Assembly: GCA_965263165.1 (NCBI GenBank)
Contig: OZ253584.1
Location: 1,138,401-1,202,400 of the forward strand
DNA from: Dehalococcoidia bacterium
Lineage (GTDB): Bacteria; Chloroflexota; Dehalococcoidia; Lucifugimonadales; SAR202-VII-2
Reading direction: 5' to 3'
Length of the DNA: 64,000 bases
Shown here: piece by piece, positions 1-64,000 of the stretch
Layout of the letters: every line of letters begins with the position of its first letter
How positions within the stretch are numbered: position 1 is the first letter of the stretch
Translations under genes and position numbers: made by a program
Notes under the pieces: generated by a model
What the model was told of the DNA's origin: nothing
Seen by the model: the letters and a program-made list of their open reading frames with translations, nothing else
The model's database searches: none

Positions 1-1
1 C

Positions 2-382
2 AGCTTTGACGCCGGGTTCGGAACCATCTTTCTGGCCCGGGTCGTTGGGGAGAAGAAAGCGCGGGAGATATGGTACCTCTGTCGTCGCTACTCCGCCGAA
101 GAGGCCCTGCAGATGGGTCTGGTGAACAAGGTGGTGCCGCCGGAGGAGCTGGAAGACGAGGTGATGGCCTGGTCGCAGGAGCTTCTGCAACGAGGGCCCA
201 CGGCCCTGCGCTTCCTCAAACACTCATTCAATGCGGACACCGACCACGTCTACGGCATCCAGAACCTGGCCCACGGCGCAACGTCTCTCTACTACACCAC
301 CGACGAGTCCAAGGAGGGTACGAACGCCTTTCGAGAGAAACGGGCTCCAGACTTCTCAAAGCACCGCTCTCACCCCTGGTAG
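2..382 (+). CDS. menB: 1,4-dihydroxy-2-naphthoyl-CoA synthase (5' partial, runs off window)
   Basis: Frame 2 reads SFDAGFG...[31 protein letters not shown]...[14 protein letters not shown], the typical MenB C-terminal half; adjacent to menA. Confidence 0.93.
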
Positions 383-388
383 GCAGCG

Positions 389-1324
389 ATGCGTCAGCCT
401 CTATCCGCGACGGCCGGCCCCTGGGAGCGCGCCCGCTGGTGCGCAGGCGTGTGGTACTGGGCAGCTAGGCCTTTCACCCTCACCGCCTCCGTGGTGCCGG
501 TGCTGGTTGGGTCGGCGCTGGCCTTTCAGGAGGGGCGGGCCTTCATCCATCTCTTCATCCTGGCCCTGGCCGCCTCGGTCCTCGTGCAGGTGGGGACCAA
601 CCTCACCGATGAGTTCTCGGACGACGCCAGCCCTGAAGCCCGCGGCCAGAAGCTCCTGGCGCCCTATAAGGTCATTGCCCTGGGTCTGCTATCGAATCGC
701 GCCGTAAGGTTGGGAGCGGTTGTCAGCTTTGCCGTTGCTACGGGAATCGGGCTGTACATCGTGACGGTGGCCGGTTGGCTCATCCTGGTCATCGCCGCGG
801 CCAGCCTGTTGGTGGCCTATCTCTATGCGGGCGGTCCCAAGCCCCTGGGAACCGTCGGGTTGGGCAACCCGCTGGTCTTCGTGTTCATGGGGCCGGTCAT
901 GGTGATTGGAGCGCATTACGTCCATGTGCGCGAGGTCACGATGGATGCCTTCTGGGTGTCGCTGCCGGTGGCCTGCCTGGTGACGGCCATCCTGGTGGCC
1001 AATGACCTGCGCGACCTGGAGGAGGACCGCATCGCCGGAAAGACGACGCCGGTGACGTTGTGGGGCCGGACCTTCGGCCGGTGGCTGTGGACAACCCTTG
1101 TTGCCGGAGCGTTCGCGGCTGCTGTAGCCTTGGCGGCCATCGGCGGGCATGGCCCGTGGCCGCTTCTGACCGGCGTGGCCCTCTATCCGGCCTACCGCGC
1201 CTTTAGGGGAATCTGGGGGGAGGAGACGCGTCCCTCGCTGGCCGTAGTCTTGCGCAACTCGGCGAGGCTGCACTGGTGGTTTGGCGTACTGTTCGCCGCG
1301 GGTCTTGCGCTGGGGAGGATATAG
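389..1324 (+). CDS. menA: 1,4-dihydroxy-2-naphthoate polyprenyltransferase (UbiA family)
   Basis: ARPFTLTASVVPV, NLTDEFSD, YAGGPKPL and ANDLRDLEEDRIAGKTT motifs; multi-TM; follows menB. Confidence 0.9.
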   Translation: MRQPLSATAGPWERARWCAGVWYWAARPFTLTASVVPVLVGSALAFQEGRAFIHLFILALAASVLVQVGTNLTDEFSDDASPEARGQKLLAPYKVIALGLLSNRAVRLGAVVSFAVATGIGLYIVTVAGWLILVIAAASLLVAYLYAGGPKPLGTVGLGNPLVFVFMGPVMVIGAHYVHVREVTMDAFWVSLPVACLVTAILVANDLRDLEEDRIAGKTTPVTLWGRTFGRWLWTTLVAGAFAAAVALAAIGGHGPWPLLTGVALYPAYRAFRGIWGEETRPSLAVVLRNSARLHWWFGVLFAAGLALGRI

Positions 1325-1325
1325 A

Positions 1326-2537
1326 CTAGCGCCGCTCGAAGATGGCGGCGACCCCTTGGCCGCCGCCAACGCACATCGTCTCCAGGCCATAGCGCACGTT
1401 CCGGCGCTCCATCTCGTGGAGCAGCGTCGCCAGGATACGGGCGCCGGTGGCCCCGATGGGGTGCCCCAACGAGATTCCCGACCCGTTGACATTGACGATG
1501 TCCTCGTCCGGCAGCTGCCACTCCCGCAACACCGCCAGCACCTGTGCCGCGAATGCCTCATTCAACTCAATAAGGCCGATGTCCTCGAACGACAGGCCCG
1601 TTCTCTCGAAGACGCGCTGCACGGCTGGGACCGGGCCGATGCCCATGTAAGCCGGATGCACTCCAGTTGCTGCCCATCCAACCAGGAAGGCCATGGGTTC
1701 TAGGCCGAGTTCCTCGAGTCTGTCCGCCGCGACAACCAGGCAGACAGAGGCGGCGTCGTTCTGTGCGCTGGCGTTGCCCGCGGTGACCGTGCCGCCTTCC
1801 GTGGCCGGCGCAAGCCTTCTCAGCGCCTCCAACGTGGTGTCCGCGCGGGGTCCCTCGTCCCGGTCGACGATGAGCGGCTCGCCCTTGCGTTGCGGCGCGG
1901 GCACAGGGGCGATTTCGTTTGCGAACCGACCGGCTTCGGCGGCGGCGACTGCCCGTTGGTGGCTGCGCAGGGCGTAGGCGTCCTGGTACTCGCGGGGGAT
2001 CTCGTATTGCTGGGCCAGGTTCTCCGCCGTCTCGATCATGCCTGAGATGTGCCCGAAGCGCTCCTCCGGCGATACCGTGGCCCTGGCGCGGGTGAGGCGG
2101 TCGTGGAGGGTAACCGAGCCCAGCCGGCTGCCCCAGCGGGCGTTGGTGGTGTAGTGCTCCACGTTACTCATGCTCTCCACCCCTCCGGCAACGACCACGT
2201 CGGCATTGCCGGTCTGCACGAGCATCGCTGCGTTGATGATGGACTGGAGCCCAGAGGCGCAGCGCCGGTCCAACTGGTGCCCCGGCACTTCGATGGGAAG
2301 GCCTGCCTTGAGGGCGGCTAGCCGCCCGATGGAGGGGTTCTCGCCGCTGGGATAGCCGTGGCCCAGGATGACCTCATCCACGCGGGCGGGGTCGAGGCCG
2401 GTGCGTTCCATGAGAGCGCGAATGGAGAGGGCGGCCAACGCATCAGCGGGGACATCGCGCAGGGCGCCGCCGAATTTGCCGACGGGCGTTCGCAGAGGAG
2501 AGACGATGGCGGCGTCGCGCCCAGCGTTCGACTGCAT
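1326..2537 (-). CDS. Acetyl-CoA C-acyltransferase (thiolase)
   Basis: CASGL nucleophile, NEAFA, GHPIGATG and CVGGGQG motifs. Confidence 0.95.
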   Translation of the reverse strand: MQSNAGRDAAIVSPLRTPVGKFGGALRDVPADALAALSIRALMERTGLDPARVDEVILGHGYPSGENPSIGRLAALKAGLPIEVPGHQLDRRCASGLQSIINAAMLVQTGNADVVVAGGVESMSNVEHYTTNARWGSRLGSVTLHDRLTRARATVSPEERFGHISGMIETAENLAQQYEIPREYQDAYALRSHQRAVAAAEAGRFANEIAPVPAPQRKGEPLIVDRDEGPRADTTLEALRRLAPATEGGTVTAGNASAQNDAASVCLVVAADRLEELGLEPMAFLVGWAATGVHPAYMGIGPVPAVQRVFERTGLSFEDIGLIELNEAFAAQVLAVLREWQLPDEDIVNVNGSGISLGHPIGATGARILATLLHEMERRNVRYGLETMCVGGGQGVAAIFERR

Positions 2538-2540
2538 GCT

Positions 2541-3554
2541 CTAGCCTTCGCCCAGGCCCAGCTTTCGGCGCAGGTTGTCCTCGATGCGATTGATCTCATT
2601 GTCCGAGCCGAGCATTTGGTCCAGGAACGGCTTGGAGGGATATCCAGTCTCTATTTCCGCCTGGAGCTCCTCAGCGAAGGCGCCGCTCTGAATGTCCTTC
2701 ACAGCCTCGCGCATGCTGTCCGCCATGACGTCCCTATCCACGGCCATGGTCCGGGTCATGCCGCCGAAGGCGGCGGCATACCCGTGGAGGTAGACGGAGC
2801 GAAAGAAGCCGGCGTCGGCCATGGCCTGGAACGTTTTGGACATCTCCCCCGAGAGATACATTTCCAGGAGCAGGCCCTCTGGAGGCAGGCCCGCCTCTAC
2901 GCCCACTTGGAAGGCCGCAAGGATGGCGGCGCCCAGCCAGGGTCCCAGGGCCTGCTCGCCGAACAGGTCGAGGTTGGCTTCCTGTTTGGCGCTGAGGTGG
3001 AGGGCGCCTCGTCTCAAAGAACCTGCCGCTTTGGCCACGGCCAGCAGTGTCGGCCAAGCGTTGCCTGTGGCGTCCTGCTCCACCGAGACGTAGCTCAGGA
3101 AGCCCTTTTCGGCCAGGAAAAGCTCGCGAATGACGTCGCCGACCATCCTGGGGGCGAACAACAGCACGTCGACGCCCGGCGGTGGTGCGATGAGGTTGTA
3201 GGCTAAGTTGTAGCCGGAGGCGAACAGCAGGGCCGACCCCGGCCGCAGATGGGGTCTGACCGAGGCCTCCATGACTTCAGGCTGGGTCTCGTCGGGCACG
3301 AGGAGGAGCGTCAGGTCAGCCTGGGCAACCGCGTCTGCTATCGGTGAGACCGGGAACCCCTCATTGCCGGCCAAGTCATGGGAGGCGTCATTCCGGCTCC
3401 CCACGATTACCCTGGCCTGTGTGGCGTCCCGAAGGTTGAGCGCCATTGACCTGCCTAGATGGCCGTACCCCACAATAGCGACGGTCTTGCCCGACAGCGC
3501 CGCGATATCTGCATCGGCCTCGCGGAAAACCGGGAGGCCGTCGTTAGACGTCAT
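2541..3554 (-). CDS. Divergent ketol-acid reductoisomerase-like oxidoreductase
   Basis: GYGHLG Rossmann motif and DLFGEQ metal motif; several substrate residues differ from the canonical IlvC at 8437. Confidence 0.85.
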   Translation of the reverse strand: MTSNDGLPVFREADADIAALSGKTVAIVGYGHLGRSMALNLRDATQARVIVGSRNDASHDLAGNEGFPVSPIADAVAQADLTLLLVPDETQPEVMEASVRPHLRPGSALLFASGYNLAYNLIAPPPGVDVLLFAPRMVGDVIRELFLAEKGFLSYVSVEQDATGNAWPTLLAVAKAAGSLRRGALHLSAKQEANLDLFGEQALGPWLGAAILAAFQVGVEAGLPPEGLLLEMYLSGEMSKTFQAMADAGFFRSVYLHGYAAAFGGMTRTMAVDRDVMADSMREAVKDIQSGAFAEELQAEIETGYPSKPFLDQMLGSDNEINRIEDNLRRKLGLGEG

Positions 3555-3960
3555 GGGCCTCCTCCCTGGCCTCGCGGTAGCTGGCTAAGAAGGGGTCGAG
3601 CATGCCGGCGAACTTGCTCAATTTCAGTGGATGCAGGCCTTTCACCTTCAACTTGCCGGTAATGAAGGCCGTGCCGAAGGAGGTGCGACCCCAGGCCGCA
3701 TCATTCAGCGTCGTGCTCGACATGCCAATCGTGATGGAGGGGTTGCCGTCGACGGAAGGGGCGAAGCGGAGCGCTGGGCCCGATTGGTCGGAAACCAGGT
3801 GCACTGCCATCGCCAGATCGTCGAACTCCCACCGCACGGTTTGAAACGCCGCAGCGATGCGCTCGAGCTGGGGAGCGTCCAGCTTTTCGTTGAGCAGCTC
3901 CACGGTGCGGCGAAGGGCGTTTTGAAGCTCTTCTCCGGAGGCGGGCGGGGACTGAGTCAC
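3544..3960 (-). CDS. SCP2 sterol/lipid-binding domain protein
   Basis: C-terminal AFITGKLKVKG motif; overlaps start of KARI-like gene. Confidence 0.75.
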   Translation of the reverse strand: MTQSPPASGEELQNALRRTVELLNEKLDAPQLERIAAAFQTVRWEFDDLAMAVHLVSDQSGPALRFAPSVDGNPSITIGMSSTTLNDAAWGRTSFGTAFITGKLKVKGLHPLKLSKFAGMLDPFLASYREAREEAHDV

Positions 3961-3990
3961 GAGGTGCTCCTGTTAGTTGGATCCTCGACG

Positions 3991-4285
3991 TCAATGAGGA
4001 TAACCCGAACCGGAACCGTGCGGAAATGCCTTTTTAGGCGTTGGATCTGTTGGGCCCCTGAGGTGTTTCTTCTGAGAGTATTTCTGCGGTGCTCTGCCCT
4101 CATCCAAATTGAAGACGTAGTTGTCCGCTTTGGTGAAACATGAGATGACCTCGTATGTTGTAGGGAGGTGAGGTAACGACTGGACCTACAAGGTCTTCAG
4201 GGAGAGACCTAAGAAGCTTCATGCAATCGTCGTGAAGAAGCGCCGCGTCGGCGGTTGGATCGAAAGCGGTCGTCAGATGGCGCAT
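3991..4285 (-). pseudogene. Internally deleted, frameshifted N4/N6 DNA methyltransferase relic
   Basis: DCMKLLRSLPEDLVGPVVTSPPYNI (motif IV), then in another frame YEVISCFTKADNYVFNLDEGRAPQKYSQKKHLRGP, normally much further downstream in beta-class MTases. Confidence 0.75.
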
Positions 4286-4309
4286 GGAGAACTCGGGGCT
4301 TGCTGATTG

Positions 4310-5266
4310 TTAGATGGGTGGCTTGCTGCCTGCCCCGTCCCGGTAGGCCTCCAGGGCCTCTCTGGAGCTCCTGAGGATGGCCAGTCCAAGGGCATTCTTG
4401 ATTCTGTCGTTCGAGGCTACCCACGGATACCGGATAAAGTCAATACCGGCGCCGGGGGCGTCGGCGACCTTGGACAGCCCCACACCCCATAGCAGGCTGG
4501 TCGCTGGGTAGAGCATCCAGCTTGGGATGGGCACAAGGCGCTTGCCCAAGATGTGCGCCACCTCCGACAGCGACACCGTTCCATCGCCTGTTAGGTTGTA
4601 CACTCCTGGGACCCGTTCCGTGATGCACCTGGCCATGATGTCAGCCAAGTCATCCTCATGGATGAACTGGAGAGGCGGGTCCGATCCGGGTATGCGAGGG
4701 AAGAACGGCTTGCTGAACCATCCTTGCACGGCGCTGCCCCCGCCGGGCCCGACCACGGGGCAACCCCTGAGCAGCGTGAGCGACACCGCCGGCGTCTCAT
4801 TGGCGAACCGGCGGGCCATGGAGTCCCCCTCCGCCTTATCGTGCGAGTAGGGGAACCGCGCGTTGGGCATCAGCGGGGAGTCCTCTGTGAACAGGGGGGG
4901 ATTCTCCGGGTGCGCCCCGTAGGCTGCTGTGCTGCTGAACCACACAACGTGCTTGACCGAAGAGTCCGAGCAGGCTTCCACCACCCGTTGCGCTCCCCCT
5001 ATGTTGACGCGCCGGGCGCGAGCCCGGCCCCAGCGGGTCGGCGCCAGGACGAAGGCTAGGTGGACAACGGTGTCGATGCCCCACCGGGAGAGGTCGTCGG
5101 CCAGCCTCTGAAGGATGTCGCTGGTGACGGCCTGAAGCTTGGGATGCTCAATGCGAGGAGGCTTCCGGTCCACGCCCACCACGAGCTCGACGTCAGGATG
5201 ATCGAGGAGCCGGGGCAAGAGCAGGTTGGCGATGTAGCCGGACGAGCCGGTGACCAGAATTCGCAT
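4310..5266 (-). CDS. NAD-dependent epimerase/dehydratase (extended SDR)
   Basis: ILVTGSSGYIA, SSTAAYG and YSHDK (YxxxK). Confidence 0.9.
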   Translation of the reverse strand: MRILVTGSSGYIANLLLPRLLDHPDVELVVGVDRKPPRIEHPKLQAVTSDILQRLADDLSRWGIDTVVHLAFVLAPTRWGRARARRVNIGGAQRVVEACSDSSVKHVVWFSSTAAYGAHPENPPLFTEDSPLMPNARFPYSHDKAEGDSMARRFANETPAVSLTLLRGCPVVGPGGGSAVQGWFSKPFFPRIPGSDPPLQFIHEDDLADIMARCITERVPGVYNLTGDGTVSLSEVAHILGKRLVPIPSWMLYPATSLLWGVGLSKVADAPGAGIDFIRYPWVASNDRIKNALGLAILRSSREALEAYRDGAGSKPPI

Positions 5267-5329
5267 GGCGGAAGTTGAGACCCTCGCCTAACCGGGGCCG
5301 GTTATCCGTCCCGCCGCTGCGGAGGTCCC

Positions 5330-5670
5330 GTTTGTGCGTAAAGGCGTGACTGCCAGTGAAGGAGCGGCGCCAGCGGCGTAGCTAATCCGGCACACCCGGG
5401 CGTCACAGTTGCCACGCCTCCGGCACGGTTCGCGACGCCTTTGTCCACTTTCCAGCCGGCCCCCGAAGCGAGGTGTCCCGTAGCCGTCGCGTAGCCGGGA
5501 CCTTGCGTCGCACAAGGAATGGGCCGCCAGGCCACTGCTTGACCATCTGCTTTTCCGCCTTCCATATGCCCTATACCCTGCAACTCGCTGCATCCCGGCT
5601 CCAAGAGAGAGTGGGCCGCTGGCCCACTGCTTGACGATACTCTAGCACAAATGTCCTTATTCTGCAAGAG
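5330..5670 (-). repeat. Solo divergent copy (U5) of the repeated promoter cassette
   Basis: Minus strand TTGCAG-17bp-TAGAGT followed by GTGGGCCAGCGGCCC...TTGGAGCC, matching the leaders at 18504-18585 and 53720-53802. Confidence 0.65.
5639..5667 (-). promoter_or_regulatory. Sigma70 promoter with LexA-like box (cassette U5)
   Basis: TTGCAG aataaGGACatttGTGC TAGAGT; 17 bp spacer and extended -10 TG. Confidence 0.55.
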
Positions 5671-5704
5671 GGAGGGGGCCGGCGGCGGCTTGTTCAGAGC
5701 ATCC

Positions 5705-5887
5705 CTAGGCCGGCGCGAACTTCGCGGGATCCTGCTCGAATTGGCGCTTGCAGCCCGGAGCGCAGAAGTAGTAGGTGCTGCCCTGGTGTTCCGAGGTTCC
5801 GCCCGGGGGCTTGGCGGTGTCGACCTCCATATGGCAAATAGGGTCGATGGCAATGGTCGTTTTCTTGGAGAAGAATGGGATGCGCAT
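5705..5887 (-). CDS. YHS domain protein
   Basis: IDPICHMEVD...YYFCAPGCKRQFEQDP. Confidence 0.9.
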   Translation of the reverse strand: MRIPFFSKKTTIAIDPICHMEVDTAKPPGGTSEHQGSTYYFCAPGCKRQFEQDPAKFAPA

Positions 5888-6057
5888 AATCCTCCTGAAC
5901 GGTAAGCCTTATCGGAATGAGTTTCGCCTAGCATAGCAGTAAACTCAAGCCCGGCGGCGCCCAGCGGCATTGCGCCTGCCGGCAAGATTGCTGAGTTTGC
6001 CTACGCCTGCCCCGTCAAGTAGCATGGCGCTCAGGGATGCTCTGGGAGGACAACGCT

Positions 6058-7134
6058 ATGAGCGCTATGCAGAAGGACGTTGGTGAGCAGTTGGAGGAGT
6101 TGTACCTGGACCTCGCCAGGGAGCACCTTCAGCCCCTATGGACCCAGGAGCGGGACCTGGTCCCCTGGAGCCCCAAACCCGCGGCCGTTCCCTGGCTGTG
6201 GCGTTGGAAATCTCTTCAGGCCTTGGCGACCCGCAGCGGTGAACTCGTAACGCTGGACCGCGGCGGCGACCGGCGAGTGATCATGATGTCCAACCCCGGA
6301 CTGGGAGGCAAGCCCTTCGCTACGCCGACGTTGATGGGGAACATCCAATTCCTGGGGCCGCATGAATCGGCTCCGGCCCACCGCCACTCGCCAGACGCCA
6401 TTCGCTTCGTGCTTCAGGGCGAGGGGGTCTGGACGACCGTGGAAGGCGACGCCTGCGACATGCACCCCGGCGACCTGGTGCTCACCCCCAATTGGACCTG
6501 GCACGACCACAGCAACGACACCGACGACCCCATGATCTGGTTCGATGGGCTTGACGTTCCAACGGCCCTCGCGCTGGACGCAACCTTCTTCGAGCTCTAC
6601 CCGTCCGACCTCCAGCCTCAGCCAACCGTGCATAACCGCTCGACCCGGACTTTCGGCGGGCGCGGCCTGTTGCCCCTGGACGCGGCCGATTCCTCCCGGA
6701 ACCACTCGCCGCTGTTCATCTATCGGTGGGCTGACACCGAGGCGGCCTTGGACGCCATGCTGGAGGAGCAGGGCGGCCCCATGGTCAGCCTTCAGTTCGT
6801 CGACCCCACCAGCGGGCGTCCCGTCCTGCCGACCATCGGGTGCGAAATGCATCGGATTGTGCCCGGCGGGAGAAGCAAGCCCGTTAGGAAGGTGGGCAAC
6901 TCGGTATTCGTCGTCTATCGGGGTTACGGGGCAAGCGTCATCAACGGCCAGCGCTTCGATTGGGGTCCCGGCGACTCGTTCGTGACGCCCTCTTGGGCGG
7001 TCGTCGACCACGAGGCCAAGGCCGCGGCTGACGTGTTTGCCATCACGGACCGGCCGGTGTTGGAGGCGTTGGGGCTCTACCGCGAGGAGTCGCTGGACGA
7101 GCCGCAGGAAATCGTCTCCCGGTTCGATCGTTAG
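6058..7134 (+). CDS. Gentisate 1,2-dioxygenase-family bicupin
   Basis: HRHSPDAIRF and PNWTWHDH Fe-binding motifs, vestigial C-terminal cupin; GGAGG RBS before ATG 6058 (ORF track start 6037). Confidence 0.85.
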   Translation: MSAMQKDVGEQLEELYLDLAREHLQPLWTQERDLVPWSPKPAAVPWLWRWKSLQALATRSGELVTLDRGGDRRVIMMSNPGLGGKPFATPTLMGNIQFLGPHESAPAHRHSPDAIRFVLQGEGVWTTVEGDACDMHPGDLVLTPNWTWHDHSNDTDDPMIWFDGLDVPTALALDATFFELYPSDLQPQPTVHNRSTRTFGGRGLLPLDAADSSRNHSPLFIYRWADTEAALDAMLEEQGGPMVSLQFVDPTSGRPVLPTIGCEMHRIVPGGRSKPVRKVGNSVFVVYRGYGASVINGQRFDWGPGDSFVTPSWAVVDHEAKAAADVFAITDRPVLEALGLYREESLDEPQEIVSRFDR

Positions 7135-7210
7135 CGCGCGTTCCACCTGCGCCCTGCCGGTCTGCGTCGCTCCGCCCGCAACGACAACCACCTGATCAAC
7201 AGGAGGCCCC

Positions 7211-8410
7211 ATGCTCCCCCTGGAGGGTATCACCGTCCTTGATCTGTCTCGCCTTGCCCCCGGCCCGTACTGCACGATGGTCCTGGGCGACCTGGGCGCG
7301 GACGTGCTGCGCGTAGAGCAGCCGGGAGGCGGCGCGCGGCAGCAACGGGAGCGTGAAGCCGAGGGCGGAGATGCCGAGGCCAAGGAGCGCAGGGAGGCGG
7401 CCTTCAACGCTCTGTTGCGCAACAAGCGGGCCATTGGCCTCAACCTCAAGGACGGCGCCGCCCGAGAGATCTTCTACGCTCTGGCTCGTACGGCCGACGT
7501 GGTGGTGGAGGGCTTCAGGCCCGGGGTGGTGAAGCGGCTGGGCGTTGACTACGAGACGGTGAAGGGCATCAACCCAGGCATCGTGTACTGCTCCATCAGC
7601 GGGTACGGCCAGGACGGCCCCTATCGTGACCTGGTGGGGCACGACATCAACTACATCTCATTTGCCGGCGTGCTTGGCGCCATAGGCCCCGACCCCGACC
7701 AGCCGCCAACGATCCCGCTGAACTTCTTGGCCGACTACGCCGGCGGCGGCATGCTGGCGGCAACTTCGATTCTGGCGGCGTTGCGAGTGAGGGACAAGAC
7801 GGGCAAGGGACAGTACGTGGATATTTCCATGACCGACGGCACGGTCTATCTGGCGGCGCGTCTCTTCTCGGAGTACCTGGCGTCCGGACGTCCTACGGAG
7901 CGGGGCCGCTACTGGCTGAGCGGGGCTTCGCCGTACTACAACGTCTACCGGTGCAGGGACGGAAAGTACATCAGCCTCGGCTGCAACGAGCCCTGGTTTT
8001 GGGAAAACCTCTGTAAGGTCTTCGGCCGAGAGGACCTGATACCTGTGCAGTGGGACCGCCCGCGTTGGCCTGAGATGGTCCGGGAGTTCAGGGAGATCAT
8101 GGCCACCCGGACGCAGGCCGAGTGGGTGGCGGAGTTTGAGAAGACGGACATTGCCTACGGCAAAGTCTACGCGCAAGATGAGGTCTTCGACGACCCGCAG
8201 CTTCAGCACCGGCAAATGGGCATTGACGCCGGAGAGGTCAACGGCGAGACGGTGCGCCAGGTTGGCATAGGCCCCAAGCTGTCGGAGACGCCGGGGGCCG
8301 TGCGGAGTCTCGGCGCGCCGGCTGGGGCCCACACGGACGCGGTCCTGAGCGGCCTTGGCTACCCGGAAGAGCGCATCGCAGAGCTGAGAGCGCAGGGAGC
8401 GGTGGGGTAA
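7211..8410 (+). CDS. CaiB/BaiF family III CoA-transferase / acyl-CoA racemase-like
   Basis: VLDLSRLAPGPY, RNKRAIGLNLK, EGFRPGV and GHDINY motifs. Confidence 0.92.
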   Translation: MLPLEGITVLDLSRLAPGPYCTMVLGDLGADVLRVEQPGGGARQQREREAEGGDAEAKERREAAFNALLRNKRAIGLNLKDGAAREIFYALARTADVVVEGFRPGVVKRLGVDYETVKGINPGIVYCSISGYGQDGPYRDLVGHDINYISFAGVLGAIGPDPDQPPTIPLNFLADYAGGGMLAATSILAALRVRDKTGKGQYVDISMTDGTVYLAARLFSEYLASGRPTERGRYWLSGASPYYNVYRCRDGKYISLGCNEPWFWENLCKVFGREDLIPVQWDRPRWPEMVREFREIMATRTQAEWVAEFEKTDIAYGKVYAQDEVFDDPQLQHRQMGIDAGEVNGETVRQVGIGPKLSETPGAVRSLGAPAGAHTDAVLSGLGYPEERIAELRAQGAVG

Positions 8411-8436
8411 GGGAACAGCCTCGCAGCAGGCGCCCC

Positions 8437-9438
8437 TTACTCCTCCCACTTCTTGAGGAAGCCCATCATGGCCCGCAGGTCCTTGCCGACGGCCTCGATG
8501 GGGTGCTCCGCCTCTTCCGCGCGCATCTGTAGGAACCGCTTGCGGCCCTCGTCGTTCTCGGCGATCCATTCGCGGGCGAAGGTCCCGTCTTGGATCTCCT
8601 TGAGCACCTGCCGCATTTCGTCCTTGACCCGCTCATCCACGATGCGGGGCCCCCGGGAATAGTCGCCGTACTCGGCGGTGTCGCTGACGGAGTAGCGCAT
8701 GTAGGCCAGGCCGCCCTCGTAGAAAAGGTCCACGATGAGCTTCATCTCATGGAGCACCTCGAAGTAGGCGGACTCCGGTTGGTAGCCGGCCTCCACCAGC
8801 ACTTCGAAGGCGTTCTTGATGAGCGACGTCACGCCGCCGCACAGGACCGTCTGCTCGCCGAAGAGGTCTGTCTCTGTCTCCTCTTTGAAGGTGGTCGCCA
8901 GCACGCCGGCCCTAGTGCATCCCACGCCCTTCCCGTAGGCCAGAGCGATGTCCCTGGCGTTGCCCGACGCGTCTTGGTGAATGGCCAGCAGGCCGGGAAC
9001 GCCGGAACCCTCGGTGAAGACCTCGCGCATGCGGTGTCCCGGCGCCTTTGGGGCAATCATGGTGACGTCCACCTCGGGCGGCGGCACGATTTGCTCGTAA
9101 TGGATGTTGAACCCGTGGGCGAACATGAGCGTCTTGCCAGCCTTCATGTGAGGCTCGATGGACTGGCGATAGATGTCCCGCTGCGCCGTGTCAGGCGCCA
9201 CGATCATCAGAATATCGGATGCTTCGGCAACCTCGGCGACGGTCTTGACGGTTAGTCCCGCCGCCTCCGCCTTCGGCCAACTCTTCGAGCCCTCGTACAG
9301 TCCGGCCAGAACGGAGAGGCCGGTGTCCTTCAGGTTCAGTGCGTGGGCGTGCCCCTGGCTTCCGTAGCCGATGACGCCGATGGTCTTGTCCTGGATGAGG
9401 GACAGGTCTGCATCCTGATCGTAGTAGACGGTTGCCAT
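8437..9438 (-). CDS. ilvC: Ketol-acid reductoisomerase
   Basis: GYGSQG, AHGFNI, APKAPG, DLFGEQ and SDTAEYG all canonical; follows ilvBN. Confidence 0.97.
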
Positions 9439-9587
9439 GCGTTGCTCTCCTTGGCGAAGTTGGTTGGCGAGGCGCTCCCACTTAGTGGCGACGCAATTAT
9501 ACCCCAGCCAGCGAGGGCCGGGATTGGCGCTGCACAGGCGTTCCTACAATCGTCGGCAGCCAACAGGGAGGACAGGGATCGTGTCTT

Positions 9588-10163
9588 TCACGCCCCCTCG
9601 TAGTCTGTGGGGGCTGTACCCTGAGCTCCATTGGAGCCGGCATGCGACTTGTCCCGCTGGGCCAGCGCGTCCTGCCCTCGCTGCATGGCCAGGCGGCCAC
9701 TGCGCATGACCTCGCGGATGCCGAAGGGTTTCAGAAGCGCCATCAGGGCGTCGATCTTGGCCTCGCCGCCGGTGGCTTCCACGATGATGGCTGACGCCGC
9801 CACGTCCACGATCTTGGCCCTGAAAACGCCGACGATCTCGATGACTTCGGAACGGGACGCGGGAGTGGTCTGCACCTTGATCAGGGCCATTTCGCGGGCC
9901 ACCACCTGGTCCTCCGCGAACTCGGAGATCTTCACAACGTCGATGAGTTTATAGAGCTGCTTGGTGGCCTGCTCCACCGAGTAGTCGTCGCCGTCGATGA
10001 CGAAGGTCAGGCGCGACAGGTGCGGCGTCTCCGAGCGCCCCACGGCCAGGCTGCTGATGTTGATGCCCCGTCGCCGCACCAGGCTCACGACCCGGTTGAG
10101 GACACCGGGCCGGTCCTGCACTAGGGCTGTCAGCGTGTGCTTCCTTTCGGTGTCTATCGCCAC
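9588..10163 (-). CDS. ilvN: Acetolactate synthase small subunit
   Basis: ACT domain QDRPGVLNRV and KQLYKLIDV; follows ilvB. Confidence 0.96.
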   Translation of the reverse strand: MAIDTERKHTLTALVQDRPGVLNRVVSLVRRRGINISSLAVGRSETPHLSRLTFVIDGDDYSVEQATKQLYKLIDVVKISEFAEDQVVAREMALIKVQTTPASRSEVIEIVGVFRAKIVDVAASAIIVEATGGEAKIDALMALLKPFGIREVMRSGRLAMQRGQDALAQRDKSHAGSNGAQGTAPTDYEGA

Positions 10164-11851
10164 AGCGCCGCCTCCACAATGGGGTCTTCCAGCATCTCCG
10201 CGGTGCTCTGGCCGGCGGGAATCATGGGGAAGACGTTCTCCTCCACCTCAACCTGAAAGTCGATCAGGAACGGCCCGTCGTGGGCCATTGCTTGCTCGAT
10301 GGCCGGGCGCACCTGGCTGCGCTCCGTAACCCGCGCCCCCGCCATACCGAAAGCATCGGCCAGTTTCACAAAGTCGGGATTGGTGGTGTACATCGTGGCA
10401 ACGTAGCTCTTGTCGTAGAAGAACTGCTGCCACTGGCGCACCATGCCGAGGCAGTTGTTGTTGATGACGGCGAATTTCACGGGGATGTTGTTCTCCATCA
10501 TCGTTGCCAGCTCGTACATGGTCATCTGGAACCCGCCGTCACCGGCCACAGACCACACCTGCAGGTCGGGCCTGCCGACTTGGGCGCCCATGGCCGCCGG
10601 GACCTCGAAGCCCATGGTGCCGAGGCCGCCGGACGTGTGGAACCTGTTGGGGTGGTTGAACTTGAAGAACTGGGCCGCCCACATCTGGTGTTGGCCCACG
10701 CCGGTGACCACCATGGCCTCGCCGCCGGTGGCCTCGCAGATCTCCTGGATGACGTGTTGGGGCAGTAGTTTGTCCGAGTCATCGGCGCGCGCCAGGGGAT
10801 GCTTCGCCTTCAGCTCGTCGATTTCCCTGAGCCACTGAGGATGCGTCTTGGTCGGCGCCTGCTTGTTGAGCTGGGTCAGCACCCGCTTCAGGTCCCCCAC
10901 GATGGGGACCGTCGGAGGCACGTTCTTGCCGATCTCCGCCGGGTCGATGTCGATATGGATGATCTTGGCCTTCTTGGCGAAGTCGCTGAGGCGTCCCGTG
11001 ACGCGGTCGTCGAAGCGCATGCCCAAGCCTAGGATCAGGTCCGCCTCGTCGATGGCCAGCGAAGCGTAGGCCATCCCGTGCATGCCGGGCATCCCCAGAT
11101 AGAGCACGTGACTGGTGGGGAACGAGCTCACGCCCAAAAGCGTCGTGATCACCGGTATCTGGGCCTTCTCCGCCAATTCCTGCAACTCTTCGTGAGCGTT
11201 GGAGATGGAGACGCCGTGACCTGCCAGGATGAGGGGCCGCTCGGCCTCCTCGATGAGCTTGACTGCCCGCTTGATCATCGTGGGATGGCCGTCCATGACG
11301 GGCTTGTAGCCGGGCAGGTCGATGTCGTCCGGGTACGCGAACTCGGCGACCTCCGCCTGCACGTCCTTGGGGATGTCCACCAGAACGGGCCCCGGCCTGC
11401 CGGTGCGGGCGATGTAGAACGCTTCCTTCATGGCGCGCGGTATCTCCGCCGCATTCATCACCAGGAAGTTGTATTTGGTGATGGGCAGCGTTATGCCGGT
11501 GATGTCGGTTTCCTGGAAGGCGTCCCGCCCAATGGCGGGGCGGCCCACCTGCCCGGTCACGCAGACCAGCGGCACGGAGTCCATCTGCGCGGTGGCGATG
11601 GCTGTCACAAGGTTGGTTGCGCCGGGTCCGGACGTGGCCCAGGCTACACCCACTTTGCCGGTGGCCCGGGAGTAGCCCTCCGCAGCGTGGCCCGCTCCCT
11701 GTTCGTGACGGGTCAGGATGTGGCGGAGCTGAGGGTACTCGGGCAACGTCTGGTACAGGGGAAGAATGGCCCCCCCCACAATCCCAAAGATGGTGTCCAC
11801 TCCCTCCCTGATGAGGCTTTCGCAAACCATCTGTGCTCCCGTGAGCCTCAT
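10154..11851 (-). CDS. ilvB: Acetolactate synthase large subunit, biosynthetic type
   Basis: MRLTGAQ start after AGGAGGAG RBS; RHEQGAGH, TSGPGATN, GQHQMW and GDGGFQM motifs. Confidence 0.97.
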   Translation of the reverse strand: MRLTGAQMVCESLIREGVDTIFGIVGGAILPLYQTLPEYPQLRHILTRHEQGAGHAAEGYSRATGKVGVAWATSGPGATNLVTAIATAQMDSVPLVCVTGQVGRPAIGRDAFQETDITGITLPITKYNFLVMNAAEIPRAMKEAFYIARTGRPGPVLVDIPKDVQAEVAEFAYPDDIDLPGYKPVMDGHPTMIKRAVKLIEEAERPLILAGHGVSISNAHEELQELAEKAQIPVITTLLGVSSFPTSHVLYLGMPGMHGMAYASLAIDEADLILGLGMRFDDRVTGRLSDFAKKAKIIHIDIDPAEIGKNVPPTVPIVGDLKRVLTQLNKQAPTKTHPQWLREIDELKAKHPLARADDSDKLLPQHVIQEICEATGGEAMVVTGVGQHQMWAAQFFKFNHPNRFHTSGGLGTMGFEVPAAMGAQVGRPDLQVWSVAGDGGFQMTMYELATMMENNIPVKFAVINNNCLGMVRQWQQFFYDKSYVATMYTTNPDFVKLADAFGMAGARVTERSQVRPAIEQAMAHDGPFLIDFQVEVEENVFPMIPAGQSTAEMLEDPIVEAALWR

Positions 11852-11954
11852 GACGACTCCTCCTTTCTGCTGCACGCCATGCGTTGCGTTGAGCGACGCC
11901 GGCGCCTTTGCCGATGCCCTTAACTGTAGCCGCTTCTCTTTACGAAATCCAACA

Positions 11955-12225
11955 TTAAAGAAAACCGCCTCATCCACTCAAGGGACGAGGCGTTAGCTCG
12001 CGGTGCCACCCTTGTTCCCCGGCGCCGCCGGGGCACTCGTGTTCAGCGCATCTGCAATGCGCCCGCCTCTGGTAACGGGTGGCGTACCCGGCTCAGGCTA
12101 CTCGGTCCTCTTGGGGCCGTTCACCCTGCGGCTCGGGAGGCACGTTCGACGAGTTCTGCGGCGTCCGCTCACACCGTACCGGACTCGCTGGGCCCAGAGC
12201 TCTCGTCTACTCCTCTCCGTCGTCG
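11955..12225 (-). promoter_or_regulatory. T-box riboswitch leader of ilvBN-ilvC, probable Leu (CUC) specifier
   Basis: Minus strand AAGGGTGGCACCGCG T-box at 11999-12013, antiterminator partner CTCGTCCCT, terminator CGCCTCGTCCC...GATGAGGCG followed by TTTTCTTT; GAA-CTC-G specifier at 12151-12153. Confidence 0.88.
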
Positions 12226-12279
12226 CCGTTCGTAAGGGAATTTTGAGTTGTTCAATGTACGAACTGGAACTTACCAGCG

Positions 12280-12308
12280 AAGCTAGCATAGGCGACAGTG
12301 GCTGTCAA
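12280..12308 (-). promoter_or_regulatory. Sigma70 promoter of the T-box leader
   Basis: TTGACA-17bp-TAGCTT with extended -10 TG. Confidence 0.7.
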
Positions 12309-12332
12309 GTCGGCGCTGGAGGATTCCCCCAT

Positions 12333-12398
12333 CCCCGCCCCCGGGTACGGGGGCAGCTTAGGTTCCTTCCCTTGTACTCAGGGGAAGGCTAGGAAGGG
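12333..12398 (+). repeat. Two REP-like hairpins; the second is interrupted by IS1182
   Basis: CCCCGCCCCC-GGGTAC-GGGGGCAG-CTTAGG and CCTTCCCT...AGGGGAAGG-CTAGGAAGGG match the family seen at 17759, 53330 and 61142. Confidence 0.7.
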
Positions 12399-14056
12399 GA
12401 GCCTGTCTCAAAAGTAGCCGGCGCCCCTAGTGAGGAGCGGGCGCTAGTGGATAGACTGTCCTCAACGCGTGCTGGTTGGAGGGGCCTATGACGTGGCGAC
12501 CGATGGACCGAGAGCAAGCTTGGCTCTTGCCCCCCTCTCTAGACGATCTGCTCCCCGACGATCACCCTGTGCGCTTTGTTGCGAGCTTCGTCGACGGACT
12601 GACGAAGGAGGAATGGGCCGGATTCGGCGTCAATATGGAGGGCGAGGCGCTGGGCGCCCCCGCCTATCACCCCCGCTCGCTGCTGAGCATTTGGCTGTAT
12701 GGGTTCATGACGGGAGTACGCTCGTCGCGCAAGCTGGAAGCGAGCTGCCGGGACCAGATTCCCTTCCTCTGGCTGACCGGCTGGCAGCGCCCGGACCACA
12801 ACACCCTCTGGCGATTCTACAAGGCCCATCGCGTCAAGCTCCGGGGACTGCTGCGGCTAACGGTGCGAGCCGCCGTCCGCCTCGACCTGATCGACTGGGC
12901 GGTACAGGCCGTGGATGGCACGAAGGTGCAGGCCAACGCGTCGCCGTCGCGGACCTACGACGCCCAGGAGCTGGAGCGGCTCTTGGAGCGCACGGCCCAG
13001 GCCATCGCCGACTTGGAAGCGCAGAACGAGCGCAGGGACGACTTGGCCCCGCCGCGCCTGCCGCCCGAACTGCGCAAAGCCGAGCAGCGGCGCAAGCGCG
13101 TGTTGGCCGCGAGACGGGAGATGGAGGAAGAGGGGCCCCGCCACGCCAACCTGACCGACCCGGAGGCGCGGCTCATGCGCAGCCGCGGCGCCTACGTCAC
13201 CGGGTACAACGCCCAAGCCATGGCCGTCCCAGTGAGCCATGGCGACGGCGCCGGCGGCGGGCTGTTGATCACCGCTGCGGAGGTGACCCAGGACCAAGCG
13301 GACAACGCGCAACTGCTGCCCCTCATCGCCGCTGCGGCCGAGTCCGCCGAACGGACTCCGGCGCTTACCTTGGCCGACGCCGGGTACTTCTCCGGGGCCA
13401 ACCTAGCGGCGTGCGCGTTACACGATACACCGGTGGCCATGCCCGAACCCCGTTCCCACACCGCCCATCCCTACCATTACCGCCACTTCACCTACGACCC
13501 CGCCGCCGACCGCTACCAGTGCCCCGAGGGCCGCTACCTCACCTTCCGCCGCAGCAAAACAAAGACGGGTCATGCACCCGTCCGCCTCTACCAGGCCAGC
13601 GGGGCCACATGCCGCGCCTGTCCCGCCTTCGGCCTCTGCACGACGATCAAGAAAGGTCGCCGGATCGAGGTATCGCTCCACGATGCTGCGCTCCAGTCCC
13701 ACCGCCACTGGATGGAGACGCCGGAGACCCGGGCCGCCTACCGCCTGCGCAAACAGCTCGTGGAGCCGGTGTTCGGCATCGTGAAGGAGCAACAGGGGGC
13801 GCGCCGCTTCCTGTTGCGCGGGATCGAGGCCGTCCGCAGCGAGTGGTCGCTGCTGGCGGTGGCGTTCAACCTTCGCACCCTGCAGAAGGCCTGGAGGCGG
13901 TCCTTCTTCGGCCTCACCCGTCGTGGCCGGGCACTCAGCCGGGCCCTCAGCCTGTGGCCCTCACCCTCGGATACCCTGCTCGCCTGTCCAACCCACACAC
14001 CAGTCCTGCACAGACCCGCGCACATCGAGACCTTCGCTCTCTTGTGAGACAGGCTC
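12399..14056 (+). mobile_element. IS1182-family insertion sequence
   Basis: IRs GAGCCTGTCTCA(A/C)AAG at 12399-12414 and 14041-14056; 4 bp target duplication AGGG at 12395-12398 and 14057-14060. Confidence 0.92.
12488..14047 (+). CDS. IS1182-family DDE transposase
   Basis: GAPAYHPRSLL, RPDHNTL, AVDGTKV, ADAGY and VEPVFG motifs; ATG 12488 (ORF track 12476). Confidence 0.95.
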   Translation: MTWRPMDREQAWLLPPSLDDLLPDDHPVRFVASFVDGLTKEEWAGFGVNMEGEALGAPAYHPRSLLSIWLYGFMTGVRSSRKLEASCRDQIPFLWLTGWQRPDHNTLWRFYKAHRVKLRGLLRLTVRAAVRLDLIDWAVQAVDGTKVQANASPSRTYDAQELERLLERTAQAIADLEAQNERRDDLAPPRLPPELRKAEQRRKRVLAARREMEEEGPRHANLTDPEARLMRSRGAYVTGYNAQAMAVPVSHGDGAGGGLLITAAEVTQDQADNAQLLPLIAAAAESAERTPALTLADAGYFSGANLAACALHDTPVAMPEPRSHTAHPYHYRHFTYDPAADRYQCPEGRYLTFRRSKTKTGHAPVRLYQASGATCRACPAFGLCTTIKKGRRIEVSLHDAALQSHRHWMETPETRAAYRLRKQLVEPVFGIVKEQQGARRFLLRGIEAVRSEWSLLAVAFNLRTLQKAWRRSFFGLTRRGRALSRALSLWPSPSDTLLACPTHTPVLHRPAHIETFALL

Positions 14057-14105
14057 AGGGGTTCCCCTCCCCCCTCTTAGCGTTCGCATGGTGTATATTT
14101 TCCCC

Positions 14106-14246
14106 ATGCCCAACACCCTGTACTACGGCGACAACCTCGACATCCTCCGCGAGCACGTGCCCGACGAGTCGGTGGACCTGGTCTACCTGGACCCGCCTCA
14201 ACTACACGCGCATCACGCTGGCCCTTATCACCCACGCCAGCAGTAG
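14106..14246 (+). pseudogene. 5' fragment of an N6/N4 DNA methyltransferase
   Basis: MPNTLYYGDNLDILREHVPDESVDLVYLDPP; similarity ends immediately after DPP. Confidence 0.8.
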
Positions 14247-14314
14247 CCTCACGCACAAGGACTTCAATCTGGCCAGGCAGATCTCGGCCCTCGGCGCAAA
14301 CTCCTCACGGGGTG

Positions 14315-14343
14315 TTGACACAAGTGTTCTATTGCTGTAGTCT
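14315..14343 (+). promoter_or_regulatory. Sigma70 promoter of the HD-YwgA-like pair
   Basis: TTGACA-17bp-TAGTCT; GGAGG RBS before ATG 14372. Confidence 0.7.
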
Positions 14344-14371
14344 TGACTCCTAGCGTGACCGCGGAGGGCTG

Positions 14372-15625
14372 ATGGCACCCACGCGGGAATACCGCGACCC
14401 GCTCTATGGGCTCATCGAAGTAGATGAGTTGGAGCAGCGTATCATCGAGACCCCTGCGTTCCAGAGACTCCGTGGCATCGTCCAGCTGGGTACAACACCT
14501 CTCGTCTATCCCTCAGGCAATCATACCAGATTCGAACACGCTCTTGGCACGATGGATACCTCCAGTGAGTTGTACGATCGACTCACCCGCAGACAAGATA
14601 CTCTTCGCGTTCTAGGCTGGAACAGTGATACTCGCGAACTCAATAGACGGCTGCTACGGTTGGCAGCTCTTTTACACGATATTGGGCACGCACCATTTTC
14701 CCACGCTACAGAAGAATTATTTCCTAACTCCAAGGAGCATGAAGATTATAGCTACGACCTTATAACCCAACTGGAGATAGGCGATGCCATAGATCAGACA
14801 TTGGGTGCCGGATCGAAGGACCGAGTAGCAGGCATTGCCATTAACAAAGCTCAGACGGCAGACGACAGCTTCCTATCAGAGCTACTGGCAGGCGACATAG
14901 GGACGGACCGTGTTGATTATCTCGCTAGAGACTCCCATCATCTAGGGGTTGCGTACGGAACATTCGATCGGCATCGCCTGTTCAACACGCTCCATGTACG
15001 ACGCAACGAGACAACACAGGGTCCCGAATTGGCAATCACCGAGGGGGGGCTGCACGCGGTGGAAGGCTTCCTCCTCGCCCGGTACTTCATGTTCGTTGAT
15101 GTCTACTTCCACCGTACGCGCCGCATTCTGGACATCCACCTTACCGAATTCATCTGCGATCTTCTCCCTAGCAACACCTACCCCGCCACGGTTGAGGAGT
15201 TTCTCAAGTGGGACGATACCGCCATTCTTCGGGCCCTCCAGGAGCGTCGCTCGGAGTCGCTCGCGCGGCGCGTCATAGCACGAGAGTTCTTTCGTGAATG
15301 CTACTCCACGGTTGATCATCCCGAAAGAGCCGCGTTGGTTGGATTTAAATTGCTGTCGGAAGCCATTCGCGATAAGTTCGGCGATGACAATCTCCGCTTC
15401 GACTCCGCCGAGAAGGCTCCGTATCGCTATAATACTCCGCCGATCCTTGTTTCAACGAGTGCGGGATTTAGCTCGCTAGTCAACTGTTCTCCTCTAATCC
15501 AGAATCTGAACCGCATTAGGAAAAACCGCATCTATGTAAAAAATGATCTCCGGCAAGAAGCACAGAAATTCTGCCAGAAATGGTGGAAGGCCAATGTTGA
15601 TGACATACTCTTGGGGGTGACGTGA
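14372..15625 (+). CDS. HD-domain dNTP triphosphohydrolase-like protein (SAMHD1/YwfO type)
   Basis: QRLRGIVQLG, HTRFEHALG, LLHDIGHAPFSH, DRVDYLARD and MFVDVYFH motifs. Confidence 0.88.
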   Translation: MAPTREYRDPLYGLIEVDELEQRIIETPAFQRLRGIVQLGTTPLVYPSGNHTRFEHALGTMDTSSELYDRLTRRQDTLRVLGWNSDTRELNRRLLRLAALLHDIGHAPFSHATEELFPNSKEHEDYSYDLITQLEIGDAIDQTLGAGSKDRVAGIAINKAQTADDSFLSELLAGDIGTDRVDYLARDSHHLGVAYGTFDRHRLFNTLHVRRNETTQGPELAITEGGLHAVEGFLLARYFMFVDVYFHRTRRILDIHLTEFICDLLPSNTYPATVEEFLKWDDTAILRALQERRSESLARRVIAREFFRECYSTVDHPERAALVGFKLLSEAIRDKFGDDNLRFDSAEKAPYRYNTPPILVSTSAGFSSLVNCSPLIQNLNRIRKNRIYVKNDLRQEAQKFCQKWWKANVDDILLGVT

Positions 15626-16170
15626 TGGAGTTCATTGAACGGCTGGGTACTCTCACCCTGATCGTTGACCTAGCAGAAAGACGCTCTGTGTCCGTCGGTC
15701 ACACGCTGATGCAGAAGCTGGTCTATCTTCTCCAAGAGGCGCTTAACCAGGAGTTGGGATACCGGTTTCGCCTATATCACTATGGTCCTTACTGTGAAGA
15801 CGTCTGGGCCGACCTGCAGACCTTGGACAATATGGGAGCTCTATCTGTCTCCACCTCGCTAGACGGGTATGGCTTTGTAATCAAAACCAAGGACCGCGCT
15901 CAGAGATTCCTCGAGGCGGCGGATGCTGTCGCCCCCAAGCAACAGATCCAAGAGCTCCTGGAAGAGCTTAGTGGCCAGCGTGTGACTCAACTCGAGCTCG
16001 TCGCCACCACTCACTTCGTGCACACAGAGTTGAGGCGGAGAGACCAATTGGCAAATGTTACGGATGTTTCTCGCCGTGTACGAGACCTAAAGCCCCACTT
16101 CAGCGATGAACAAGTCGTTGAGGCGTTCGATCTTCTAACCCAGAAGGAATGGCTGGGATTGGACACCTAG
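15622..16170 (+). CDS. YwgA/Panacea (DUF4065)-like winged-helix protein
   Basis: MQKLVYLLQ and YHYGPY motifs; 4 bp overlap with HD gene. Confidence 0.65.
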   Translation: MMEFIERLGTLTLIVDLAERRSVSVGHTLMQKLVYLLQEALNQELGYRFRLYHYGPYCEDVWADLQTLDNMGALSVSTSLDGYGFVIKTKDRAQRFLEAADAVAPKQQIQELLEELSGQRVTQLELVATTHFVHTELRRRDQLANVTDVSRRVRDLKPHFSDEQVVEAFDLLTQKEWLGLDT

Positions 16171-16567
16171 GCTGCCAAGGGGACATGAAGAGGGTGGAGC
16201 CGTGCTCGCTGCGCAGGACGCGCGGCGGAGATGTTGTGCTGTACGCCTGCGAAGCCTACACCTCCGAGTACCTTACCATTCCGACCAGTCGGCTTTCGGA
16301 GGATGAGGTCACGCAATAGACATTCCTCCCGAAGTACGCCAATGAGCTGCTGCCGCCTAGCAGCTAAGATGAACGTTCCAGCCAAGCAGCTAGAAGGGCT
16401 TGGGGAGTATGCCCTTCCAGCGTCTGCGGAGCGGAGTTGCAGGCTACAGACTCAGCCACATCCCGAAGATGGTACTGCCTACCGTCAACTTAGGCCCCCC
16501 GGGGGACTCTTCATGTGTCGGCGGGTGCGCCACAACGGTGGCAGCCTCTCTTCCTGCCCCCGACTAC

Positions 16568-17758
16568 GGAGACCTTTGCGTAACCAAGGCAGGTGGGGCG
16601 AGAATGTAGCCATCCGAGGAAGTCCGGAGAGTACAGATGCATCGTCAGATGGGTCAGACGTCACTAGCAGAATCGCTGTTGCCGCAGTCGCTTGGAAGAA
16701 ACGAGCGTCTGGAGCGAATCGGCGAGGAGGTGGACTGGGAACGATTCGCCTTTCTGGTGGGGGGAGTCTACTCGGCCGATGAAGGGAGACCCAGTTATCC
16801 TCCGTTGATGATGGTCAAGGTACTGCTGCTGGAGCAGTGGTACAACCTGTCTGACCCGCAGATGGAAGAGGCACTCGGAGACCGCATATCGTTCCGTCGC
16901 TTTGTGGGGCTTGGGCTTCAGGACGAGACCCCTGACTACTCGACGATCAGCCGCTTTCGGACCGAGCTGGTCAAGCATGGGCTGAGTGAGGAGCTTTTCA
17001 AGGAGCTGGAAGTCCAACTGGACAAGCGCGGACTGGTATTGAAGGAGGGGACGTTGATGGACGCCACGCTGGTAGAGGCCCAAGTGCGTCGTCCACCCCT
17101 CGCTGCGGGACGTGGCGCCAAGAGTGCTACCGACCCCGATGCTGACTGGACGCGCCACCGTGGGAGTCGGGCGCACTTCGGCTACAAGGTGCATCTGGGT
17201 GTGGATGCAGGGACGGGGCTGGTGCGCAAGGGGATGCTGACGCCGGCCAAGGTCTATGAGAGCGAGGTGGCCGATGCGCTGGTGAGCGGTGACGAGGTGG
17301 CGGTGTACGGTGACCGCGCCTATGAGTCCAACAGGCGGCGTCGGTGGCTCACGTCTCATGGGATCAACGATCGGATCATGCACCGTTCCCACAAGCATCA
17401 ACCGGAGTTACCGCATTGGCAGAAGCGACGCAACGCGTTGATACGTCCGCGGCGGGCGTTGGTGGAGAAGGTCTTCGGCACCCTCAAGCGCAGCTACGGC
17501 TATAGCCGTGTCCGCTACCGGGGTTTGGGACGCAACGCCGTGGAGATGTGGTTCAAGCTGATGGCCTACAACTTGCGGAGGATGACCAAGTTGGCTGATT
17601 GCGCTGCCTGAACCACTGTGTAGGAGCAGTCCCGGGGGAGCCGCCACACCGGGACGCGCAGTGGGTGGCCTGAACCGCCCTGGATGCGGTTCCGTGAACT
17701 TCTTTTCCGTGCTGGCGGACCAATCGAAGGCTACACCCAGAGTTGCTCAAAGGTCTCC
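16568..17758 (+). mobile_element. IS5-family (IS1106-like ends) insertion sequence inserted in a REP loop
   Basis: IRs GGAGACCTTTG(C/A)G(T/C)AAC; target duplication GACTAC at 16562-16567 and 17759-17764 (or 8 bp CGACTACG if the IR starts one base inward). Confidence 0.92.
16637..17611 (+). CDS. IS5-family DDE transposase
   Basis: GRPSYP, LEQWYNLSDPQMEE, PDYSTISRFR, MDATLV, GDRAY and VEKVFGTLK motifs. Confidence 0.96.
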   Translation: MHRQMGQTSLAESLLPQSLGRNERLERIGEEVDWERFAFLVGGVYSADEGRPSYPPLMMVKVLLLEQWYNLSDPQMEEALGDRISFRRFVGLGLQDETPDYSTISRFRTELVKHGLSEELFKELEVQLDKRGLVLKEGTLMDATLVEAQVRRPPLAAGRGAKSATDPDADWTRHRGSRAHFGYKVHLGVDAGTGLVRKGMLTPAKVYESEVADALVSGDEVAVYGDRAYESNRRRRWLTSHGINDRIMHRSHKHQPELPHWQKRRNALIRPRRALVEKVFGTLKRSYGYSRVRYRGLGRNAVEMWFKLMAYNLRRMTKLADCAA

Positions 17759-17921
17759 GACTACGGGGGCAGGTTAGGAAGGAGATCCCAATCCCTGTAC
17801 CCAAAAACGTCGGAGGGTGGATCGGGTGGGACAACGGCGCAGGCCAAGCCGGACCCTTCGCTGAAGGACGACGCAGGCCACAACAAGACCATCCGCCCAG
17901 GAAGAACCCCGCCAACCCCCC

Positions 17922-17950
17922 TTGCAAAATGCGAACGATTGTGCTAGAGT
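17922..17950 (+). promoter_or_regulatory. Sigma70 promoter with LexA-like box (U1)
   Basis: TTGCAA aatgcGAACgattGTGC TAGAGT. Confidence 0.65.
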
Positions 17951-18503
17951 GCCCCCATAAACCCTGCCGCATACAGGTGGACTGGGGGAATCCATAGCGA
18001 GACCCCCTGGGCAGGAGGGTCTGGGAACGTTCCCCAGGCCCGCATCCACCCGAGGAAGGTTGGGACCCGAGCGCATGCCGTTGTATGGCACAGGCTCCTT
18101 GGAGCCATCCGGCTCAGCGACGGATGCGCGACGGCTAACGACGGATCCGCGACGGATGCGCGACGGCTTAACGACGGGTAAACGACGGATAGACGACGGC
18201 TCCGTGCCTGAAACCCCGAAATTCGGCTGAAAAACTTAACAACATACAATCAAAGACTGTCCCCGTACCCGTACCCGGGGGCAGGCTGGGAAGCGTCCCG
18301 ATGCGCCAACGCAAGCTCGCGACCGACGCCGCGCAGGGTGCAGGGGGCGCAGCCCCCGCCGGGGGTACAGGGGGAGTCCCCCTGTACCCCAAAACGTTGG
18401 AGGGTGGGCAGGTGGGACAACGGCGTAGGCCAAAGCAGACCCTCCGCCGAAGGAGGGCGCAAGCCAAAACAAATCCATCCGCCCAGGTTATGCCCCACCC
18501 CCA

Positions 18504-18532
18504 TTGCGAAATCAGAACAAATGTGCTATAGT
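18504..18532 (+). promoter_or_regulatory. Sigma70 promoter with LexA-like box (U2)
   Basis: TTGCGA aatcaGAACaaatGTGC TATAGT. Confidence 0.65.
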
Positions 18533-19039
18533 ACCCATGAAATGGGCCACCGGCCCGCTTCTCTTCCTTGGAGCCTGCCGCATACATCTTGGACAGGGGG
18601 CTAACCATAGAGAAGCCTCCTGTGGCGGCGCATCTGGGAAACGTCCCTCAGACCCACGACCGTCCGAAGAAAGGCGAGACCAGTGCCAATGCCGTTTCCA
18701 GACAAGCCCCTTGCAGCCGCGCGGCTCCGCCGCGGTTCGCTGCGCTTCAGCGACAACTGCACGACGGTCCATCACAGCTCGCTGACGGCTCCTGACGCCT
18801 TGGTGACGCCATTGTGACGGCTCCGTGCCTGGAAACCCCCGAAATCCGGCAGAGAAATATTACACATACAATCAAAGGAACAACATTCAATCAAAGGCGG
18901 CGCCGCATCTGTCCCCAAAGGCCCTACCCCGGGAACTGCCGGCGGCGGGCGGCCCACTCCACCACGTCCCTTGCGCGGGACGGGTCGAAGCTTTCCTCCA
19001 CCCACGTGAAGATGGAGACCGTGGACGGACGCTTCCGCC

Positions 19040-19951
19040 CTACTCCTCTCCCCGCGCTCGCACCTCTATCCCCGCCGCCTCTTCCTGCAGCTTGAACAGC
19101 GATGCCGTGCTCTCCTTCCCCCAGCCGCGGTTGATGGCATGGATCATCGCCTGCTCCACCAGGGCGTGGATCGGCATGGGGACGTTGTATTGGCGGGCCA
19201 CCTCCGTGGCCAGCCCAACATCCTTCCTTGATAGGTTTATGTCGAACCCGGAGGGCGCCGCGAAGTCGCCTGGGAAAATGACCTTGTCGAAGGTGCGCTG
19301 AAGCTGGTGCAGCATCACGTCCAGACCGTAGCGCATGCACTCCCATAGCAGCTCAGGGTCTGCGCCTGCTTTCGTTCCGAGCACCATTCCCTCGCCGATG
19401 GCGAGGCCGAATCCTCTCCGCACCATGTTGTGGGCAAGCTTGATTACGGTGCCGGATCCCAGGGGGCCGCAAAAGACGACCCTGTCGGCGAAGGCGTCCA
19501 GCAGCGGCTTGGCGGACTCGAAAGTCTCGGGGTCTCCGGAAGGCATCAGTTGGAGGTTGTTGTTGGACACGCCCTCCGTCCCAACGATGATCGGCGCGTC
19601 CAACACCTGCGCGCCTCTGAGCCTGAACTCGCCCTCGATGCGGCGGATGAGGTCTGGATGGCTGCTGGACAGATCGACGTAGATGGTCCCGCTGTGTATC
19701 CCGTGCAGCAGGCCGTTTGGACCAAGCGCCACCTCTTCGACCTCCCGGTGGCTGGGGAGCGACGTGAGCACGAACTGGCTGTCCCGCGCCACCTCCGCGG
19801 CCGATCCCGCGGCCTTGGCGCCGCCGTCCACAAGGGGTTGCATCGCCTCAGGCGAGATGTCGTGGACCACCATGGGATAGCCCGCTTTCTGAAGGTTTAG
19901 GGCGATGGCCCCGCCTATGGTTCCGAGGCCGATGAATCCTATCGTTTCCAT
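19040..19951 (-). CDS. NAD(P)-dependent beta-hydroxyacid dehydrogenase (3-hydroxyisobutyrate dehydrogenase family)
   Basis: GFIGLGTIG, LDAP, KLAHN and RKDVGLA motifs. Confidence 0.9.
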   Translation of the reverse strand: METIGFIGLGTIGGAIALNLQKAGYPMVVHDISPEAMQPLVDGGAKAAGSAAEVARDSQFVLTSLPSHREVEEVALGPNGLLHGIHSGTIYVDLSSSHPDLIRRIEGEFRLRGAQVLDAPIIVGTEGVSNNNLQLMPSGDPETFESAKPLLDAFADRVVFCGPLGSGTVIKLAHNMVRRGFGLAIGEGMVLGTKAGADPELLWECMRYGLDVMLHQLQRTFDKVIFPGDFAAPSGFDINLSRKDVGLATEVARQYNVPMPIHALVEQAMIHAINRGWGKESTASLFKLQEEAAGIEVRARGEE

Positions 19952-20169
19952 GCTCGCGTCTCCTTGGGTGAAATGGGTTCGCCGGGAGATTGAAATGCCC
20001 CCATCCCGGCCCTCCCCCCGAAGGGAGAAAGGATTATTCCCGCCCCATCAGGGGATGGCCAAAGGTGAGGGCAAGGCGCTCGCCGTGGAGGAGCCTGTCC
20101 TGTTCTGGATAGCTTTGGAACGCAGCGGAAGGCGCCTTCGACGGCGGTTGTTGGCTCTTCAGGGGCCGC

Positions 20170-20496
20170 CTAGCCTGGCGACCGGTCTATGTAGACCCAG
20201 CGCTCCTTGAGCATCCCGTCCACGACGCGGAGGACCTCGGCGCCCTTGGGCATCTGGAGGACCACCTTGTCCCCCTCCGCTATGAGGTCGTCGATCTGGA
20301 TATGAAACCCGGCGTGCTCGCGCAGTTTGGTCACTAGGTTGCGCATACCGTCGCGGCCCCGCACCGGCCCGTGGATGCTTGAATTAAACACATCCCGGAA
20401 GTCGGGAGCGAGCAACTCGTCGATCAGGTCCAGGTTGCCCTGATTCTCTACTTCTTCGTAGAAGCGGCGGACGATAGCCTTGTTCTCTTCCAGCAC
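20170..20496 (-). CDS. SnoaL-like/ester cyclase (NTF2 fold) protein
   Basis: ENKAIVRRFYEE...DLIAEGDKVV...ERW pattern. Confidence 0.8.
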   Translation of the reverse strand: MLEENKAIVRRFYEEVENQGNLDLIDELLAPDFRDVFNSSIHGPVRGRDGMRNLVTKLREHAGFHIQIDDLIAEGDKVVLQMPKGAEVLRVVDGMLKERWVYIDRSPG

Positions 20497-20624
20497 GCGT
20501 TTCCTCCTTATCCTGCAATGACGCCGGCCCGCTCACAGTGGAAGGCGCAAGGCCCGCGGGAGAGGGCATCCTGAGCGCGCAGGGAACACAGCGACGTCCT
20601 CAGCGGCCTGCGCTGTCCATGGCC

Positions 20625-21974
20625 CTAGTCGATGAACCGGGACAGCTTTTGCGGCACGTACTCCTCAGGCGCCTCGGTCACGAAGAGCTGCTGCTCGATT
20701 CCGTAGAGGCGGCAGGCGTTCTGGCCCATGAGCTTCCGTTGGACGTCGCGGGGCACGCTATGGCTGCTCAGGCGGTCCATGGTCTCCCAGGCGTCCATCG
20801 TGTCGTGGTGAGGCATGTCCGAAGCCCAGATACCCACGTCCTCGTAGATGTCCCAGGTGCGAAGGACGGGGTCCTCATCCGCCTCGAAGGAGATGAAGCA
20901 CTGCCGGGCGAATGTCTCCTCGGGGTCGCTGATCTTGAAGCCGATTTCGTCCAGATAGTAGCGGCTCAACTTCAGGAAGCCCTCCGCCTTCTCAAGGACC
21001 AGCGGCAGCCAGCCCGCGTTGGACTCCAGGATGGCGACCCGCAGGTTGGGGAACTTGTCCAGCCAGCCGCTGAGTAGCACGATGGTCAGCCAACTGCTGG
21101 CTTCGGCGATGAAACTCAGGGCCTCCAGGCTGGGGCTGGGCGACCCCATGGCGCTCATGATGTTGGGCACGAACTGGCCCGGGGAGTAGACGGCGGGAGC
21201 CTGAGCAAAGGGATGGGTCTCGTTCTCGCCTTGCCCGTTTATGTCGCGAACGCGCTTGGCCAGCTTCTCGTCCAGGGCGCCCGGGGCGATGAACGTGTGC
21301 ATGCACAGGGCGATTCCCAGATCTTCAAACTCGCGCCAGAGCGGGTCGAACTCCGGGTAGGTGGGGTACTTGTCGTTGCAAATGACAGGCCGCACAGCCG
21401 CCGCCTTGAAGCCCTTCCTGGCGACCCGCTTCAGCTCCTCCATAGCCACGCCCACGTCCTGCATGGGCAAGATGGCGCAGGGGAACAGACGTCTGGGGTT
21501 GGCGGCGCAGTAGTCGGTGACCCAATCGTTGTAGGCCCGGACGCTGATGGCGGCGGCCTCTGCGTTCCTCACCAGGCCGGACATGATCATGGGGGCGGAA
21601 GGAAAAACCATCACCTGGTCGATGCCGGTGGCGTCCATCTCGCGGAGGCGGGCGTGGGGATCCCGCTGGATGGCATTGCGGCCCAGCTTCTCATCCCAGT
21701 CGGGGTGAGCGGGGGAGATAAGTCCGATCTCCTCCTTGTCTATCGTGGGGTTCCAAACTTCCGCAGGGTACTGCCAGCTCAACGGGTTCAGGAACTGCGT
21801 CTGGCCGTTCAGGACGCGGATGCCGCGGTCGTTGTCGCTGTAGAGGTGCGTCTTGGCGAACTCCCGCTGGCCCCTGGGGATGTACTCGTCCCAGACCGCC
21901 GCGGGCTCGAAGATATGGCTGTCGCAGTCGAAGACGGGAAAGTCCTTGGTGCGGCCCTGGTTTTTGTAAGGCAT
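20625..21974 (-). CDS. Amidohydrolase_2 family protein (decarboxylase/hydratase-like)
   Basis: DCDSHIFEP, AYNDWV, LESNAGWLP and WASDMPHHD motifs. Confidence 0.88.
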   Translation of the reverse strand: MPYKNQGRTKDFPVFDCDSHIFEPAAVWDEYIPRGQREFAKTHLYSDNDRGIRVLNGQTQFLNPLSWQYPAEVWNPTIDKEEIGLISPAHPDWDEKLGRNAIQRDPHARLREMDATGIDQVMVFPSAPMIMSGLVRNAEAAAISVRAYNDWVTDYCAANPRRLFPCAILPMQDVGVAMEELKRVARKGFKAAAVRPVICNDKYPTYPEFDPLWREFEDLGIALCMHTFIAPGALDEKLAKRVRDINGQGENETHPFAQAPAVYSPGQFVPNIMSAMGSPSPSLEALSFIAEASSWLTIVLLSGWLDKFPNLRVAILESNAGWLPLVLEKAEGFLKLSRYYLDEIGFKISDPEETFARQCFISFEADEDPVLRTWDIYEDVGIWASDMPHHDTMDAWETMDRLSSHSVPRDVQRKLMGQNACRLYGIEQQLFVTEAPEEYVPQKLSRFID

Positions 21975-22202
21975 AATGCTCCTCCTGATTCAACACTGGT
22001 GGGGGGCCCCGTTAGTCTGTGGGCCGGGGCGGCTCGTCTTTCTTCCAGGGTTGGATGACGGTGATTTGCCGTAGCTGAAGCCGCGCTCTCACCCGCTCCG
22101 CCGACAGAAGTTGCTCAAGAGGGGGTAGGGCTCCCACGGGGCCTCCGCGTATGCAGGTTTCCCCTTCCGTTGCGGACAGAGAATTGGCGGGTGAGGGTAT
22201 CC

Positions 22203-23345
22203 CTACGCCCCCACAGGCTGGACGACGCCGTACATGCTAGCGCAGTTGTTCCAGAGGATCTTCATCTTGTCCTCGTCATTGATGGGGAGCTCGAGGAAAC
22301 GCTCCACGGCGACGGGGTACTTGGAGTCACCGTGGGGGTAGTCGGTCGAGAAGACCAGGTTGTCGTTGCCCATCCAGTCGATGACGTACTTCACCGGCTC
22401 CTCGTCCCCCTCCACGGAGGCGTAGCCCTGCTTCTTGAAGTATTCGGAAGGCGCCGCCGTCAGGTCCGGCGCCCACACGTCGCCCTGCTGTTCGTAGTGC
22501 TCATCCAGACGCCACATGAGAAAGGGGAGCCAGCTACAGTTCCCCTCCAGGAAGGCGACCCGCAGCGTTGGGAACTTGTGGAAGATGCCACCGCCCGCAA
22601 AGCTGGCGGTGGCCAGCATCTGTTCCACGGGATGACAGAAGGTGTGCCGCAGCATGAAGTTGGCCCCGAATTGCCATCCAACCTGGGGGAGCCCGGAGAA
22701 GATGGCCTCGTGGAAGCCCAGGGGAACGTTCAGCTCTTCGATGGCTGCCCAAAGGGGGTCGTAGTAGGGGTCGTGCCAGGGCCGGTTGTTCACCATGTTG
22801 GGGCGTAGGAAGATGGCCCGGAATCCCAACTCCTTCACCGAGCGCTTGGCCTCCTCCACCGCGTCGTTGATGTCGAAGACCGAGACCATGCCTGCGCCCA
22901 GGAGGCGCTTGGGGTCGGCCTGGCAGAAGTCGTAGAGCCAGTCGTTGTAGCCGCGGGCGACAGCGGCGGCCAGCGGGGAGTCCATGCCGGGCTCGCCCAA
23001 AGCGTGAAGGCCTCGGCTGGGGTAGATGACCGCCACGTCGATGCCCTCCACGTCCATCGCCTCGAGCTGGACATCGTTGGAGTAGCCGCGGGCGGCGTGG
23101 TCGCGGAAGCGGTCCTCAACGCTCTGAGCCTGAACGCCCACCGGCTTTGGCGCGTCCGTTGGCCGGATAGGGTCGCGTCCCCAGAGTCTGCCGTCTGGGT
23201 GAATGAGGTTCAGGTCGCCGGCGCTCTTGGCTGTGCCCTGGGGCGCCCGGTCCCTGAAGGAGGAATCGATGTATCGGTCCCAGAGGTCTACGGGCTCGAT
23301 GATATGCATGTCGCTGTCGATGACTTTGAAGCCGTTTTTAGCCAC
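22203..23345 (-). CDS. Amidohydrolase_2 family protein
   Basis: DSDMHIIEP, GYNDWL, LEGNCSWLP and STDYPHGD motifs; GTG start after AGGAGGA RBS. Confidence 0.9.
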   Translation of the reverse strand: MAKNGFKVIDSDMHIIEPVDLWDRYIDSSFRDRAPQGTAKSAGDLNLIHPDGRLWGRDPIRPTDAPKPVGVQAQSVEDRFRDHAARGYSNDVQLEAMDVEGIDVAVIYPSRGLHALGEPGMDSPLAAAVARGYNDWLYDFCQADPKRLLGAGMVSVFDINDAVEEAKRSVKELGFRAIFLRPNMVNNRPWHDPYYDPLWAAIEELNVPLGFHEAIFSGLPQVGWQFGANFMLRHTFCHPVEQMLATASFAGGGIFHKFPTLRVAFLEGNCSWLPFLMWRLDEHYEQQGDVWAPDLTAAPSEYFKKQGYASVEGDEEPVKYVIDWMGNDNLVFSTDYPHGDSKYPVAVERFLELPINDEDKMKILWNNCASMYGVVQPVGA

Positions 23346-23549
23346 GCCAATCCTCCTGCTCCCGGTCCGTACTTGCCGCCGCATAGCCCGGCGAAGCTGG
23401 TCTCCCTGTGGTCTTGGTTCTCTGAGGTATCCCAAACGCAAAACGCCGATGGTTTCGCAGATGCCGCCGCGTCCACTCGGCGGGGTGCCCCCAAGTCAAG
23501 GCGATGCTAAGGTGTGCCCTGCTCCTTGTCAAGAATGCTTCCAGGCTTG

Positions 23550-23578
23550 TTGACGAGAAGGGGAAGCCTGGCTATTCT
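23550..23578 (+). promoter_or_regulatory. Candidate sigma70 promoter upstream of the TTT genes
   Basis: TTGACG-17bp-TATTCT. Confidence 0.5.
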
Positions 23579-23979
23579 GTGGCGAACCCAACGCGGCGCG
23601 AACGGGCGCAGTCCGCCGAAGTTCGTAGCAAGCACTATCGGTGATGGAGAGAAGCGACCGCTTAGCGCCTCATTCTACAACCCCGGGTGGCTCTTCCAAG
23701 AGCGGGCTGGGGCGCCGCTTCCTTGCGGGACATGGGGGATTGCCGAATTTCCCGCCTTCCTCTTTTGAGGTTGGCCAGGGCCGATGACTCAGACGCGAGT
23801 CGGCAGCGTGTTCGATGTTCGCGTGGCCCCCCGCTGCTCGCAGCGGCTTTGGCCGCAACCAGGGTGGCCCCCAACCACTCAGAAGGAAGTGGTTGAGCAA
23901 CTGGCGAGTGTAAGCGTTTGGAACGTGACGCCGGGCATTTGGAGCCGGAGCTACAGCATCCTTAGCCCAAGGGGGCACT

Positions 23980-25230
23980 ATGAGCAATGGAATCGTTTCT
24001 CGAAAGCGGACGTTTCTCGCCAAGGCGGCAGTGATTGGCTTGGTCCTAGCGGCCCTACTGGCGGCCGCCTGTGGCTCTGATCCAACCAATACTCCAAGGC
24101 CGACCGATACTCCGAGGCCCGCCGACACCCCGGCCCCGCCAGCGCCAACTCCGATCCCTACGGCAACCCTAGCGCCGGGCGAGACACCACAACCCACGGC
24201 AACGCCGCGCCCCACAAGTGCGCCACAGCCGACGGCTACGGCAACGCCTCGGCCAACGCCGGCGCCCGTGCCCTTCTACGAGGGCAAGACGCTACGCCTT
24301 GTTGTGCCCTTCAACCCCGGCGGGTCATTCGACTTCACCGGCCGCGTCGTGGCCCGGCACATTTCCAAACACCTGGCTGGGAATCCACAGGTCATCGTCC
24401 AGAACATGCCGGGCGCCGGTGGAATCCGAGGCACCAGCTACGTGGCGCAGGAAGCCTCAGCAGATGGGCTCACCATGGTCGTTCACGACCGGGCGGGCTA
24501 CCTTCAAGCGTTTCTGGGAAGGGAACTTCCCTACGATTTCTTCTAGTTCCGACCAATTGGGTCGACCTCGGCCCAGCCAAGCCTCGTAGTTGTCCGCTCG
24601 GACCTGGGGATCAATTCCATTGAAGACCTCGTGAGCTATGACCGGCAGGTGGTCTACGCTGCTCCCGGAAGGTCCAATACGGCCTACTGGATCGCGCGCC
24701 TGGTCGAAATACTGTTCGGGGCCGAGTGGCGCTTCGTCACGCAATTCAATGGCGTTCCCGTCATCAACCTGGCGATGGACGCCATGGAAGTGGAGGCCAT
24801 GCAGCATGGCACCATCTCCATCCTTTCCCAAAAGCCTGAGTGGATTTCGGAGGGGTTCGTGACGGCCATTGTCCAGACAGGACGGCCAGGCCCCGACGGG
24901 CTGGTCAGAGACCCGTCGTTTCCCGACACCCCCACCTTCCACGAACTGCTGGGGGACGATGAGGAGGGCAAGAGGCTCGTGGAGTTCGTGCACACCGGAG
25001 ACCTGGGCGCCTGGCCTATATCCGTAGCGCCGGGCACGCCCCAGGAGCGCGTGGACGAGTTGAGGCAGGCCTTCATCGACACCACGAATGACCCCGAATA
25101 CATTGCCGAATTCAGCCGTAGCTATGGACAACCTGCGCCACTCACCGGCGAGCAGCTGGAGGCCCTTTACCAGGGTCTGAGGGAACCGTCGCCCAGCCTG
25201 CTGGCGAGGATTCAAGAGGTTCTCGAATAG
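23980..25230 (+). pseudogene. tctC: TctC/Bug tripartite tricarboxylate transporter binding lipoprotein interrupted by one in-frame TAG at 24544-24546
   Basis: Lipobox LAAAC, Pro/Thr linker, VPFNPGGSFD and QNMPGAGG; reading continues in frame as PYDFF*FRPIGS...; the two ORF-track pieces share a frame. Confidence 0.85.
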
Positions 25231-25425
25231 GACCGGTTCCTGATGAACCCGGCGCTGCCGTCCTGGGCGGCCAACCGTGGAGCTATAACCTCGGCAGGGG
25301 CATGGAGACGCGCCCCTGCCGAGGATTCAGGGAATAGAATCGATTGCCTCCCCGCCCTACCTGAGCCCTACCGCCTTTCCACGGCGAGGTGAGCGTCGTG
25401 AGCCCCAGCGAAGCGAGCGGTTACC

Positions 25426-26910
25426 GTGCTTGAAGCCTTTTCCGATGGGCTTCTGGCCTCCGTAGCCTGGCCTGCCATAGGATTCTTAATCATCGGCGTC
25501 CTCGTGGGCGCTGCTGTCGGGGCCATCCCGGGCCTTGGGGCCACGGTGGGGCTGGCCCTCTTTCTTCCCTTCACCTTCGGCATGTCGCCAGTGCAGGCTT
25601 TTGCCTTTCTCCTGGGTCTGTACGCCTCGCTGGCTACATTCGACACCATTCCCGCGGTGCTGATAAGCACTCCTGGGACTCCCAACGCCCAGGCTACGAT
25701 TCTGGACGGCTACCCCCTGGCAAGAAAGGGACAGGCGGCGCGCGCCATGAGCGCCGCCTTCACCGCCTCGATGATAGGCGGAGTCTTCGGCGCGTTCGTG
25801 TTGGCCCTCGCCATCCCCATTCTCCGGCCCTTGGTGCTGACCTTCAGGTCCCCGGAGTTGTTTGCCATGGGCCTTTTTGGGCTTGCCACGGTGAGCCTAT
25901 TGTCGGAAGGCTCCATGGTCCGCGGGTTCATGGCGGCGGTCTTTGGGATACTGCTTGCCACCGTGGGGCTTGGGCCGGACGCGGTCATTAGCCGTTTCGG
26001 CGCTGGGCATCTGTATCTCTATGACGGCATTGGGCTTGTGCCCTTGGTGGTCGGCGTGTTCGCTATTCCGGAAGTCATTGACCTAGCGGTGCGCCGCACC
26101 TCCATCGCCGAAGCCACTGCCATCGGCTCCGGGCGGTGGGAGGGCGTCAAAGATACCCTCAGACATTGGCCCTTGGTCATCAGGTGCAGTGTGATGGGTG
26201 TGCTGGTGGGCATCATGCCTGCCCTTGGCGGGAATATGTCGGCGTGGCTGGCCTATGGCCACGCGATGCAGAGCTCCAAGCATCCGGAAGAATTCGGCAA
26301 GGGGGCCATAGAGGGGGTCATCGGTCCGGAAAGCGCCAACAACGCAACGACGGGCGGGGCCTTGATCCCGACCATTGCCTTCGGCGTGCCGGGGTCGGCC
26401 CCGCTGGCCATCCTCCTGGGAGCGTTCTTGATCGTTGGCCTAACGCCCGGCCCAGCCATGCTGAAGGAGAACCTAGATGTCACCTTTAGCATGGTTTGGG
26501 CCGTGGTCTTTGCCAACCTCATTGCGGGTTCCCTGTGCCTGCTGCTCGCCAACCATCTGGGCAAGCTGACGTTCCTTCGCCCCCACATTATCATCGTGAC
26601 CATTCTCCTGTTCGTGTTCATTGGCTCCTTCGCCGTCAATGCCGATTTCCGCGACATTTTGGCGATGCTGGGATTTGGCGCTTTCGGATACCTCATGCGC
26701 CGGTATGGGTGGTCCCGCCCGGCTCTCACTCTGGGCATTGTCCTGGGTCCCATCCTCGAGGACAACGCGCTCCTGTCGACGCAAATCTGGGGCACGGCCT
26801 GGCTGTACAGACCCATTGTGCTGGCATTGTTCGTCATCACCGTCGCCAGCCTGTTCTACTTCCCGCGCATCGTCGGCCGGGCTATGCGGAGAGACAGGGC
26901 CGACGCATAG
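25426..26910 (+). CDS. tctA: Tripartite tricarboxylate transporter permease TctA
   Basis: GAIPGLG, PGTPNAQATILDGYP, GPESANNA and AFGVPGS motifs. Confidence 0.93.
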   Translation: MLEAFSDGLLASVAWPAIGFLIIGVLVGAAVGAIPGLGATVGLALFLPFTFGMSPVQAFAFLLGLYASLATFDTIPAVLISTPGTPNAQATILDGYPLARKGQAARAMSAAFTASMIGGVFGAFVLALAIPILRPLVLTFRSPELFAMGLFGLATVSLLSEGSMVRGFMAAVFGILLATVGLGPDAVISRFGAGHLYLYDGIGLVPLVVGVFAIPEVIDLAVRRTSIAEATAIGSGRWEGVKDTLRHWPLVIRCSVMGVLVGIMPALGGNMSAWLAYGHAMQSSKHPEEFGKGAIEGVIGPESANNATTGGALIPTIAFGVPGSAPLAILLGAFLIVGLTPGPAMLKENLDVTFSMVWAVVFANLIAGSLCLLLANHLGKLTFLRPHIIIVTILLFVFIGSFAVNADFRDILAMLGFGAFGYLMRRYGWSRPALTLGIVLGPILEDNALLSTQIWGTAWLYRPIVLALFVITVASLFYFPRIVGRAMRRDRADA

Positions 26911-26940
26911 GCTTGCTTGCCCCGCTACTCGAGGACAAAG

Positions 26941-26976
26941 AAAAGGCGCCTACTATCCAGCAGGCGCCTTTTCTTT
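26941..26976. terminator. Bidirectional intrinsic terminator
   Basis: AAAAGGCGCCT-loop-AGGCGCCTTTT between convergent genes. Confidence 0.8.
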
Positions 26977-26993
26977 GTCTGTGCCGATGAACG

Positions 26994-28778
26994 CTAGCGG
27001 TTCTGGGCGACCACGTCCACAACGGCGCAACGGCCCTCTTCCGCCACGACGCGGGCCGCGCGGGCAAGGGCCGGCCCCAGGTCTTCCGGCCGCTCGATGG
27101 GGCCTTCGCCGTGGACGCCGAGAGCGTTGGCCAGCGAGGCGTGGTCGACGTTCGGGTCTTCCAGCCGTATGCCGATGTGCTTGTTCTCCTCGGGCCTGCC
27201 CCTGACCCTGGCTATCATTCCCTGGTGGTACTCGTCGTTGTAGTAGGAGCGATTGTTGTTGATGATGTACAGGGCCGGAATGCGGTGGTGGGCGGCGGTC
27301 CAAAAGGCGCCGGGCGCCATCATGAGGTCGCCGTCACCCTGAAATTGAACGCATATCTTGCCCTCACCCTTGGTGGCGAGGGCGATGCCAAGGGCGCGGC
27401 CGATGCTGCCCCCAACGCCGCCGCCGCCGGGCGAGACCATGTACTGCTCCGGCTTCGATATGTCCCACAGCCGAGAGACCCATCCCCCGCGCACGGAGTC
27501 GGTGACCGTCCAGTCGTAGGAACGGACGGCCTCCCACGCCTGCTGCACGATGAACGGGACTGAGATGGGGCTCTGGCCGGCGGTCCTGCCGACCGCTTCA
27601 CTGGCGGCGTTCCGAATCTGGGCGTGGCGCTCCTGAAGGCTTGCAGCCCGCTGTCGGCGAGCCTCCACGCGGTCAGGGAGGTCATCCATCTTCTTCAGGC
27701 ACAGTTCCGCGAGCGCCGGCACTGCCAGCGAGCAGTCGGCGGAGATGGGCGCGTCGACGGGGTGGATCCTCCCGTAGTCCTGGACCCAGCTTCTCACGGT
27801 GAATTGACGCAGGGAGACGTCGATGATCTGGGCCGACTCAGGGATACTGGACGTGGCCTGCCGCGTAGCGCGGTCCAGGGTGGACAGGGCTTGCTGAAGG
27901 TCGTGGAGATCCAGCGCCAACACGACATCCGCATCACCAAGGATTTCAACCTCTGCGCCGGTGAGGTTGAGGGTGTGTGTGCTGGGGAAATTGAACAGTG
28001 TTCCCATATCCACAACGGGGGCAGGCAGTCTTTCCGCCAGAGTGACAAGGGCCGCCAGCGCCTCAGGGGAGCCCCCCTGGTTGTTGGCGAGTATCACAGG
28101 GCGCCGGGCGCCCGACAGGAGTTCGGCGGCGCGCTCCAATGCCGCAGGGTCGCCTTGGACGCGGCTATGGGCCGCGTAGCGAGCGACGTCCGGGATCGGC
28201 AGAGGCTGGGCCAGGGGCATCTCCTGAAGCGCGGCATCGAAGTTGATATAGACCGGACCACGAGGCTCCGTGGTGAGCACCTGCTGCGCTCGGAGCAAGG
28301 AGTCGATGAAGCCCTGGACGCTCGAGGGCTGGTCATCCCATTTGACGAAATCCCGTACGGCGTTGCCCTGGACCAGCGCCGTATGGATCCAGTCGATCCA
28401 GGGACGGCGTTGCTCCGTGGCCATGGGCCCGGTCCCTCCGAGAACCAGCACGGGCATGCGGTCTTCCCAGGCGTTGAAGATGCCCATTGAGGCGTGCAGC
28501 AGCCCCACGATGTTGTGTACAGCGGCAGCCATGGGTCTGCCCGTAGCCACTGCATAGCCATGGGCTATGGCGATGGCAATCTCTTCGTGCGTACACAGGA
28601 TGGCTTCGGGCGCGGTATTCCCGCCATAGTTGACTAGAGAGTCGTGGAGGCCCCGGAATGTCGCGCCGGGGTTCAGGGCGATGTATTCGTACTCGAGGGC
28701 CCGCAGCATATCCACGATGACGTCGGACCCGTACTCTGCCTTGCCGATGACGCCGGGGCTGTGCTTGGTGACTACCAT
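26994..28778 (-). CDS. Thiamine-diphosphate-dependent enzyme (benzoylformate decarboxylase/ALS superfamily)
   Basis: NPGATFRGLHDS, catalytic CTHEE and GDGDLMM...NNRSY motifs; ATG 28778 after AGGAG. Confidence 0.88.
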   Translation of the reverse strand: MVVTKHSPGVIGKAEYGSDVIVDMLRALEYEYIALNPGATFRGLHDSLVNYGGNTAPEAILCTHEEIAIAIAHGYAVATGRPMAAAVHNIVGLLHASMGIFNAWEDRMPVLVLGGTGPMATEQRRPWIDWIHTALVQGNAVRDFVKWDDQPSSVQGFIDSLLRAQQVLTTEPRGPVYINFDAALQEMPLAQPLPIPDVARYAAHSRVQGDPAALERAAELLSGARRPVILANNQGGSPEALAALVTLAERLPAPVVDMGTLFNFPSTHTLNLTGAEVEILGDADVVLALDLHDLQQALSTLDRATRQATSSIPESAQIIDVSLRQFTVRSWVQDYGRIHPVDAPISADCSLAVPALAELCLKKMDDLPDRVEARRQRAASLQERHAQIRNAASEAVGRTAGQSPISVPFIVQQAWEAVRSYDWTVTDSVRGGWVSRLWDISKPEQYMVSPGGGGVGGSIGRALGIALATKGEGKICVQFQGDGDLMMAPGAFWTAAHHRIPALYIINNNRSYYNDEYHQGMIARVRGRPEENKHIGIRLEDPNVDHASLANALGVHGEGPIERPEDLGPALARAARVVAEEGRCAVVDVVAQNR

Positions 28779-28798
28779 TCCTGCTCCTTGGGGTCCTG

Positions 28799-29545
28799 CT
28801 ACTGGGCGCCGGCCGGGACACCGGCGCGCGGCAGGGTCAGCAACCGCCCGCAGCCGGTGATGGGGTCGTCTATGCCCGCGAGGGCCAGCGCCCGCCACAA
28901 CGTCGCTGAGTGGGAGGTGATGACCGGCTTGCCGATGGCCTCTTCCAGTGCCTGGGCGGCGGCCATGCCGTCGAAGTTCATGCAGCTAATGAACATACCG
29001 TCAGCTTGGTCATCCCAGGCTTCGAGGCTGAATCGATAGATCTCTTCAGGGGGCACCGCCGTGAACTCCTTGCCGGTGGTGAGCCCCATGCCCCGCATCG
29101 CCACGGCCTCAATACCAGCCTGGGCCATGTAGTCCCGTTCAGGGTCGTGGTGGCTGTCCACGTAGGGGCTTGTGACAACCACCCTGCGAATGCCCAGGTG
29201 TTGCATGGCCTCCACCACCGCCAGCATCGTTGACGTGGCCGGGATGCCCCAGTCTCGCTCGACTTCGCGGCAGAACTCCTGGTCCCCCTCGATACCGCGG
29301 ATTGCGCCGCTGACTGTACAGCAGTAGGCAAGGGCACTGACCCGCGCAGTGGACAACTCTTCGACGCCGCGCATGGCCTGCTTTTCCATCTCCAGCAGAT
29401 GCTCAATGCCGCCGCCCCGGTTCAACATTCGGGTGGCGTGGAACGTGACGCCGAGGGGCGCTGCCTGGCTGAAGCGAGGTTCCGTGATGAGTTGCCCGCT
29501 GTTGACAATCAGCCCGATCCTGGCTCGCCAGTTGAGCCCCTCCAT
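28799..29545 (-). CDS. Maleate isomerase/arylmalonate decarboxylase family (Asp/Glu racemase superfamily)
   Basis: RIGLIV, YCCTVSG, VTSPY, ISCMNF and PVITSHSA; both catalytic Cys positions present. Confidence 0.85.
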   Translation of the reverse strand: MEGLNWRARIGLIVNSGQLITEPRFSQAAPLGVTFHATRMLNRGGGIEHLLEMEKQAMRGVEELSTARVSALAYCCTVSGAIRGIEGDQEFCREVERDWGIPATSTMLAVVEAMQHLGIRRVVVTSPYVDSHHDPERDYMAQAGIEAVAMRGMGLTTGKEFTAVPPEEIYRFSLEAWDDQADGMFISCMNFDGMAAAQALEEAIGKPVITSHSATLWRALALAGIDDPITGCGRLLTLPRAGVPAGAQ

Positions 29546-29724
29546 AACGCACCCCCTGGCTGACCGGCTCAGCCTGCATGCAAGCGTGGACGAGAGGCCA
29601 TCATACTAGGTTCGACGCCTGGGGCTGTCAATCGCCCTGGCGCTCGCCAACGTCTGACACAGCCCGGCTCGCCCCCTCGTTGCCCGGCGGCGAGCCAGCG
29701 CCCTGGGAGACGAGCGGGACATGC

Positions 29725-30666
29725 TCACCCGATCCGCTGCAGGTCCTCGGCGAAACGCTGAATACCGCTCGCGCCAAGACGCGTAGGCTCGTAGCCCAGG
29801 ACCCTGCGGGCCCTGCTGATGTCCAGCGGCTGGGGCCGATGCGGCGTGAAGGCCACCTCCGGCCCCGGCGTCACATCCACCTCGGCGTTGGGGAAGACCT
29901 TGCGCAGCATGGACGCCAGGCCATCGCTATCGGTGACGACGCCAGTGCCGATGTTGAACACGCGAACCTCGCTCAGGGGCCTCTCCAAGGCCAGAGCGAC
30001 GCCCTGGGCGAGGTCTCCCGCGTAGATGAGCTCGTTGCTGCCAAAGACATTGGAGTGGACGCGGACCGGGCCGCCTGCCAGTCCAGCATCGACCAGTTCG
30101 TGGACCACCTGGCCTATGACATCGCCGCCGGCATAGTGCCCCCGCCCGTAGATCTGAGCAAACCGCACCACGGCTGTCTCGAACCCGTAGTGGTTGCCCA
30201 GAGCGTGCAGCAGGCTTTCGCAGGCTACTTTGCTTGCCCGGTAGAGGACGTTGGTGAGGACGGGATAGTCCTCGTCCACCGGTGCCGTGGGACCTAGGGG
30301 CCAGTTGTAGACGCCATAAGTGCTGGCGAAGACCATGCGCTGTGCCCCGCTAAGCCGGACGGCCTCGGCTATGGCCATGAGGCCGCCGACGTTCACGTTC
30401 AGGCCGTTGTGCGGTGATGCGGACAGGCGGTCGCCGATGAGGTATGCGGAGTGAAACACGGCGTCGATCTGCCGATCTTGGAAGGTTTCAACCAGGAAGG
30501 GCAGGTCGGTCACATTCCCCCGCACCACGGCCACATCACCGGCCACGGCGCGTATGTAGTCCGCCTTTGGCGCGATGTCGTACAGGGTGACCTGATGCCC
30601 CCTGGCCGTGGCCTCGCGAGCCGTGTAGCACCCGGCCAATCCCGCTCCGGTAATCAGGATGTTCAT
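29725..30666 (-). CDS. NAD-dependent epimerase/dehydratase (extended SDR)
   Basis: MNILITGAGLAG, ASTYGVY and YRASK motifs. Confidence 0.88.
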   Translation of the reverse strand: MNILITGAGLAGCYTAREATARGHQVTLYDIAPKADYIRAVAGDVAVVRGNVTDLPFLVETFQDRQIDAVFHSAYLIGDRLSASPHNGLNVNVGGLMAIAEAVRLSGAQRMVFASTYGVYNWPLGPTAPVDEDYPVLTNVLYRASKVACESLLHALGNHYGFETAVVRFAQIYGRGHYAGGDVIGQVVHELVDAGLAGGPVRVHSNVFGSNELIYAGDLAQGVALALERPLSEVRVFNIGTGVVTDSDGLASMLRKVFPNAEVDVTPGPEVAFTPHRPQPLDISRARRVLGYEPTRLGASGIQRFAEDLQRIG

Positions 30667-30751
30667 GGTTCCCCCTGAAGTTGACAGCCTTCCAAGGTTA
30701 GCATACCTTCCGCCTAGGGCACGGGAATCAGGCTGACGGGGGTGGGGTTTT

Positions 30752-32395
30752 ATGTACGACCTTCTCATTCGGAACGGGCGCATTGTCGACGGCACGGGTA
30801 AGGCGGGCTACCACGGCGCCATCGCCATTGAGGGCGGCGTGGTCGTGGGGGTGGGCGATGTCTCGGGACAGGCTCGCCGGACTATAGACGCGGAAGGAAG
30901 GGTCATCTCCCCAGGCTTCATCGACCCCCATACCCACATGGACCTCTTCCTAAAGTTCTATCCCGATGGCCTGCCGGTCCTCAACTACGGCGTCACCACG
31001 GTCGTCATCGGCGACTGTGGCGCTTCCTGCGCTCCCGTTCCAGCCAGGGGCGAGCCTCTCGACGCGCTCGTGAAATACCTCAAGCGCGTCCTCGACAACT
31101 ACATCGAGCCGGACACATTCGAATGGAGCACCTTCCCAGAGTATCTGGCCAACCTCGAAGGGAACGTGGGCGTCAACGTTGCCGCCTTGGCCCCTCACTC
31201 GCCGATACGGTTGACGGTTATGGGGACCGCCGCCATGGAGCGCGCCGCGGAAGCTGACGAGGTGCAGCTCATGGTCAACCTTGTGGCGGAGGCCTGGGAT
31301 GCCGGGGCTATTGGCTTCTCCTCCAGCCCGCCGGGAGGACCGGCTCTACATCGGGACACCCCCAGCACGTTGGCGGAGCTTTCGGAGACTGTCGCCCTGG
31401 CTGAGACGGTTGTGCGCAACGGCGGCCTTTACCAGAACAATGGCTCCACCCAACTCACCAACCCCGATTCGGACGTCTACGCCATGGCCCATGCCGTGAG
31501 AGGCGCTCACATCATCAACGAGTGGCGGCACTTCCCCGAAGGGTTGGAGGCCGCCAGGGCCCTTGGCGACGCCATGGAGCGCCTTACCCAGGAGGGCAGC
31601 AGATCCTACGGCGTCGTTATTCCCTACACGCACATCACCAGGTGTGGGGCCTTGGACTTCTTGCCCTTCAACCACCTGGAAGAATGGAAGGAGCTTTCGA
31701 AGGAGCCGGGCCCGTTCGCGGAAGCCCTGCGGAACCCCGACGTGCGCGCCAGGCTTCGCGCCGCAGGCGAGGGCCATTGGCAAACCAGGCGCTGGGACTC
31801 CATCGTCATTAGGGACGCGGGCGACCCCGGGGACAAGCGATGGATCAGGCATAGCATCGAGCAGGCCGCCGCTGCATCGGAGCAGGATCCAATCCAGTTC
31901 GCCCTGGACTTCCTGGCCCGGAACGTCGAGTCGGCGCGCTTCGTCTTCTGGGGATTCAGGGGTAACGACAATCTCGACGCTTTGGCCGAAGCCATCGCCA
32001 GCCCGCGATCTGTCATTGGCACCGACGCCGGGGCTCATCTGGGCAACTTCTTCTTCTATGGCGCTCCGGCCCGCCTCCTAGGCTACTGGAGCCGGGAGCG
32101 GGGGCTCATGTCAATGGAAGCGGCTGTCCATAAGCTCACGGGGTTTAACGCCGGCGTCCTGGGCACGAAGCGGGGAATTCTGGAACCCGGCCGGCCAGCC
32201 GATGTGGTCGTCTTCGATCCAGACACTATCCACGACGGCTTTGACGAGGTCCTGCCCCCGGACTGGATCGACGACGCCGAAGTGCACCGTCAGCCAACGG
32301 GCGTGGATGTCGTGGTGGTCAATGGCGAGGTGAAACTGGACCACGGTGAGGTTCAGGAACAGAGAACCGGCAAGGTCCGGCGCTGGGAGCTCTGA
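30752..32395 (+). CDS. N-acyl-D-amino-acid deacylase family amidohydrolase
   Basis: IRNGRIVDGTG, PGFIDPHTH, GVTTVVIGDCG, TDAGAH and GRPADVVVFDP motifs. Confidence 0.88.
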   Translation: MYDLLIRNGRIVDGTGKAGYHGAIAIEGGVVVGVGDVSGQARRTIDAEGRVISPGFIDPHTHMDLFLKFYPDGLPVLNYGVTTVVIGDCGASCAPVPARGEPLDALVKYLKRVLDNYIEPDTFEWSTFPEYLANLEGNVGVNVAALAPHSPIRLTVMGTAAMERAAEADEVQLMVNLVAEAWDAGAIGFSSSPPGGPALHRDTPSTLAELSETVALAETVVRNGGLYQNNGSTQLTNPDSDVYAMAHAVRGAHIINEWRHFPEGLEAARALGDAMERLTQEGSRSYGVVIPYTHITRCGALDFLPFNHLEEWKELSKEPGPFAEALRNPDVRARLRAAGEGHWQTRRWDSIVIRDAGDPGDKRWIRHSIEQAAAASEQDPIQFALDFLARNVESARFVFWGFRGNDNLDALAEAIASPRSVIGTDAGAHLGNFFFYGAPARLLGYWSRERGLMSMEAAVHKLTGFNAGVLGTKRGILEPGRPADVVVFDPDTIHDGFDEVLPPDWIDDAEVHRQPTGVDVVVVNGEVKLDHGEVQEQRTGKVRRWEL

Positions 32396-32551
32396 GCCTT
32401 TGATCCGTTCGGCGCGGCCTTGGCAACCGGCGCGATTAACATTGAATGACGGCGTGGGTCTGAGCCGCCAACCTGCCGTGGACGTTGCGGCCCCTCCAGC
32501 CCACACGGGGTGGGCGCGTCCGAAGTGGAAGCAAGCGGAGGGGGCGAGGCT

Positions 32552-32920
32552 TTAGGCCGCTACTTGTTCGCGGGCCTCTCTTGCTGAGGAGGCAATGGCG
32601 GCGAATCCGTCCGGGTCGCGTACGGCTATGTCTGCCAACACCTTTCGGTCGAGTCCAACGCCTGACTTGTTCAGCCCATCAATCAACTGGCTGTAGTTGA
32701 GGCCGTTCAGCCTGGCGGCGGCGTTGATGCGCAAGATCCACAGTCGCCGGAAGTCGCCCTTGCGTTGCCGGCGGTGCCGGTAGGCGTGGCTGAGGGCCTT
32801 GATGAGCGATTCGCGAGCCACCTTATAGCGAGTGTGCCTCGCGGCACGGTGGCCCTTCGTCATGGATAGGACCTTATGGCGCCGGTGGCGCTTGGTGACC
32901 CCTCGCTTTACTCGTGCCAT
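32552..32920 (-). CDS. rplT: 50S ribosomal protein L20
   Basis: MARVKRG...KGDFRRLWILRINAAAR. Confidence 0.98.
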   Translation of the reverse strand: MARVKRGVTKRHRRHKVLSMTKGHRAARHTRYKVARESLIKALSHAYRHRRQRKGDFRRLWILRINAAARLNGLNYSQLIDGLNKSGVGLDRKVLADIAVRDPDGFAAIASSAREAREQVAA

Positions 32921-32932
32921 CGGTCGATGCTC

Positions 32933-33139
32933 CTATTGTGCGTAGGGCATGAGGCGGTCCAGGTTGCGCGTGTGGGAACCATGGACCGGCAGCTTGCCGT
33001 CGTAGAGTCGCCGCACTCCGGCGGGCTTCTTCCTTCGCAGGTGGCTCAGGTGGCCCTTGCGGCGCGTGTACTTCCCTGAGCCGGTAACGCCAAAGCGCTT
33101 GTAGGCGCCCCGGTGGGTCTTGAGCTTTTGCTTTGCCAT
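32933..33139 (-). CDS. rpmI: 50S ribosomal protein L35
   Basis: KLKTHRGAYKRFGVTGSGK. Confidence 0.97.
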   Translation of the reverse strand: MAKQKLKTHRGAYKRFGVTGSGKYTRRKGHLSHLRRKKPAGVRRLYDGKLPVHGSHTRNLDRLMPYAQ

Positions 33140-33170
33140 CGTTGCTCTCCGCTAACGCGAGGAGGGGCCT

Positions 33171-33734
33171 TTAGGCCTCGTGTCCCTCGTTGTCTTCGCC
33201 GTCAGTCTTCAGAACGGCCTCTCTCAGCCCCACCGGGGCCAGGATAATGCTGAGGAATCGCCCTTCCAGGGACGGGGCTTTTTCCAGCTTGGACTCTTCC
33301 TTGAGGCTCTCCGCGATCCTTCTGAGCAGCGTAGTCCCGAGCTCAGGGTGCGTGATCTCTCTGCCCCGGAACATGACGGAAACCTTGACTTTGCTGCCCT
33401 CGGCCAAGAGCTTTCTGACCTGCCTGGCCTTGGCGCCGATGTCGTGGTCGCCTATGCGCGGGCGGAAGCGCACCTCCCGCATGAGGCCGGTGCGTTGCCC
33501 CTTGCGCGTTTCCCGCTGCTTCTTCGTCTGCATGAACCGGAACTTCCCATAGTCCAGCAGACGGCATACCGGGGGAACGGCCTGAGGAGCAACCTCCACC
33601 AAGTCGAGATCCGAACCCCGTGCCCGCTCCAAAGCCTCGGCCAGAGTCATAGTGCCAAGCTGGGTGCCAGTCTCGTCTATGACCAAGACCTGCCGAGCTC
33701 GGATGGCTTCATTGACGCGGTATTCCCTGGCTAT
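33171..33734 (-). CDS. infC: Translation initiation factor IF-3 with non-canonical ATA start
   Basis: GAGGGG SD then ATA GCC AGG GAA TAC CGC GTC AAT GAA (IAREYRVNEAIR); DLVEVAP and FRGRE motifs. Confidence 0.95.
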   Translation of the reverse strand: MAREYRVNEAIRARQVLVIDETGTQLGTMTLAEALERARGSDLDLVEVAPQAVPPVCRLLDYGKFRFMQTKKQRETRKGQRTGLMREVRFRPRIGDHDIGAKARQVRKLLAEGSKVKVSVMFRGREITHPELGTTLLRRIAESLKEESKLEKAPSLEGRFLSIILAPVGLREAVLKTDGEDNEGHEA

Positions 33735-33807
33735 GTTGTTTGCCCCTCGCTCACGTTTTGATTCCAGTCAGCGACCCATGAACTATAGCACAGCAACCAG
33801 GGGCAGT

Positions 33808-35559
33808 CTAGGCGCGATTGGCCACCGTCTGGAGGGCCAAGTCCGAGATGGCGGAGACGCTCATTGGCCCGAGGTCTTCCCCGCTGCGCAGGCGCACCGA
33901 CGCTTGGCCGTTGGATGCTTCCTTGTCCCCTACGACCAACATGTAGGGAATCTTCTGCAACTGCGCGTCCCTGATCTTGGCGTTCATGCGCTCGCTGCGT
34001 TCATTGATCTCGACCCGCAACCCTGCCGCCCGGAGTTGGGTGGCCACGGAGGAGGCATACTCGTTGTGGCGATCGGCAATGGGGATGACGATTGCCTGCA
34101 CCGGCGCCAGCCAAAGAGGAAACGCTCCGCCATAGTGCTCCACCAGCACCCCAATGAAGCGCTCCAGAGAGCCGAAGAGCGCCCGGTGCACCATGTACGG
34201 CTGCTGCTCGGCGCCATCGGCGCCGATGAACTTCAGGTCGAACCGCTGGGGCAGGTTGAAGTCGAACTGGACTGTCGTGCACTGCCAGGCCCGCCCGATG
34301 GCGTCGCGGATCATCACGTCGATCTTGGGTCCGTAGAAGGCGCCGCCTCCTTCATCGACGGTGTAGGGAAGGGAGCGTCCTTCGATGGCCTGTCTCAGGG
34401 CGTTTGTCGCCGCGTCCCACATCGAGTCGTCGCCCACGGCCTTCTCCGGCCTCGTGGACAGAGCGACATCGAATTCAGTGAAGCCGAAAGCGCCCAACAG
34501 GTCGAAGGTGAACGCCAGCACTCCGTCAACTTCCGCGTTGACCTGGTCGGGCCGGCAGAAGATATGGGCGTCGTCCTGAGTGAAGCCTCGCACCCGCAAC
34601 AGGCCGTGGAGGACACCGCCCCGCTCGTTTCGATAGACCGTGCCCAACTCACCAATCCGCATCGGTAGGTCCCGATAGCTCCGCAGGCCGGACTTGTAGA
34701 TCATGATGTGGAAGGGGCAGTTCATAGGCTTCAGGTAGTAGTCCTGGCCCGCGACGTCCATTGGCGCGTACATGTTCTCCGAGAAGAAGCTGAGGTGACC
34801 GCTGGTCGCCCACAGGGCCGACCTGCCGATGTGGGGCGTGTATACGAGGTCATAGCCCCGCCTGTAGTGCTCCTGACGCCAGTGGTCTTCGATGAGCGAG
34901 CGGACGCGCCCCCCCTTGGGATGCCACAAGATCAGCCCTGCCCCGGTCTCGTCGTGGACGCTGAACAGGTCCAACTCCCGCCCCAGGCGTCGATGGTCGC
35001 GGCGCAGGGCCTCCTCCCGGCGGTGGACGTAGTCTTCCAGGGCGTCGGCGGACTCCCAGGCCGTGCCGTAGATGCGCTGGAGCATGGGCCGGCGCTCGTC
35101 GCCCCGCCAATAGGCGCCGGCGACGTTCAGTAGCTTGAAGGCGGGAATACGCCCGGTTGATTCGACGTGAGGCCCTTCGCAGAGGTCCTCCCAATCGCCG
35201 TGCCGGTAGAAGCTGACCTCTTCATCGGGAGGTATGTCCTCGAGCACCTCCTGCTTGAAGGGCTGGCTGCCTATGCGGGCCCCGGCCGCCTCTCTGTCGG
35301 CGACCATACGCTGAAAGGGCTTGTCGGCGCCCATGATCTCCCGCATCCTGGCCTCGATGGCCTCCAGGTCCTCCGGAGCGAAGGGGTGGGCGACCTCAAA
35401 ATCGTAGTAGAAGCCGTCCTCGATGGGAGGCCCTATGCCCAGCTTGGCCTCGGGGAAGAGCTGCTGGACCGCATCGGCCATGATGTGGGCCGCCGAATGA
35501 CGAATGCGGTAGCGAAGAGCGTCGATGTCTAGGGCTTCTTCGGTCTTGGGTGCGGACAA
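33808..35559 (-). CDS. thrS: Threonyl-tRNA synthetase (no N-terminal TGS domain)
   Basis: RHSAAH, DLCEGPH, RDHRRLG, KPMNCP, RVRGFTQDDAH and FYGPKID motifs; TTG start. Confidence 0.98.
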   Translation of the reverse strand: MSAPKTEEALDIDALRYRIRHSAAHIMADAVQQLFPEAKLGIGPPIEDGFYYDFEVAHPFAPEDLEAIEARMREIMGADKPFQRMVADREAAGARIGSQPFKQEVLEDIPPDEEVSFYRHGDWEDLCEGPHVESTGRIPAFKLLNVAGAYWRGDERRPMLQRIYGTAWESADALEDYVHRREEALRRDHRRLGRELDLFSVHDETGAGLILWHPKGGRVRSLIEDHWRQEHYRRGYDLVYTPHIGRSALWATSGHLSFFSENMYAPMDVAGQDYYLKPMNCPFHIMIYKSGLRSYRDLPMRIGELGTVYRNERGGVLHGLLRVRGFTQDDAHIFCRPDQVNAEVDGVLAFTFDLLGAFGFTEFDVALSTRPEKAVGDDSMWDAATNALRQAIEGRSLPYTVDEGGGAFYGPKIDVMIRDAIGRAWQCTTVQFDFNLPQRFDLKFIGADGAEQQPYMVHRALFGSLERFIGVLVEHYGGAFPLWLAPVQAIVIPIADRHNEYASSVATQLRAAGLRVEINERSERMNAKIRDAQLQKIPYMLVVGDKEASNGQASVRLRSGEDLGPMSVSAISDLALQTVANRA

Positions 35560-35887
35560 AGCTGGCCATCCTCGTAGTGATGCGCTCGACGCGCCTACCT
35601 ATGGGACATGCTAGCAACGGGAATGAGGCCACGCAAGGGAAGGGGAGACCGGCGGGGTTCGCGGCTGGCAATGCAGGGGACGCTTGCGATTTCATCGAAA
35701 AGCAAACGGCGGAGTGCTACAGTGCGAGCGTTCTCTATGCAAACGCCGTTGAGCATCGGGGAACTATTGGAGCTGTCGAAGGCAACGATGACCAGAGCAG
35801 CGAGGCTCAGCGCGTGAGATTGGAGGTCGGACTGCGATGGCCCGGTCACCCCCGCCCTCGCTGGGAGAGGATTGAGGCAGAGCTTTA

Positions 35888-37402
35888 TCAGCCCGCCAGG
35901 TCGCGGGCGTTGACGATGGCTCTGAGCTTGGCCACTGCAGTCTGGGGGGATGCGACAGGAATGACTGCGAAGGTTGCAAATCCGCAGTCCGGAGTGAGCA
36001 GGACTCGGTCTGCTCCGAAGAGGTCGATGGCGCGGGTTATTCGCCGGCGAATGTCCGCAACGCCCTCCACGAGATCGAGTTTCTGGTTGACCACGCCAAC
36101 CCCGACGCGTTTGTCGCTGGGCAGACTGCGCAGCACCTCCAACTCCCCGGCGCGCGGGGTGCATAGTTCGAGGAGCAGAACGCCTACGTCGACTTGACGA
36201 AAGGTATCCAGAAGGGGCCGGTAATCGCCGGCAAGAGCGGCTGACTCGTTCCGGGTCCAGTTGCCCCGGCAGACGTGCAGTCCCAAGCGTTCCGCCGGGA
36301 GGCCTCGGACGACCTCGTTGAGCAACTCCACGGCAAAATCAAGCTCCGGCGCCGGTTCCAGCTTCTCGCTCAGGGCGCCGCACGTGAACGTGCGGTTTCC
36401 GCTGGCGCCACCGAACACCACCTCGGTGAGGACCGGCTCATCGAACTGCACCAAGGCAGCCCCCGACGCGAGGAGGAAGTGCAACTCCTCCCGCAGCACC
36501 CGCACAACATCTTGGGCCAGCGCTTCGCGGGTCGGGTACGGAAGGTCTGTGAGGCAGTCGAGCCACATCGTGCGCGTCAGTAGGTAGGGTCCGGGTAACG
36601 CCACCTTGACTGGCTTATCCGTACAGGCCCGGGAGAACTCGAACTCGTGGACCGCCAGGGGCTGGCTCCTCCCCAGGCTGCCGTGGACTACTGGGTGCCG
36701 CACTTCCCCTGCCGGGACATCCAGGGCGCGGAGTTCCCTCTCGAACTTCTCAGGGTCATCCACCATCGCCGTCAAATCGCTCAGTGGAATGAGTTGACAG
36801 TTGTCCAGCAAGCCGCCCACAAAGCTGGCGTAGCTGTCGCGGCGCTGTTCCCCGTCGGTGATCACGTCGACGCCGGCGCGGAGTTGAGCGGCGATGGAAA
36901 GCCTGGCGCCGTCGTCTGCCGTGGCTTGAAACTCCGTATCCCCGAGCCTGCCTTCCAGCCGGTCGTGCATTGCCTGGAGCAACCAACGCGGCCTTGGCCA
37001 ACTGCCGATGCCCATCACCGACAGCGGCTCGATCCTGGGCGCGGGCGCGGGCGGGGATAGGGTGGCGGGAATGGATACCGCGACGCTGCGCTGTTTGCCG
37101 ACGGAGCGCGCGGCTGCGACGCCCGGCGTCTGGCGGCGTTCGGCCAGTGAACCTTTACAAATGAGGTAGCTGCGCTGTATGCCGGACTTTGTCCAGGAGA
37201 CCAACTCGTTCTTGGTCAACCGGCACCAGGCGGGCAGTTCAACTTCGACCGTGGGGTCGGTGGACAGGATTTCCAGAAGTCCACCCCGTTCCAGAGGGTC
37301 GATGTGCCGGCGGATCAGGAGTAGCAGCCCACCCCCGCAATCCAAATCGCCGCCGTCGAAGCTAACGTCTGGCTGGTGCTGGCGCCGTTGGATGGGGTCC
37401 AT
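35888..37402 (-). CDS. TusA-like domain fused to a cobalamin-independent methionine synthase (MetE C-half)-like Zn enzyme
   Basis: N-terminal DGGDLDCGGGLL...LPAWCRLT; C-terminal GIGSWPRP, TDGEQRR, FDEP, HVCRGN and PDCGF (Zn ligands His-x-Cys, Cys). Confidence 0.85.
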   Translation of the reverse strand: MDPIQRRQHQPDVSFDGGDLDCGGGLLLLIRRHIDPLERGGLLEILSTDPTVEVELPAWCRLTKNELVSWTKSGIQRSYLICKGSLAERRQTPGVAAARSVGKQRSVAVSIPATLSPPAPAPRIEPLSVMGIGSWPRPRWLLQAMHDRLEGRLGDTEFQATADDGARLSIAAQLRAGVDVITDGEQRRDSYASFVGGLLDNCQLIPLSDLTAMVDDPEKFERELRALDVPAGEVRHPVVHGSLGRSQPLAVHEFEFSRACTDKPVKVALPGPYLLTRTMWLDCLTDLPYPTREALAQDVVRVLREELHFLLASGAALVQFDEPVLTEVVFGGASGNRTFTCGALSEKLEPAPELDFAVELLNEVVRGLPAERLGLHVCRGNWTRNESAALAGDYRPLLDTFRQVDVGVLLLELCTPRAGELEVLRSLPSDKRVGVGVVNQKLDLVEGVADIRRRITRAIDLFGADRVLLTPDCGFATFAVIPVASPQTAVAKLRAIVNARDLAG

Positions 37403-37442
37403 CAGGAGTCTCTCGGACCTACGGTGTGGGCGGGAGCACCAG

Positions 37443-37805
37443 TTAAAAGCTAATTGAAGGGCTGTTGTCCGACAGGAACTCCACCAGCACAGCGCCGCCG
37501 ACGATTCGGGCCCCATCCACCAAGTTGTCGGGGTCCAGACCGCGTTTCTTGAAGCAAGGGGCGCACACGTAGATGGTCCCGCCGACGGACGCAAAGTTGT
37601 CCATGAGTTCCTTGAGGGGGAGGAATCCCTCCTCGTGGATAGCATCGGCGTAACCCTTTTGGGCGAGCTGGACCCCCTCAGTGCTGAGGAAGACCATGGC
37701 GTCCTTCTCCGAGCCAAGCGCGGCGTTGGCTATAACGAAAGCGACCGTTGCTTTGTCGGTATTGTCCTTGGCGCAGGTGAGGTTAACACAGAATTTACCA
37801 GACAC
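37443..37805 (-). CDS. DsrE/DsrF-like protein
   Basis: VFLSTEGV...GGTIYVCAPCFKKRGL...GARIVG. Confidence 0.85.
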   Translation of the reverse strand: MSGKFCVNLTCAKDNTDKATVAFVIANAALGSEKDAMVFLSTEGVQLAQKGYADAIHEEGFLPLKELMDNFASVGGTIYVCAPCFKKRGLDPDNLVDGARIVGGAVLVEFLSDNSPSISF

Positions 37806-37835
37806 AATGCACTACTCCGTCTGAAGTGATGGGGA

Positions 37836-38051
37836 CTATTTCTGCTCGATCCAATAGTTCGGGTGTTCCGCCCGGAGTAACCGGCGGCCGGTCAAACGGC
37901 ACCACGCTGGCAGGTCGACGGGGGCCCCCATGTCCTGGGAAGTCAGCTTGAGGACCTGACCGGCTTCCAGTTTTTGCATCCGAATCCGAAGCAGGATGAT
38001 GACCTCGCCGCAACCCATATGACCCGCGTCCCACTGGTCAGCGACATGCAT
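37836..38051 (-). CDS. TusA/SirA-family sulfur carrier
   Basis: WDAGHMGCGE...LEAGQVLKLTSQDMGAPVDLPAWCRLTG; start uncertain (ORF track 38180). Confidence 0.8.
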   Translation of the reverse strand: MHVADQWDAGHMGCGEVIILLRIRMQKLEAGQVLKLTSQDMGAPVDLPAWCRLTGRRLLRAEHPNYWIEQK

Positions 38052-38854
38052 TTCCTCGCGTGGGTCTTCCGGGCCGGCGCCGTCTCCGAACCCCCGATCG
38101 TTCAATGCAGTGGTGCTCCGGGCTATTCGCTCCACAGGGAGCTTCCCGAGCGGCCTGTGGCGGATGTCAAAGTATAGCAAACAGGCGAACAGTCAATCAA
38201 CGACGCGTTTTCGTCGAGGCGTGTTCGTTCAGATACCTGTGAGACAGGCAGGGCGATGGGGGCCTGCCGCCAGCCAGGGACTTGACCCATGACGGCGGCG
38301 CCAAGACCACCTCGAGGGAGTAGTCAGACGCCCAGGCGAAACCGGCGAGGCCAATCCGCTGCGCCAAGTGCGGCAGGCTGGAGTTGTTGGCCTTGCAGCC
38401 AGTGAGCACCTGCCCCCGGCACATGTATTCGGACGGCGGCCGCTGTGTGCGCCGCTTCCAACGAAGAACTTCTTAGTGCGTCCCATGCGGTCCAGCAGCG
38501 TCACGACCTATGCGGCGCTTAGAAGTTGGGGAACCGGTCCAACACGCCTCGCCCCACCAGAGACGCCAGGGCAATCATAAGCGGGATGGTATGACCCCGC
38601 CCGGCGACCGCTGTGAAGAGGGGACGATCCGATACTGTGCGTTTACTATACGTTGCCTGGAGCATATCCTCTCTGGAGGGATGTCAGCCGGCCGCCGCAA
38701 GTCAGGCGATTTCGTTAGCGCGAAAACAACATTTCACAGTGGGGATGCCTTATTCGGAAACCTTCGCCCCGACCGCAGAGAAGCGATCCGCGTTTGACGC
38801 TGCCCACGAAAGCCAGTTGGAAGAGATTGTCAACTAGATTGTGGCGCATCCCAG

Positions 38855-39598
38855 GTGGAGAACTCAGCGGTGACCGAGCGGGATAGCGTTCGCTGCGGCG
38901 CCACCACCATCGAGTATGAGGTGCGCCGCAGCGGACGCCGTAAGAAAACGATCCAAATCACCGTGGACGGCGGTGGTGTCCACGTCGCCGCGCCCTTGGC
39001 CACGCCGGACGGCGAGCTCCGGGCCATCGTTCGCAAGCGCGCGTCCTGGATTCTCAGTCACTCATCCAAGCCGATGCAGGAGGAGGCGCCCAAGCGTTTC
39101 GTAAGCGGCGAGAGGCTGCCGTACCTGGGCCGGAACGTGCGTATGATCGTCCAGTCTGCAGAGGTGCGTTGGCCGGAGGTCCGCTTCGATCACTGGAGGT
39201 TCTGGATTTCGGCCCCAAAGGATCTCGCCGGCAACGAACGCCACGAACGAATCCGGCGGGCGGTCGTTGAGTGGTATCGGGCTCGCGCCGCTGAACGGCT
39301 GACCGCAGGCGTCGACCTTTGGGGCCCTCGGTTCGGTTTGGAGAAGAAGCCGCGAATACTCATTCGCGACCAACGCCAACGCTGGGGGAGCTGCGCACCC
39401 GACGGTACGCTGCGCTTCAACTGGCGCACGATGATGTTGAGGCCCGCCTTGGCCGAATATGTTGTGGTCCACGAGCTAGCGCATCTGACACACCCAAACC
39501 ACTCTGCGGACTTTTGGGCCCTCGTCTCAAGGATGGCCCCGGACATGAAACGAAGGCGTCAGCGGCTGCGGGAGGAAGGCCGGGCGCTTCCCCTGTGA
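38855..39598 (+). CDS. YgjP-like (DUF45, M48/SprT-type) metallohydrolase
   Basis: RKKTIQITV, GERLPYLG, QRQRWGSC, LRFNWR and YVVVHELAH motifs. Confidence 0.9.
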   Translation: MENSAVTERDSVRCGATTIEYEVRRSGRRKKTIQITVDGGGVHVAAPLATPDGELRAIVRKRASWILSHSSKPMQEEAPKRFVSGERLPYLGRNVRMIVQSAEVRWPEVRFDHWRFWISAPKDLAGNERHERIRRAVVEWYRARAAERLTAGVDLWGPRFGLEKKPRILIRDQRQRWGSCAPDGTLRFNWRTMMLRPALAEYVVVHELAHLTHPNHSADFWALVSRMAPDMKRRRQRLREEGRALPL

Positions 39599-39794
39599 CC
39601 TCACCCCTTTCATCCCGGCATCCCCGGACCAATTTGGCGGGTTCCTGCAACGGCCTGTAGGCATAATGTCCCGTCAGCGAGTGTTGTTGTCCCCGTCGGT
39701 TCATTCCGTCCGCTGCCGGGGTGAGGAAGGAGCGTTGGCAAGCGGGCGCTGCGGAGCAGTTGGTCCGGCGCTGGGAGACAGTCCAAGCTCGACT

Positions 39795-39900
39795 GCTGTC
39801 GCCTTGAGGCGCCGCTTCAGCTTGCGGTTCTCCTCCTCGATCGCCGCGCATCGCTCATGCCCATATCGCCGAATTGCGCCGTCCAGCCCTCAGTATCCAT
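39795..39900 (-). pseudogene. IS3-family OrfA remnant
   Basis: WTAQFGDMGMSDAR then frameshifted AIEEENRKLKRRL, resembling IS3 OrfA WK.KYGGM.VSDAK..K.LEEENR.LK. Confidence 0.6.
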
Positions 39901-40104
39901 AGACCGAAACGCGGCGCTCCCGCGTCTTCCTTGGCAAGTGGGGCGGGTTCGATGCACTGCGGCTCCCTGCCTGGCTGGGGTTGCCAATAGGACGAGCGTA
40001 GTATGATAATTGCTCTCGCGACCAATCAGATGGCACACGATTTCGTGTGGCAAACGATCTCGTGGGCGTGTGGCGTCTGGATGGAGAGAGGAGGAGTGCG
40101 GTAA

Positions 40105-40842
40105 GTGGATAACCCGAAAGAGTCGCAACCCGAAGAATCCAGCGTTCAGGAAGCGGAGCAGAAACGGCCTGGCATTGGGCGGCGGGTCGATCGCCACATC
40201 CAGGGCAAAATGCTGGCTGGACTCCTTGCCCTGTTCCCCTTGCTCGCAACAGTTGCTGTTCTTCTCTTTCTTGTCGATCACGCCGACAGCCTCATAAGGC
40301 CCCTCCCTTACATATCCGGCAGGCCCTGGGATGTTACTGGCATTGGGCTAGTTGTATTTGTTCTCCTCTTCTATTTTGTAGGGCTTTTGATTTCCTTCAC
40401 ATTGGGCCGGCGGCTGATGGTTTTGCTACGGGCAATCATAGGCTACATACCGGTTGTAAAGACCATCTTCGGAGTCACCCAGCAGGTATCAACCACCCTC
40501 ACCTCTCAATATAACTTCAGCCGGGTCGTATTCGTGGAGTGGCCGCGAGAGGGAATGGCTGCCATGGGCTTCGTGACCGGCCGCGTGTATACGCAGGACC
40601 AAACTTCGTCAATGGTGGTCGTGTACATTCCAACGGTCCCCAATCCAACATCAGGGAATATGGCTTTTGTTCAGGAAGACGACATCATTGAGACTGACCT
40701 CACCGTTGACGCGGCTATGAAGCTGGTCTTTTCGGGAGGCATAGTGCTTCCCGATGCATTCTCTTTGGCCCGAGTGCCCAGGCACTTGGTGGAAGACCAT
40801 GGTGGCGGTGGCCTAATCGGCCGATTCGAGACTGACCGCTAA
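40105..40842 (+). CDS. DUF502 family membrane protein
   Basis: IPVVKTIF, VFVEWPR, VYIPTVPNPTSG and KLVFSGG motifs. Confidence 0.92.
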   Translation: MDNPKESQPEESSVQEAEQKRPGIGRRVDRHIQGKMLAGLLALFPLLATVAVLLFLVDHADSLIRPLPYISGRPWDVTGIGLVVFVLLFYFVGLLISFTLGRRLMVLLRAIIGYIPVVKTIFGVTQQVSTTLTSQYNFSRVVFVEWPREGMAAMGFVTGRVYTQDQTSSMVVVYIPTVPNPTSGNMAFVQEDDIIETDLTVDAAMKLVFSGGIVLPDAFSLARVPRHLVEDHGGGGLIGRFETDR

Positions 40843-40907
40843 CGGGTCCGGCGCCAAACAGATCACCTGAGCCGATGGCCCAACTGGCCGCCCACTCGGC
40901 CATGAAT

Positions 40908-43130
40908 CTACTGACCGTCCTCCGCGGCGCTTTCGTCCTCTCGTTCCTCACTGCCTTCCTTGTCCTCTTCTTCATCCTCTTCCGGCGTCTCGGGTAGCGC
41001 TAGGGGCAGATCGATGGTCATCTCGGTGAACTGCCCTGGTTCCGATTGGACACTGATGGCGCCGCCGTGCTGCCGGACGATGTCGTTGGAAATGGCGAGT
41101 CCAAGCCCGGTCCCTTGGTCGGTGGGTTTGGTCGTGAAGAATGGATTGAATATCTTGTCAATGACATCGGCAGGGATCCCCGCCCCGTTGTCTCTCAGGC
41201 GGATCTCCACATTGTTCTCCCCACGCCGCGTGGAGAGCCATAGCGAAGGGGTATAGGCCTCTGCAGAACTCTCCGGCGCCTCGCCAGCAAGGCGTCTATC
41301 GTTGGTCGCGTGGCAGGCGTTGGCCACCATGTTCAGGAAGACGCGGCCCAGGTCATGGGGAATGGCCTCGATCTCGCCGACATTGGGGTCGAAGTCCCGA
41401 TGCAGTGCCAGTTGGAAATCTGGGTTGGTGGCTCGCGCGCTGTGGTAGGCGAGATTGGCGTATTCGTCAAGCAGGTTGTTTATGTCGGTGGGCTGGTGGC
41501 CGCCGCCGCCGCGACCCATCGTGAGCATGTCGTGAACGATTCTGTCGGCGCGCTTACCGTGGGTGCGAATGCGCTCCAGGTTACTGGTGAGGTCTTGGAA
41601 TATGTCCTGGATAAGGCCTTGCTGGTCCGCGTTCAGCTCCCCTCCAGCTTCCTGTAGGATTTCCTGCACTTCCGCAAGGAGTTCCTCCGAGACCTCTGAG
41701 AAGTTGTTCACGAAATTGAGCGGATTCCGGATCTCGTGGGCCACGCCTGCGGTGAGTTCACCCAGCGCCGCCAACTTCTCACGCATCACGATTTGGTCCT
41801 GCGCCCGGCGCAGGTCCGCCAAGACGGTTTCCAACTCCTCGTTTTTCCCCTGCAACTCCTCCGCCAGCCGCTCCACCAGGTTCAGACGCTGGACTTCCAG
41901 GGCGTGCCGGCGGAACACCTCAAGGGCTGCGGCCATATCTGCGACCTCGTCGCGGCCTCCGATGTCGACCTTGGCCTCCAGATCGCCCCTGGCCATTTGG
42001 CGCATCCAACTGGACAGGGCCTGGAGACGGCGCAACAGGCTCCGCCATATGTAGAGCCAGGATATGAGCAGCGCCCCGCCGATGCTGACTGCGCTGATCA
42101 CTAGTAGGAGCGTGCGCCCCGTCAATATCGCTTGGGTGGAAGCGCGGGTGGCCTCTTGAACGTTGGCATTGGCTGCGCTAACCAGGCCATCCACCTCATC
42201 CACAAGGTCGACCGCTATGGCGCGATTGTTGGCAAGCAGGTCCTGTTGACTATCGAGAAGGTTCAGCTCCTGAGCGCGCAGGTCGAACCCACTTCCCTCC
42301 CCCATCCCCAGGGCAAATAGCCAGGAGAAGATCGGCTCAAGTTCCGCGCGCACTTGGTCGTCTCGAAGGGTTGTCATCCTTCGCTGGATACGGCCGGCGA
42401 TGGCCTCGAACCGCTCGCGCAGCGGCTCTATCAGAGGGCCCTCCGAGAGGCTGAAGACGCTGACCAAGAGCTGCGTTGCAACGTTGACGTCGGCCTGTAT
42501 CTCGGCCAGGTTGCGATAGAGGGTTACCGCGCCTTCCGAGAAATGAACAGAGGTGTCCACCGGAGGTTCGTTCAGGCTCCGGTATCCCGTCATCGTGTAG
42601 AAGAACTGGTCATCCACCGCGGGGACCACAGTGGCATCCAGCCTCGTGTTGACAGTTGTTAGCTCACCCCGCCGGAACTCTCTCTGCTCGGCTACCGCAA
42701 AGAGTTCACCTCTTGAGATCTTGATCTGCTCGATGTTGCCCACCAGGGAGTTGGCGTGCTCCCGGATGCGCTGGACGCGCGCGTCTCCCGCTCCCTTCTC
42801 CTCTAGGGAGTTCACCTCTCCTTCCAGCGCCCTATGCGCATCGTCAATGAGGGAGGCAACCTGGGCAAGGTCCTGGGGCGTGGCCGCGGAGGTCAGCCGC
42901 GGGGCTGCGGTCACAAGGGTGTTGCTGTGCTGGGCAATTCCAAAGGCCGCCTCCATTTCGGGGACGCTGCCCTCATTCACGCGGCTCTGGACTTCACCCA
43001 CGCGATTAAAGGAAAACCAGCCGACCAAGCTAGCGGCTACCGTTAGGGCGACGGCGCCCGCAATCGCAAAGTAGAGTTGCGTGGAGACGCGTAAGCGGAG
43101 CTCGAGGATGCTCTTCAGCTTAGTGATCAC
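40908..43130 (-). CDS. Sensor histidine kinase with TorS-like periplasmic domain and HAMP
   Basis: Two TM segments, HAMP DEVADMAAALEVFR, H-box AHEIRNPL, DNGAGI and FFTTKPTDQGTGLGL. Confidence 0.92.
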   Translation of the reverse strand: MITKLKSILELRLRVSTQLYFAIAGAVALTVAASLVGWFSFNRVGEVQSRVNEGSVPEMEAAFGIAQHSNTLVTAAPRLTSAATPQDLAQVASLIDDAHRALEGEVNSLEEKGAGDARVQRIREHANSLVGNIEQIKISRGELFAVAEQREFRRGELTTVNTRLDATVVPAVDDQFFYTMTGYRSLNEPPVDTSVHFSEGAVTLYRNLAEIQADVNVATQLLVSVFSLSEGPLIEPLRERFEAIAGRIQRRMTTLRDDQVRAELEPIFSWLFALGMGEGSGFDLRAQELNLLDSQQDLLANNRAIAVDLVDEVDGLVSAANANVQEATRASTQAILTGRTLLLVISAVSIGGALLISWLYIWRSLLRRLQALSSWMRQMARGDLEAKVDIGGRDEVADMAAALEVFRRHALEVQRLNLVERLAEELQGKNEELETVLADLRRAQDQIVMREKLAALGELTAGVAHEIRNPLNFVNNFSEVSEELLAEVQEILQEAGGELNADQQGLIQDIFQDLTSNLERIRTHGKRADRIVHDMLTMGRGGGGHQPTDINNLLDEYANLAYHSARATNPDFQLALHRDFDPNVGEIEAIPHDLGRVFLNMVANACHATNDRRLAGEAPESSAEAYTPSLWLSTRRGENNVEIRLRDNGAGIPADVIDKIFNPFFTTKPTDQGTGLGLAISNDIVRQHGGAISVQSEPGQFTEMTIDLPLALPETPEEDEEEDKEGSEEREDESAAEDGQ

Positions 43131-44536
43131 GGGTTCGCGTCCCGCAAATTAGTGATTGGTTGAAAGCTGCCGTCGCTGCCAATCGCGGTCAGAAAGACCG
43201 CGTCCGAGCCTTGGTTGTCGCCGTCCCCATAGCGAAGCTCGAACCCATCGATGTCGACGACATCGACGCCGCGCAGGCTGGCCAAGAAGCTCTCCCTGTC
43301 TACTTCCCGGCCGCACCTTTCCAGGCCGGCGATGGCCAAACGGCCAGCGAGGTAACCCTCGAAGGAGACGAAACCTGGAACAGCGTCGGCCTCGTAAGCA
43401 GATAGCGCGCGCAGGTAGGTTTGGACAACGGGGAGGGAGTCGTCCTTGGGGGATGGCACCACCTGGGTAACGAAGACCCCCGCCCCATCGGGGCCCAACT
43501 CTTGGGCCAATGCGTTGCTTCCCACGAAAGAGACGGTCATAAAGATGGGGTCCATGCCGATCTGCAGTGACCAGGAGACCACACTTGCAACCGGCTCGTA
43601 TGCTCCGATCATTATGACCGCCTCCGGGTCCCCTTCTCTCAGATCTAACACAGCCGTCCTGACCGCCGTCGTGTTGCGCGGATACACCCCAATTGCCACG
43701 GGCTCCATACCGCGCCTGTCCAGGGCAAGCTGCACTCCAAGGAATCCGGCGCGTCCAAAGGAGTCGTCCTGGTACAGCACGGCAATCCTCGCGACGCCAA
43801 GGTCTCCTATCAAGCGCGCCACCATCTCCTCGGTCTCCTGGTAGTAGGAAGCTCGCAGGTTCACCACGTAGTCCATCTCTTCGCCCCGCAGAAACTCAGC
43901 GCCGGTGAAGGGGGCGATGTAGGGGACATTGGCGTCCTCGGTGATGGGGGTGGCGGACCGGGACGTTGGCGTGCCTACGGCGCCAATTAGGGCAAAGACC
44001 CTTTCCTCTTCGATGAGGCTGATGGTGTTGGCGATAGCGGACTCTGGCTCATAGGCATCATCGACGGACGAGAGTTCCAGCAGCCGGCCATGGACGCCGC
44101 CGCGTTGATTGGCTTCGTAGAAAGCTGCCTCAATCCCAAGCCGCATGCCCTTGCCTAGCTCCTGGGCAGGGCCGCTGAAGGCAGCGGACTGGCCGAAGAG
44201 GATGCGGTCGTTGGTGATGCCGTGCTGCGCCACCCCATTGCTGGTGGGCGTGCCGCTGGCCTGGGGCCCGTTGCCGTTGTCCACGCCACTGCTTTCCGTT
44301 GGGCTCTGAGGAGTGGAGGTGTTGCATGCCAGCAAACACACGGAGAACGCGAGGGCAAGGATTAGCCAGCCCCGTCTCGGGATCGGGGGGGTGGGTTTGA
44401 TTGTTTGTGGGTCGCGTGCGGTTTTTTGTTGGGGGGAGGGATTAGCTTCGGGCGGCGCGTGGAGGATGCTCCGTCGCGGGGATGGATGGGCTTTAACAGA
44501 TAGGGCCGGTGGGTTTTGATTGTTTGTGGGTTGCAT
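43127..44536 (-). CDS. Type 1 periplasmic binding lipoprotein (LivJ/Leu-binding family); true start probably downstream of 44536
   Basis: Lipobox LLAC, ILFGQSAAFSGP, DDAYEP, NLRASY, YQDDSFG and FEGYLAG motifs; overlaps kinase start. Confidence 0.85.
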   Translation of the reverse strand: MQPTNNQNPPALSVKAHPSPRRSILHAPPEANPSPQQKTARDPQTIKPTPPIPRRGWLILALAFSVCLLACNTSTPQSPTESSGVDNGNGPQASGTPTSNGVAQHGITNDRILFGQSAAFSGPAQELGKGMRLGIEAAFYEANQRGGVHGRLLELSSVDDAYEPESAIANTISLIEEERVFALIGAVGTPTSRSATPITEDANVPYIAPFTGAEFLRGEEMDYVVNLRASYYQETEEMVARLIGDLGVARIAVLYQDDSFGRAGFLGVQLALDRRGMEPVAIGVYPRNTTAVRTAVLDLREGDPEAVIMIGAYEPVASVVSWSLQIGMDPIFMTVSFVGSNALAQELGPDGAGVFVTQVVPSPKDDSLPVVQTYLRALSAYEADAVPGFVSFEGYLAGRLAIAGLERCGREVDRESFLASLRGVDVVDIDGFELRYGDGDNQGSDAVFLTAIGSDGSFQPITNLRDANP

Positions 44537-44560
44537 GCGTTTTTTGCTGGGGGGTTGGCA
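44395..44560 (-). repeat. Two imperfect direct repeats of about 45 bp ending in ACAAACAATCAAA
   Basis: CCCCCCAGCAAAAAACGCATGCAACCCACAAACAATCAAA and CCCCCCAACAAAAAACCGCACGCGACCCACAAACAATCAAA. Confidence 0.7.
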
Positions 44561-44980
44561 TCAGGAGGCCCTGTGGGTTACGAGGGTCAGGTGGTTCTTG
44601 CCGTGCTCGCGGCGGTAGCGGAGGTCGTCCATGAGGGTGCGGACGAGATAGACGCCGAGGCCGCCGATGCGTCTATCCTCGATGGAGGCGTCGAGGTCTG
44701 GGGTCGGGGCGTCATGGAGGGGATCGAAGGGGGGCCCGCCGTCGATGATTTCGATGGTGACGGCGTCATCGTCGGAGGTGAGGACGATATCGATGTCGCA
44801 GGGGCCGCCATCGTAGCCGTAGTCCATGATGTTGAGGCCGAGCTCTTCGAGGGCGAGGTTGACGCGGAAGAGGAGGGCGTCGGGCCAACGTTCGCGTCTG
44901 CCGAGGTCCTCCACGGCGTCGGTGATGGCGGCCAACTCGTCGCGGCCGGAGGTGAGTTTCAGGGCAACGGTTGCGGCCAT
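44561..44980 (-). CDS. RsbW-like anti-sigma factor/Ser kinase (HATPase_c_2)
   Basis: LALEELGLNIMDYGY, IIDGGPPFDP and RRIGGLGVYLVRTLMD motifs. Confidence 0.92.
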   Translation of the reverse strand: MAATVALKLTSGRDELAAITDAVEDLGRRERWPDALLFRVNLALEELGLNIMDYGYDGGPCDIDIVLTSDDDAVTIEIIDGGPPFDPLHDAPTPDLDASIEDRRIGGLGVYLVRTLMDDLRYRREHGKNHLTLVTHRAS

Positions 44981-44983
44981 GGG

Positions 44984-46144
44984 TCAGCTTCCCCGGAGGG
45001 CGAGGCAGGTGATGTCATCGAATTGGGGCATATCGCCGGCGAACGCGTTGACGGCGTCGAGGAGGTCCATCACGACGGACTCGGGGTCCTTGGGAGGCGC
45101 CGCAGCGAAGATTTCCTGCATACGGGACACCTCGAACTGGTCGCCCTCGGCGTTAATGGCCTCGGTGACGCCATCGGTGTAGAAGATGACGGTGTCGTCG
45201 GGGGCGAGGGTGACGGAATCCTGTTGGTAGAGGAGGTCGGGGACGAGGGCGAGGGCGACGCCGCCGGTGAGGGGGAGGAGCTCGGAGGCGCCGTCGGCGT
45301 GGACGAGGAGGGGAGGGTTGTGCCCGCCGTTGGCGTAGGTCAACACCCTGGACTGGGGGTCGTAGGTAGCGTAGAAGAGGGTGACGAACATGGAGGTCTC
45401 GTTGTCCTCGCTGAGGATGTTATTGACCTCGCGGAGGACCTCGCCGGGGCCGCCGGGGCCGCCGATGGCGGCGCCCTTGAGGAGGGTGCGGCAGGACATC
45501 ATGAAGAGGGCGGCGGAGACGCCCTTGTCGGAGACATCGGCGATGCCGAGGCCGAGGCAGTCGTTTTCGAGGCGGATGACGTCGAAGAAGTCGCCGCCGA
45601 CGTTGCGGGCAGGGGTCATGTGGCCGAAGACGCGGTAGCCGAGGCCCTGGGGGAAGTGGCTGGGGAGGATGGACTGCTGCATCTGGCTGGCGACGCCGAG
45701 CTCGTTCTGGAGGACGACGAGCTTATCGCGGGAGGCGAGGGCGTCGCGCCACTTGGCGACGTGTTGGAGGGTGCGATCGATAGTGATCTGGAGGTCTTCG
45801 AAATCGAGGGGCTTGGTGACGAAGTCGAAGGCGCCGCGGTTCATGGCGGTGCGGATATTCTGCATATCGCCGTAGGCGGAGATGATCACGGAGCGGAGGT
45901 TGGGGTCGCGAGCGGCTATCTGATCGAGGAGGGTGAGGCCGTCCATCTGGGGCATATTGATGTCGGACAGGACCATATCGATGGAGGGGTCGAGTTCGAG
46001 CTTCTGGAGGGCTTCGACGCCGTTGTGGGCAAAGACGAACTCGTAGCGGCCGTCGCGGATGGTGCGGCGCATGCGCTGGAGCATGAGGGGTTCGAGGTCG
46101 GTCTCGTCATCGACCACGAGGATTTTGGCGGGGTGCTCAGTCAC
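44984..46144 (-). CDS. Receiver-PP2C (SpoIIE) phosphatase, RsbU/RsbP-like
   Basis: ILVVDDE, LSDINMP, VGGDFFD, IADVSDKG, YTDGVTE and DDIT motifs. Confidence 0.94.
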   Translation of the reverse strand: MTEHPAKILVVDDETDLEPLMLQRMRRTIRDGRYEFVFAHNGVEALQKLELDPSIDMVLSDINMPQMDGLTLLDQIAARDPNLRSVIISAYGDMQNIRTAMNRGAFDFVTKPLDFEDLQITIDRTLQHVAKWRDALASRDKLVVLQNELGVASQMQQSILPSHFPQGLGYRVFGHMTPARNVGGDFFDVIRLENDCLGLGIADVSDKGVSAALFMMSCRTLLKGAAIGGPGGPGEVLREVNNILSEDNETSMFVTLFYATYDPQSRVLTYANGGHNPPLLVHADGASELLPLTGGVALALVPDLLYQQDSVTLAPDDTVIFYTDGVTEAINAEGDQFEVSRMQEIFAAAPPKDPESVVMDLLDAVNAFAGDMPQFDDITCLALRGS

Positions 46145-46289
46145 ATGGACCTCTGGGGATGGGCTGGGCGGGATGGGGGCGTCGGCGTTGCCGGGGGCCG
46201 TTGCCTACTGCTTTGCCGAGTCGCCGGGGACCGCTTCCGTCACCCCCACCCCAGCCTGCCCCTGAGTAGGGTGGCGGGGATGGTGAGGC

Positions 46290-46312
46290 GGGGGGGGGGG
46301 GGGGGGGGGGGG
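46290..46312. repeat. 23-nt G homopolymer
   Basis: G run 3 bp from the STAS-gene stop codon, next to a REP-like hairpin at about 46250-46280. Confidence 0.85.
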
Positions 46313-46315
46313 ACA

Positions 46316-46648
46316 TTAGTGAGCGGAGCGGGCGGCTTCGAGAGTGGGGTGAATAGCGATGATCTTGTCGAAGCCGCTGATCTCGAAGATCTCGCGGAGG
46401 GCATCGGAGAGGGAGCAGAGGGCGATGGCGCCCTCTCTGCGCTGGAGGGTCTTGGCGACCATCAAGATGACGCGGATGCCGGCGCTGCTGATGTAGGTGA
46501 GGTCTTCGAAGTTGAGGATGACGGTGTTGTCGGTGTCCTCAATGGCGGCCTGGAGGTCGTCCTGGAACTCGCGGGCGTTGGTGCCGTCGATGCGGGCATC
46601 GGTCTTGACAACGAGAGTTTGGCCGTCTCGTTCGGGGTAGATAGCCAT
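46316..46648 (-). CDS. STAS anti-sigma-factor antagonist (RsbV/SpoIIAA-like)
   Basis: RIDGTNA, LTYISSAGIRV (phospho-Ser) and IFEISGF motifs; AAGGAG RBS. Confidence 0.93.
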   Translation of the reverse strand: MAIYPERDGQTLVVKTDARIDGTNAREFQDDLQAAIEDTDNTVILNFEDLTYISSAGIRVILMVAKTLQRREGAIALCSLSDALREIFEISGFDKIIAIHPTLEAARSAH

Positions 46649-46685
46649 GGGTAAAGTCTCCTTAGGCGCTCTGAGGTGATGTAGC

Positions 46686-46715
46686 CTTGCCCCCAAGTAC
46701 GGGGGCAGGGCAGGC
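46686..46715 (+). repeat. REP-like hairpin
   Basis: TTGCCCCC-AAGTAC-GGGGGCAG. Confidence 0.7.
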
Positions 46716-46970
46716 GAGCCCTTCCCAAGTGTTCCTAGGAAGGACAGCGAGACACCCGCTGGCAGAATACACGATGAGGGATTGTGCTACAATGCCTTCC
46801 CTGGAGTCAATTTCTCGCCCCTGAAGCAATGGCTCAGATGCGCGTTTCCGAAGGGTTGCCTGCCTGGGCGATGGAACCAGAAGCGGAGACTTGTCAGAAT
46901 CCCCTTTCGGAACGCCGGCGCTGGGCGGTACTATGCCTAGCCTACGCTCCGCACGCCACAGGAGGACGAT

Positions 46971-47480
46971 ATGAGGCTCATCTATGGACTGCGCCAGGCC
47001 GCCCACGGATGGATTGCAGCGCTTGCTTCAGAGAGGGGTCTGAGGGCTCTGTCTATGCCCCAGGCGTCGCCCGAGCAGGCCCTGGAGAACCTGGGCAGGG
47101 AGGTCGAAAGGGCTGTCCAGGACGATGCCGCGTTCGAGGGTCTCTTCGTCCGCGTCGAGGCCTATTTGGCGGGGGAGCATATAACCTTTGACGAGGACGT
47201 TGTGGACCCTGAGCTTGGCACGGACTTTCAGCGGCGGGTGTGGAGCGCCCTGCGCACGATTCCATATGGGGAGACGCGCAGCTATGGCTGGGTGGCCGAG
47301 CAGGTGGGAGTGCCCCAGGCGCCCCGGGCGGCGGGGAGGGCAATTGGCAGCAACAAGGTGGTGCTGGTGGTGCCGTGCCAGCGGGTCATTGGCGCATCGG
47401 GCGACCTGCGGGGCTACGGTGCTGGGGGGCTGGGGGTTAAGAGGCGCCTGCTGGACCTGGAGGTGGCTGGGCGCCGGTAG
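46971..47480 (+). CDS. ogt: Methylated-DNA--protein-cysteine methyltransferase
   Basis: GTDFQRRVW, IPYGETRSY and RAAGRAIGSN; active site PCQR. Confidence 0.9.
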   Translation: MRLIYGLRQAAHGWIAALASERGLRALSMPQASPEQALENLGREVERAVQDDAAFEGLFVRVEAYLAGEHITFDEDVVDPELGTDFQRRVWSALRTIPYGETRSYGWVAEQVGVPQAPRAAGRAIGSNKVVLVVPCQRVIGASGDLRGYGAGGLGVKRRLLDLEVAGRR

Positions 47481-47504
47481 CAACGCGCTCCTGGGAATGT
47501 CCAG

Positions 47505-50500
47505 CTAGGCCGGCTCCTCCAACCATACCGACCCTGCGCCGAGCACCTGCTCTATGTTCTGGCACAACTCATCGGTATAGGCGGTGAAGACGTGCGCCAT
47601 CTCCACGAGGACGTTCCTGCCCGGCTCCGCTATTTCAAGGCGAACGGGGTCGGAGCCCTCTGAAAGGAGGATGGCCTGAAGGACAGTCTGGAAGACCTGG
47701 AGATCCTGTTCGGGGTCGGTCGATTCCTGCAGCCGCACGGTTACCCATCGGTTCGACGTCTTACCGCCATTGCCATTGGCGTGACCCCCGTTGCCATTGC
47801 CCTTTGAGGGGCTATCCGATGCCTGTCCGGGCGCGTCCGTAGACGCCACTGTCTTTGGCTGGGGACGTTCCGCGGGGGGCGCTGGCGCCGGCTGGCGTGG
47901 GGCTTCGGCCGGGTCGTCGTCCAGGGTGAACTCGCGGGCCTCGTGGCAAGAGATTGAGATCTCATCGTCACGAGTTTTAACCGTGCCGACGACGGAGACG
48001 CAGGCGCCCTCATGCCACAGTCCCTGGGTTCGCTCGTAGACATCGGCCCAGACCATGAGCACCAAGCCTCCGTCGAGGAACTCAAGCTGGACAGCCAGGA
48101 AGGGTCTTGCCTCCTTGGTCGTCAACCGGCGGACGGACGATACCTGTGCAACAAGGGTTACCTTTTCCCCCACCATGTCGGAATCTAAGTCGCCGCAGGC
48201 GAAAATGGCAGTGGATTTGCGGCTGGCGGCGATGAGGGGGTTTTCGGACAGATGGACACCAAGGAGTTCCTTCTCCCAGGCTAGTTTCTCCCTGGGCGGC
48301 ACAGCGGCTTCCTCCATCTCCAACGCTGCGAGGGGGGTCGGCGCCGACTCGCCGAAGAGGTCGAACATGGTGGTCTGTCCGGAATCCCGGAGCCGGGCGC
48401 CTTCCTGGGCCAGAGAGGCGATGCGGTTGACGTTGGCCGCCATTGTACCCCGGTCATGGCCGAGGGAGTCCAGGGCGCCAACCTTGATCAGGCTCTCCAG
48501 GGTGCGTTTGTTGATGCCCTGCAGGTCTGAACGCCGGCAGAAGTCTTCCAGATTATCGAAGGGGCCGCCCGCGGCTCTGGCCTCGAGCAGGGGGGCGACG
48601 GCGGATGCGCCGACGTTTTTTATGGCGGCCAGACCAAACCGGATGCCTCGTTCTCCTTCGCTGTTCTTCTGTACGGTGAAGTCGCTGCCGCTGAGATTGA
48701 TATCAGGCCCCATGATCGGGATCTTCAGGCGGAGACACTCGGCGATAGCTGCCGCGGCCTTGTCGGTGTTGCCCAAGTGGGCAGTGAGCATGGCCGTCAT
48801 GTACTCGACGTTGTAGGTGGCCTTGAAATAGGCGGTCCAGTAGGCAATCAGGGCGTAGCTCACCGCATGGGCCTTGTTGAAGGCGTACCCGGCGAAGGGT
48901 TCAATGAGGCCAAAGACGTCTACGGCATCCCGCTCGGAGTAGCCCTTTGCCAATGCGCCGTCCAGGAATTTCTGCCGCTCTTGGCGCATGAGGTCTGCGT
49001 TCTTCTTGCCCATGGCCTTGCGGACGATGTCCGCCCCACCAAGGGAGTAGCCGGCGAAAGTCTGGAGAATGAGGAGGACCTGGTCCTGGTAGACGATGAC
49101 GCCGTGGGTCTCTTCGAGGATCGCGGCGAGGTCGGGATGGGGATACTGGACGGCGTCGAGGCCCTTGCTGGCCCTGATGTAGGTCTCGATGTGCTCCATG
49201 GGGCCGGGCCGGTAGAGGGCTATCATGGCGGCGAGATCCCTCACCGAAGCCGGCTTGAGGTCCTTGATGTACCTGCGTATCCCCGACCCTTCCAGTTGGA
49301 AGACGCCGGTGGTCTCGGCGGCACCCAAAAGATCGAAGGTTGCCTTGTCGTCCAGGGGAATTTCGCGGAGGTCGATGCGGCGGCCCGTCGAGCTCTCGAT
49401 CAACTGGAGGGTTTTGGCGACGATGGTGAGGTTGGTCAACCCGAGGAAGTCCATCTTGAGCAGGCCAAGCTTGGCGATGGGCCCCATCGAGAACTGGGTC
49501 ATGGCAATGCCTTCATTCTCAGCGCGGACGGGCCTCTGCAAGGGGACGTAGGTTGTGAGCGGCGCTTCGGAGATGACGACCCCGGCGGCGTGTGTCGACA
49601 CGTGCCGGGTGATGCCCTCCATCTGCTGGGCCGTGTCGATCAGGTTGCGCAGGACGGTATCTTGCTCGTAAACGTCCTTGAACTCGGGGATGCGCGCCAG
49701 GGCCTCTTCGATGGACCAGGCCTTGATTTCGGCCTGCTCCGTCTTGAGGTAGGTGGTTGGAATGAGCCGGGCGACGCGGTCCACGTCTGCATAGGTCATG
49801 GCGAGGGCGCGTCCCACGTCCCGGAGGGCAGCCTTGGCGCCGAGGGTGCCGAATGTGATGATCTGGGCCACGTGGTCCTTGCCGTATTTTCCGACGACGT
49901 ACTCAATGACCTCATCCCGGCGGTCGTCCTGGAAGTCCATGTCGATGTCGGGCATTTCCCGGCGCTCTCTGTTGAGGAAACGCTCAAAAACCAACCGGTA
50001 TTCCAGCGGGTAGATGTCGGTGATTTCCAGGCAGTACAAGACCAATGAGGCGGCTGCCGAACCGCGCACCCCCATCAGGATGCCCGTGCGCCGAGCGAAC
50101 GCGGCGATGTCCCAGACCACGAGGAAGTAGTTGGCAAGGCCAATCTCGCCTATGACGTCGAGCTCGTAGCGGAGCCGGTCGTTGTCCTCCTCAGTGGGTT
50201 CCTTGCGCCGAGCCCGGAGGCCGTCCCAGCACAGTTTCTCCAGGTAATCGTGGGAGGTGAAGGATTCCGGGGCCGGGTACTGGGGCATGTGCAGGGTGGA
50301 GAAATCCATGTCCACGTAGCAGGAGTCGGCGATGCGCTGCGTGTTCTCGAGGGCCTCGGGGAGGTGGCGGAACAGCGCCTCCATTTCCTCGTGCGGCCGG
50401 AGGTAGTAGGAATCGTCCGACATTTTGAGGCGCTTGTCGTCCTCGATTGTCGTGTTGGTCTGAACGCAGATGAGGATGTCCTGGAGGTGGGCGTCAGCCT

Positions 50501-51125
50501 TGTCGACGTAGTGGCAGTCGTTGGTGGCGGCGAGCGGAATGTTGAGGTCCTTGGCGAGGTCGAGGAGGCGCCGGTTCAGGTTCTCGAGGAAGGGAAGGTC
50601 TTCGTGCTGTTGGATCTCGATGTAGAAGTCCGGGAAGGCGTCGCGGAACCACAGGGCGGCTTCCCACGCCTCTTCCAGGCGCTCCTCGATGATGAGCTTT
50701 GGGATCTCTGCGGATGGGCATCCGGACAGGACGACGAGGCCCTCGCCGTAGCGTTCCAGGAGCACGCGGTCTATGCGGGGCTTGTAGTAGAAGCCCTCGA
50801 GGTTGGCCTTGGTGATCAACTCGATCAGGTTGGAGTAGCCAACGTTGTTCTTGGCGAGGAGGGTGAGGTGGCGCGGGTTCTTTTCAGAGCTGTCGTGGAC
50901 GAGGCGGGACTTCTGGGCGACGTAGGCCTCGCAGCCGATGATGGGCTTGATGCCGGCGGCGAGGCACTCCTGGTAGAAATCAACGACGCCGTAGAGGCCG
51001 CCGTGGTCGGTGATGGCGAGGGAGTCCATGCCGAGGTCTTTGGCACGGGCGACCATGGCCTTGATGCGGCTGAGGCCGTCCAGCATGGAGTATTCGGTGT
51101 GGTTGTGAAGGTGGGTGAATGCCAT
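47505..51125 (-). CDS. dnaE: DNA polymerase III alpha subunit
   Basis: PHP HLHNHTEYS/TDH, RGSAA, PDIDMDF, KMDFLGL, YAFNKAH and OB-fold; no intein seen. Confidence 0.98.
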   Translation of the reverse strand: MAFTHLHNHTEYSMLDGLSRIKAMVARAKDLGMDSLAITDHGGLYGVVDFYQECLAAGIKPIIGCEAYVAQKSRLVHDSSEKNPRHLTLLAKNNVGYSNLIELITKANLEGFYYKPRIDRVLLERYGEGLVVLSGCPSAEIPKLIIEERLEEAWEAALWFRDAFPDFYIEIQQHEDLPFLENLNRRLLDLAKDLNIPLAATNDCHYVDKADAHLQDILICVQTNTTIEDDKRLKMSDDSYYLRPHEEMEALFRHLPEALENTQRIADSCYVDMDFSTLHMPQYPAPESFTSHDYLEKLCWDGLRARRKEPTEEDNDRLRYELDVIGEIGLANYFLVVWDIAAFARRTGILMGVRGSAAASLVLYCLEITDIYPLEYRLVFERFLNRERREMPDIDMDFQDDRRDEVIEYVVGKYGKDHVAQIITFGTLGAKAALRDVGRALAMTYADVDRVARLIPTTYLKTEQAEIKAWSIEEALARIPEFKDVYEQDTVLRNLIDTAQQMEGITRHVSTHAAGVVISEAPLTTYVPLQRPVRAENEGIAMTQFSMGPIAKLGLLKMDFLGLTNLTIVAKTLQLIESSTGRRIDLREIPLDDKATFDLLGAAETTGVFQLEGSGIRRYIKDLKPASVRDLAAMIALYRPGPMEHIETYIRASKGLDAVQYPHPDLAAILEETHGVIVYQDQVLLILQTFAGYSLGGADIVRKAMGKKNADLMRQERQKFLDGALAKGYSERDAVDVFGLIEPFAGYAFNKAHAVSYALIAYWTAYFKATYNVEYMTAMLTAHLGNTDKAAAAIAECLRLKIPIMGPDINLSGSDFTVQKNSEGERGIRFGLAAIKNVGASAVAPLLEARAAGGPFDNLEDFCRRSDLQGINKRTLESLIKVGALDSLGHDRGTMAANVNRIASLAQEGARLRDSGQTTMFDLFGESAPTPLAALEMEEAAVPPREKLAWEKELLGVHLSENPLIAASRKSTAIFACGDLDSDMVGEKVTLVAQVSSVRRLTTKEARPFLAVQLEFLDGGLVLMVWADVYERTQGLWHEGACVSVVGTVKTRDDEISISCHEAREFTLDDDPAEAPRQPAPAPPAERPQPKTVASTDAPGQASDSPSKGNGNGGHANGNGGKTSNRWVTVRLQESTDPEQDLQVFQTVLQAILLSEGSDPVRLEIAEPGRNVLVEMAHVFTAYTDELCQNIEQVLGAGSVWLEEPA

Positions 51126-51362
51126 CGTTCCTGGTGAGGGGGGCGCTTACGACTTACTACGATATGTAGATACTGCAGCGTTGCATTCCACAACATGCAG
51201 CCCAATGGAGAACAGCGCTACCCAGTATAGCAACCGCGAGGGGAGGGGAAACAAGTGGATTGGATGGATGTTTTCGCGCAGTTTGAGGGCCCGGCGGCCC
51301 GGTGGCCTCCGGCGCCAATCGGGGCCTTCCCAATCGACCCGCGCAGGTTGGCGCCCCGCAAA

Positions 51363-51391
51363 TTGACACCCCCGGCGTCCCCTGCTAGAGT
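51363..51391 (+). promoter_or_regulatory. Sigma70 promoter of etfBA
   Basis: TTGACA-17bp-TAGAGT with extended -10 TG. Confidence 0.75.
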
Positions 51392-51475
51392 ACGTGCGAC
51401 CCGGCGAAATCCGGCGCATCCCCTTCTATCAGCTACGCTAACCCCCTACCGGCCCTTGCGCTTCCAGGAGCCGCC

Positions 51476-52270
51476 ATGCCGTTGAATATCATTGTTGCCG
51501 CCAAGCAGGTGCTTGACCCGGAGATGCCAGCCTCGGCGTTCAGGGTCGACCGGGAAGCCAAGAGGGTAACACCGCCGCAAGGCATTCCGCCGGTGGTCAA
51601 TGGCTTCGACGAGAATGCCGTCGAGGCTGCCCTTCAGTTGCGGGAGAAAGAGGACGGCAGGGTTACGGTCGTGGCCATGGGGGCGGAGTTCGCCTTGGAC
51701 GTCATCAAGAAGCCGCTGTCCATGGGCGCAGACGAGCTGATCCTCCTGCAAGATCCAATGTTCGCCAATACCCCCGATAGCTTCTTCATCGCCACGGTGC
51801 TGGCGGCGGCTATTCAGAAGATCGGGGAGTACGACCTGATCATCTGCGGGCGTCAGGCTTCCGACTGGGACAGCGCCCAGGTCCCGCTTGGCATAGCTGA
51901 GATGCTGGGGCTGCCGGTGATCACCCTGGGCCGCAGGGTCGAGGTGGGCGACGGCAAGGTGTCGGTGCAGCGGGTGCTGACGGACGGGTACGAGGTCATG
52001 GAGGCTCCGCTGCCTGCCGTGGTGACGGTGTCCAACGAGCTTGGCGAGCCCCGCTACCCGACGCTGCGGGGCATCATGGCCGCCACTCGGAAGATGCCCA
52101 CGACCTGGACTGCCGCAGACCTGGGGGTGGCGCCCCCTGCGCCGCAGCTCGAGCTGTCGGACCTTTTCACGCCTGAGCGGGACCGCAGCTGCGAGTTCGT
52201 GGAGGGCGGCGACGAGGCGGCTGTCGGGCGCAACCTGGCCCTGAAGCTGCGAGAAGCCAAGCTCATTTAG
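51476..52270 (+). CDS. etfB: Electron transfer flavoprotein beta subunit
   Basis: KQVLDPE, NGFDENAVEAA, CGRQASDWD and PRYPTLRGIM motifs. Confidence 0.96.
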   Translation: MPLNIIVAAKQVLDPEMPASAFRVDREAKRVTPPQGIPPVVNGFDENAVEAALQLREKEDGRVTVVAMGAEFALDVIKKPLSMGADELILLQDPMFANTPDSFFIATVLAAAIQKIGEYDLIICGRQASDWDSAQVPLGIAEMLGLPVITLGRRVEVGDGKVSVQRVLTDGYEVMEAPLPAVVTVSNELGEPRYPTLRGIMAATRKMPTTWTAADLGVAPPAPQLELSDLFTPERDRSCEFVEGGDEAAVGRNLALKLREAKLI

Positions 52271-52297
52271 CCACCACATCCAACCGGGAGAACGTCG

Positions 52298-53290
52298 ATG
52301 CCACCGGTACTGATCATTGGAGAGGTTACCGCAGAAGGCGAATCAGCCTCGATTACGGGTGAGCTGATCGCCGCGGCCCGCCCCCTTGCCGACGCCCTTG
52401 GCGCCGAGGTTGTGGCGGCGCTGCCAGGCGCGAGCTCCCGGCAGGCGGCGGCAACGGCCATCGCCCTTGGGGCGGACAGGGCCTACGCCGTTGAGGACCC
52501 GCTGCTGGACGACGTCAGCGCCTTCGATGCGCACGTGGCGGCGGCGCAGAGGGTCGTCGAGGAGGTGAGGCCGGGGGTGGTGTTGATGGGCAGGACGCTG
52601 ACAGGCCGCGACGTTGCTCCCCGGCTGGCCTTCCGTTTTGGGACGTGCTCGGCCAACGACTGCGTCGAGGTGAGACTGGACGACGATCAGCGTCTGGCGG
52701 CGCTGCGGCCGGTGTTCGGGGGGAGCGCGATGGCGTGGGTGCGGTGCCTTGGCGAGGTTGCCGTGGCCACCGTCCGCGCCAAGGTCTACGAGCCCCTGGA
52801 GGAGGACGCCTCGCGCCAGGGAGAGGTTGTCGTTTTGCAGCCCAGCCTGGACAGCGGCGTCGTCAGGAGCCGGCTGGTGGAGCGGGTCAAGGAAGAGCAG
52901 ACGGAGGGCATCCGGCTGGAGGACGCCCGCATCGTGGTGAGCGGAGGCCGCGGGCTTGGAGGGCCGGAGCCGTTTGCCCATCTCGAGGAGATGGCGCGGC
53001 TGCTGGGCGCGGCGGTGGGGGCGTCCCGGGCCGCATGCGACGCCGGTTGGGTTCCAGCTACGCTACAGGTGGGGCTCACGGGTAAGACGGTTGCCCCGGA
53101 CCTGTACATTACCGTCGGCATATCGGGGGCGAGCCAGCACATGGCTGGGTGCTCGGCGTCCAAGAACATCGTTTCGATCAACAAGGACGGCGACGCCAAC
53201 ATCTTCAAGGAAGCCCGCTTCGGCGCCGTGGGGGACTGGAAGAACATCGTTCCGGCCTTCATTGAGCAGTTGCGGGAGCTGGTGAAGTAG
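52298..53290 (+). CDS. etfA: Electron transfer flavoprotein alpha subunit
   Basis: VVSGGRG, GASRAA, QVGLTGK and GISGASQH motifs. Confidence 0.96.
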   Translation: MPPVLIIGEVTAEGESASITGELIAAARPLADALGAEVVAALPGASSRQAAATAIALGADRAYAVEDPLLDDVSAFDAHVAAAQRVVEEVRPGVVLMGRTLTGRDVAPRLAFRFGTCSANDCVEVRLDDDQRLAALRPVFGGSAMAWVRCLGEVAVATVRAKVYEPLEEDASRQGEVVVLQPSLDSGVVRSRLVERVKEEQTEGIRLEDARIVVSGGRGLGGPEPFAHLEEMARLLGAAVGASRAACDAGWVPATLQVGLTGKTVAPDLYITVGISGASQHMAGCSASKNIVSINKDGDANIFKEARFGAVGDWKNIVPAFIEQLRELVK

Positions 53291-53327
53291 GCGGGGCTCC
53301 GGCGCGCCTCGGGCGCCAGGTCTGGGA

Positions 53328-53380
53328 GGGGACGCTTCCTAACCTTCCCCCGGGCACAGGGGCAGGGACAGAAGAGTTCC
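53328..53380 (-). repeat. REP-like hairpin with tail
   Basis: Minus strand GTCCCTGCCCC-TGTGCCC-GGGGGAAGG-TTAGGAAGCGTCCCC. Confidence 0.7.
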
Positions 53381-53773
53381 CCCGGCCTCAGCCTCGTTCT
53401 TTGATTGTTTGTGACTCTTTGATTGTTTGTGCGCCTGCTATTTCTTCTCCCGTAGGCGTGGAGCCGTTACAAAGGCGTTACAAGCCGTTACAAAGCTGTT
53501 ACGAGTCGTTACGGAGCCGTTACCAGTCGTTACTAGTCGTTACGGAGCCGTTACCAATCCTGCGAGCCGTTACGGAGTTGGGCGGCTCTAAAGAGCCTGT
53601 GCCTTACAGCGGCATTCTCTTCGGTCCCAGCCATCCTCGGAGGGTCTTGCCCCTTGGGGTGTTCCCTCAGCGCCCCTGCCACAGGGGGACTCTCCATGGT
53701 GAGCCCCCAATACCTACGTTATGCGGCAGGCTCCGAGAAAGAGAAGCGGGCCTGGGCCCACTTCATTGGGGGC

Positions 53774-53802
53774 ACTATAGCACACCCGTTCGTATTTTGC
53801 AA
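53774..53802 (-). promoter_or_regulatory. Sigma70 promoter with LexA-like box (U3)
   Basis: TTGCAA aatacGAACgggtGTGC TATAGT. Confidence 0.65.
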
Positions 53803-54322
53803 TGGGGTGATGGCATAACCTGGGCGGATGGATTTGTTTTGGCTTGCGCCCTCCTTCGGCGGAGGGTCTGCTTTGGCCTACGCCGTTGTCCCACCTGCCC
53901 ACCCTCCAACGTTTTGGGGTACAGGGGGACTCCCCCTGTACCCCCGGCGGGGGCTGCGCCCCCTGCACCCTGCGCGGCGTCGGTCGCGAGCTTGCGTTGG
54001 CGCATCGGGACGCTTCCCAGCCTGCCCCCGGGTACGGGTACGGGGACAGTCTTTGATTGTATGTTGTTAAGTTTTTCAGCCGAATTTCGGGGTTTCAGGC
54101 ACGGAGCCGTCGTTTACCCGTCGTTTACCCGTCGTTAGCCGTCGCGCATCCGTCGCTGAGCCGGATGGCTCCAGGGAGCCTGTGCCATACAACGGCAGTC
54201 GGTCGGGTCCCAACCTTCCTCGGGTGGATGCGGGCCTGGGGAACGTTCCCAGACCCTCCTGCCCAGGGGGTCTCGCTATGGATTCCCCCAGTCCACCTGT
54301 ATGCGGCAGGGTTTATAGGGAT

Positions 54323-54351
54323 ACTCTAGCACAATCGTTCGTATTTTGCAA
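54323..54351 (-). promoter_or_regulatory. Sigma70 promoter with LexA-like box (U4)
   Basis: TTGCAA aatacGAACgattGTGC TAGAGT. Confidence 0.65.
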
Positions 54352-55093
54352 TAGGGGGTGGCGCTTCCTGGACGGAGGGGCTTGTTGCGGCCAGCGCCCT
54401 GGTTCAACGGAGGGTCTGGCTTGGCCTGCGCCGCTATCCCGCCCGCTCCGCCCTCCGGCGTTTTTAGAAACAGGGGAACTCCCCCTGTACCCCCAGCGGG
54501 GGCTGCGCCCCCTGCACCCCGCTTGGGGAACGGAGGTGAGGCGTAGCCAGGGGAAGAGGGATAGGGACCGTTGCGAAGCGCGATCTAGCGCGGTCACAGC
54601 GCGGTGATAGCCCAGTCAAGCGCGGTCATAGCCCCGACAGAACGGAGGTGAGGCGTTACCGTTGCGAAGCCGAGGTGTGATGCGGTGATAGCCCAGTCAA
54701 GCGCGGTCATAGCCCCGACAGCCGTTAGGCCGAGGTGTGATGGATTGTTCCCCGCCCGCGCCGCCCTCCGACGTTTCTCAGAACAGGGGCAGCCCCTGTA
54801 ACCGGCCGCCAAACGCCCACGGTAAGTGTAGTACACTCAGGGGGCTGGTCAATCTGGCAACAGGGACAACCTGCAACGCTGACCTCGTGTTCAATGAAGC
54901 GCGTTCGGCTGACCCCGTGCACATCGAGCTGGCCGGACGAATCATGCAAGACCTGCTCGGCCTTCGTGAAGATGCCGTGTCCGCCGTGGGCAGGCTACGG
55001 ATACTGTGCTGGCCAGCGACCCGCCTGTTCATGGGTCCAAAGAGTCAGCGTAAGTGGCTTAAGATGCCAAGCAGATAGTTGAGGCGTGAGTGA

Positions 55094-55858
55094 ATGGCTG
55101 TGGGTAACACGCTTGCAGGAGGCATTGGAAGAACCCCCAGTACTGAGTACGCTCTGATGGAGAGCTTCGAGCTGACTCTTCATAGCAATATACGCTCCCG
55201 TCGGTCACCTAGCCAGATACGCCTGCACGAACTTGACGGTCTCCAAGGGCGGGCTGATTTGGTGGACGCTCACATCCATGCGTTGCCCAGTGCCGTGAGC
55301 CTTGACGTGCTGGCAGCTTCTCTGATGTCACCTGCGAAAGCTCGGTTACTCGCTCTTCTAAGGTACGGCGCCCCTCGGAGCAGGGGCTACCTTGCGAGAG
55401 GTACGGGCTTCTCGAGTCGTTCTCTGGGAGACCACATCCGACACCTGGAGAGAGTAGGGCTTGCCAATGTTCACAAGAGTACGGCCGTTTCGCTGGGTTG
55501 CCCGTTGCCATGGTCGATGGTTGATATCACAGCTTACGAGGGCAAGCTTTCAAATTGGCGCCGGGCGTTGCACCAGGCAGTAGGCTACCGCTCTTTCTCC
55601 CGGTCCGTGTGGGTAGTCATGCCAGCGTCTGGAGCCCAGCATGCCAAGAAGCTCGCAACGGTCTTCCACATCAATGGAATCGGATTAATAGCAATTGCCG
55701 GCGACGGCAGCGCGCACGTTGAAATCAGAAGTAGGAAACGCCGTCCAGCAAGCCGCAGGCTTTACTTGATGGCAGTTGGGGTTATCCTAACCAAATTTAT
55801 AGAGGAAAGGAGGCGTTTACACCGCCGCATTAGACCTGAAACGATTCAGCGCATCTAG
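55094..55858 (+). CDS. PD-(D/E)XK nuclease-fold protein with inserted winged helix
   Basis: HE...GRADLV...[HTH: RGYLARGTGFSSRSLGDHIRHLERVG]...EGK...QAVGY (QxxxY)...GIGLI. Confidence 0.7.
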   Translation: MAVGNTLAGGIGRTPSTEYALMESFELTLHSNIRSRRSPSQIRLHELDGLQGRADLVDAHIHALPSAVSLDVLAASLMSPAKARLLALLRYGAPRSRGYLARGTGFSSRSLGDHIRHLERVGLANVHKSTAVSLGCPLPWSMVDITAYEGKLSNWRRALHQAVGYRSFSRSVWVVMPASGAQHAKKLATVFHINGIGLIAIAGDGSAHVEIRSRKRRPASRRLYLMAVGVILTKFIEERRRLHRRIRPETIQRI

Positions 55859-56992
55859 CCATTGATCTAAGTGAGTTGGGCCTGTGTCAGTCGTGAACGG
55901 CACCAGGGTTCCCGCTTGTGCGTAGACCGCGAGTGCTTGGGCAATCAAGTTGTGGGCCGAATCTAAACGATGGCTAACCGTGCCACCTGAGAGCGACCGC
56001 AATATATCAGCCAGCACAAGCCAGTGTTGGAGCGCGGCATCCTCGGCTGGCCATAAGACGTTCTCTGGGTTGGTATTCCCATTGAATCGGGCGTCGAACG
56101 GCGTAGCAGAGAGCACATCGGCCACGCGACCCCCATTGTAAATTCCATCGAGCTCGGTCATGTAGATGCTGTTTAGCAGCGGCGAGGACGAATAGCGAGG
56201 TCGTGGCTGCCTACCCCCAGGCACTGGTTGGAATCGGCGCCAGTTGAACTGGCGCAAGCTGGCAAACCAACCGGCTCCAGTCGCAGTGACACCTACGGCA
56301 TGCAATAACAGCGTGACCACATCGGTGTATCCAACCAAGAGGCGGTATTGGTTCAACTCCGCAAGCGAATAGCAGACGCGTAGCAGCGAGGCAAGCACCT
56401 CCGGTTCGTAGTGCTGGCGGTAAGTTTCTGACGTGCGCCGGACAATCAAATAGAAGCCGGCGACATCCAACTGAGTGAGGCTATCTAACCAGTCGTCCAC
56501 TGGTACCCGCTGCAGTAGCGCATCCTCCCCGACCGCAAGGCTTATCAACAATGGCTTATTACCATTGTGCTGAGCAACGGTCTCCTGTGCGAGCATCATG
56601 GCGATCTGAGCCCACTGGCTACTGAGGTCATCAACCATCACAGTGGGGGACACGACTGCTGAAACGTCCAGTCCATTCTGCCAATTCAGAGCAGCACTCA
56701 CGAAAGTTCGTATTTCTGCCGGACTAAAGGTGCTCGGCGTTAAGTGCTGCCTGTAGTGATCGTAGTACAGAAGCTTGCCGTCGCGGACTGGCCAAATGGT
56801 TCCGGCGTAGAGTTGGGGGTCTACTAGCCGTTCAGAGTGTGGGAAGTTAGCTTGAGTCGCCGACAGGAATGAAGCAAGGTTATCTGGCAACTCGTCTCGA
56901 GGGCTCATGATTACGCCTTGAATGGAGTGGTTCGCAATTCCTTGCTCGATCTTATTCGTCTTACCCCAACCATGCTGTGCTAGAATCGTCAT
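55817..56992 (-). CDS. Uncharacterised protein, probable TIM barrel (beta-protein/TGT-like)
   Basis: Alternating beta/alpha pattern with QHG, SP, DPQLY, GFY, VGY, GAGWF..LRQF and GGRQPRPRY motifs; 4 bp overlap with the kinase. Confidence 0.55.
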   Translation of the reverse strand: MTILAQHGWGKTNKIEQGIANHSIQGVIMSPRDELPDNLASFLSATQANFPHSERLVDPQLYAGTIWPVRDGKLLYYDHYRQHLTPSTFSPAEIRTFVSAALNWQNGLDVSAVVSPTVMVDDLSSQWAQIAMMLAQETVAQHNGNKPLLISLAVGEDALLQRVPVDDWLDSLTQLDVAGFYLIVRRTSETYRQHYEPEVLASLLRVCYSLAELNQYRLLVGYTDVVTLLLHAVGVTATGAGWFASLRQFNWRRFQPVPGGRQPRPRYSSSPLLNSIYMTELDGIYNGGRVADVLSATPFDARFNGNTNPENVLWPAEDAALQHWLVLADILRSLSGGTVSHRLDSAHNLIAQALAVYAQAGTLVPFTTDTGPTHLDQWLDALNRFRSNAAV

Positions 56993-57897
56993 ATCTTGAC
57001 TCCTAACCTGACTGCCACTTCCTCAATAGCTGCCTTCGCATGGTCACACCTTCGATACCTGAGGTGCGGCGCCTTGCCGAGCAACCTTGCAATAAAGGCG
57101 CTCAGGTCGAGTGGGAAACCTTCGATCCTTTCGGCTACCGGCGGAGGCGTTATCGTGAGGATTCCGGCCAGTGTCTGAGATAGACTTGTGCCATCTGCCT
57201 TGAATGGGTGTTCAGATACAGCAGCTTCGTACAGCACAACCCCTATTGCGAATAGGTCAGACCTGAAATCTAAGGCTCGTTTTCGAGAGGGGTCCATCTG
57301 CTCTGGGGAAAGATAGGCCATGGTCCCAACCGGAACTGGCACCATGGTCAGCGAAGGTCCGTGCAAGTCAAATGCGACTCCAGTATCAAGTAGCACAAAC
57401 CTTGAACTATCAACGGCCCACATCACATTAGCGGGTTTTATATCGCGATGAACCAGCCCCCGACCAGACAGCCAACATGTAGCCTGTACAAGGTCAATAC
57501 CCAATTGAGCGACTTGGACTGGCGAAAGCCTAGCCTCGCGAATCATCTCTTGTAGGTTTTTGCCTTCGACCCATTCTTCAGTAAAACAAAGCCAACGCGC
57601 GGCGGCCACCTCGACCATGAAAAGGCCCAATGGACCACGCCTCGCGAGAACTGGCACATCAACCTGGTCCAAGATGGCTACCTCGCGCTGAGCCCTCCCG
57701 ACCACCGCACGTATATCGAGGTCATCTTCCTCCGAAGTTACTTTCTCAGGAGCTACGGCAATCAGCTTCAGTGCGATGGTTTGTCCTTTAAGCAAGGCCT
57801 TATAGACCGCCTTCTGCCCGCCTTTCTGGACAAGTTCAGCGGCATCAATATCAGCAATGCAGGCCGCAAGCATTTCTCCTGTCGGGTAATCCACCAT
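56989..57897 (-). CDS. Hanks-type Ser/Thr protein kinase (no TM or sensor domain)
   Basis: KGGQKAVY loop, IALK, HRDIKPAN, DTG (DFG variant), GTMAYLSPE and DLFAIG; ATG 57897 preferred over GTG 58014. Confidence 0.93.
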   Translation of the reverse strand: MVDYPTGEMLAACIADIDAAELVQKGGQKAVYKALLKGQTIALKLIAVAPEKVTSEEDDLDIRAVVGRAQREVAILDQVDVPVLARRGPLGLFMVEVAAARWLCFTEEWVEGKNLQEMIREARLSPVQVAQLGIDLVQATCWLSGRGLVHRDIKPANVMWAVDSSRFVLLDTGVAFDLHGPSLTMVPVPVGTMAYLSPEQMDPSRKRALDFRSDLFAIGVVLYEAAVSEHPFKADGTSLSQTLAGILTITPPPVAERIEGFPLDLSAFIARLLGKAPHLRYRRCDHAKAAIEEVAVRLGVKI

Positions 57898-58231
57898 TTC
57901 TGCCCTTTTATGAAGATTCCACGCCTTGTCTTTGAAGAACCACTTGCCCCAACCACCAATGGAAGCCGAAGCTCGGCTGCGGTTTAATGAGACATCGCGC
58001 ACCGTAACACTCACTAGTGTACATCAACCGCGGACGACTCTGCTGTCAGGCTGTTTACTATTGGCCGATGTGCGAATGCCCGCACCTGATATTATCGATC
58101 TGTCATTTCTGCGAAAACAAGTCCCGCCCCCATACCCTCGGTTGCCCTGGAGGTTGCGTGAGCAGCATTCGCAACGCCGTCGCCACGATCGACGGGCCAG
58201 CCCCCGCCCCCGGCGACGCCCAGCAGGGAAA

Positions 58232-58270
58232 CCCTCTACCCCAGCCTTCCCCAGGTACGGGGCAGGGACT
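58232..58270 (-). repeat. REP-like hairpin
   Basis: Minus strand GTCCCTGCCCC-GTACCT-GGGGAAGG-CTGGGG. Confidence 0.65.
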
Positions 58271-58336
58271 AGAGGAGTGCTTGCGCTTGCGCGCCGGGGG
58301 CGGGGGGGGTGACAATGGTTGCAGCCAAGTTGAGGA

Positions 58337-59545
58337 GTGGTTATGGCAACCTCCCACGGGACCCATTGGACCGAACCCACCGGCGACGCCAAGGCCGGGT
58401 TCGGCAGGTGGCAGCGGCCGGCAAGCCCCTACGACCGCTTCATGGAGGAAGAGGGGATACCCGTACACCGGGCCATCGGCGTGCACCGGGTGCAGGACCT
58501 TCCCCTGAAGCCCTGGAAGCGGACGGGAGGCAACGGGACCTACATCCAACTCTACGGAACGGAAGGCCTTTGGGGCATGTACGTCGTGGAGGTACCCGCC
58601 GCCGGCGCGCTGAACGTCGAGCGCCATCTCTACGAAGAGACCTTCCTCGTCGTCGAGGGACGCGGCTCCACCGAGGTGTGGCAGGACAAAGACCCATCCA
58701 AGAAGAGCGCCTTCGAGTGGAGCGCGGGGTCGTTGTTCTCGGTTCCCCTCAATTCATGGCATCGCATCATCAACGCGACGTCCAGCCCGGCCCTGCTGCT
58801 GGCGGGCACGACGGCCCCCAACGCCATGAACCTGTACATGAACAGGGACTTCGTCTTCAACACGCCCTACGACTTCACCGACCGCTACGACGCGGCGGCC
58901 GACTTCTACCGCCCCGCTGAGGACCTGGCGCCCGATCCGGTCCGCGGCCTCGCCATGCTTCGAACGAACATCATGCCGGACATCATCAACTGCGAGCTTC
59001 CGCTGGACAACCGCCGCTCCCCCGGGTATCGCCGGGTGGAGCCGCACATGGCGTCCAACAAGTTCTACCTGTGGATAGGCCAGCACGAAACGGGGCGCTA
59101 CTCGAAGGCCCACGCGCACGGCTCGGCGGCGGTGCTGATTTGCCTCAAGGGGAAGGGGTACACCTATACCTGGCCCGCGGAGTTGGGGACGCATCCGTGG
59201 GAGACAGGGAAGGCGGAAAGGGTGATGTGGCAGGACTACGAGCCGGTGGGCATGGTGAGCGCCGCGCCCATGAGCGGCGACTGGTTCCACCAGCACTTCG
59301 GCGTCAGCTCCCAACCCCTGCGGTTGACGGCCTGGTTCGGCCCGCACGCGCCCGGCCGCGAGGCCGGCCGTCCCGGAGAGGAAGCCATCGACAAGGGCGC
59401 CATTGACCTGCATGAAGGCGGGACCGCGATCCCCTACTGGGAAGAGGACCCCTATATCCGCACGGAGTTCGACGCCAAGCTGCAACAGGAGGGCGTCGGC
59501 TCTCGCATGGACGAATCGTTCTATCGCAGGCCGTCCGGAGCGTGA
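58337..59545 (+). CDS. Bicupin of unknown function paired with an EutA-like gene
   Basis: RHLYEETFLVVEGRG...NSWH and SKAHAHGSAAV...WFHQHF His motifs in both cupins. Confidence 0.8.
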   Translation: MVMATSHGTHWTEPTGDAKAGFGRWQRPASPYDRFMEEEGIPVHRAIGVHRVQDLPLKPWKRTGGNGTYIQLYGTEGLWGMYVVEVPAAGALNVERHLYEETFLVVEGRGSTEVWQDKDPSKKSAFEWSAGSLFSVPLNSWHRIINATSSPALLLAGTTAPNAMNLYMNRDFVFNTPYDFTDRYDAAADFYRPAEDLAPDPVRGLAMLRTNIMPDIINCELPLDNRRSPGYRRVEPHMASNKFYLWIGQHETGRYSKAHAHGSAAVLICLKGKGYTYTWPAELGTHPWETGKAERVMWQDYEPVGMVSAAPMSGDWFHQHFGVSSQPLRLTAWFGPHAPGREAGRPGEEAIDKGAIDLHEGGTAIPYWEEDPYIRTEFDAKLQQEGVGSRMDESFYRRPSGA

Positions 59546-59635
59546 GCGGGGCGGCGGACAACGGTTGTCCCTCCCGCGCCCATCCCAGCGTCTCTTCCCA
59601 TTAGTCTTTCCCAATTGGTCACCCCGGCCCGGCCC

Positions 59636-61102
59636 ATGATTTCCTCAGGCTTCTCCGGTTCCCAACGCCACCTGGTTGAAGAGGACAGCATTGTCCTGAC
59701 CAGCGTTGGCGTGGACATCGGCTCGTCCACGTCCCACCTAGCGTTCTCGCGCCTGGAACTGGAGCGCGCCGACGCCCGCTATGTTGTGGTGCGCCGCGAG
59801 ATTCTCCGGGAGTCGGAGATACTGCTGACGCCTTACGCGGCGGACTCCTCCATCGATGCCGAAGTGCTGGGACGTTTCGTTGATGCCCAATACGAGGCCG
59901 CCGGGCTGAGGCGGGAGGACATTGACACGGGCGCTCTGATCCTCACAGGCGTGGCGCTCGAAAGGCGCAACGCCAGGGCCATAGGGGATGTCTTCGCCCA
60001 GGAGGCGGGGCGGTTCGTGGCTGTAAGCGCCGGCGACGGGCTCGAGGCGACCCTGGCCGCATACGGTTCCGGAGCGGCGGCGGAGTCCCTGAAAGGCGGC
60101 GTGGGCCTCAACGTCGACATCGGCGGGGGGACGACCAAGGTGGCCGTCTGCATCGATGGACGGGTCGTGGAGGTGACCGCCCTTGACATCGGAGCGCGTC
60201 TCGTGGCGCTCGACGGCGAGGGCGTGGTTAAGAGGGTTGAGGATGCGGGGCGCCGTCTGGCGGAGGCCGCGGGCGTCATATTCGATGCCGGAGGTCGCCC
60301 TTCGGAGTCCGAGTTGCGAACAGTGACGTCGGTCATGGCGGACTGCGTGGCGGAGGTCGTCGCAGGGGGGGCGCTTTCGGAGAAGACGCTGGGGTGGCAC
60401 CGGCTGCCGCCCTTGACGCAGCAAGCGGCGCCGGACTGGGTGGTGTTCTCCGGGGGGGCGTCGGAGTACATCTACGGCCGGGAGCCGCGCGCTTTTGGGG
60501 ACCTTGGGCCAATGCTCGCCGAAGCGGTGTCACAACGAGTGAGGGCCTTGAATATCCCGGTGAAGACGCCGACGGCGGGCATCCGCGCCACGGTGATCGG
60601 AGCGTCTCAATACACAGTCCAAGTCAGCGGCAGCACCATTTTCGCGTCGCCGGAGGATGCGCTGCCGCTGCACAATATCCCGGTGGTCCGGCCTGAATTC
60701 GAGTGGGGCGACGACATCGGTCCGCACGGGGTGGCGCAGGCGGTGCGCAGAGCGCTGGCGGGGCTCGGCGGGGCGGGCGAGGCCGCGGCGGTGGCCGTTG
60801 GCGTTCGTTGGGAGGGTTCCGCAACCTACGCCAGATTGCAGGCGTTCTGCGCCGGCATCCTCGATGGGTTGGAACCGAGCTTGGCCGCCGGGAACCCCCT
60901 TATCCTCGTCGCCGTTGGCGACGTGGGTGGGCTGCTGGGCCTGCACCTGCGGGAGGAGATGGGGCTGACCAGCGCCGTCGTCTCCATTGACGGGGTGGAG
61001 CTGCGCGAGTTCGACTATATCGACATTGGGGAACTGATCCCGACTTCAGGCGCGGCGCCGGTGGTTATCAAGTCGCTGGTGTTCCCCACGCGCCAAGAAT
61101 AG
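59636..61102 (+). CDS. eutA: EutA-like reactivating factor (actin-like ATPase fold)
   Basis: SVGVDIGSSTSH, GALILTG, FVAVSAG, NVDIGGGTT, FSGGASEY, IRATVIGASQYTVQVSGSTI and PVVIKSLVF; ATG 59636 (ORF track 59615). Confidence 0.88.
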   Translation: MISSGFSGSQRHLVEEDSIVLTSVGVDIGSSTSHLAFSRLELERADARYVVVRREILRESEILLTPYAADSSIDAEVLGRFVDAQYEAAGLRREDIDTGALILTGVALERRNARAIGDVFAQEAGRFVAVSAGDGLEATLAAYGSGAAAESLKGGVGLNVDIGGGTTKVAVCIDGRVVEVTALDIGARLVALDGEGVVKRVEDAGRRLAEAAGVIFDAGGRPSESELRTVTSVMADCVAEVVAGGALSEKTLGWHRLPPLTQQAAPDWVVFSGGASEYIYGREPRAFGDLGPMLAEAVSQRVRALNIPVKTPTAGIRATVIGASQYTVQVSGSTIFASPEDALPLHNIPVVRPEFEWGDDIGPHGVAQAVRRALAGLGGAGEAAAVAVGVRWEGSATYARLQAFCAGILDGLEPSLAAGNPLILVAVGDVGGLLGLHLREEMGLTSAVVSIDGVELREFDYIDIGELIPTSGAAPVVIKSLVFPTRQE

Positions 61103-61141
61103 TGCCACCAGGGGTTGCTGGGCGGCCGCTATCGTAGGCTG

Positions 61142-61190
61142 GGGGAACCCCCTTCCTAACCTGCCCCCGACTACGGGGGGCAGGGACAAA
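61142..61190 (-). repeat. REP-like hairpin with tail
   Basis: CCTGCCCCC-GACTAC-GGGGGGCAGG at 61160-61184 with minus-strand tail TTAGGAAGGGGGTTCCCC. Confidence 0.8.
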
Positions 61191-61211
61191 GAGAGGGACG
61201 GTGGCGCCGGG

Positions 61212-63260
61212 CTACGCCTTGGCCGCCTCCCGTTCCTTCTTGGCTTCCTCCACGATGCGTTGCTGGGCCTGGGCGGGCACCGGCTCGTAGCTGCTGAACG
61301 CGACGGTGAAGTAGCCGCGTCCCTGGGTTAGGGCCCGGAGCTCTGCGGCGTAGCGTCGCATCTCCGATTGGGGCACGGTGGCCTCCACCTCAGTGAAGCC
61401 GTCGCTGGGAGTCATGCCGGCAATGTGGGCCCGCTTCGAGTTGAGGTCGCCCACGACTTCGCCGGTGAAGGCGTCCGGAACGGTGATGGTGGCCATGAGG
61501 ACAGGCTCGAGGAGGGTGGGTTGGGCCTTGGCCATTCCCTGCTTCAGAGCCATGCCGCCGGCGATCTCGAAGGACATGCCCGATGAGTCCACGGAGTGGT
61601 AGGAGCCGTCGTAGAGAGTGACCTTGAGGTCAACGATGGGGAAACCGGCTAGGACTCCTTCGTGAAGGGACTTGGAGACGCCCTTCTCCACGGCGGGGAT
61701 GTACTCCTTGGGGACGGTCCCGCCGGTGACCTTGTTGCTGAATTCGAACCCGGATCCGCTGGGCAGGGGCTCGAGGGTGATCATGACGTGGCCGTACTGG
61801 CCGTGGCCACCGCTTTGCTTCTTGTGCTTGTACTCGGTGTTCGTCTTGGCGGCGATGGTCTCCTTGTACGGCACCTTGGGCAGAGCGATTTCGGGGTCGA
61901 TGCCGAACTTGCGCTTCATCTTTTCCGTGGTTACGTCGATGTGGACATCGCCCATCCCCTCCAGGACGGTTTCGGCAGTGTCGGGGTCGCGATGGACCCG
62001 GAGGCTGGGGTCCTCTTCCACCAACCTGGCCAGCGACGATGACATCTTGTCGAGGTCGCCCTTTGACTTGGGATGCACGGCGACGGAGTGCGTGGGGCTG
62101 GGGAAAAGGATAGGGGCCATGGTGTAGGGCTTGTCCCTGTGCCCCAACGTGTCTCCCGTGGTTGTGGCTGTGAGCTTGGGGACGGCGCCAAGGTCGCCGG
62201 CGCCGATGGCGTCGACGGTTTCCTGGGTCTTGCCGCGGGGAACGAACACCTGGCCGATACGCTCGGACTGTTCCTTGTCTGCGTTCCAGACCTCGCCGTT
62301 GCTCTTGAACACGCCGCTGAAGACCTTGAAGTAGGACAGCTTACCCACGAAGGGGTCGGCGGTGGTTTTGAAGATCTGGGCCACCAATGGGCCGTCCTCA
62401 GAGACCTGAAGAGATTCGGCGCTGCCGTTTGTTTGGACGTCGCTGGGAGGCATGTCCGCAGGGGAGGGGAGGAGGTCGACGATGGCGTCCAGCAGTTCAT
62501 TGATGCCGATGTCCAAGGTGGCCGCTCCGGCAAGGACGGGAACAACGCTCCCGGAGAGGACCGCTTGCTTGAGGCCGCGCGTCAGGTCTTCCTGGCTGAG
62601 GACGCCCTCTTCGAGGTATTTGTCGGCGAGCTCATCGTCGGCCTCGGCGACGGCCTCCATCAGCTTGTCCAGGAGATCGCCGGCCTGGTCCTCCAGGCCG
62701 GCGGGGAAGCCGGCGGGGTCAAGCAGGCTGACGACGCCCTCGAAGCTGGTGTGGGCGCCGATGGGGAGCTGGATGGCGACGCATTGCCTGCCCAAACGCT
62801 CTTGGACCGACGCCAGGCATTGGTGGAAGTCGGCGTTTTCCCTGTCCATGCGGTTGATGTAGACGATGCGGGGCAGGTTGCGCTCGTTGATCAATTTCCA
62901 GATGAGTTCCGTTCCAACCTCGACGCCCACCGGAGCGGAGATTGGCAGGACGGCGGCGTCGGCGGCTCTGAGGGCTGAGTACACCTCGCCGATGAACTCG
63001 ATGTAGCCGGGGGTGTCGAAGATGTTGATCTTGTGCCCGCGGTGCTCGCAGGGCACGAGGACCGCCTGGGTGGAGCTCTGGCGCTTGACCTCTTCGGGTT
63101 CGAAGTCGGAGGCGGTGTTGCCTTCTTCGACCTTGCCGAGCCGGGTGGTGGCGCCGGTGTTGAACAGCATAGCCTCGGCCAGCGAGGTCTTGCCGGTCCC
63201 GCCATGAGAGACCAGGGCCACGTTCCTGAGCTTATCCACGGCAACCTTCTGCATGAGCAT
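61212..63260 (-). CDS. Elongation factor G paralogue (EF-G2 type)
   Basis: GGTGKT, DTPG, NRMD, KKQSGGHGQYG and DGSYHSVDSS motifs; divergent switch I RQSST in place of RGITI. Confidence 0.92.
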   Translation of the reverse strand: MLMQKVAVDKLRNVALVSHGGTGKTSLAEAMLFNTGATTRLGKVEEGNTASDFEPEEVKRQSSTQAVLVPCEHRGHKINIFDTPGYIEFIGEVYSALRAADAAVLPISAPVGVEVGTELIWKLINERNLPRIVYINRMDRENADFHQCLASVQERLGRQCVAIQLPIGAHTSFEGVVSLLDPAGFPAGLEDQAGDLLDKLMEAVAEADDELADKYLEEGVLSQEDLTRGLKQAVLSGSVVPVLAGAATLDIGINELLDAIVDLLPSPADMPPSDVQTNGSAESLQVSEDGPLVAQIFKTTADPFVGKLSYFKVFSGVFKSNGEVWNADKEQSERIGQVFVPRGKTQETVDAIGAGDLGAVPKLTATTTGDTLGHRDKPYTMAPILFPSPTHSVAVHPKSKGDLDKMSSSLARLVEEDPSLRVHRDPDTAETVLEGMGDVHIDVTTEKMKRKFGIDPEIALPKVPYKETIAAKTNTEYKHKKQSGGHGQYGHVMITLEPLPSGSGFEFSNKVTGGTVPKEYIPAVEKGVSKSLHEGVLAGFPIVDLKVTLYDGSYHSVDSSGMSFEIAGGMALKQGMAKAQPTLLEPVLMATITVPDAFTGEVVGDLNSKRAHIAGMTPSDGFTEVEATVPQSEMRRYAAELRALTQGRGYFTVAFSSYEPVPAQAQQRIVEEAKKEREAAKA

Positions 63261-63379
63261 CCCCCTAGAAGCCGGTGATCTGGACGGCGGGGCGCTGCTA
63301 TGGCGCCAGGAGCGCCCCTTTTCGGCGGACTGTGGGCGCGCCGCGGCCAGGATAAGCCATTCTACGCATGGGTTTCAGC

Positions 63380-64000
63380 CTATGCAAACGGGGCATTGGG
63401 GAGACGGTGACTGATATCCACCACCTGCGCCCCGGCGGCCTCTTGGAACAGATCGGCCGTGGCCGGGTGGCACGTGAACACCAGTACCTGGTTGGTCTCC
63501 GCAAGTTCTGCGAAGGACTCGGCCGCAAGCCGGGCCCGCTCCTGGTCGAAGTTGACCAGCGCCTCGTCGACGACGACCGGCAACCGCTCGGCGTGTTCGC
63601 CGAAATCCCGGATGAGGCCGAACCGCAGCGCCAGGTAGAGCTGCTCGCGGGCGCCCCGGCTGAGCTCGGAGGGTTGCTTTGTGCGGCCGGTAGTGTCTGT
63701 CACGGTTATCGTTTGCTCATCGATGGGCGCATAGAGCCGGTTGTACCGATGGCCGGTGACATTGGCAAAGAAGTCCTGGGCGTGCCGGATGACACCGGGC
63801 TGGCGTTCCAACTCGAATTTCTGCTGCGTCTTTTTCAGCAGCGACTCCGCGATAGTCAGCCGCGACCACTCGTGGGCCTGTTCCTGCAGCTGTTCTAGGA
63901 GGGTAGTCTGGCGGACTCGCAAGGCCGACGAATCCTCTTCGCTGGTCAGGCGCGCCAGATCAGTGTCTATGCCGCCCCGCTCCTCTCGCAGCGCGTTGCA
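63380..64000 (-). CDS. YhaN/Rad50-like AAA ATPase, C-terminal part (runs off window)
   Basis: LSRGAREQLYLALR signature and VVVDEALVNFD (Walker B/D-loop). Confidence 0.88.
   Translation of the reverse strand, partial: CNALREERGGIDTDLARLTSEEDSSALRVRQTTLLEQLQEQAHEWSRLTIAESLLKKTQQKFELERQPGVIRHAQDFFANVTGHRYNRLYAPIDEQTITVTDTTGRTKQPSELSRGAREQLYLALRFGLIRDFGEHAERLPVVVDEALVNFDQERARLAAESFAELAETNQVLVFTCHPATADLFQEAAGAQVVDISHRLPNAPFA

What the first reader, a model, noticed from the sequence alone, without database searches (positions are those of the whole stretch)
2541..3960. KARI paralogue with a rewired active site inside an SCP2-thiolase operon
Seen: compared with canonical IlvC 5 kb away, the metal-binding DLFGEQ and downstream E..E are kept, but AHGF becomes ASGY, APKAP becomes APRMV, GSQG becomes GHLG and SDTAEYG becomes GYAAAFG. 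The gene overlaps an SCP2 gene and ends 3 bp before a thiolase. Established: these positions contact the acetohydroxy acid in KARI, and SCP2 and thiolases handle lipids and acyl-CoAs. Inference: a reductoisomerase repurposed for an alkyl-migration or reduction step in catabolism of a branched lipid, terpenoid or steroid.
Basis: partly seen in the sequence, partly recalled or inferred. Interest (0 to 1): 0.55.

Follow-up and report, generated by a model that had tools for sequence, protein, structure and literature searches.

The report
SCP2-coupled KARI paralogue linked to hopanoids
A diverged copy of the valine/isoleucine enzyme KARI, always paired or fused with a small lipid-carrier (SCP2) protein, most likely works on the sugar-derived side chain of hopanoid membrane lipids, where one biosynthetic enzyme is still unidentified.

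Summary
Window 2541-3554(-) encodes a 337-aa KARI-fold protein, 35% identical to the canonical IlvC 5 kb away. It overlaps an SCP2 gene (3544-3960) by 11 nt and ends 3 nt before a thiolase. It scores below every NCBIfam KARI cut-off. All five acidic metal-site residues are kept, but His->Ser, Lys->Arg and Ser->Gly are changed.

It belongs to a monophyletic subfamily ("type B"), found in at least 239 species genomes.

- The conserved partner is SCP2: directly upstream and overlapping in about 38 of 80 loci, and fused in some proteins.
- The thiolase is not conserved; it appears only in the two closest genomes.
- In Actinomycetota the orthologue is the gene after hpnH in hopanoid operons (hpnCDE-IDS-shc-hpnG-hpnH-KARI-like-SDR).
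- One planctomycete locus reads shc-RND-SCP2-KARI-like.
- 18 of 20 genomes with the SCP2-paired subtype carry hpnH, against 18-31% background. The window's own genome has a full hpn cluster 1 Mb away.

Best reading (about 0.5): a Mg2+/NAD(P)H reductase or reductoisomerase acting on a C35 hopanoid intermediate such as ribosylhopane, with SCP2 presenting the lipid.

Other sub-clades occur in genomes that have neither hopanoid nor BCAA pathways, so the family is not uniformly hopanoid-linked. An earlier scan note recorded the same pairing in another genome.

The parts
2541..3554 (-). KARI-fold paralogue, 'type B1' (337 aa). Signature: GYGHLGR, FASGYN, APRMVG, DLFGEQ, LEMYLSGEM, HGYAAAFGG.
   Evidence: AF2 model pLDDT 91. 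Fold matches KARI/BurG at TM 0.9. Forms one clade with SH-aLRT 97.
3544..3960 (-). SCP2-like lipid-carrier gene (138 aa). GTG start with an AGGAG ribosome-binding site. Its stop overlaps the KARI-like start by 11 nt, which suggests translational coupling.
   Evidence: PF02036 26.3 bits, above the 21.3 cut-off. Atlas feature score 0.95 to SCP2 clusters. A homologue lies directly upstream in 38 of 80 loci. SCP2 is fused N-terminally in P0013, P0015 and P0026.
1326..2537 (-). Thiolase (acetyl-CoA C-acetyltransferase, PRK06205 type), 3 nt downstream. A lineage-specific neighbour, probably co-transcribed here.
   Evidence: 650 bits, above the 551 cut-off. Found downstream only in L009 and L010.
4310..5266 (-). 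Extended-SDR (NAD-dependent epimerase/dehydratase family) gene, 350 nt upstream of SCP2. A possible accessory gene, not shown to be one.
   Evidence: PF01370 93 bits. Only 27 bits to HpnA. Relatives sit 1-2 kb from the KARI-like gene in L009, L010, L045 and L087. The L045 neighbour is HpnA-like at 250 bits.
8437..9438 (-). Canonical ilvC (class I KARI), the housekeeping copy used for comparison.
   Evidence: NF004017 549 bits, above the 336 cut-off. Followed by ilvN 9588-10163 and ilvB 10154-11977.

Best explanation
The SCP2 gene and the KARI-like gene form a translationally coupled two-gene module. The KARI-like protein keeps the Rossmann NAD(P)H site and the two-Mg2+ carboxylate cluster of KARI. 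It has lost the residues that hold the small acid substrate, above all the Ser of the S-x-S loop, which is replaced by an invariant Gly in a hydrophobic 'HG-Y-AAAFGG' stretch.

It most likely reduces, possibly after a KARI-type 1,2-shift, an alpha-hydroxy-carbonyl group on the polar head of a C35 hopanoid intermediate. The best candidate is the open-chain aldehyde form of ribosylhopane, which would give a bacteriohopanetetrol-type polyol. The SCP2 protein would bury the pentacyclic hydrocarbon and present the head group to the soluble enzyme.

Shown: the fold, the conserved motif pattern, the SCP2 pairing and fusion, the placement in hopanoid operons in Actinomycetota and beside shc in one planctomycete, and the co-occurrence with hpnH.

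Inferred: the substrate, the reaction, and the role of SCP2.
For: (1) The conserved partner is SCP2. It lies upstream and overlapping in 38 of 80 loci across Planctomycetota and Dehalococcoidia, and natural SCP2-KARI-like fusions exist.

(2) In Actinomycetota the orthologue sits in the hopanoid operon, directly after hpnH and hpnG and next to an SDR. Ten of the genome loci show this, and gene-called contigs L093, L096 and L098 confirm it. L098 is fully co-directional with a 46-nt gap after hpnH.

(3) The planctomycete locus L031 reads shc (508 bits, above cut-off), HAE3 RND transporter, SCP2, KARI-like, all on one strand.

(4) hpnH is present in 17 of 19 tested genomes with the SCP2-paired B1 subtype, plus the window's own genome, and in 11 of 11 of the actinobacterial 'HGL' subtype. 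Background is 71/401 Chloroflexota and 37/121 Planctomycetota.

(5) The window's own genome has IDS-hpnH-hpnG-hpnA-shc-hpnC-hpnD, so ribosylhopane should be made.

(6) The enzyme converting ribosylhopane to BHT is still 'not yet established' (PMC12583986).

(7) A canonical ilvC is present in 32 of 46 carrier genomes. The family also persists in genomes lacking ilvC and ilvD, so its role is not BCAA synthesis.

(8) There is a precedent for a repurposed KARI: BurG (PMC9359912).
Against: - In the window's genome, and in most Planctomycetota and Dehalococcoidia loci, the pair is not next to hpn genes. Here it is 1 Mb away.
- Most hpnH-bearing genomes lack the family. In the Chloroflexota sample, type B was found only in G000 while 71 of 401 genomes have hpnH, so it cannot be the universal BHT-forming enzyme.
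- Sister sub-clades ('HGAVAQYG', 'HGPTA..') occur in genomes without hpnH or shc.
- Co-occurrence counts are on related MAGs and are not corrected for phylogeny.
- The nearest solved relative, Sso-KARI, is reported as a true KARI (from memory; the paper was not available here).
- No biochemical data exist, and I could not inspect the pocket of the model.
Confidence: 0.5

Rival explanations
1. One reading: a reductoisomerase acting with the thiolase and SCP2 in catabolism of a branched lipid, terpenoid or steroid, possibly on CoA esters.
For: A 3-nt gap to the thiolase suggests co-transcription in this genome. A family III CoA-transferase lies nearby at 7211-8410.
Against: The thiolase is downstream only in the two closest genomes. 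No acyl-CoA ligase, dehydrogenase or hydratase recurs in the 80 neighbourhoods. The recurring lipid genes are biosynthetic hpn genes.
Confidence: 0.1
2. It is still a KARI or a small 2-keto-acid reductase (acetolactate, ketopantoate or hydroxypyruvate type): an isozyme whose SCP2 neighbour is incidental.
For: All five acidic metal-site residues are kept. ASGY, APRM and the 2-residue insertion are shared with Sso-KARI, PDB 6jcv, which I recall is reported as active on acetolactate. KARIs are promiscuous reductases (PMC4353338 abstract).
Against: The Ser that Sso-KARI and canonical KARIs keep is an invariant Gly here. SCP2 pairing is conserved across phyla and includes fusions. The gene is embedded in hpn operons. 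It is retained as the only KARI_N protein in genomes that lack ilvD. It scores below all KARI equivalog cut-offs.
Confidence: 0.13
3. It acts on an alpha-hydroxy-carbonyl or aldose head group that is not hopanoid-specific. Candidates are a 5-substituted 5-deoxyribose left by radical-SAM/SAM chemistry, or another SCP2-bound isoprenoid lipid. On this reading, hopanoid use is one lineage-specific specialisation, not necessarily that of this gene.
For: In Dehalococcoidia the pair follows MtnA-like, PNP_UDP_1, rhodanese, AdoHcy hydrolase and MetK genes. An aldehyde dehydrogenase is convergent downstream in 12 actinobacterial loci, with or without hpn genes. B2 sub-clades live in genomes without shc or hpnH. 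One type A relative carries a class II aldolase fragment.
Against: For the B1 subtype itself, hpnH co-occurrence is 18/20. SCP2 implies a large hydrophobic moiety. No direct link was found to salvage genes in this window.
Confidence: 0.2

Closest known systems
Class I ketol-acid reductoisomerase (IlvC, EC 1.1.1.86), e.g. S. aureus 5W3K, and the window's own IlvC
   Same: Same two-domain fold (KARI_N + KARI_C; TM about 0.9). Same GxGxxG site. Same Asp/Glu ligands of the two Mg2+ ions (SaKARI Asp190/Glu194 equivalents kept).
   Different: 30-38% identity and below the family cut-offs. The polar residues known from E. coli mutagenesis (His132, Lys155, Ser414; from memory) are Ser, Arg and Gly here. 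There is a 2-residue insertion between the last two Glu. It is not in the ilv operon, and it is paired with SCP2.
Sulfolobus solfataricus 'putative KARI 2' (Sso-KARI, PDB 6jcv/6jd2), the 'type A' grade
   Same: Best PDB sequence hit (203 bits). Shares ASGY, APRM and the Y-x-SGE insertion. Type A also has SCP2 fusions (P0150, C-terminal).
   Different: Type A keeps 'HS-x-T-SQYG' with the Ser, whereas type B has 'HG-x-x-A-x-[FY]G'. Type B is a separate clade (SH-aLRT 97) nested within the type A grade. Sso-KARI is reported as a working KARI (from memory).
BurG cyclopropanol synthase (PDB 7PCC etc.; PMC9359912)
   Same: A KARI-family enzyme recruited from primary metabolism to a new substrate, while a canonical ilvC stays in the BCAA operon. 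It is the top fold match (TM 0.91, 36% identity).
   Different: BurG acts on a sulfonium acid (gonydiol) in a polyketide toxin cluster. No such genes are present here, and BurG has no SCP2 partner and no hopanoid context.
Hopanoid side-chain enzymes HpnH, HpnG and HpnO
   Same: Same operon position in Actinomycetota, immediately after hpnG and hpnH. That is the branch point where ribosylhopane is consumed (by HpnO in Streptomyces; from memory and PMC12583986).
   Different: Unrelated folds, and no hpn name or model exists for this family. It is present in only a minority of hpnH-bearing genomes.
SCP2-domain accessory factors of lipid enzymes (UbiJ/UbiT in ubiquinone synthesis; SCPx thiolase-SCP2)
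   Same: A small SCP2 protein that would hold an isoprenoid lipid for a soluble enzyme.
   Different: The partner enzyme is a KARI homologue, not a hydroxylase or thiolase. The thiolase beside it here is not of the SCPx type, and the link to it is not conserved.

Membership tests
Canonical KARI (IlvC) | KARI_N and KARI_C domains and the class I fold | tested here: met
   (156 and 67 bits). (TM 0.9 to KARI structures).
Canonical KARI (IlvC) | Scores above the curated equivalog cut-offs (NF004017, TIGR00465, NF009940) | tested here: not met
   226.6<336, 201.3<226.15, 166.8<406. The canonical copy scores 549, 443 and 437.
Canonical KARI (IlvC) | Eight conserved polar active-site residues (His, Lys, Glu, Asp, Glu, Glu, Glu, Ser) | tested here: not met
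   The five acidic residues are kept (E192, D196, E200, E231, E237). His->Ser113, Lys->Arg136 and Ser->Gly258 are all invariant in the subfamily.
Canonical KARI (IlvC) | Sits with ilvB/ilvN or is the only KARI of the genome | tested here: not met
   a separate canonical ilvC lies in ilvBNC 5 kb away. 32 of 46 carrier genomes also have a canonical copy.
Canonical KARI (IlvC) | Converts acetolactate to dihydroxyisovalerate | not testable with these tools
   Needs an enzyme assay or ilvC complementation.
Type B KARI-like subfamily (defined here) | Signature ASG[YF] / APRM / E[LM]Y[LM]SGEM / HG-x-x-A-x-[FY]G, and one clade in the tree | tested here: met
   (21 rows, SH-aLRT 97).
SCP2 sterol-carrier family (the partner, 3544-3960) | Pfam PF02036 above the gathering score | tested here: met
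   (26.3>21.3). (0.95 to SCP2 clusters).
Hopanoid biosynthesis (hpn) gene set | Gene lies in an operon with shc, hpnG and hpnH | tested here: inconclusive
   Met for actinobacterial orthologues and for planctomycete L031. Not met for this window, where the hpn cluster is 1 Mb away.
Hopanoid biosynthesis (hpn) gene set | Found only, or mostly, in genomes that have hpnH | tested here: met
   B1 subtype 18/20 and HGL subtype 11/11, against 18% and 31% background. Not met for the B2 subtypes. Not corrected for phylogeny.
Hopanoid biosynthesis (hpn) gene set | Loss changes the hopanoid profile, or the enzyme converts a hopanoid intermediate | not testable with these tools
   Needs genetics or an assay.
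SCPx-type SCP2-thiolase system | Conserved linkage or fusion of the thiolase with SCP2 | tested here: not met
   the thiolase appears only in L009 and L010; the thiolase is of the PRK06205 type.
BurG-type cyclopropanol synthase | Clade membership and a gonydiol/malleicyprol gene cluster | not tested
   Only fold similarity was seen. No BurG sequence was available for the tree, and no such genes appear in the neighbourhoods.

The most novel reading that the evidence does not exclude
The SCP2/KARI-like module is a dedicated ribosylhopane reductase or reductoisomerase, filling (in these lineages) the step of C35 hopanoid side-chain synthesis whose enzyme is still unassigned. Because it keeps the full KARI isomerase machinery, it may first shift the aldose to a C-34 ketone and then reduce it. 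That would set the C-34 configuration and so give one of the bacteriohopanetetrol stereoisomers that geochemists use as biomarkers.
Probability: 0.25. Interest if true: 0.82.

Novelty: new variant of a known kind. Interest (0 to 1): 0.68.

Why it matters
Hopanoids are major bacterial membrane lipids, and their fossils are widely used biomarkers. The enzyme that turns ribosylhopane into bacteriohopanetetrol has not been identified (PMC12583986, 2025), and no gene is known for the BHT stereoisomers used as tracers.

A conserved, unnamed KARI-derived enzyme with its own lipid carrier, placed right after hpnG and hpnH in actinobacterial operons, is a concrete candidate. It can be tested in cultured Geodermatophilaceae.

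It would also be a second clear case, after BurG, of the KARI scaffold being recruited from amino-acid synthesis to a different substrate, here a membrane lipid. Finally, it warns that thousands of database entries named 'ketol-acid reductoisomerase' are probably misnamed.

Tried and rejected
(1) I first separated type B from IlvC by profile bit score in a 401-genome Chloroflexota sample and counted 7 carriers. Fetching six of them showed they are type A ('HS.TSQYG'), so only G000 carries type B there. The 3/7 hpnH figure was discarded.

(2) Thiolase as the entry to mevalonate and hopanoid synthesis: rejected. There is no HMG-CoA reductase and IspH is present.

(3) The RND transporter upstream in planctomycete loci as HpnN: only distant similarity (90-101 bits against a cut-off of 752). 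I describe it only as HAE3-family.

(4) A taxonomic check of the BHT-stereoisomer idea against Frankia, Methylocella, Komagataeibacter or Brocadia genomes: not possible.

(5) Pocket inspection of the AF2 model: the coordinates are not exposed to scripts, so only alignment-based residue mapping was done.

(6) Promoter and terminator scans of 1-6200 gave nothing above chance.

(7) Literature searches for 'KARI-like/IlvC-like' and for 'hopanoid + KARI' found no paper describing this family.

Full report
**1. What is in the window**

On the minus strand lie:
- a thiolase (1326-2537);
- a 337-aa KARI-fold gene (2541-3554);
- a 138-aa SCP2 gene (3544-3960);
- after 350 nt, an extended-SDR gene (4310-5266).

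A canonical ilvC (8437-9438) with ilvN and ilvB follows 5 kb further on. The SCP2 stop overlaps the KARI-like ATG by 11 nt. Both genes have Shine-Dalgarno-like sequences. The KARI-like stop is 3 nt from the thiolase ATG.

The KARI-like protein has both KARI domains, but its C-terminal domain scores only 67 bits, against 222 bits for IlvC. It falls below all NCBIfam KARI cut-offs and is 35% identical to the neighbouring IlvC. The two downstream Glu are kept only with a 2-residue insertion. GSQG->GHLG concerns the cofactor loop, not the substrate.

**2. A coherent family, not a decaying copy**

A database search gave more than 120 proteins at 50% identity or above. In 38 representatives, the invariant residues include S113-G114 (the canonical His-Gly position), A134-P135-R136-M137 (the canonical APK), E192, D196, E200, Q201, E231, Y233, S235-G236-E237-M238, H257-G258 and G264-G265.

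A search of 1.8 billion representatives plus motif sorting separated three classes:
- canonical KARI;
- a 'type A' grade (ASGY / APRM / Y.SGE / HS.TSQYG), which includes the best PDB hit, Sso-KARI 6jcv (203 bits);
- 'type B' (the same first three motifs, but HG..A.[FY]G, so the Ser is replaced by Gly).

In an IQ-TREE tree, type B is one clade of 21 rows (SH-aLRT 97) nested in the type A grade. Canonical KARIs form their own clade (SH-aLRT 99).

The AF2 model is confident (pLDDT 91). It superposes on KARIs and on BurG, the repurposed KARI of malleicyprol synthesis, at TM about 0.9 (PMC9359912).

**3. What is conserved around it**

A pattern scan of one genome per species found 239 genomes encoding a relative, and 80 loci were kept. 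These cover Dehalococcoidia/SAR202, Anaerolineae, many Planctomycetota, Acidimicrobiia, Frankiaceae, Geodermatophilus, Modestobacter, Rokubacteria, Methylomirabilota and others.

- An SCP2 homologue lies directly upstream in 38 of the 80 loci.
- Gene-called contigs show the same short overlap.
- Some proteins are N-terminal SCP2 fusions (P0013, P0015, P0026).
- A type A protein has a C-terminal SCP2 (P0150).
- The thiolase is found only in L009 and L010, the 97% and 86% identical orthologues.

So the unit is SCP2 + KARI-like, and the thiolase is a lineage-specific neighbour.

**4. The hopanoid link**

Clustering of neighbours and Pfam/NCBIfam scans showed that the gene sits inside hopanoid operons in ten actinobacterial loci. 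Three gene-called contigs confirm the order hpnC-hpnD-hpnE-IDS-shc-hpnG(-ispH)-hpnH-[SDR]-KARI-like or ...hpnH-KARI-like-SDR (L093, L096, L098). No aminotransferase is present in these clusters.

In the planctomycete locus L031, the co-directional order is shc (508 bits, above cut-off), HAE3 RND transporter, SCP2, KARI-like. Three further planctomycete loci have RND-SCP2-KARI-like.

Sorting type B by its last motif gives:

| Subtype | Motif | Context | hpnH present |
|---|---|---|---|
| B1 | HG[YF]AA[AS][FY]G | SCP2 upstream in 33/37 loci | 17/19 tested genomes |
| HGL (actinobacterial) | HGL[VS]A.YG | in hopanoid operons | 11/11 |
| B2 | HGAVAQYG, HGPTA.. | no SCP2 | mostly absent |

hpnH data are.

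The window's own genome carries IDS-hpnH-hpnG-hpnA-shc-hpnC-hpnD at C1:120-128 kb. That brings B1 to 18/20. Background hpnH frequency is 71/401 in a Chloroflexota sample and 37/121 in a Planctomycetota sample.

These counts are on related MAGs and are not corrected for phylogeny. They include two unpublished genomes: G040 and G047, the genomes of loci L072 and L085. These contribute 2 of the 36 hpnH-positive genomes and 2 of the 10 adjacency loci. The conclusions hold without them. The phylum samples also contain a few unpublished genomes that enter only the background tallies.

**5. Not a BCAA enzyme, and not always hopanoid**

A canonical ilvC above cut-off is present in 32 of 46 carrier genomes. 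A clade of small Acidimicrobiia genomes (G023, G028, G032, G036, G038; B2 subtype) behaves differently:
- it lacks canonical ilvC;
- it lacks shc and hpnH;
- 4 of the 5 lack ilvD;
- yet the type B gene is their only KARI_N protein.

The family's role is therefore independent of BCAA synthesis, and in that sub-clade it is independent of hopanoids too. An aldehyde dehydrogenase is convergent downstream in 12 actinobacterial loci of both kinds. This fits an aldehyde or aldose-type substrate but proves nothing.

**6. Mechanistic reading**

The Mg2+ ligands are kept (the SaKARI Asp190/Glu194 equivalents; PMC13753588). The cofactor site is kept. The Ser that binds the substrate carboxylate is lost, and a hydrophobic stretch takes its place.

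This fits an alpha-hydroxy-carbonyl substrate without a carboxylate. Ribosylhopane in its open form is an alpha-hydroxy aldehyde on a hopane tail. [quoted passage not shown] The operon position after hpnG and hpnH is exactly where ribosylhopane is consumed. SCP2 would solubilise the tail.

This step is inference. The family is too rare among hpnH carriers to be the universal enzyme.

**7. Rivals**

- The thiolase-linked catabolic reading fails on conservation and on pathway logic.
- The isozyme reading is kept alive by the similarity to Sso-KARI. I recall that enzyme is an active KARI, but the paper was not in the library. Against it stand the SCP2 fusions, the operon context and retention in ilvD-less genomes.
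- A broader 'aldose or 5-deoxyribose-type head group' reading is compatible with the SAM-salvage neighbours in Dehalococcoidia and with the B2 clades.

**8. Novelty**

No paper in the searchable library links a KARI homologue to hopanoids or describes this family. A 2025 survey of hopanoid-associated genes does not mention it. An earlier first-stage note of this scan (e1-2439137) recorded the same SCP2/KARI-like overlap in another genome.

Noticed in passing
window 4100-4290 (-): A short ORF between the SDR and SCP2 genes reads like the N-terminal ~60 residues of an N4/N6 DNA methyltransferase (motif '...VVTSPPYN...') and then stops. It looks like a gene remnant and hints at a past insertion or rearrangement at this junction.
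   Followed up: no
P0150, P0176, P0140 (type A relatives): Type A KARI homologues also carry extra C-terminal domains: SCP2 (P0150), an NTF2-like Lumazine_bd_2 domain (P0176), and a class II aldolase fragment (P0140). Hydrophobic-ligand domains therefore recur across the whole non-canonical KARI grade.
   Followed up: partly
G023, G028, G032, G036, G038 (loci L047, L055, L060, L067, L070): Small Acidimicrobiia genomes keep a type B2 KARI-like gene as their only KARI_N protein although they lack canonical ilvC, shc and hpnH, and 4 of the 5 lack ilvD. Its function there is unexplained.
   Followed up: partly
L042:2307-3968, L060:8988-10667, L096:9274-10761 and 9 more loci: An aldehyde dehydrogenase gene is convergent immediately downstream of the KARI-like gene in 12 actinobacterial loci, whether or not hpn genes are present.
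   Followed up: partly
Dehalococcoidia loci L028, L029, L037, L039, L048, L051, L052, L059 and the contig: Here the SCP2/KARI-like pair follows a conserved run of MtnA-like (IF-2B), PNP_UDP_1, rhodanese, AdoHcy hydrolase and SAM synthetase genes, i.e. SAM recycling and salvage.
   Followed up: no
window 389-1324 (+) and 6037-8410 (+): A menA-like prenyltransferase is convergent with the thiolase. A bicupin gene and a family III CoA-transferase lie between the SDR gene and ilvC. No link to the finding was seen.
   Followed up: no
L045:10048-10905: A type A KARI-like gene with an upstream SCP2 has an HpnA-like gene (250 bits, below cut-off) 1 kb downstream. No hpnH and no clear shc was found in that genome.
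   Followed up: no

What the first reader, a model, noticed from the sequence alone, without database searches (positions are those of the whole stretch)
17783..18900. Multi-copy 550-600 bp cassette with a LexA-like-box promoter: candidate undescribed SOS-responsive element
Seen: at least four near-complete units (U1, U2 here; U3, U4 at 53395-54540) and one solo remnant (5330-5670). The modules occur in the same order: GC-rich hairpin pair (GGGGGCGCAGCCCCC, CAGGGGGAGTCCCCCTG; missing before U1), conserved spacer of about 130 bp, TTGC(A/G)(A/G)-17bp-TA(T/G)AGT promoter with G(A/G)AC-N4-GTGC in the spacer in all five, a leader of about 170 nt, a 10-11 bp phased microrepeat array, and ACAATCAAA (followed by a REP hairpin in U1, U3 and U4). 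No transposase or long ORF is inside. Established: Firmicute/Chloroflexi-type LexA binds GAAC-N4-GTTC; tandem elements of about 500 bp in E. coli (LDRs) encode type I TA systems, and tisB/istR is SOS-induced. Inference: a DNA-damage-induced structured RNA or micropeptide locus, or a non-autonomous mobile element. Promoter conservation across divergent copies suggests selection on expression.
Basis: partly seen in the sequence, partly recalled or inferred. Interest (0 to 1): 0.8.

Follow-up and report, generated by a model that had tools for sequence, protein, structure and literature searches.

The report
Dispersed SOS-promoter terminase-leader repeat family
The cassette is real, but it is one of about 120 gene-less copies of the control region that heads phage-derived DNA-packaging (terminase) genes in this Dehalococcoidia genome: a strong promoter with a DNA-damage (LexA-type) switch followed by a helically phased row of short protein-docking repeats. 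This suggests an undescribed SOS-triggered DNA-packaging system.

Summary
**Observation: confirmed and enlarged.** They belong to a family of about 121 promoter-bearing copies in this 3.09-Mb genome. A same-genus species has about as many, and a genome of another family in the same order has 106 promoter-pattern matches.

**LexA-like box: supported by comparison.**
- GAAC-N4-GTGC fused to the -10 hexamer is the layout of recA leaders across the order.
- The same layout precedes a uvrD/pcrA-like gene in four relatives.
- lexA, a Y-family polymerase gene and a radical-SAM repair-type gene carry canonical GAAC-N4-GTTC boxes.

The element is the leader of a small zinc-ribbon gene plus large-terminase (terL) operon.
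- Three intact operons in the genome each carry a full copy upstream.
- About 20 further copies keep truncated starts of the small gene.
- Portal and protease-capsid genes sit behind the same promoter type.

**Arrays.**
- Units are spaced only 10 or 11 bp apart, with a median of 8 units.
- They fall into four pure sequence classes.
- Each class is matched by an inverted site in the tail.

**Not supported.** RNA covariation is absent, there is no Rfam match, and there is no conserved small ORF.

**Best reading.** An SOS-repressed promoter plus a pac-like docking platform. What the orphan copies do is unproven.

The parts
17793..17921 (+). U1: remnant of the upstream REP-like module (spacer part only; the hairpin pair is cut off by the IS5-type element ending near 17700-17790)
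   Evidence: 84% identical to 18411-18487; DDE_Tnp_1 transposase gene 16637-17611 directly upstream
17922..17950 (+). U1 promoter: -35 TTGCAA 17922-17927, LexA-type box GAAC-GATT-GTGC 17933-17944, -10 TAGAGT 17945-17950 (TGTG = extended -10)
   Evidence: the same layout at recA of G075 and in other recA leaders
17957..18109 (+). U1 leader, short variant (lacks the 5' hairpin)
   Evidence: subfamily of about 8 copies at 85-92% identity
18110..18202 (+). U1 phased array, GCGACGG / AACGACGG units, spacing 10-11
   Evidence: TRF period 11/22/33
18203..18255 (+). U1 tail (CCCCGAAATTCGGCTGAAAAACTTAAC...ACAATCAAAG)
   Evidence: 110 of 130 genomic ACAATCAAA motifs are element ends
18343..18390 (+). 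U2 REP-like hairpin pair
   Evidence: 14-nt perfect arms 18362-18375 / 18377-18390
18504..18532 (+). U2 promoter: TTGCGA, box GAAC-AAAT-GTGC 18515-18526, -10 TATAGT 18527-18532
18539..18749 (+). U2 leader, long variant with 5' hairpin 18543-18557 followed by CUUCUCUUCC
18750..18829 (+). U2 phased array (GTGACG / CTGACG units)
18830..18896 (+). U2 tail with duplicated CAATCAAAG (18869, 18888)
53399..53460 (-). U3 tail with duplicated CAAACAATCAAAG
53461..53577 (-). U3 phased array, nine pure GTAACG units
53578..53773 (-). U3 leader, long variant
   Evidence: MFE -89.2 kcal/mol, z -1.88
53774..53802 (-). U3 promoter: TTGCAA 53797-53802, box GAAC-GGGT-GTGC 53780-53791, -10 TATAGT 53774-53779
53916..53963 (-). 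U3 REP-like hairpin pair
54051..54101 (-). U4 tail
54102..54157 (-). U4 phased array (GCGACGG / AACGACGG units)
54158..54322 (-). U4 leader, short variant (close relative of U1)
54323..54351 (-). U4 promoter: TTGCAA, box GAAC-GATT-GTGC 54329-54340, -10 TAGAGT 54323-54328
54470..54512 (-). U4 REP-like hairpin pair
5330..5667 (-). Worn solo copy: TTGCAG 5662-5667, box GGAC-ATTT-GTGC 5645-5656, -10 TAGAGT 5639-5644, then a decayed leader. It lies about 370 nt upstream of, and co-oriented with, an epimerase gene (4310-5266).
54560..54760 (-). Promoter-less array remnant upstream of U4: two 81-nt repeats made of 11-nt (A/G)TGACCGCGCT-like units
   Evidence: (D7)

Best explanation
U1-U4 are gene-less ('orphan') copies of the 5' control region of a phage-derived DNA-packaging operon. 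That operon is a small zinc-ribbon protein in the small-terminase position followed by a large terminase.

**Shown**
- The family has about 121 copies.
- Three copies head intact operons. About 20 others keep truncated starts of the small gene.
- The promoter is near-consensus sigma-70 with an extended -10.
- Its spacer holds GAAC-N4-GTGC, the form that recA leaders carry throughout this order.
- The array is 6-11 units spaced only 10 or 11 bp apart, about 65-115 bp in all.
- The arrays fall into four pure classes. The tail carries an inverted or palindromic copy of the same class.

**Inferred mechanism**
- LexA sits on the box, which overlaps the -10 region, and keeps every copy silent until DNA damage.
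- The array works as DNA. It is a one-face docking platform that wraps an oligomer of the small terminase-like protein, as in the SPP1/SF6 pac region, which also spans the promoters and the start of terS. The palindromic tail site would be the dimer or operator site.
- The leader RNA is then the 5' UTR of the operon. In orphans it is a by-product or an accessory.
- Orphans are held at orthologous sites in two species and keep intact promoters. So they are probably used, as extra docking or entry sites or as sinks for the docking protein and LexA, rather than being pure debris. This last step is the least secure.
For: - **Copy number and modular anatomy:**
- **Promoter constraint:**
- **LexA comparators:** lexA's own box CGAACATTCGTTCC; recA GAACGAATGTGC; recA leaders in 9 genomes; uvrD/pcrA-like gene in 4 genomes; canonical boxes at a Y-family-polymerase-like gene and a radical-SAM SplB-like gene, both identified by eye from the translations; LexA gene present.
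- **Terminase link:**
  - G001's single copy leads to TerL (Pfam Terminase_6N 5e-28, Terminase_6C 1e-11).
  - G003's single copy leads to a TerS-like HTH protein (PHROG terS families).
  - Three intact 429-aa terL genes lie in this genome, each 400-500 nt downstream of a full element copy and preceded by the small zinc-ribbon ORF.
  - About 20 copies carry terS fragments cut at different points.
  - Portal (PF04860, 8.5e-59) and protease plus HK97-type capsid lie behind the same promoter type. A head-tail adaptor and a tail-terminator-like gene follow the capsid gene.
- **Array geometry:** spacing 10 (145 cases) or 11 (264 cases), mean 10.65; median 8 units; TRF periods 10/11/21/22/32/33.
- **Class purity and class-matched inverted tail site:**
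- **Orthologous positions in a sister species:** element identity 89-97%, flanks 89-97%, and arrays differ by whole 11-nt units.
- **Literature:** the SPP1 pac site holds three sets of direct repeats spanning the promoters and the start of terS. HTH motifs on the TerS ring lie about one DNA turn apart, and about 100 bp would wrap it (PMC4737164).
Against: - No binding, cleavage or induction data exist.
- The small protein matches no TerS family in Pfam or PHROGs; only its zinc-ribbon part finds weak hits. Its AlphaFold model is unusable (pLDDT 56). Its role rests on gene position alone.
- The second half-site is GTGC, not GTTC. TGTG is also what an extended -10 needs, so part of the 'box' is explained by the promoter itself.
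- G033 has 106 promoter-pattern matches but no TerL of this type.
- None of 63 viral contigs with a related TerL has this promoter, and only one has a phased array.
- No tail genes were found near the head genes, apart from the tail-terminator-like gene.
- A mean spacing of 10.65 does not separate B-DNA (10.5) from an RNA reading.
- The array-tail complementarity would also fit RNA pairing.
- Nine same-strand tandem pairs are not what entry sites would need.
Confidence: 0.55

Rival explanations
1. An SOS-induced non-coding RNA family that acts as RNA. About 120 promoters launch a folded 5' domain plus a repeat tail. The tail would titrate or scaffold an RNA-binding protein (CsrB-like sponge logic), or it would act in cis or trans on terminase mRNA, for example by antitermination or translation control.
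For: - Every copy keeps a strong promoter and a conserved transcript start, ATCCCCATGA, even in another family of the order.
- A 5' hairpin followed by a U/C-rich run, and a thermodynamically plausible three-way junction.
- The P4 arm keeps a hairpin with different sequences in different subfamilies.
- The tail site is complementary to the array unit.
- Metatranscriptome contigs cover the 5' domain of related copies.
Against: - RNAalifold on 34 diverse copies gives a covariation term of -0.44, with compensatory change in only 2 of 26 pairs. Most variation breaks pairs on one side.
- Fold z-score is only -1.88.
- There is no Rfam match.
- The 180-nt domain is absent from the G033, G093 and G121 versions.
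- The metatranscriptome contigs include the promoter itself, so they may be DNA or read-through.
- A strict 10/11 spacing has no obvious RNA rationale.
Confidence: 0.2
2. A selfish, non-autonomous repeat with no present host function. The leader of a once-mobile terminase cassette was copied around the genome, perhaps through recombination between the REP-like modules that flank it, and is now slowly decaying.
For: - High copy number in G000, G002 and G033, but only one copy in same-genus G001 and 0-3 copies in about 390 other genomes of the order. This is a burst-like distribution.
- Truncated terS fragments and worn copies exist.
- Copies lie in REP-rich intergenic DNA in no fixed relation to neighbouring genes.
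- One of five G002 loci has no counterpart in G000.
Against: - There are no terminal inverted repeats, no associated transposase and no target duplications.
- Copies sit at orthologous sites in two species and are as conserved as the mostly coding flanks.
- Promoter hexamers and GAAC are intact in about 75-80% of all copies, although median pairwise identity is 81% and the adjacent N3 positions vary freely.
Confidence: 0.15
3. An iteron-type replication or partition site: direct repeats plus an inverted operator bound by an initiator- or ParR-like protein.
For: Direct units plus a class-matched palindromic site near the start of the downstream gene resemble plasmid iteron-plus-operator logic. 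The comparison is from my own knowledge.
Against: About 120 chromosomal copies. No Rep or Par gene is nearby. The only linked genes are terminase-type.
Confidence: 0.03
4. An SOS-induced type I toxin-antitoxin or micropeptide locus (LDR or tisB/istR-like).
For: An ATG is conserved near the transcript start.
Against: Indels of 1-2 nt in the hairpin loop shift the frame between copies, and some copies have AAG, AGG or GTG instead of ATG. No hydrophobic ORF is conserved. The short variant (U1, U4) lacks that stretch altogether.
Confidence: 0.02

Closest known systems
pac region of Bacillus phages SPP1/SF6 and its small terminase G1P (PMC4737164)
   Same: Sets of short direct repeats that span the promoter(s) and lie just before the small-terminase gene. 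The repeat span of about 100 bp, with about one helical turn between sites, fits DNA wrapped round a ring of DNA-binding domains.
   Different: - Here there are 6-11 near-identical units instead of three small box sets, and four sequence classes.
- A LexA-type operator lies inside the promoter.
- The linked small protein has a zinc-ribbon-like N-terminus and matches no TerS family.
- Above all, about 120 gene-less copies lie on the host chromosome.
Gene transfer agents (RcGTA-type) and SOS-linked GTA control (PMC6854486, PMC6473078)
   Same: Phage head and packaging genes are inherited with the chromosome and split over several loci. There is a link to LexA/SOS regulation.
   Different: - Known GTAs package DNA without defined recognition sites, and their TerS lacks sequence specificity.
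- Here a dispersed, class-coded site family exists.
- Particle production, tail genes and host-DNA packaging are all unshown.
LexA operators of the GAAC-N4-GTTC (Cheo-box) type (own knowledge of Bacillus and Chloroflexi LexA)
   Same: A left half-site GAAC, a 4-nt AT-rich spacer, and a position overlapping the -10 region. The same form occurs at recA and uvrD-like genes of this order.
   Different: The right half-site is GTGC rather than GTTC and doubles as the TRTG extended -10. About 100 operators belong to a single repeat family.
REP/BIME and MITE-type intergenic repeats
   Same: High copy number, intergenic location, modular build with GC-rich palindromes, and mosaic 5' ends.
   Different: The unit carries a selected promoter and a phased array. 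It has no terminal inverted repeats and derives from the leader of a protein-coding operon.
Protein-sponge RNAs with repeated motifs (CsrB/RsmY; own knowledge)
   Same: A promoter-driven transcript with many copies of a short motif.
   Different: The motif spacing is fixed at 10-11 nt. The motif is not presented in hairpin loops. There is no covariation, and about 120 genes rather than one to three.

Membership tests
LexA (SOS) operator, GAAC-N4-GTTC type | Inverted half-sites GAAC / GTTC separated by 4 nt | tested here: inconclusive
   GAAC-N4-GTGC in 4 of 5 window copies and 96 of 101 anchored genomic copies. This is one mismatch in the right half-site, which overlaps the extended -10 TGTG.
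LexA (SOS) operator, GAAC-N4-GTTC type | The same motif upstream of core SOS genes of the same lineage | tested here: met
   recA leaders of 9 genomes carry GAAC-N4-GT[G/A/C]C. The G317 site, GAAC-ATAT-GTAT, is weaker and was read by eye. Five genomes have GTGC, and in G075 the box lies inside TTGACA...TATAAT. A uvrD/pcrA-like gene in 4 genomes also has it. lexA, a Y-family-polymerase-like gene and a radical-SAM gene have canonical boxes.
LexA (SOS) operator, GAAC-N4-GTTC type | LexA encoded in the genome | tested here: met
   TIGR00498 hit, 171.5 bits, above the cut-off, at C1:2909365-2909994
LexA (SOS) operator, GAAC-N4-GTTC type | LexA binding and damage induction | not testable with these tools
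   Uncultured organism. The one metatranscriptome run found was uninformative.
pac/cos-type small-terminase recognition region | Lies at the promoter and start of a terS-terL operon | tested here: met
   Met for three genomic copies (C1:140254, 2951957, 3020323) and for the single copies of G001 and G003. The four window copies are orphans without the genes.
pac/cos-type small-terminase recognition region | Repeated short sites phased by about one helical turn over about 100 bp | tested here: met
   Spacing 10 or 11 only, mean 10.65, median 8 units
pac/cos-type small-terminase recognition region | The adjacent small protein is a small terminase | tested here: inconclusive
   By position only: it lies immediately upstream of terL. 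No Pfam hit, and only zinc-ribbon-level PHROG hits. The family holds 46 unnamed proteins. AF2 pLDDT is 56. The G003 counterpart does hit PHROG terS families.
pac/cos-type small-terminase recognition region | Binding by TerS and cleavage by TerL nearby | not testable with these tools
   Needs biochemistry or sequencing of particle DNA
Gene transfer agent | Complete head-tail gene set maintained in the chromosome | tested here: inconclusive
   Found: terL x3, small ORF x3, portal, prohead protease, HK97-type capsid, head-tail adaptor and a tail-terminator-like gene. No tail tube, tape-measure or fibre genes were located. The search was not exhaustive.
Gene transfer agent | Particles carry host DNA | not testable with these tools
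   No particle or virome data could be tied to this genome.
Structured non-coding RNA family | Match to a curated RNA family | tested here: not met
   No Rfam hit at gathering score. The best sub-threshold hit is 21 bits against a cut-off of 58.6.
Structured non-coding RNA family | Compensatory base-pair changes | tested here: not met
   2 of 26 pairs, covariation term -0.44 kcal/mol, on 34 copies that are less than 90% identical. Similar on 89 copies.
Type I toxin-antitoxin (LDR, tisB/istR) | Conserved short hydrophobic ORF | tested here: not met
   The frame after the ATG is not conserved, and the short variant lacks it.
MITE / non-autonomous transposon | Terminal inverted repeats and target-site duplications | tested here: not met
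   Only local REP palindromes were found. No terminal inverted repeats across U2 or across U3-U4. 5' ends are mosaic.
MITE / non-autonomous transposon | Presence/absence polymorphism between close genomes | tested here: inconclusive
   Four of five distinct G002 loci examined in detail are syntenic with a G000 copy, and one is not. G001, of the same genus, has a single copy.

The most novel reading that the evidence does not exclude
The chromosome is studded with about 120 SOS-licensed, class-coded entry sites for a host-owned, phage-derived packaging machine. After DNA damage, LexA release would fire the terminase operons and all the orphan promoters. Small-subunit paralogues would each dock on arrays of their own 'address' class (GTAACG, GTTACG, GTGACG, GCGACG). 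Terminase would then start directional packaging of host DNA about every 25 kb. This would be an independently evolved gene-transfer-agent-like system with defined pac sites, in Dehalococcoidia.
Probability: 0.2. Interest if true: 0.9.

Novelty: new variant of a known kind. Interest (0 to 1): 0.72.

Why it matters
Known gene transfer agents and generalized transducers pick up host DNA without dedicated sites. A genome carrying about 120 conserved, SOS-gated, pac-like arrays in four sequence classes would be the first case of a host chromosome marked out for packaging. Failing that, it would be a large decoy or sink network for a packaging protein and for LexA.

The finding also roughly triples the number of LexA-type operators expected in a bacterial genome. 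That would reshape how the SOS response is titrated in this lineage.

The organisms are uncultured Dehalococcoidia; earlier notes of this scan place them near the abundant SAR202 group. A damage-triggered DNA-exchange device there would therefore matter for how these populations evolve.

Even on the dullest reading, the family shows how a gene's control region can spread without any transposon hallmarks.

Tried and rejected
- **Rfam.** The whole window at gathering score and the U1-U2 region at E <= 10 gave nothing usable.
- **Transcription evidence.** Only one metatranscriptome run holds related copies. Its short contigs include the promoter, so they neither prove nor place a transcript start.
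- **Partner gene.** All-against-all clustering of 466 proteins within 2.5 kb of copies gave only large metabolic paralogue families and IS transposases. Orientation of the neighbouring genes is mixed.
- **RNA structure.** MAFFT plus RNAalifold on 102, 89 and 34 copies gave a plausible three-way junction but no covariation.
- **Terminal inverted repeats.** None.
- **Replication-strand bias.** 54 of 121, p = 0.28. Spacing CV is 0.79.
- **Structure of the small protein.** AF2 pLDDT 56, so no fold search was run.
- **Viral contigs.** 63 loci with TerL at 49-61% identity were scanned. None has the LexA-type promoter. One has an 11-nt GTCAC-core array 1.2 kb upstream of terL.
- **ACAATCAAAG as the far end of a full cassette.** It is not present after terL. 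REP modules follow instead.
- **Promoter at C1:2480058.** It drives two ORFs with no Pfam match, not tail genes.
Full report
**1. The observation**

The region 17783-18900 holds two tandem units on the + strand, and 53395-54540 holds two on the - strand. A worn copy lies at 5330-5667.

- The composite G(A/G)AC-N4-GTGC-TA(T/G)AGT occurs exactly five times in the window, against none in shuffles.
- The closing motif CAATCAAAG occurs six times, against 0.39 expected.
- TRF reports arrays of period 11/21/22/31/33 in all four units.
- U1 lacks the hairpin pair because an IS5-type transposase gene (16637-17611; DDE_Tnp_1 2.9e-28) lies directly upstream.
- U1-U2 face a convergent dehydrogenase gene. 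U4-U3 face the convergent ETF-alpha gene.

**2. Scale**

The window lies in a single 3.09-Mb contig of 63.8% G+C.

- BLASTN and iterated nhmmer find 121 copies that span the promoter and leader. The flanking hairpin-plus-spacer module reaches about 190 copies.
- Median pairwise identity of the leader is 81%. The median nearest neighbour is 94%.
- Copies are intergenic. The downstream gene is opposed in 73 of 121 cases and co-oriented in 48.
- No protein family is consistently adjacent.
- There is no replication-strand bias (54 of 121).
- Mean spacing is 25.6 kb with a CV of 0.79. There are nine same-strand tandem pairs.

**3. The promoter and the LexA question**

Among the 101 copies that could be anchored, the -35 is TTGCAA in 89. 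The -10 is TATAGT, TATAAT or TAGAGT in 100. GAAC is present in 96. The three bases after GAAC vary freely. TGTG-C-TATAGT is an extended -10 of the TRTG type (my own knowledge), so the right half of the 'box' is partly a promoter element. The left half has no such excuse.

The genome encodes LexA, and several genes carry related boxes:
- lexA carries CGAAC-ATTC-GTTCC after its -10.
- A gene whose translation looks like a Y-family polymerase has TTGACA-AAAGAACATACGTTCTC-CATCAT.
- A gene whose translation looks like a radical-SAM SplB-like repair enzyme has AGAAC-GAAT-GTTCT.
- recA carries GGAAC-GAAT-GTGCT, the element's own variant.

Across the order, recA leaders read as follows:

| Genome | recA leader site |
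|---|---|
| G002 | GAAC-GAAT-GTGC |
| G001 | GAAC-AGAT-GTGC |
| G121 | GAAC-ATTA-GTGC |
| G093 | GAAC-ATTA-GTAC |
| G033 | GAAC-TTTT-GTCC, inside TTGACA...TATACT |
| G075 | TTGACA-AAGCGAACATCAGTGC-TATAAT |
| G003 | GTAC-GGAC-GTTC (the reverse orientation of GAAC-N4-GTAC) |
| G317 | GAAC-ATAT-GTAT (read by eye; the pattern scan did not list it) |

Four genomes of another family have AGAAC-TAAT-GTGC-TATAGT in front of a uvrD/pcrA-like gene. This is an inference from comparison, not a binding result.

**4. What the unit belongs to**

The pattern GAACNNNTGTGCTANAGT was scanned over 401 genomes of the order:

| Genome(s) | Matches |
|---|---|
| This genome (G000) | 84 |
| G002 (same genus) | 58 |
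| G033 (another family) | 106 |
| G001 (same genus) | 1 |
| About 390 other genomes | 0-3 each |

- G001's single copy is the promoter and 5' hairpin followed by a 76-aa ORF and a large terminase (Terminase_6N 5e-28, Terminase_6C 1.3e-11).
- G003's copy (promoter, hairpin, CCCGAAATC tail motif) precedes a TerS-like HTH protein.
- This genome has three intact 429-aa terL genes, at 141035, 2952917 and 3021318.
- Each terL is preceded by a small ORF with a zinc-ribbon-like N-terminus (164, 150 and 122 aa).
- Each also has a complete element copy 400-500 nt upstream.
- tblastn with the small ORFs finds fragments of 13 to 138 residues behind about 20 further copies, cut at different points.
- A portal gene (PF04860, 8.5e-59) and a prohead-protease/HK97-capsid/adaptor/tail-terminator-like cluster lie behind promoters of the same type at 144221 and 194340.

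So the element is the leader of a phage-derived packaging operon, and U1-U4 are orphans.

**5. The array**

- Successive ACG/ACA cores are 10 nt (145 cases) or 11 nt (264 cases) apart, with one case of 12. The mean is 10.65.
- Chains have a median of 8 units, with an interquartile range of 6-10 and a maximum of 11.
- TRF periods are 10, 11, 21, 22, 32 and 33.
- Arrays fall into four classes: (G)TTACG in 17 copies, (G)CGACG in 17, (G)TAACG in 14 and (G)TGACG in 9. Median within-array purity is 1.0.
- The tail carries the same unit inverted (Fisher 6e-5, uncorrected for shared descent):
  - 15 of 17 GTAACG arrays are followed by GTTAC, often as the palindrome GTAACGTTAC.
  - 5 of 5 GTTACG arrays are followed by GTAAC (TACGCGTAAC).
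  - There are no crossed cases.
- G033 shows the same rule with GTGTCGC/GCGACAC and GTGTCAG/CTGACAC, in 5 of 7 copies.
- Units next to the small gene's start are (T)GTCAC, the unit type of the G033, G093 and G121 arrays.
- The geometry matches what is described for SPP1/SF6. There the direct repeats span the promoters and the start of terS, the HTH motifs on the ring lie one DNA turn apart, and about 100 bp would wrap the ring (PMC4737164).

**6. RNA or DNA?**

- The long-variant leader folds into a 5' hairpin, a three-way junction and two further hairpins.
- 34 diverse copies give a covariation term of -0.44 kcal/mol, and only 2 of 26 pairs show compensatory change.
- The U3 leader has a z-score of -1.88.
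- The 180-nt domain is missing from the versions in other families.
- Rfam finds nothing.
- One metatranscriptome run has short contigs on related copies, but they include the promoter.

I therefore favour a DNA-level role for the array. The transcript would be the operon's 5' UTR or an accessory.

**7. Age and constraint**

- Four of five distinct G002 loci examined in detail are syntenic with G000 copies.
- Element identity is 89-97%, against 89-97% for the mostly coding flanks.
- Arrays differ by whole 11-nt units.
- In one pair the upstream hairpin module is present in only one species, and similarity begins just before the -35. This puts the 5' edge of the conserved unit there.
- There are no terminal inverted repeats.
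- Complete cassettes are bounded by REP-type modules on both sides.
- How the family spread is unexplained.

**8. Verdict**

- The LexA reading is supported by comparison.
- The toxin and micropeptide reading is rejected.
- The structured-RNA reading is unsupported.
- The mobile-element reading is only partly apt.
- The best explanation is an SOS-repressed promoter plus a pac-like docking array, detached from terminase genes and kept in about 120 copies.
- Whether the orphans are working packaging entry sites remains open. I put that at about 0.2.

Earlier notes of this scan on this and related genomes reached similar views. I re-derived the terminase link, the copy number and the array classes independently. 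I added the recA/uvrD comparison, the class-matched tail site, the truncated terS series and the ortholog comparison.

Noticed in passing
window 5687-5708 (- strand), and many places elsewhere in the genome: The motif CTAGGGATGCTCTGAACAAGCC begins with a gene's stop codon (here the YHS-domain gene 5705-5887). It recurs in the same position at the ends of at least nine other genes next to element copies.
   Followed up: no
window 44393-44564 (- strand): Two 53-nt repeats 119 nt apart each end in CACAAACAATCAAA, the element's closing motif, without any promoter or array. Similar pairs or triplets of this motif stand alone at about six other intergenic places in the genome.
   Followed up: partly
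window 54560-54760 (- strand): Upstream of U4 lies a promoter-less stretch with an exact 40-nt duplication 81 nt apart, built of 11-nt (A/G)TGACCGCGCT-like units. It looks like an array-only remnant of a further class.
   Followed up: no
window 4310-5667 (- strand): The promoter of the worn solo copy (box GGAC-ATTT-GTGC) lies about 370 nt upstream of, and co-oriented with, an NAD-dependent epimerase gene. It may now serve as that gene's promoter.
   Followed up: no
window 16637-17611: An IS5-type transposase gene (324 aa), one of a nine-member transposase family among the genes flanking element copies (seven of exactly 324 aa). Several copies lie next to, or inside, element copies, for example between the flank and the tandem pair at C1:2453738-2454957, which is uninterrupted in G002.
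   Followed up: partly
window about 15278-15296 (- strand), inside the HD-domain ORF 14372-15625: AGAAC-TCTC-GTGC-TAT, a further LexA-type box with -10-like bases, lies within a coding region. It may be chance.
   Followed up: no
genome C1:194280-194560, 1834020-1834300 and 104090-104340 (outside the window): A second small repeat family with the same promoter type (TTGCGG-AATTGGAAC-N3-TGTGC-TAATGT). It is followed by a 130-nt leader that ends in a classic terminator hairpin with a T-run. The complete copy precedes the prohead protease and capsid genes; the other two are truncated.
   Followed up: partly
L020 (G001:C3, around 207456): The only copy in this same-genus genome has the promoter and 5' hairpin but no array. 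Its small ORF lacks the zinc-ribbon half. So array and zinc ribbon are present or absent together.
   Followed up: partly
L115 790-866 (IMG/VR contig IMGVR_UViG_3300000117_000557): Seven 11-nt GAGTCACACTG / GAGTCATACCG units lie 1.2 kb upstream of a related terL in a low-GC viral contig. It is the only such array among the 63 viral loci scanned.
   Followed up: partly
L017 (G121:C1:1599632-1599649): A promoter of the same type (TTGACA...GAACGTGTGTGCTACAGT), without an array, lies about 930 nt upstream of recA on the same strand. It may drive a gene that precedes recA.
   Followed up: no

What the first reader, a model, noticed from the sequence alone, without database searches (positions are those of the whole stretch)
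18115..18205. Helically phased microrepeat arrays whose core differs between copies while the 10-11 bp period is kept
Seen: U1 has 8 GACGG cores spaced 11,10,11,11,11,11,11. U4 (54107-54156) has 5. U2 (18745-18825) has (C/T)GAC(G/A)-type cores at 10-11 bp. U3 (53460-53575) has 10 GTTAC cores spaced 11,10,11,10,11,10,10,11,19. The region 54575-54720 has a degenerate GACC/CACC version. Established: B-DNA pitch is about 10.5 bp, and arrays such as plasmid R1 parC (ten 11 bp repeats) are cooperative protein-loading sites. Inference: period rather than sequence is conserved, suggesting a one-face protein-binding or bending array, or slippage-driven spacer tuning.
Basis: partly seen in the sequence, partly recalled or inferred. 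Interest (0 to 1): 0.62.

Follow-up and report, generated by a model that had tools for sequence, protein, structure and literature searches.

The report
Phased repeat arrays of terminase-leader cassettes
The 10-11 bp repeat arrays are real and belong to a roughly 400-600 bp element copied more than 120 times in this uncultured Dehalococcoidia genome; in its complete form it sits just upstream of phage DNA-packaging (terminase) genes, so the arrays are most likely one-face docking sites for the packaging recognition protein.

Summary
U1 has 8 GACGG cores spaced 11,10,11,11,11,11,11; U4 has 5; U3 has 10. The arrays are not independent. They are the repeat module of one cassette: promoter, a conserved domain of about 190 nt, the array, a conserved box and a tail. 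It occurs 123 times (112 loci) in this genome and often in a sister species.

Over 136 arrays, unit steps are almost only 10 (310) or 11 (392). Mean period is 10.58 ± 0.10 bp, and cores stay about 0.8 bp from a 10.5-bp lattice.

Sequence is conserved too. The unit consensus is cGT-N-ACGgcTc, and families differ mainly at one "address" base.

In three intact and 20-35 decayed copies, the cassette lies directly upstream of a zinc-ribbon ORF that overlaps a large terminase gene.

Best reading (about 0.45): DNA docking arrays for a ring-shaped small-terminase-like protein, as in SPP1 pacL. Most copies, including the window's four, would be orphans.

Rivals: a repeat-tailed leader or non-coding RNA (0.2); an inherited minisatellite with no present function (0.2).

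The parts
17793..17913 (+). Module A: a repeat of about 100-150 bp that precedes each cassette. It also occurs alone, in tandem, and on both sides of the full terS-terL units.
   Evidence: Inverted and direct repeat families I3, I4 and D2; genome BLAST; flanks of units E1-E3.
17922..17950 (+). U1 promoter-like site: TTGCAA, 17 nt, TAGAGT, with a TGn extension and GAAC-N4-GTGC in the spacer.
   Evidence: Sequence; over 90% conserved in the consensus of 123 copies. The same promoter type precedes the single terS-terL operon of species G001.
17957..18114 (+). U1 conserved 5' domain (about 160-190 nt), ending in the hairpin GGAGCCATCCGGCTC.
   Evidence: nhmmer finds 123 near full-length copies. 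No coding signal. The RNAalifold structure is stable but has almost no covariation.
18115..18208 (+). U1 array: 8 units with core (G/A)CGACGG at steps 11,10,11,11,11,11,11, closed by GGCTCCGTGCC.
   Evidence: family F3.
18209..18255 (+). U1 conserved box TGAAACCCCGAAATTCGGCTGA and tail ...CTTAACAACATACAATCAAAG.
   Evidence: The box is nearly invariant across array families. The ACAATCAAAG motif lies mostly in cassette tails: 101 of 128 hits.
18333..18487 (+). GC-rich palindromes and module A ahead of U2.
   Evidence: Repeat families D2, I1 and I5.
18504..18532 (+). U2 promoter-like site: TTGCGA, 17 nt, TATAGT, with TG before the -10 element.
   Evidence: Consensus scan hit.
18540..18744 (+). 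U2 5' domain.
   Evidence: nhmmer copy at genome position 1156915.
18745..18829 (+). U2 array of family F5: cores ...ACGACG, ATCACA, CTGACG, CTGACG, GTGACG, GTGACG at 10-11 bp, closed by GGCTCCGTGCC.
18830..18895 (+). U2 box and tail, with two CAATCAAAG motifs.
53395..53459 (-). U3 tail of the alternative type: ...CCTACGGGAGAAGAAATAGCAGGCGCACAAACAATCAAAGAGTCACAAACAATCAAAG.
   Evidence: copy 1192192.
53460..53575 (-). U3 array of family F1: 10 or more GTAACG units (GTTAC on the + strand) alternating between 10 and 11 bp.
   Evidence: (period 21, 5.5 copies).
53576..53805 (-). U3 5' domain and promoter.
   Evidence: (D4).
54045..54106 (-). U4 tail, box and closing motif.
   Evidence: 96% complementary to the U1 region (I1).
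54107..54156 (-). U4 array of family F3: 5 CGACGG units, in a cassette otherwise 93-96% identical to U1, which has 8 units.
   Evidence: (I1, I2).
54157..54352 (-). U4 5' domain and promoter.
   Evidence: I2, D4.
5636..5677 (-). Solo remnant of the cassette promoter.
   Evidence: Direct repeat family D4.

Best explanation
The arrays are the repeat module of a lineage-specific cassette that began as the control and recognition region of a phage-type DNA-packaging operon. In complete units the order is: module A; a sigma70-type promoter; a domain of about 190 nt; 5-11 units of cGT-N-ACGgcTc spaced 10 or 11 bp apart (70-100 bp in all); a conserved box; a tail that in three families carries one inverted copy of the core; a zinc-ribbon protein in the small-terminase position; and the large terminase. 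I infer that the zinc-ribbon protein forms an oligomer that reads one unit per helical turn on one face of the DNA. The array would then wrap it, as proposed for SPP1/SF6 pacL and small terminase, and recruit TerL for cleavage or regulation at the adjacent box. The single family-specific base before ACG would be the specificity determinant matched by diverged TerS paralogues. That would explain why the geometry (period) stays fixed while the core differs. Most copies, including all four in the window, have lost the genes and are orphan sites. What is shown: the anatomy, copy number, phasing, homology of the arrays and adjacency to terS-like and terL genes. What is inferred: protein binding, wrapping, the specificity code, and any activity of the orphan copies.
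For: Phasing: steps of 10 (310) or 11 (392) against 9 (4) and 12 (17). Mean period is 10.58 ± 0.095 bp in 54 arrays, and cores stay a median 0.77 bp from a 10.5-bp lattice. A roughly even mix of 10 and 11 is needed for DNA phasing; I know of no need for it in RNA.

Context: three intact units (E1 140.25-142.75 kb, E2 2952.1-2954.5 kb, E3 3020.5-3023.3 kb) have the cassette directly upstream of a zinc-ribbon ORF that overlaps a 428-aa terminase (Terminase_6N 7.7e-29, Terminase_6C 7.1e-15, PHROG TerL families). About 20 further zinc-ORF remnants follow other cassettes. A portal gene lies 2.4 kb after the E1 terL.

Protein divergence: the TerS-like proteins are 55-61% identical to one another while the TerL copies are 91-92% identical. 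Each variant sits behind a different array family.

Co-absence: species G001 has the same promoter, terS-like C-terminal domain, terL and portal, but has no array, and I could not find a zinc ribbon in the short stretch before the conserved C-terminal part of its terS-like gene, which is frameshifted or differently organised there.

Core switching: the unit consensus is shared, only position -1 switches by family, and spacers such as GCTTG / CCTTTG / GCTCC keep their order between the GTAACG and GTGACG arrays. The tail carries the inverted core in three families: 30 of 33 (nominally; two of the three exceptions are mis-set tail windows that fall inside the array), 32 of 35, and locus L137.

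[quoted passage not shown] Adjacent HTH motifs of TerS rings lie about one B-DNA turn apart, and segments of about 100 bp are described as ideal for wrapping (PMC4737164).
Against: The zinc-ribbon protein has no detectable similarity to any TerS family (no Pfam hit; one marginal PHROG hit), and its AlphaFold model is unusable at pLDDT 55.7. Its TerS role therefore rests only on gene position.

About 85 of 123 cassettes, including the four in the window, have no terminase genes. Orthologous cassettes in the sister species diverge more than their flanks (arrays 82%, domain 89.5%, flanks 96%), with unit gains, unit losses and family replacement. Solo copies are therefore not under visible purifying selection.

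The CGACG family (U1, U4) has no inverted core in its tail.

Only 1 of about 75 related viral terL loci shows a comparable array. The terS-terL modules of G001 and G023 lack such arrays.

In SF6 the isolated TerS DNA-binding domain showed little specificity for the pac repeats (PMC4737164).

The array lies inside a probable transcript, so an RNA-level role is not excluded.
Confidence: 0.45

Rival explanations
1. RNA-level function. Each cassette is a gene for a leader or non-coding RNA: a conserved promoter launches a folded 5' domain followed by a single-stranded tandem array that binds a protein or another nucleic acid. Possible roles are a sponge, autoregulation of terS translation, or pairing of the tail with array cores.
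For: A near-consensus sigma70 promoter with an extended -10 is over 90% conserved in 123 copies, and the array always lies downstream in the same orientation. A thermodynamically coherent nested structure is predicted: CUUCCUxGGA with UCCGAGGAAG, enclosing CUGCCGCA with UGUGGCAG. A variable hairpin keeps its stem through A-U to C-G changes in minor families. The tail complements the core in three families, as expected for base pairing. There is no coding signal.
Against: Covariation is almost absent: the covariation term is -0.2 kcal/mol, 1 of 22 pairs shows a double change, and A·C mismatches are about as common as G·U pairs. Tail-to-array pairing is no better for a copy's own array than for other arrays of the same family, and it is absent in the CGACG and weak in the TGAC families of this genome. 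No Rfam family matches. An RNA role does not explain why units are held to a 10/11 mix averaging 10.6. Transcription could not be tested.
Confidence: 0.2
2. Inherited minisatellite with no present function. One ancestral array of 10-11 bp units hitch-hiked in a proliferating or decaying repeat element. The period is kept only by descent, and the cores differ through mutation plus slippage or gene-conversion homogenisation.
For: All arrays are homologous. Unit number changes quickly: 8 against 5 units between the near-identical U1 and U4, and there are many unit indels between species. Higher-order periods of 21 and 33 indicate block duplications. Orthologous solo copies evolve at least as fast as their flanks.
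Against: Steps of 9 and 12 are rare (21 of about 800) although 10 and 11 are both common. Drift from an 11-bp unit should give 12 as often as 10. The address base changes in every unit while the differing spacers keep their order, which whole-unit homogenisation does not produce. The inverted core in the tail changes in step in three families. Cassette loci are spaced more evenly than random: CV 0.71 against 0.84-0.99.
Confidence: 0.2
3. Cis-acting ends or binding sites for the element's own mobility: subterminal repeats for a transposase or recombinase, possibly the TerL-type nuclease-ATPase itself.
For: The near-identical unit within a young subfamily is a discrete block of about 395 bp running from the promoter to the tail. 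Cassettes at orthologous sites can belong to different families. Another family of the same order (genome G023) holds 12 or more intact terS-terL two-gene modules but only one portal gene.
Against: No terminal inverted repeats or target-site duplications were found at the cassette ends, though this was only partly examined. No transposase or recombinase gene travels with the cassette. TerL-driven transposition has no precedent that I know of.
Confidence: 0.07

Closest known systems
Small-terminase recognition regions of pac and cos phages (SPP1/SF6 pacL-pacC-pacR; lambda cosB R sites)
   Same: Sets of direct repeats lie between the promoter and the start of the small-terminase gene. About 100 bp of DNA is thought to wrap a TerS ring whose DNA-binding domains lie about one helical turn apart (PMC4737164). 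Here 70-100 bp arrays with a 10.58-bp period sit between a promoter and a terS-position gene that overlaps terL.
   Different: There are up to 11 contiguous, near-identical units rather than a few boxes. The putative reader has a zinc ribbon instead of a helix-turn-helix. A conserved domain of about 190 nt lies between promoter and array. The unit is copied more than 120 times, mostly without the genes. Binding and cleavage are untested.
Plasmid R1 parC / ParR centromere (ten 11-bp iterons), and related TubR-tubC and pSK41 parC arrays
   Different: There is no parM, parR or other partition gene next to any copy examined. The arrays are chromosomal, in 123 copies, and the archetype belongs to a terminase operon.
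Protein-sponge RNAs with repeated motifs (CsrB/RsmZ type)
   Same: A promoter-driven non-coding region carrying many copies of one short motif.
   Different: The motifs are not predicted to sit in hairpin loops. No Rfam family matches. No partner protein is known and transcription is untested.
Modular intergenic repeats (pneumococcal BOX A-Bn-C, REP/BIME, Correia elements)
   Same: Many dispersed intergenic copies built from modules, one of which varies in number (own knowledge).
   Different: There is no sequence similarity. The cassette carries a full promoter and a helically phased microrepeat, and it derives from a gene-bearing unit.

Membership tests
Terminase (TerS) recognition site, pac/cosB type | Lies next to or overlapping the terS-terL genes | tested here: met
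   Met for three intact units and about 20-35 decayed units. Not met for the window's own U1-U4, which are orphan copies.
Terminase (TerS) recognition site, pac/cosB type | Repeated or bent DNA of about 100 bp, phased with the helix | tested here: met
   Period 10.58 ± 0.095 bp. Core span is 72 bp at the median and up to about 96 bp.
Terminase (TerS) recognition site, pac/cosB type | The adjacent small protein is a small terminase | tested here: inconclusive
   It occupies the right position and overlaps terL, but it has no Pfam hit, only a marginal PHROG hit, and an AlphaFold model at pLDDT 55.7.
Terminase (TerS) recognition site, pac/cosB type | Bound by TerS and used as the start of packaging or cleavage | not testable with these tools
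   This needs footprinting or virion-DNA end mapping.
ParR/parC-type plasmid centromere | Tandem 10-12 bp iterons | tested here: met
ParR/parC-type plasmid centromere | Part of a partition operon (parM/parR or equivalent) on the replicon it segregates | tested here: not met
   The neighbours are the terS-like and terL genes, or unrelated convergent genes. The arrays lie at 112 chromosomal loci.
Described RNA families (Rfam 15) | Match to a curated covariance model | tested here: not met
   No hit at gathering score in the window. Only chance-level hits at E up to 5 in 17600-19000.
Structured non-coding RNA in general | Base pairs supported by compensatory changes | tested here: inconclusive
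   Of 22 predicted pairs, 1 shows double changes, and the covariation term is -0.2 kcal/mol. The copies are too similar to decide.
MITE or IS-derived repeat | Terminal inverted repeats and target-site duplication | tested here: inconclusive
   None was seen at the ends of the 395-bp core unit, but no clean empty site was recovered.

The most novel reading that the evidence does not exclude
The roughly 112 evenly spaced orphan cassettes are working packaging-initiation sites. A conserved, chromosomally dispersed head-packaging gene set is present: terS-like and terL in three copies, one portal, and prohead protease, HK97 capsid, adaptor and tail terminator about 50 kb away. It would act as a gene-transfer-agent-like system driven by a promoter with a LexA-box-like spacer. 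Several TerS paralogues would each read one address-base family of arrays, so that headful packaging can start about every 27 kb around the chromosome.
Probability: 0.12. Interest if true: 0.9.

Novelty: new variant of a known kind. Interest (0 to 1): 0.6.

Why it matters
If the arrays are TerS docking sites, they would be an unusually clear natural example of a one-unit-per-helical-turn recognition platform. A single base would set specificity, which could be tested directly with three paralogous proteins from one genome. The spread of such sites to more than 100 evenly spaced chromosomal loci would bear on how host DNA is chosen for transduction or GTA-like transfer in an uncultured lineage. 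So would the finding of many terS-terL modules beside a single portal gene in a second family of the same order. If the cassettes are instead RNA genes, they would be a new many-copy RNA class. If they are inert relics, the element still makes up about 2% of the genome and will confuse gene callers, which translate the repeats.

Tried and rejected
- Coding potential: the ATG at the predicted transcription start opens frames of very variable length, and variability is equal at all three codon positions, so the region is not coding.
- Fine-scale covariation between each tail and its own array: none was found within families.
- RNA structure from covariation: inconclusive.
- Rfam: nothing.
- Replication-strand bias: none, with 55 of 123 cassettes co-oriented.
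- Ordering of 10- and 11-bp steps to minimise phase drift: only a weak trend, rms 0.35 against 0.40 bp for permuted orders.
- Structure prediction of the zinc-ribbon protein: too poor for a fold search, so none was run.
- Similar arrays upstream of related viral terL genes: found only in L106, which has six 11-bp units.
- The 7-bp repeat upstream of terL in G023: it lies inside a coding region and was dropped.
- Purifying selection on orthologous solo cassettes: not seen.
- My first orthologue pairing was confounded by flanking repeats and was replaced.

Full report
**Observation.**
- U1 has GACGG at 18119, 18130, 18140, 18151, 18162, 18173, 18184 and 18195, giving steps 11,10,11,11,11,11,11.
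- U4 has five CCGTC cores at steps 11,11,10,11.
- U3 has ten GTTAC cores at steps 11,10,11,10,11,10,10,11,19.
- U2 has TGACG-type cores at 10-11 bp.

TRF reports periods of 11, 21/22 and 31/33 at the same places. U1/U2 and U4/U3 belong to a large inverted duplication: arms of 259-368 nt are 93-96% complementary and lie 35 kb apart. In cassette orientation, U3 therefore reads GTAACG and U4 reads CGACGG.

**What the arrays belong to.** BLAST and nhmmer against the whole 3.09-Mb, 63.8% GC genome find about 123 near full-length copies of the region upstream of the arrays. Every copy has the same order of parts:
- a sigma70-type promoter, TTGCAAAAT..GAAC..TGTGCTATAGT, over 90% conserved;
- a conserved domain of about 190 nt;
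- a small hairpin, GGAGCcatcccGCTCC, which is inverted as a whole in some copies;
- the array;
- the closing motif GGCTCC(G/A)(T/C)GCC;
- a nearly invariant box, TGCAAACCCCGAAATCCGGCTGA;
- a tail, which in the solo (gene-less) copies usually ends in ACA(A/T)ACAATCAAAG.

A pattern scan of 185,579 species genomes found the cassette in one other record, a Dehalococcoidia MAG. A search of 40 relatives found it only in that sister species. It was absent from a third species of the genus and from 38 other families of the order. Two further assemblies with the cassette turned up later through the zinc-ribbon protein (L135, L137).

**Phasing in the larger sample.**
- Mean autocorrelation of the 90 nt after the hairpin peaks at lags 11, 10, 21, 22 and 32. 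Shuffled sequences show no preferred lag.
- Inside 136 delimited arrays from both species, steps are 10 (310) or 11 (392). Steps of 9 (4) and 12 (17) are rare. The 8 and 13 steps occur as 21-bp pairs around degenerate cores.
- In 54 arrays with at least six clean steps the mean period is 10.58 ± 0.095 bp. Cores stay a median 0.77 bp from a 10.5-bp lattice.

**Sequence is conserved as well.** Aligning 809 units on the ACG anchor gives the consensus c-G-T-N-A-C-G-g-c-T-c. Position -1 is family-specific: A in 96% of units of the GTAACG family, T in 78% of the TTACG family, and G in the CGACG and GTGACG families. Spacers differ between units of one array, yet they recur in the same order in different families. 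For example, the last units of both GTAACG and GTGACG arrays carry ...GCTTG / CCTTTG / GCTCC. The address base has therefore changed in parallel in all units. Whole-unit slippage alone does not produce that pattern.

In three families the tail carries one inverted copy of the core:
- GTTAC after GTAAC arrays, nominally 30 of 33 (two of the three exceptions are tail windows that fell inside the array);
- GTAAC after TTAC arrays, 32 of 35;
- CGTCAC after GTGACG arrays in L137.

The CGACG family, which includes U1 and U4, has no such copy. Within families there is no finer covariation. Because copies are related by descent, these amount to about three events, not about 60.

**The archetype.** Downstream of a subset of cassettes there is a small ORF, MDYRSRSRRRCYWCARRLPP..YCSGRCRMAAHR. 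It has a C-x2-C ... C-x3-C zinc ribbon and is often decayed. In three places the ORF is intact and overlaps a 428-aa ORF that is a large terminase:
- Pfam Terminase_6N, E = 7.7e-29;
- Pfam Terminase_6C, E = 7.1e-15;
- PHROG TerL families.

The three units of about 2.5 kb (E1-E3) share the order cassette, zinc ORF, terL. They are bracketed by module A repeats.

The terL copies are 91-92% identical, but the zinc-ribbon proteins are only 55-61% identical. Each sits behind a different array family. Other assemblies add a GTAACG-type pair and a GTGACG-type pair.

The only portal gene lies 2.4 kb after the E1 terL. Prohead protease, HK97 capsid, head-tail adaptor and tail terminator lie about 50 kb away. 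TerL and portal are intact and adjacent in all three species of the genus.

The species without cassettes (G001) has the same promoter type ahead of a terS-like C-terminal domain and terL. It has no array, and I could not find a zinc ribbon in the short stretch before the conserved C-terminal part of its terS-like gene, which is frameshifted or differently organised there.

**Best explanation.** The array is a DNA docking platform for the zinc-ribbon protein in the small-terminase position, with one unit per helical turn over 70-100 bp. This matches what is published for SPP1/SF6. [quoted passage not shown] Adjacent DNA-binding motifs of the TerS ring lie about one B-DNA turn apart, and about 100 bp would wrap the ring (PMC4737164).

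This reading explains three things:
- why the period is fixed at about 10.5-10.6 through a mix of 10s and 11s;
- why one address base changes in concert, together with an inverted site beyond the conserved box;
- why the TerS-like proteins diverge much faster than TerL.

Binding, wrapping and the specificity code are inferences.

**Weaknesses.**
- The zinc-ribbon protein has no recognisable TerS homology, and its predicted structure is unusable.
- About 85 cassettes, including the window's four, lack the genes.
- Orthologous cassettes diverge more than their flanks (domain 89.5%, array 82%, flanks 96%), with unit indels and even family replacement. Solo copies therefore look like orphans or are being turned over.
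- Related viral terL loci rarely show such arrays: 1 of about 75, namely L106 with six 11-bp units.

**Rivals.**
- RNA reading. The promoter, the fixed orientation, a stable predicted fold and the tail-core complementarity all fit. Covariation is nearly nil. No Rfam family matches.
- Inert inherited minisatellite. This fits the rapid unit turnover. It does not fit the 10/11 restriction, the parallel address-base switches or the even spacing of loci.
- Role in the element's own mobility. This is speculative. It is kept alive by the discrete 395-bp unit of a young subfamily and by the many terS-terL modules in genome G023.

**Distribution.** Cassette loci show no replication-strand bias. They are more evenly spaced than random: CV 0.71, against 0.99 for random placement and 0.84 with a 4-kb exclusion zone, P about 0.02. 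This observation, together with the conserved dispersed head genes, underlies the boldest reading: that orphan cassettes are working packaging start sites of a GTA-like system. I give that about 12%.

**Earlier notes of this scan.** I read them, after reaching the terminase link. They contain both readings for other copies: a docking platform (e1-2195745) and an RNA gene (e1-2195746). They are leads, not independent evidence.

**Verdict.**
Phased protein-binding arrays remain the best reading, but sequence is conserved too, and the context is a terminase leader, not a parC-like centromere.
- I class it as a new variant of a known kind and score interest at 0.6.

Noticed in passing
whole genome (G000); the window holds 2 of 112 loci: Cassette loci are spaced more evenly than chance: CV of inter-locus distances is 0.71, against 0.99 for random placement and 0.84 with a 4-kb exclusion zone. 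Median spacing is 23 kb.
   Followed up: partly
G023 (same order, different family), e.g. L143 and L146: This 3.4-Mb genome holds 12 or more intact copies of a two-gene terS-like/terL module of about 2.5 kb with its own promoter, but only one portal and one capsid gene. Multicopy terminase modules therefore recur in this order of Dehalococcoidia.
   Followed up: partly
G000 C1:140-146 kb and 194-199 kb (L133, L138): Phage head genes are split between loci: terS-like, terL and portal at one; prohead protease, HK97 capsid, adaptor and tail terminator at another. Host genes surround both. TerL-portal adjacency is conserved and intact in three species, which looks GTA-like or like an old domesticated remnant.
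   Followed up: partly
window 17930-17945, 18512-18527 and all cassette promoters; L142:1121-1150: The promoter spacer carries a conserved GAAC-N4-GTGC, one mismatch from the Gram-positive/Chloroflexi LexA box GAAC-N4-GTTC. The same promoter type precedes the single terS-terL operon of species G001.
   Followed up: no
window 54575-54760: This is a separate repeat module of about 8-10 genomic copies beside cassettes. It has an internal period of about 11/21 bp and an exact 40-nt duplication (54601-54640 and 54682-54721). It is not a degenerate copy of the array.
   Followed up: partly
L106:790-858 (IMG/VR contig 3300000117_000557): Six perfect-to-near-perfect 11-bp units (GGAGTCACACT three times, GGAGTCATACC three times) lie in an intergenic gap 1.3 kb upstream of a related terL (52% identity). 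This is the only such case among about 75 viral loci scanned.
   Followed up: partly
genome-wide; window 44393-44564 and cassette tails: The motif ACAATCAAA(G/C) occurs 128 times. Of these, 101 lie in cassette tails. Several of the rest lie 0-30 nt upstream of start codons, e.g. ACAATCAAAGATG. It contains a TACAAT -10-like hexamer.
   Followed up: no
L007:3400-3900 (sister species): A small element of about 480 bp with inverted ends GGGCCTGTGGACATTTAG...CTAAATGTCCACAGGCCC and a short ORF is inserted beside a cassette in G002 and absent from G000. A unique 70-bp insert also splits that array.
   Followed up: no
window 46290-46312: A run of 23 G, a perfect homopolymer.
   Followed up: no
L003:1746-4416 (sister species): A DNA methyltransferase, a PLD-like nuclease and an IS481-type transposase form an island of about 5 kb next to a cassette in G002. 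The island is absent at the orthologous G000 site.
   Followed up: no
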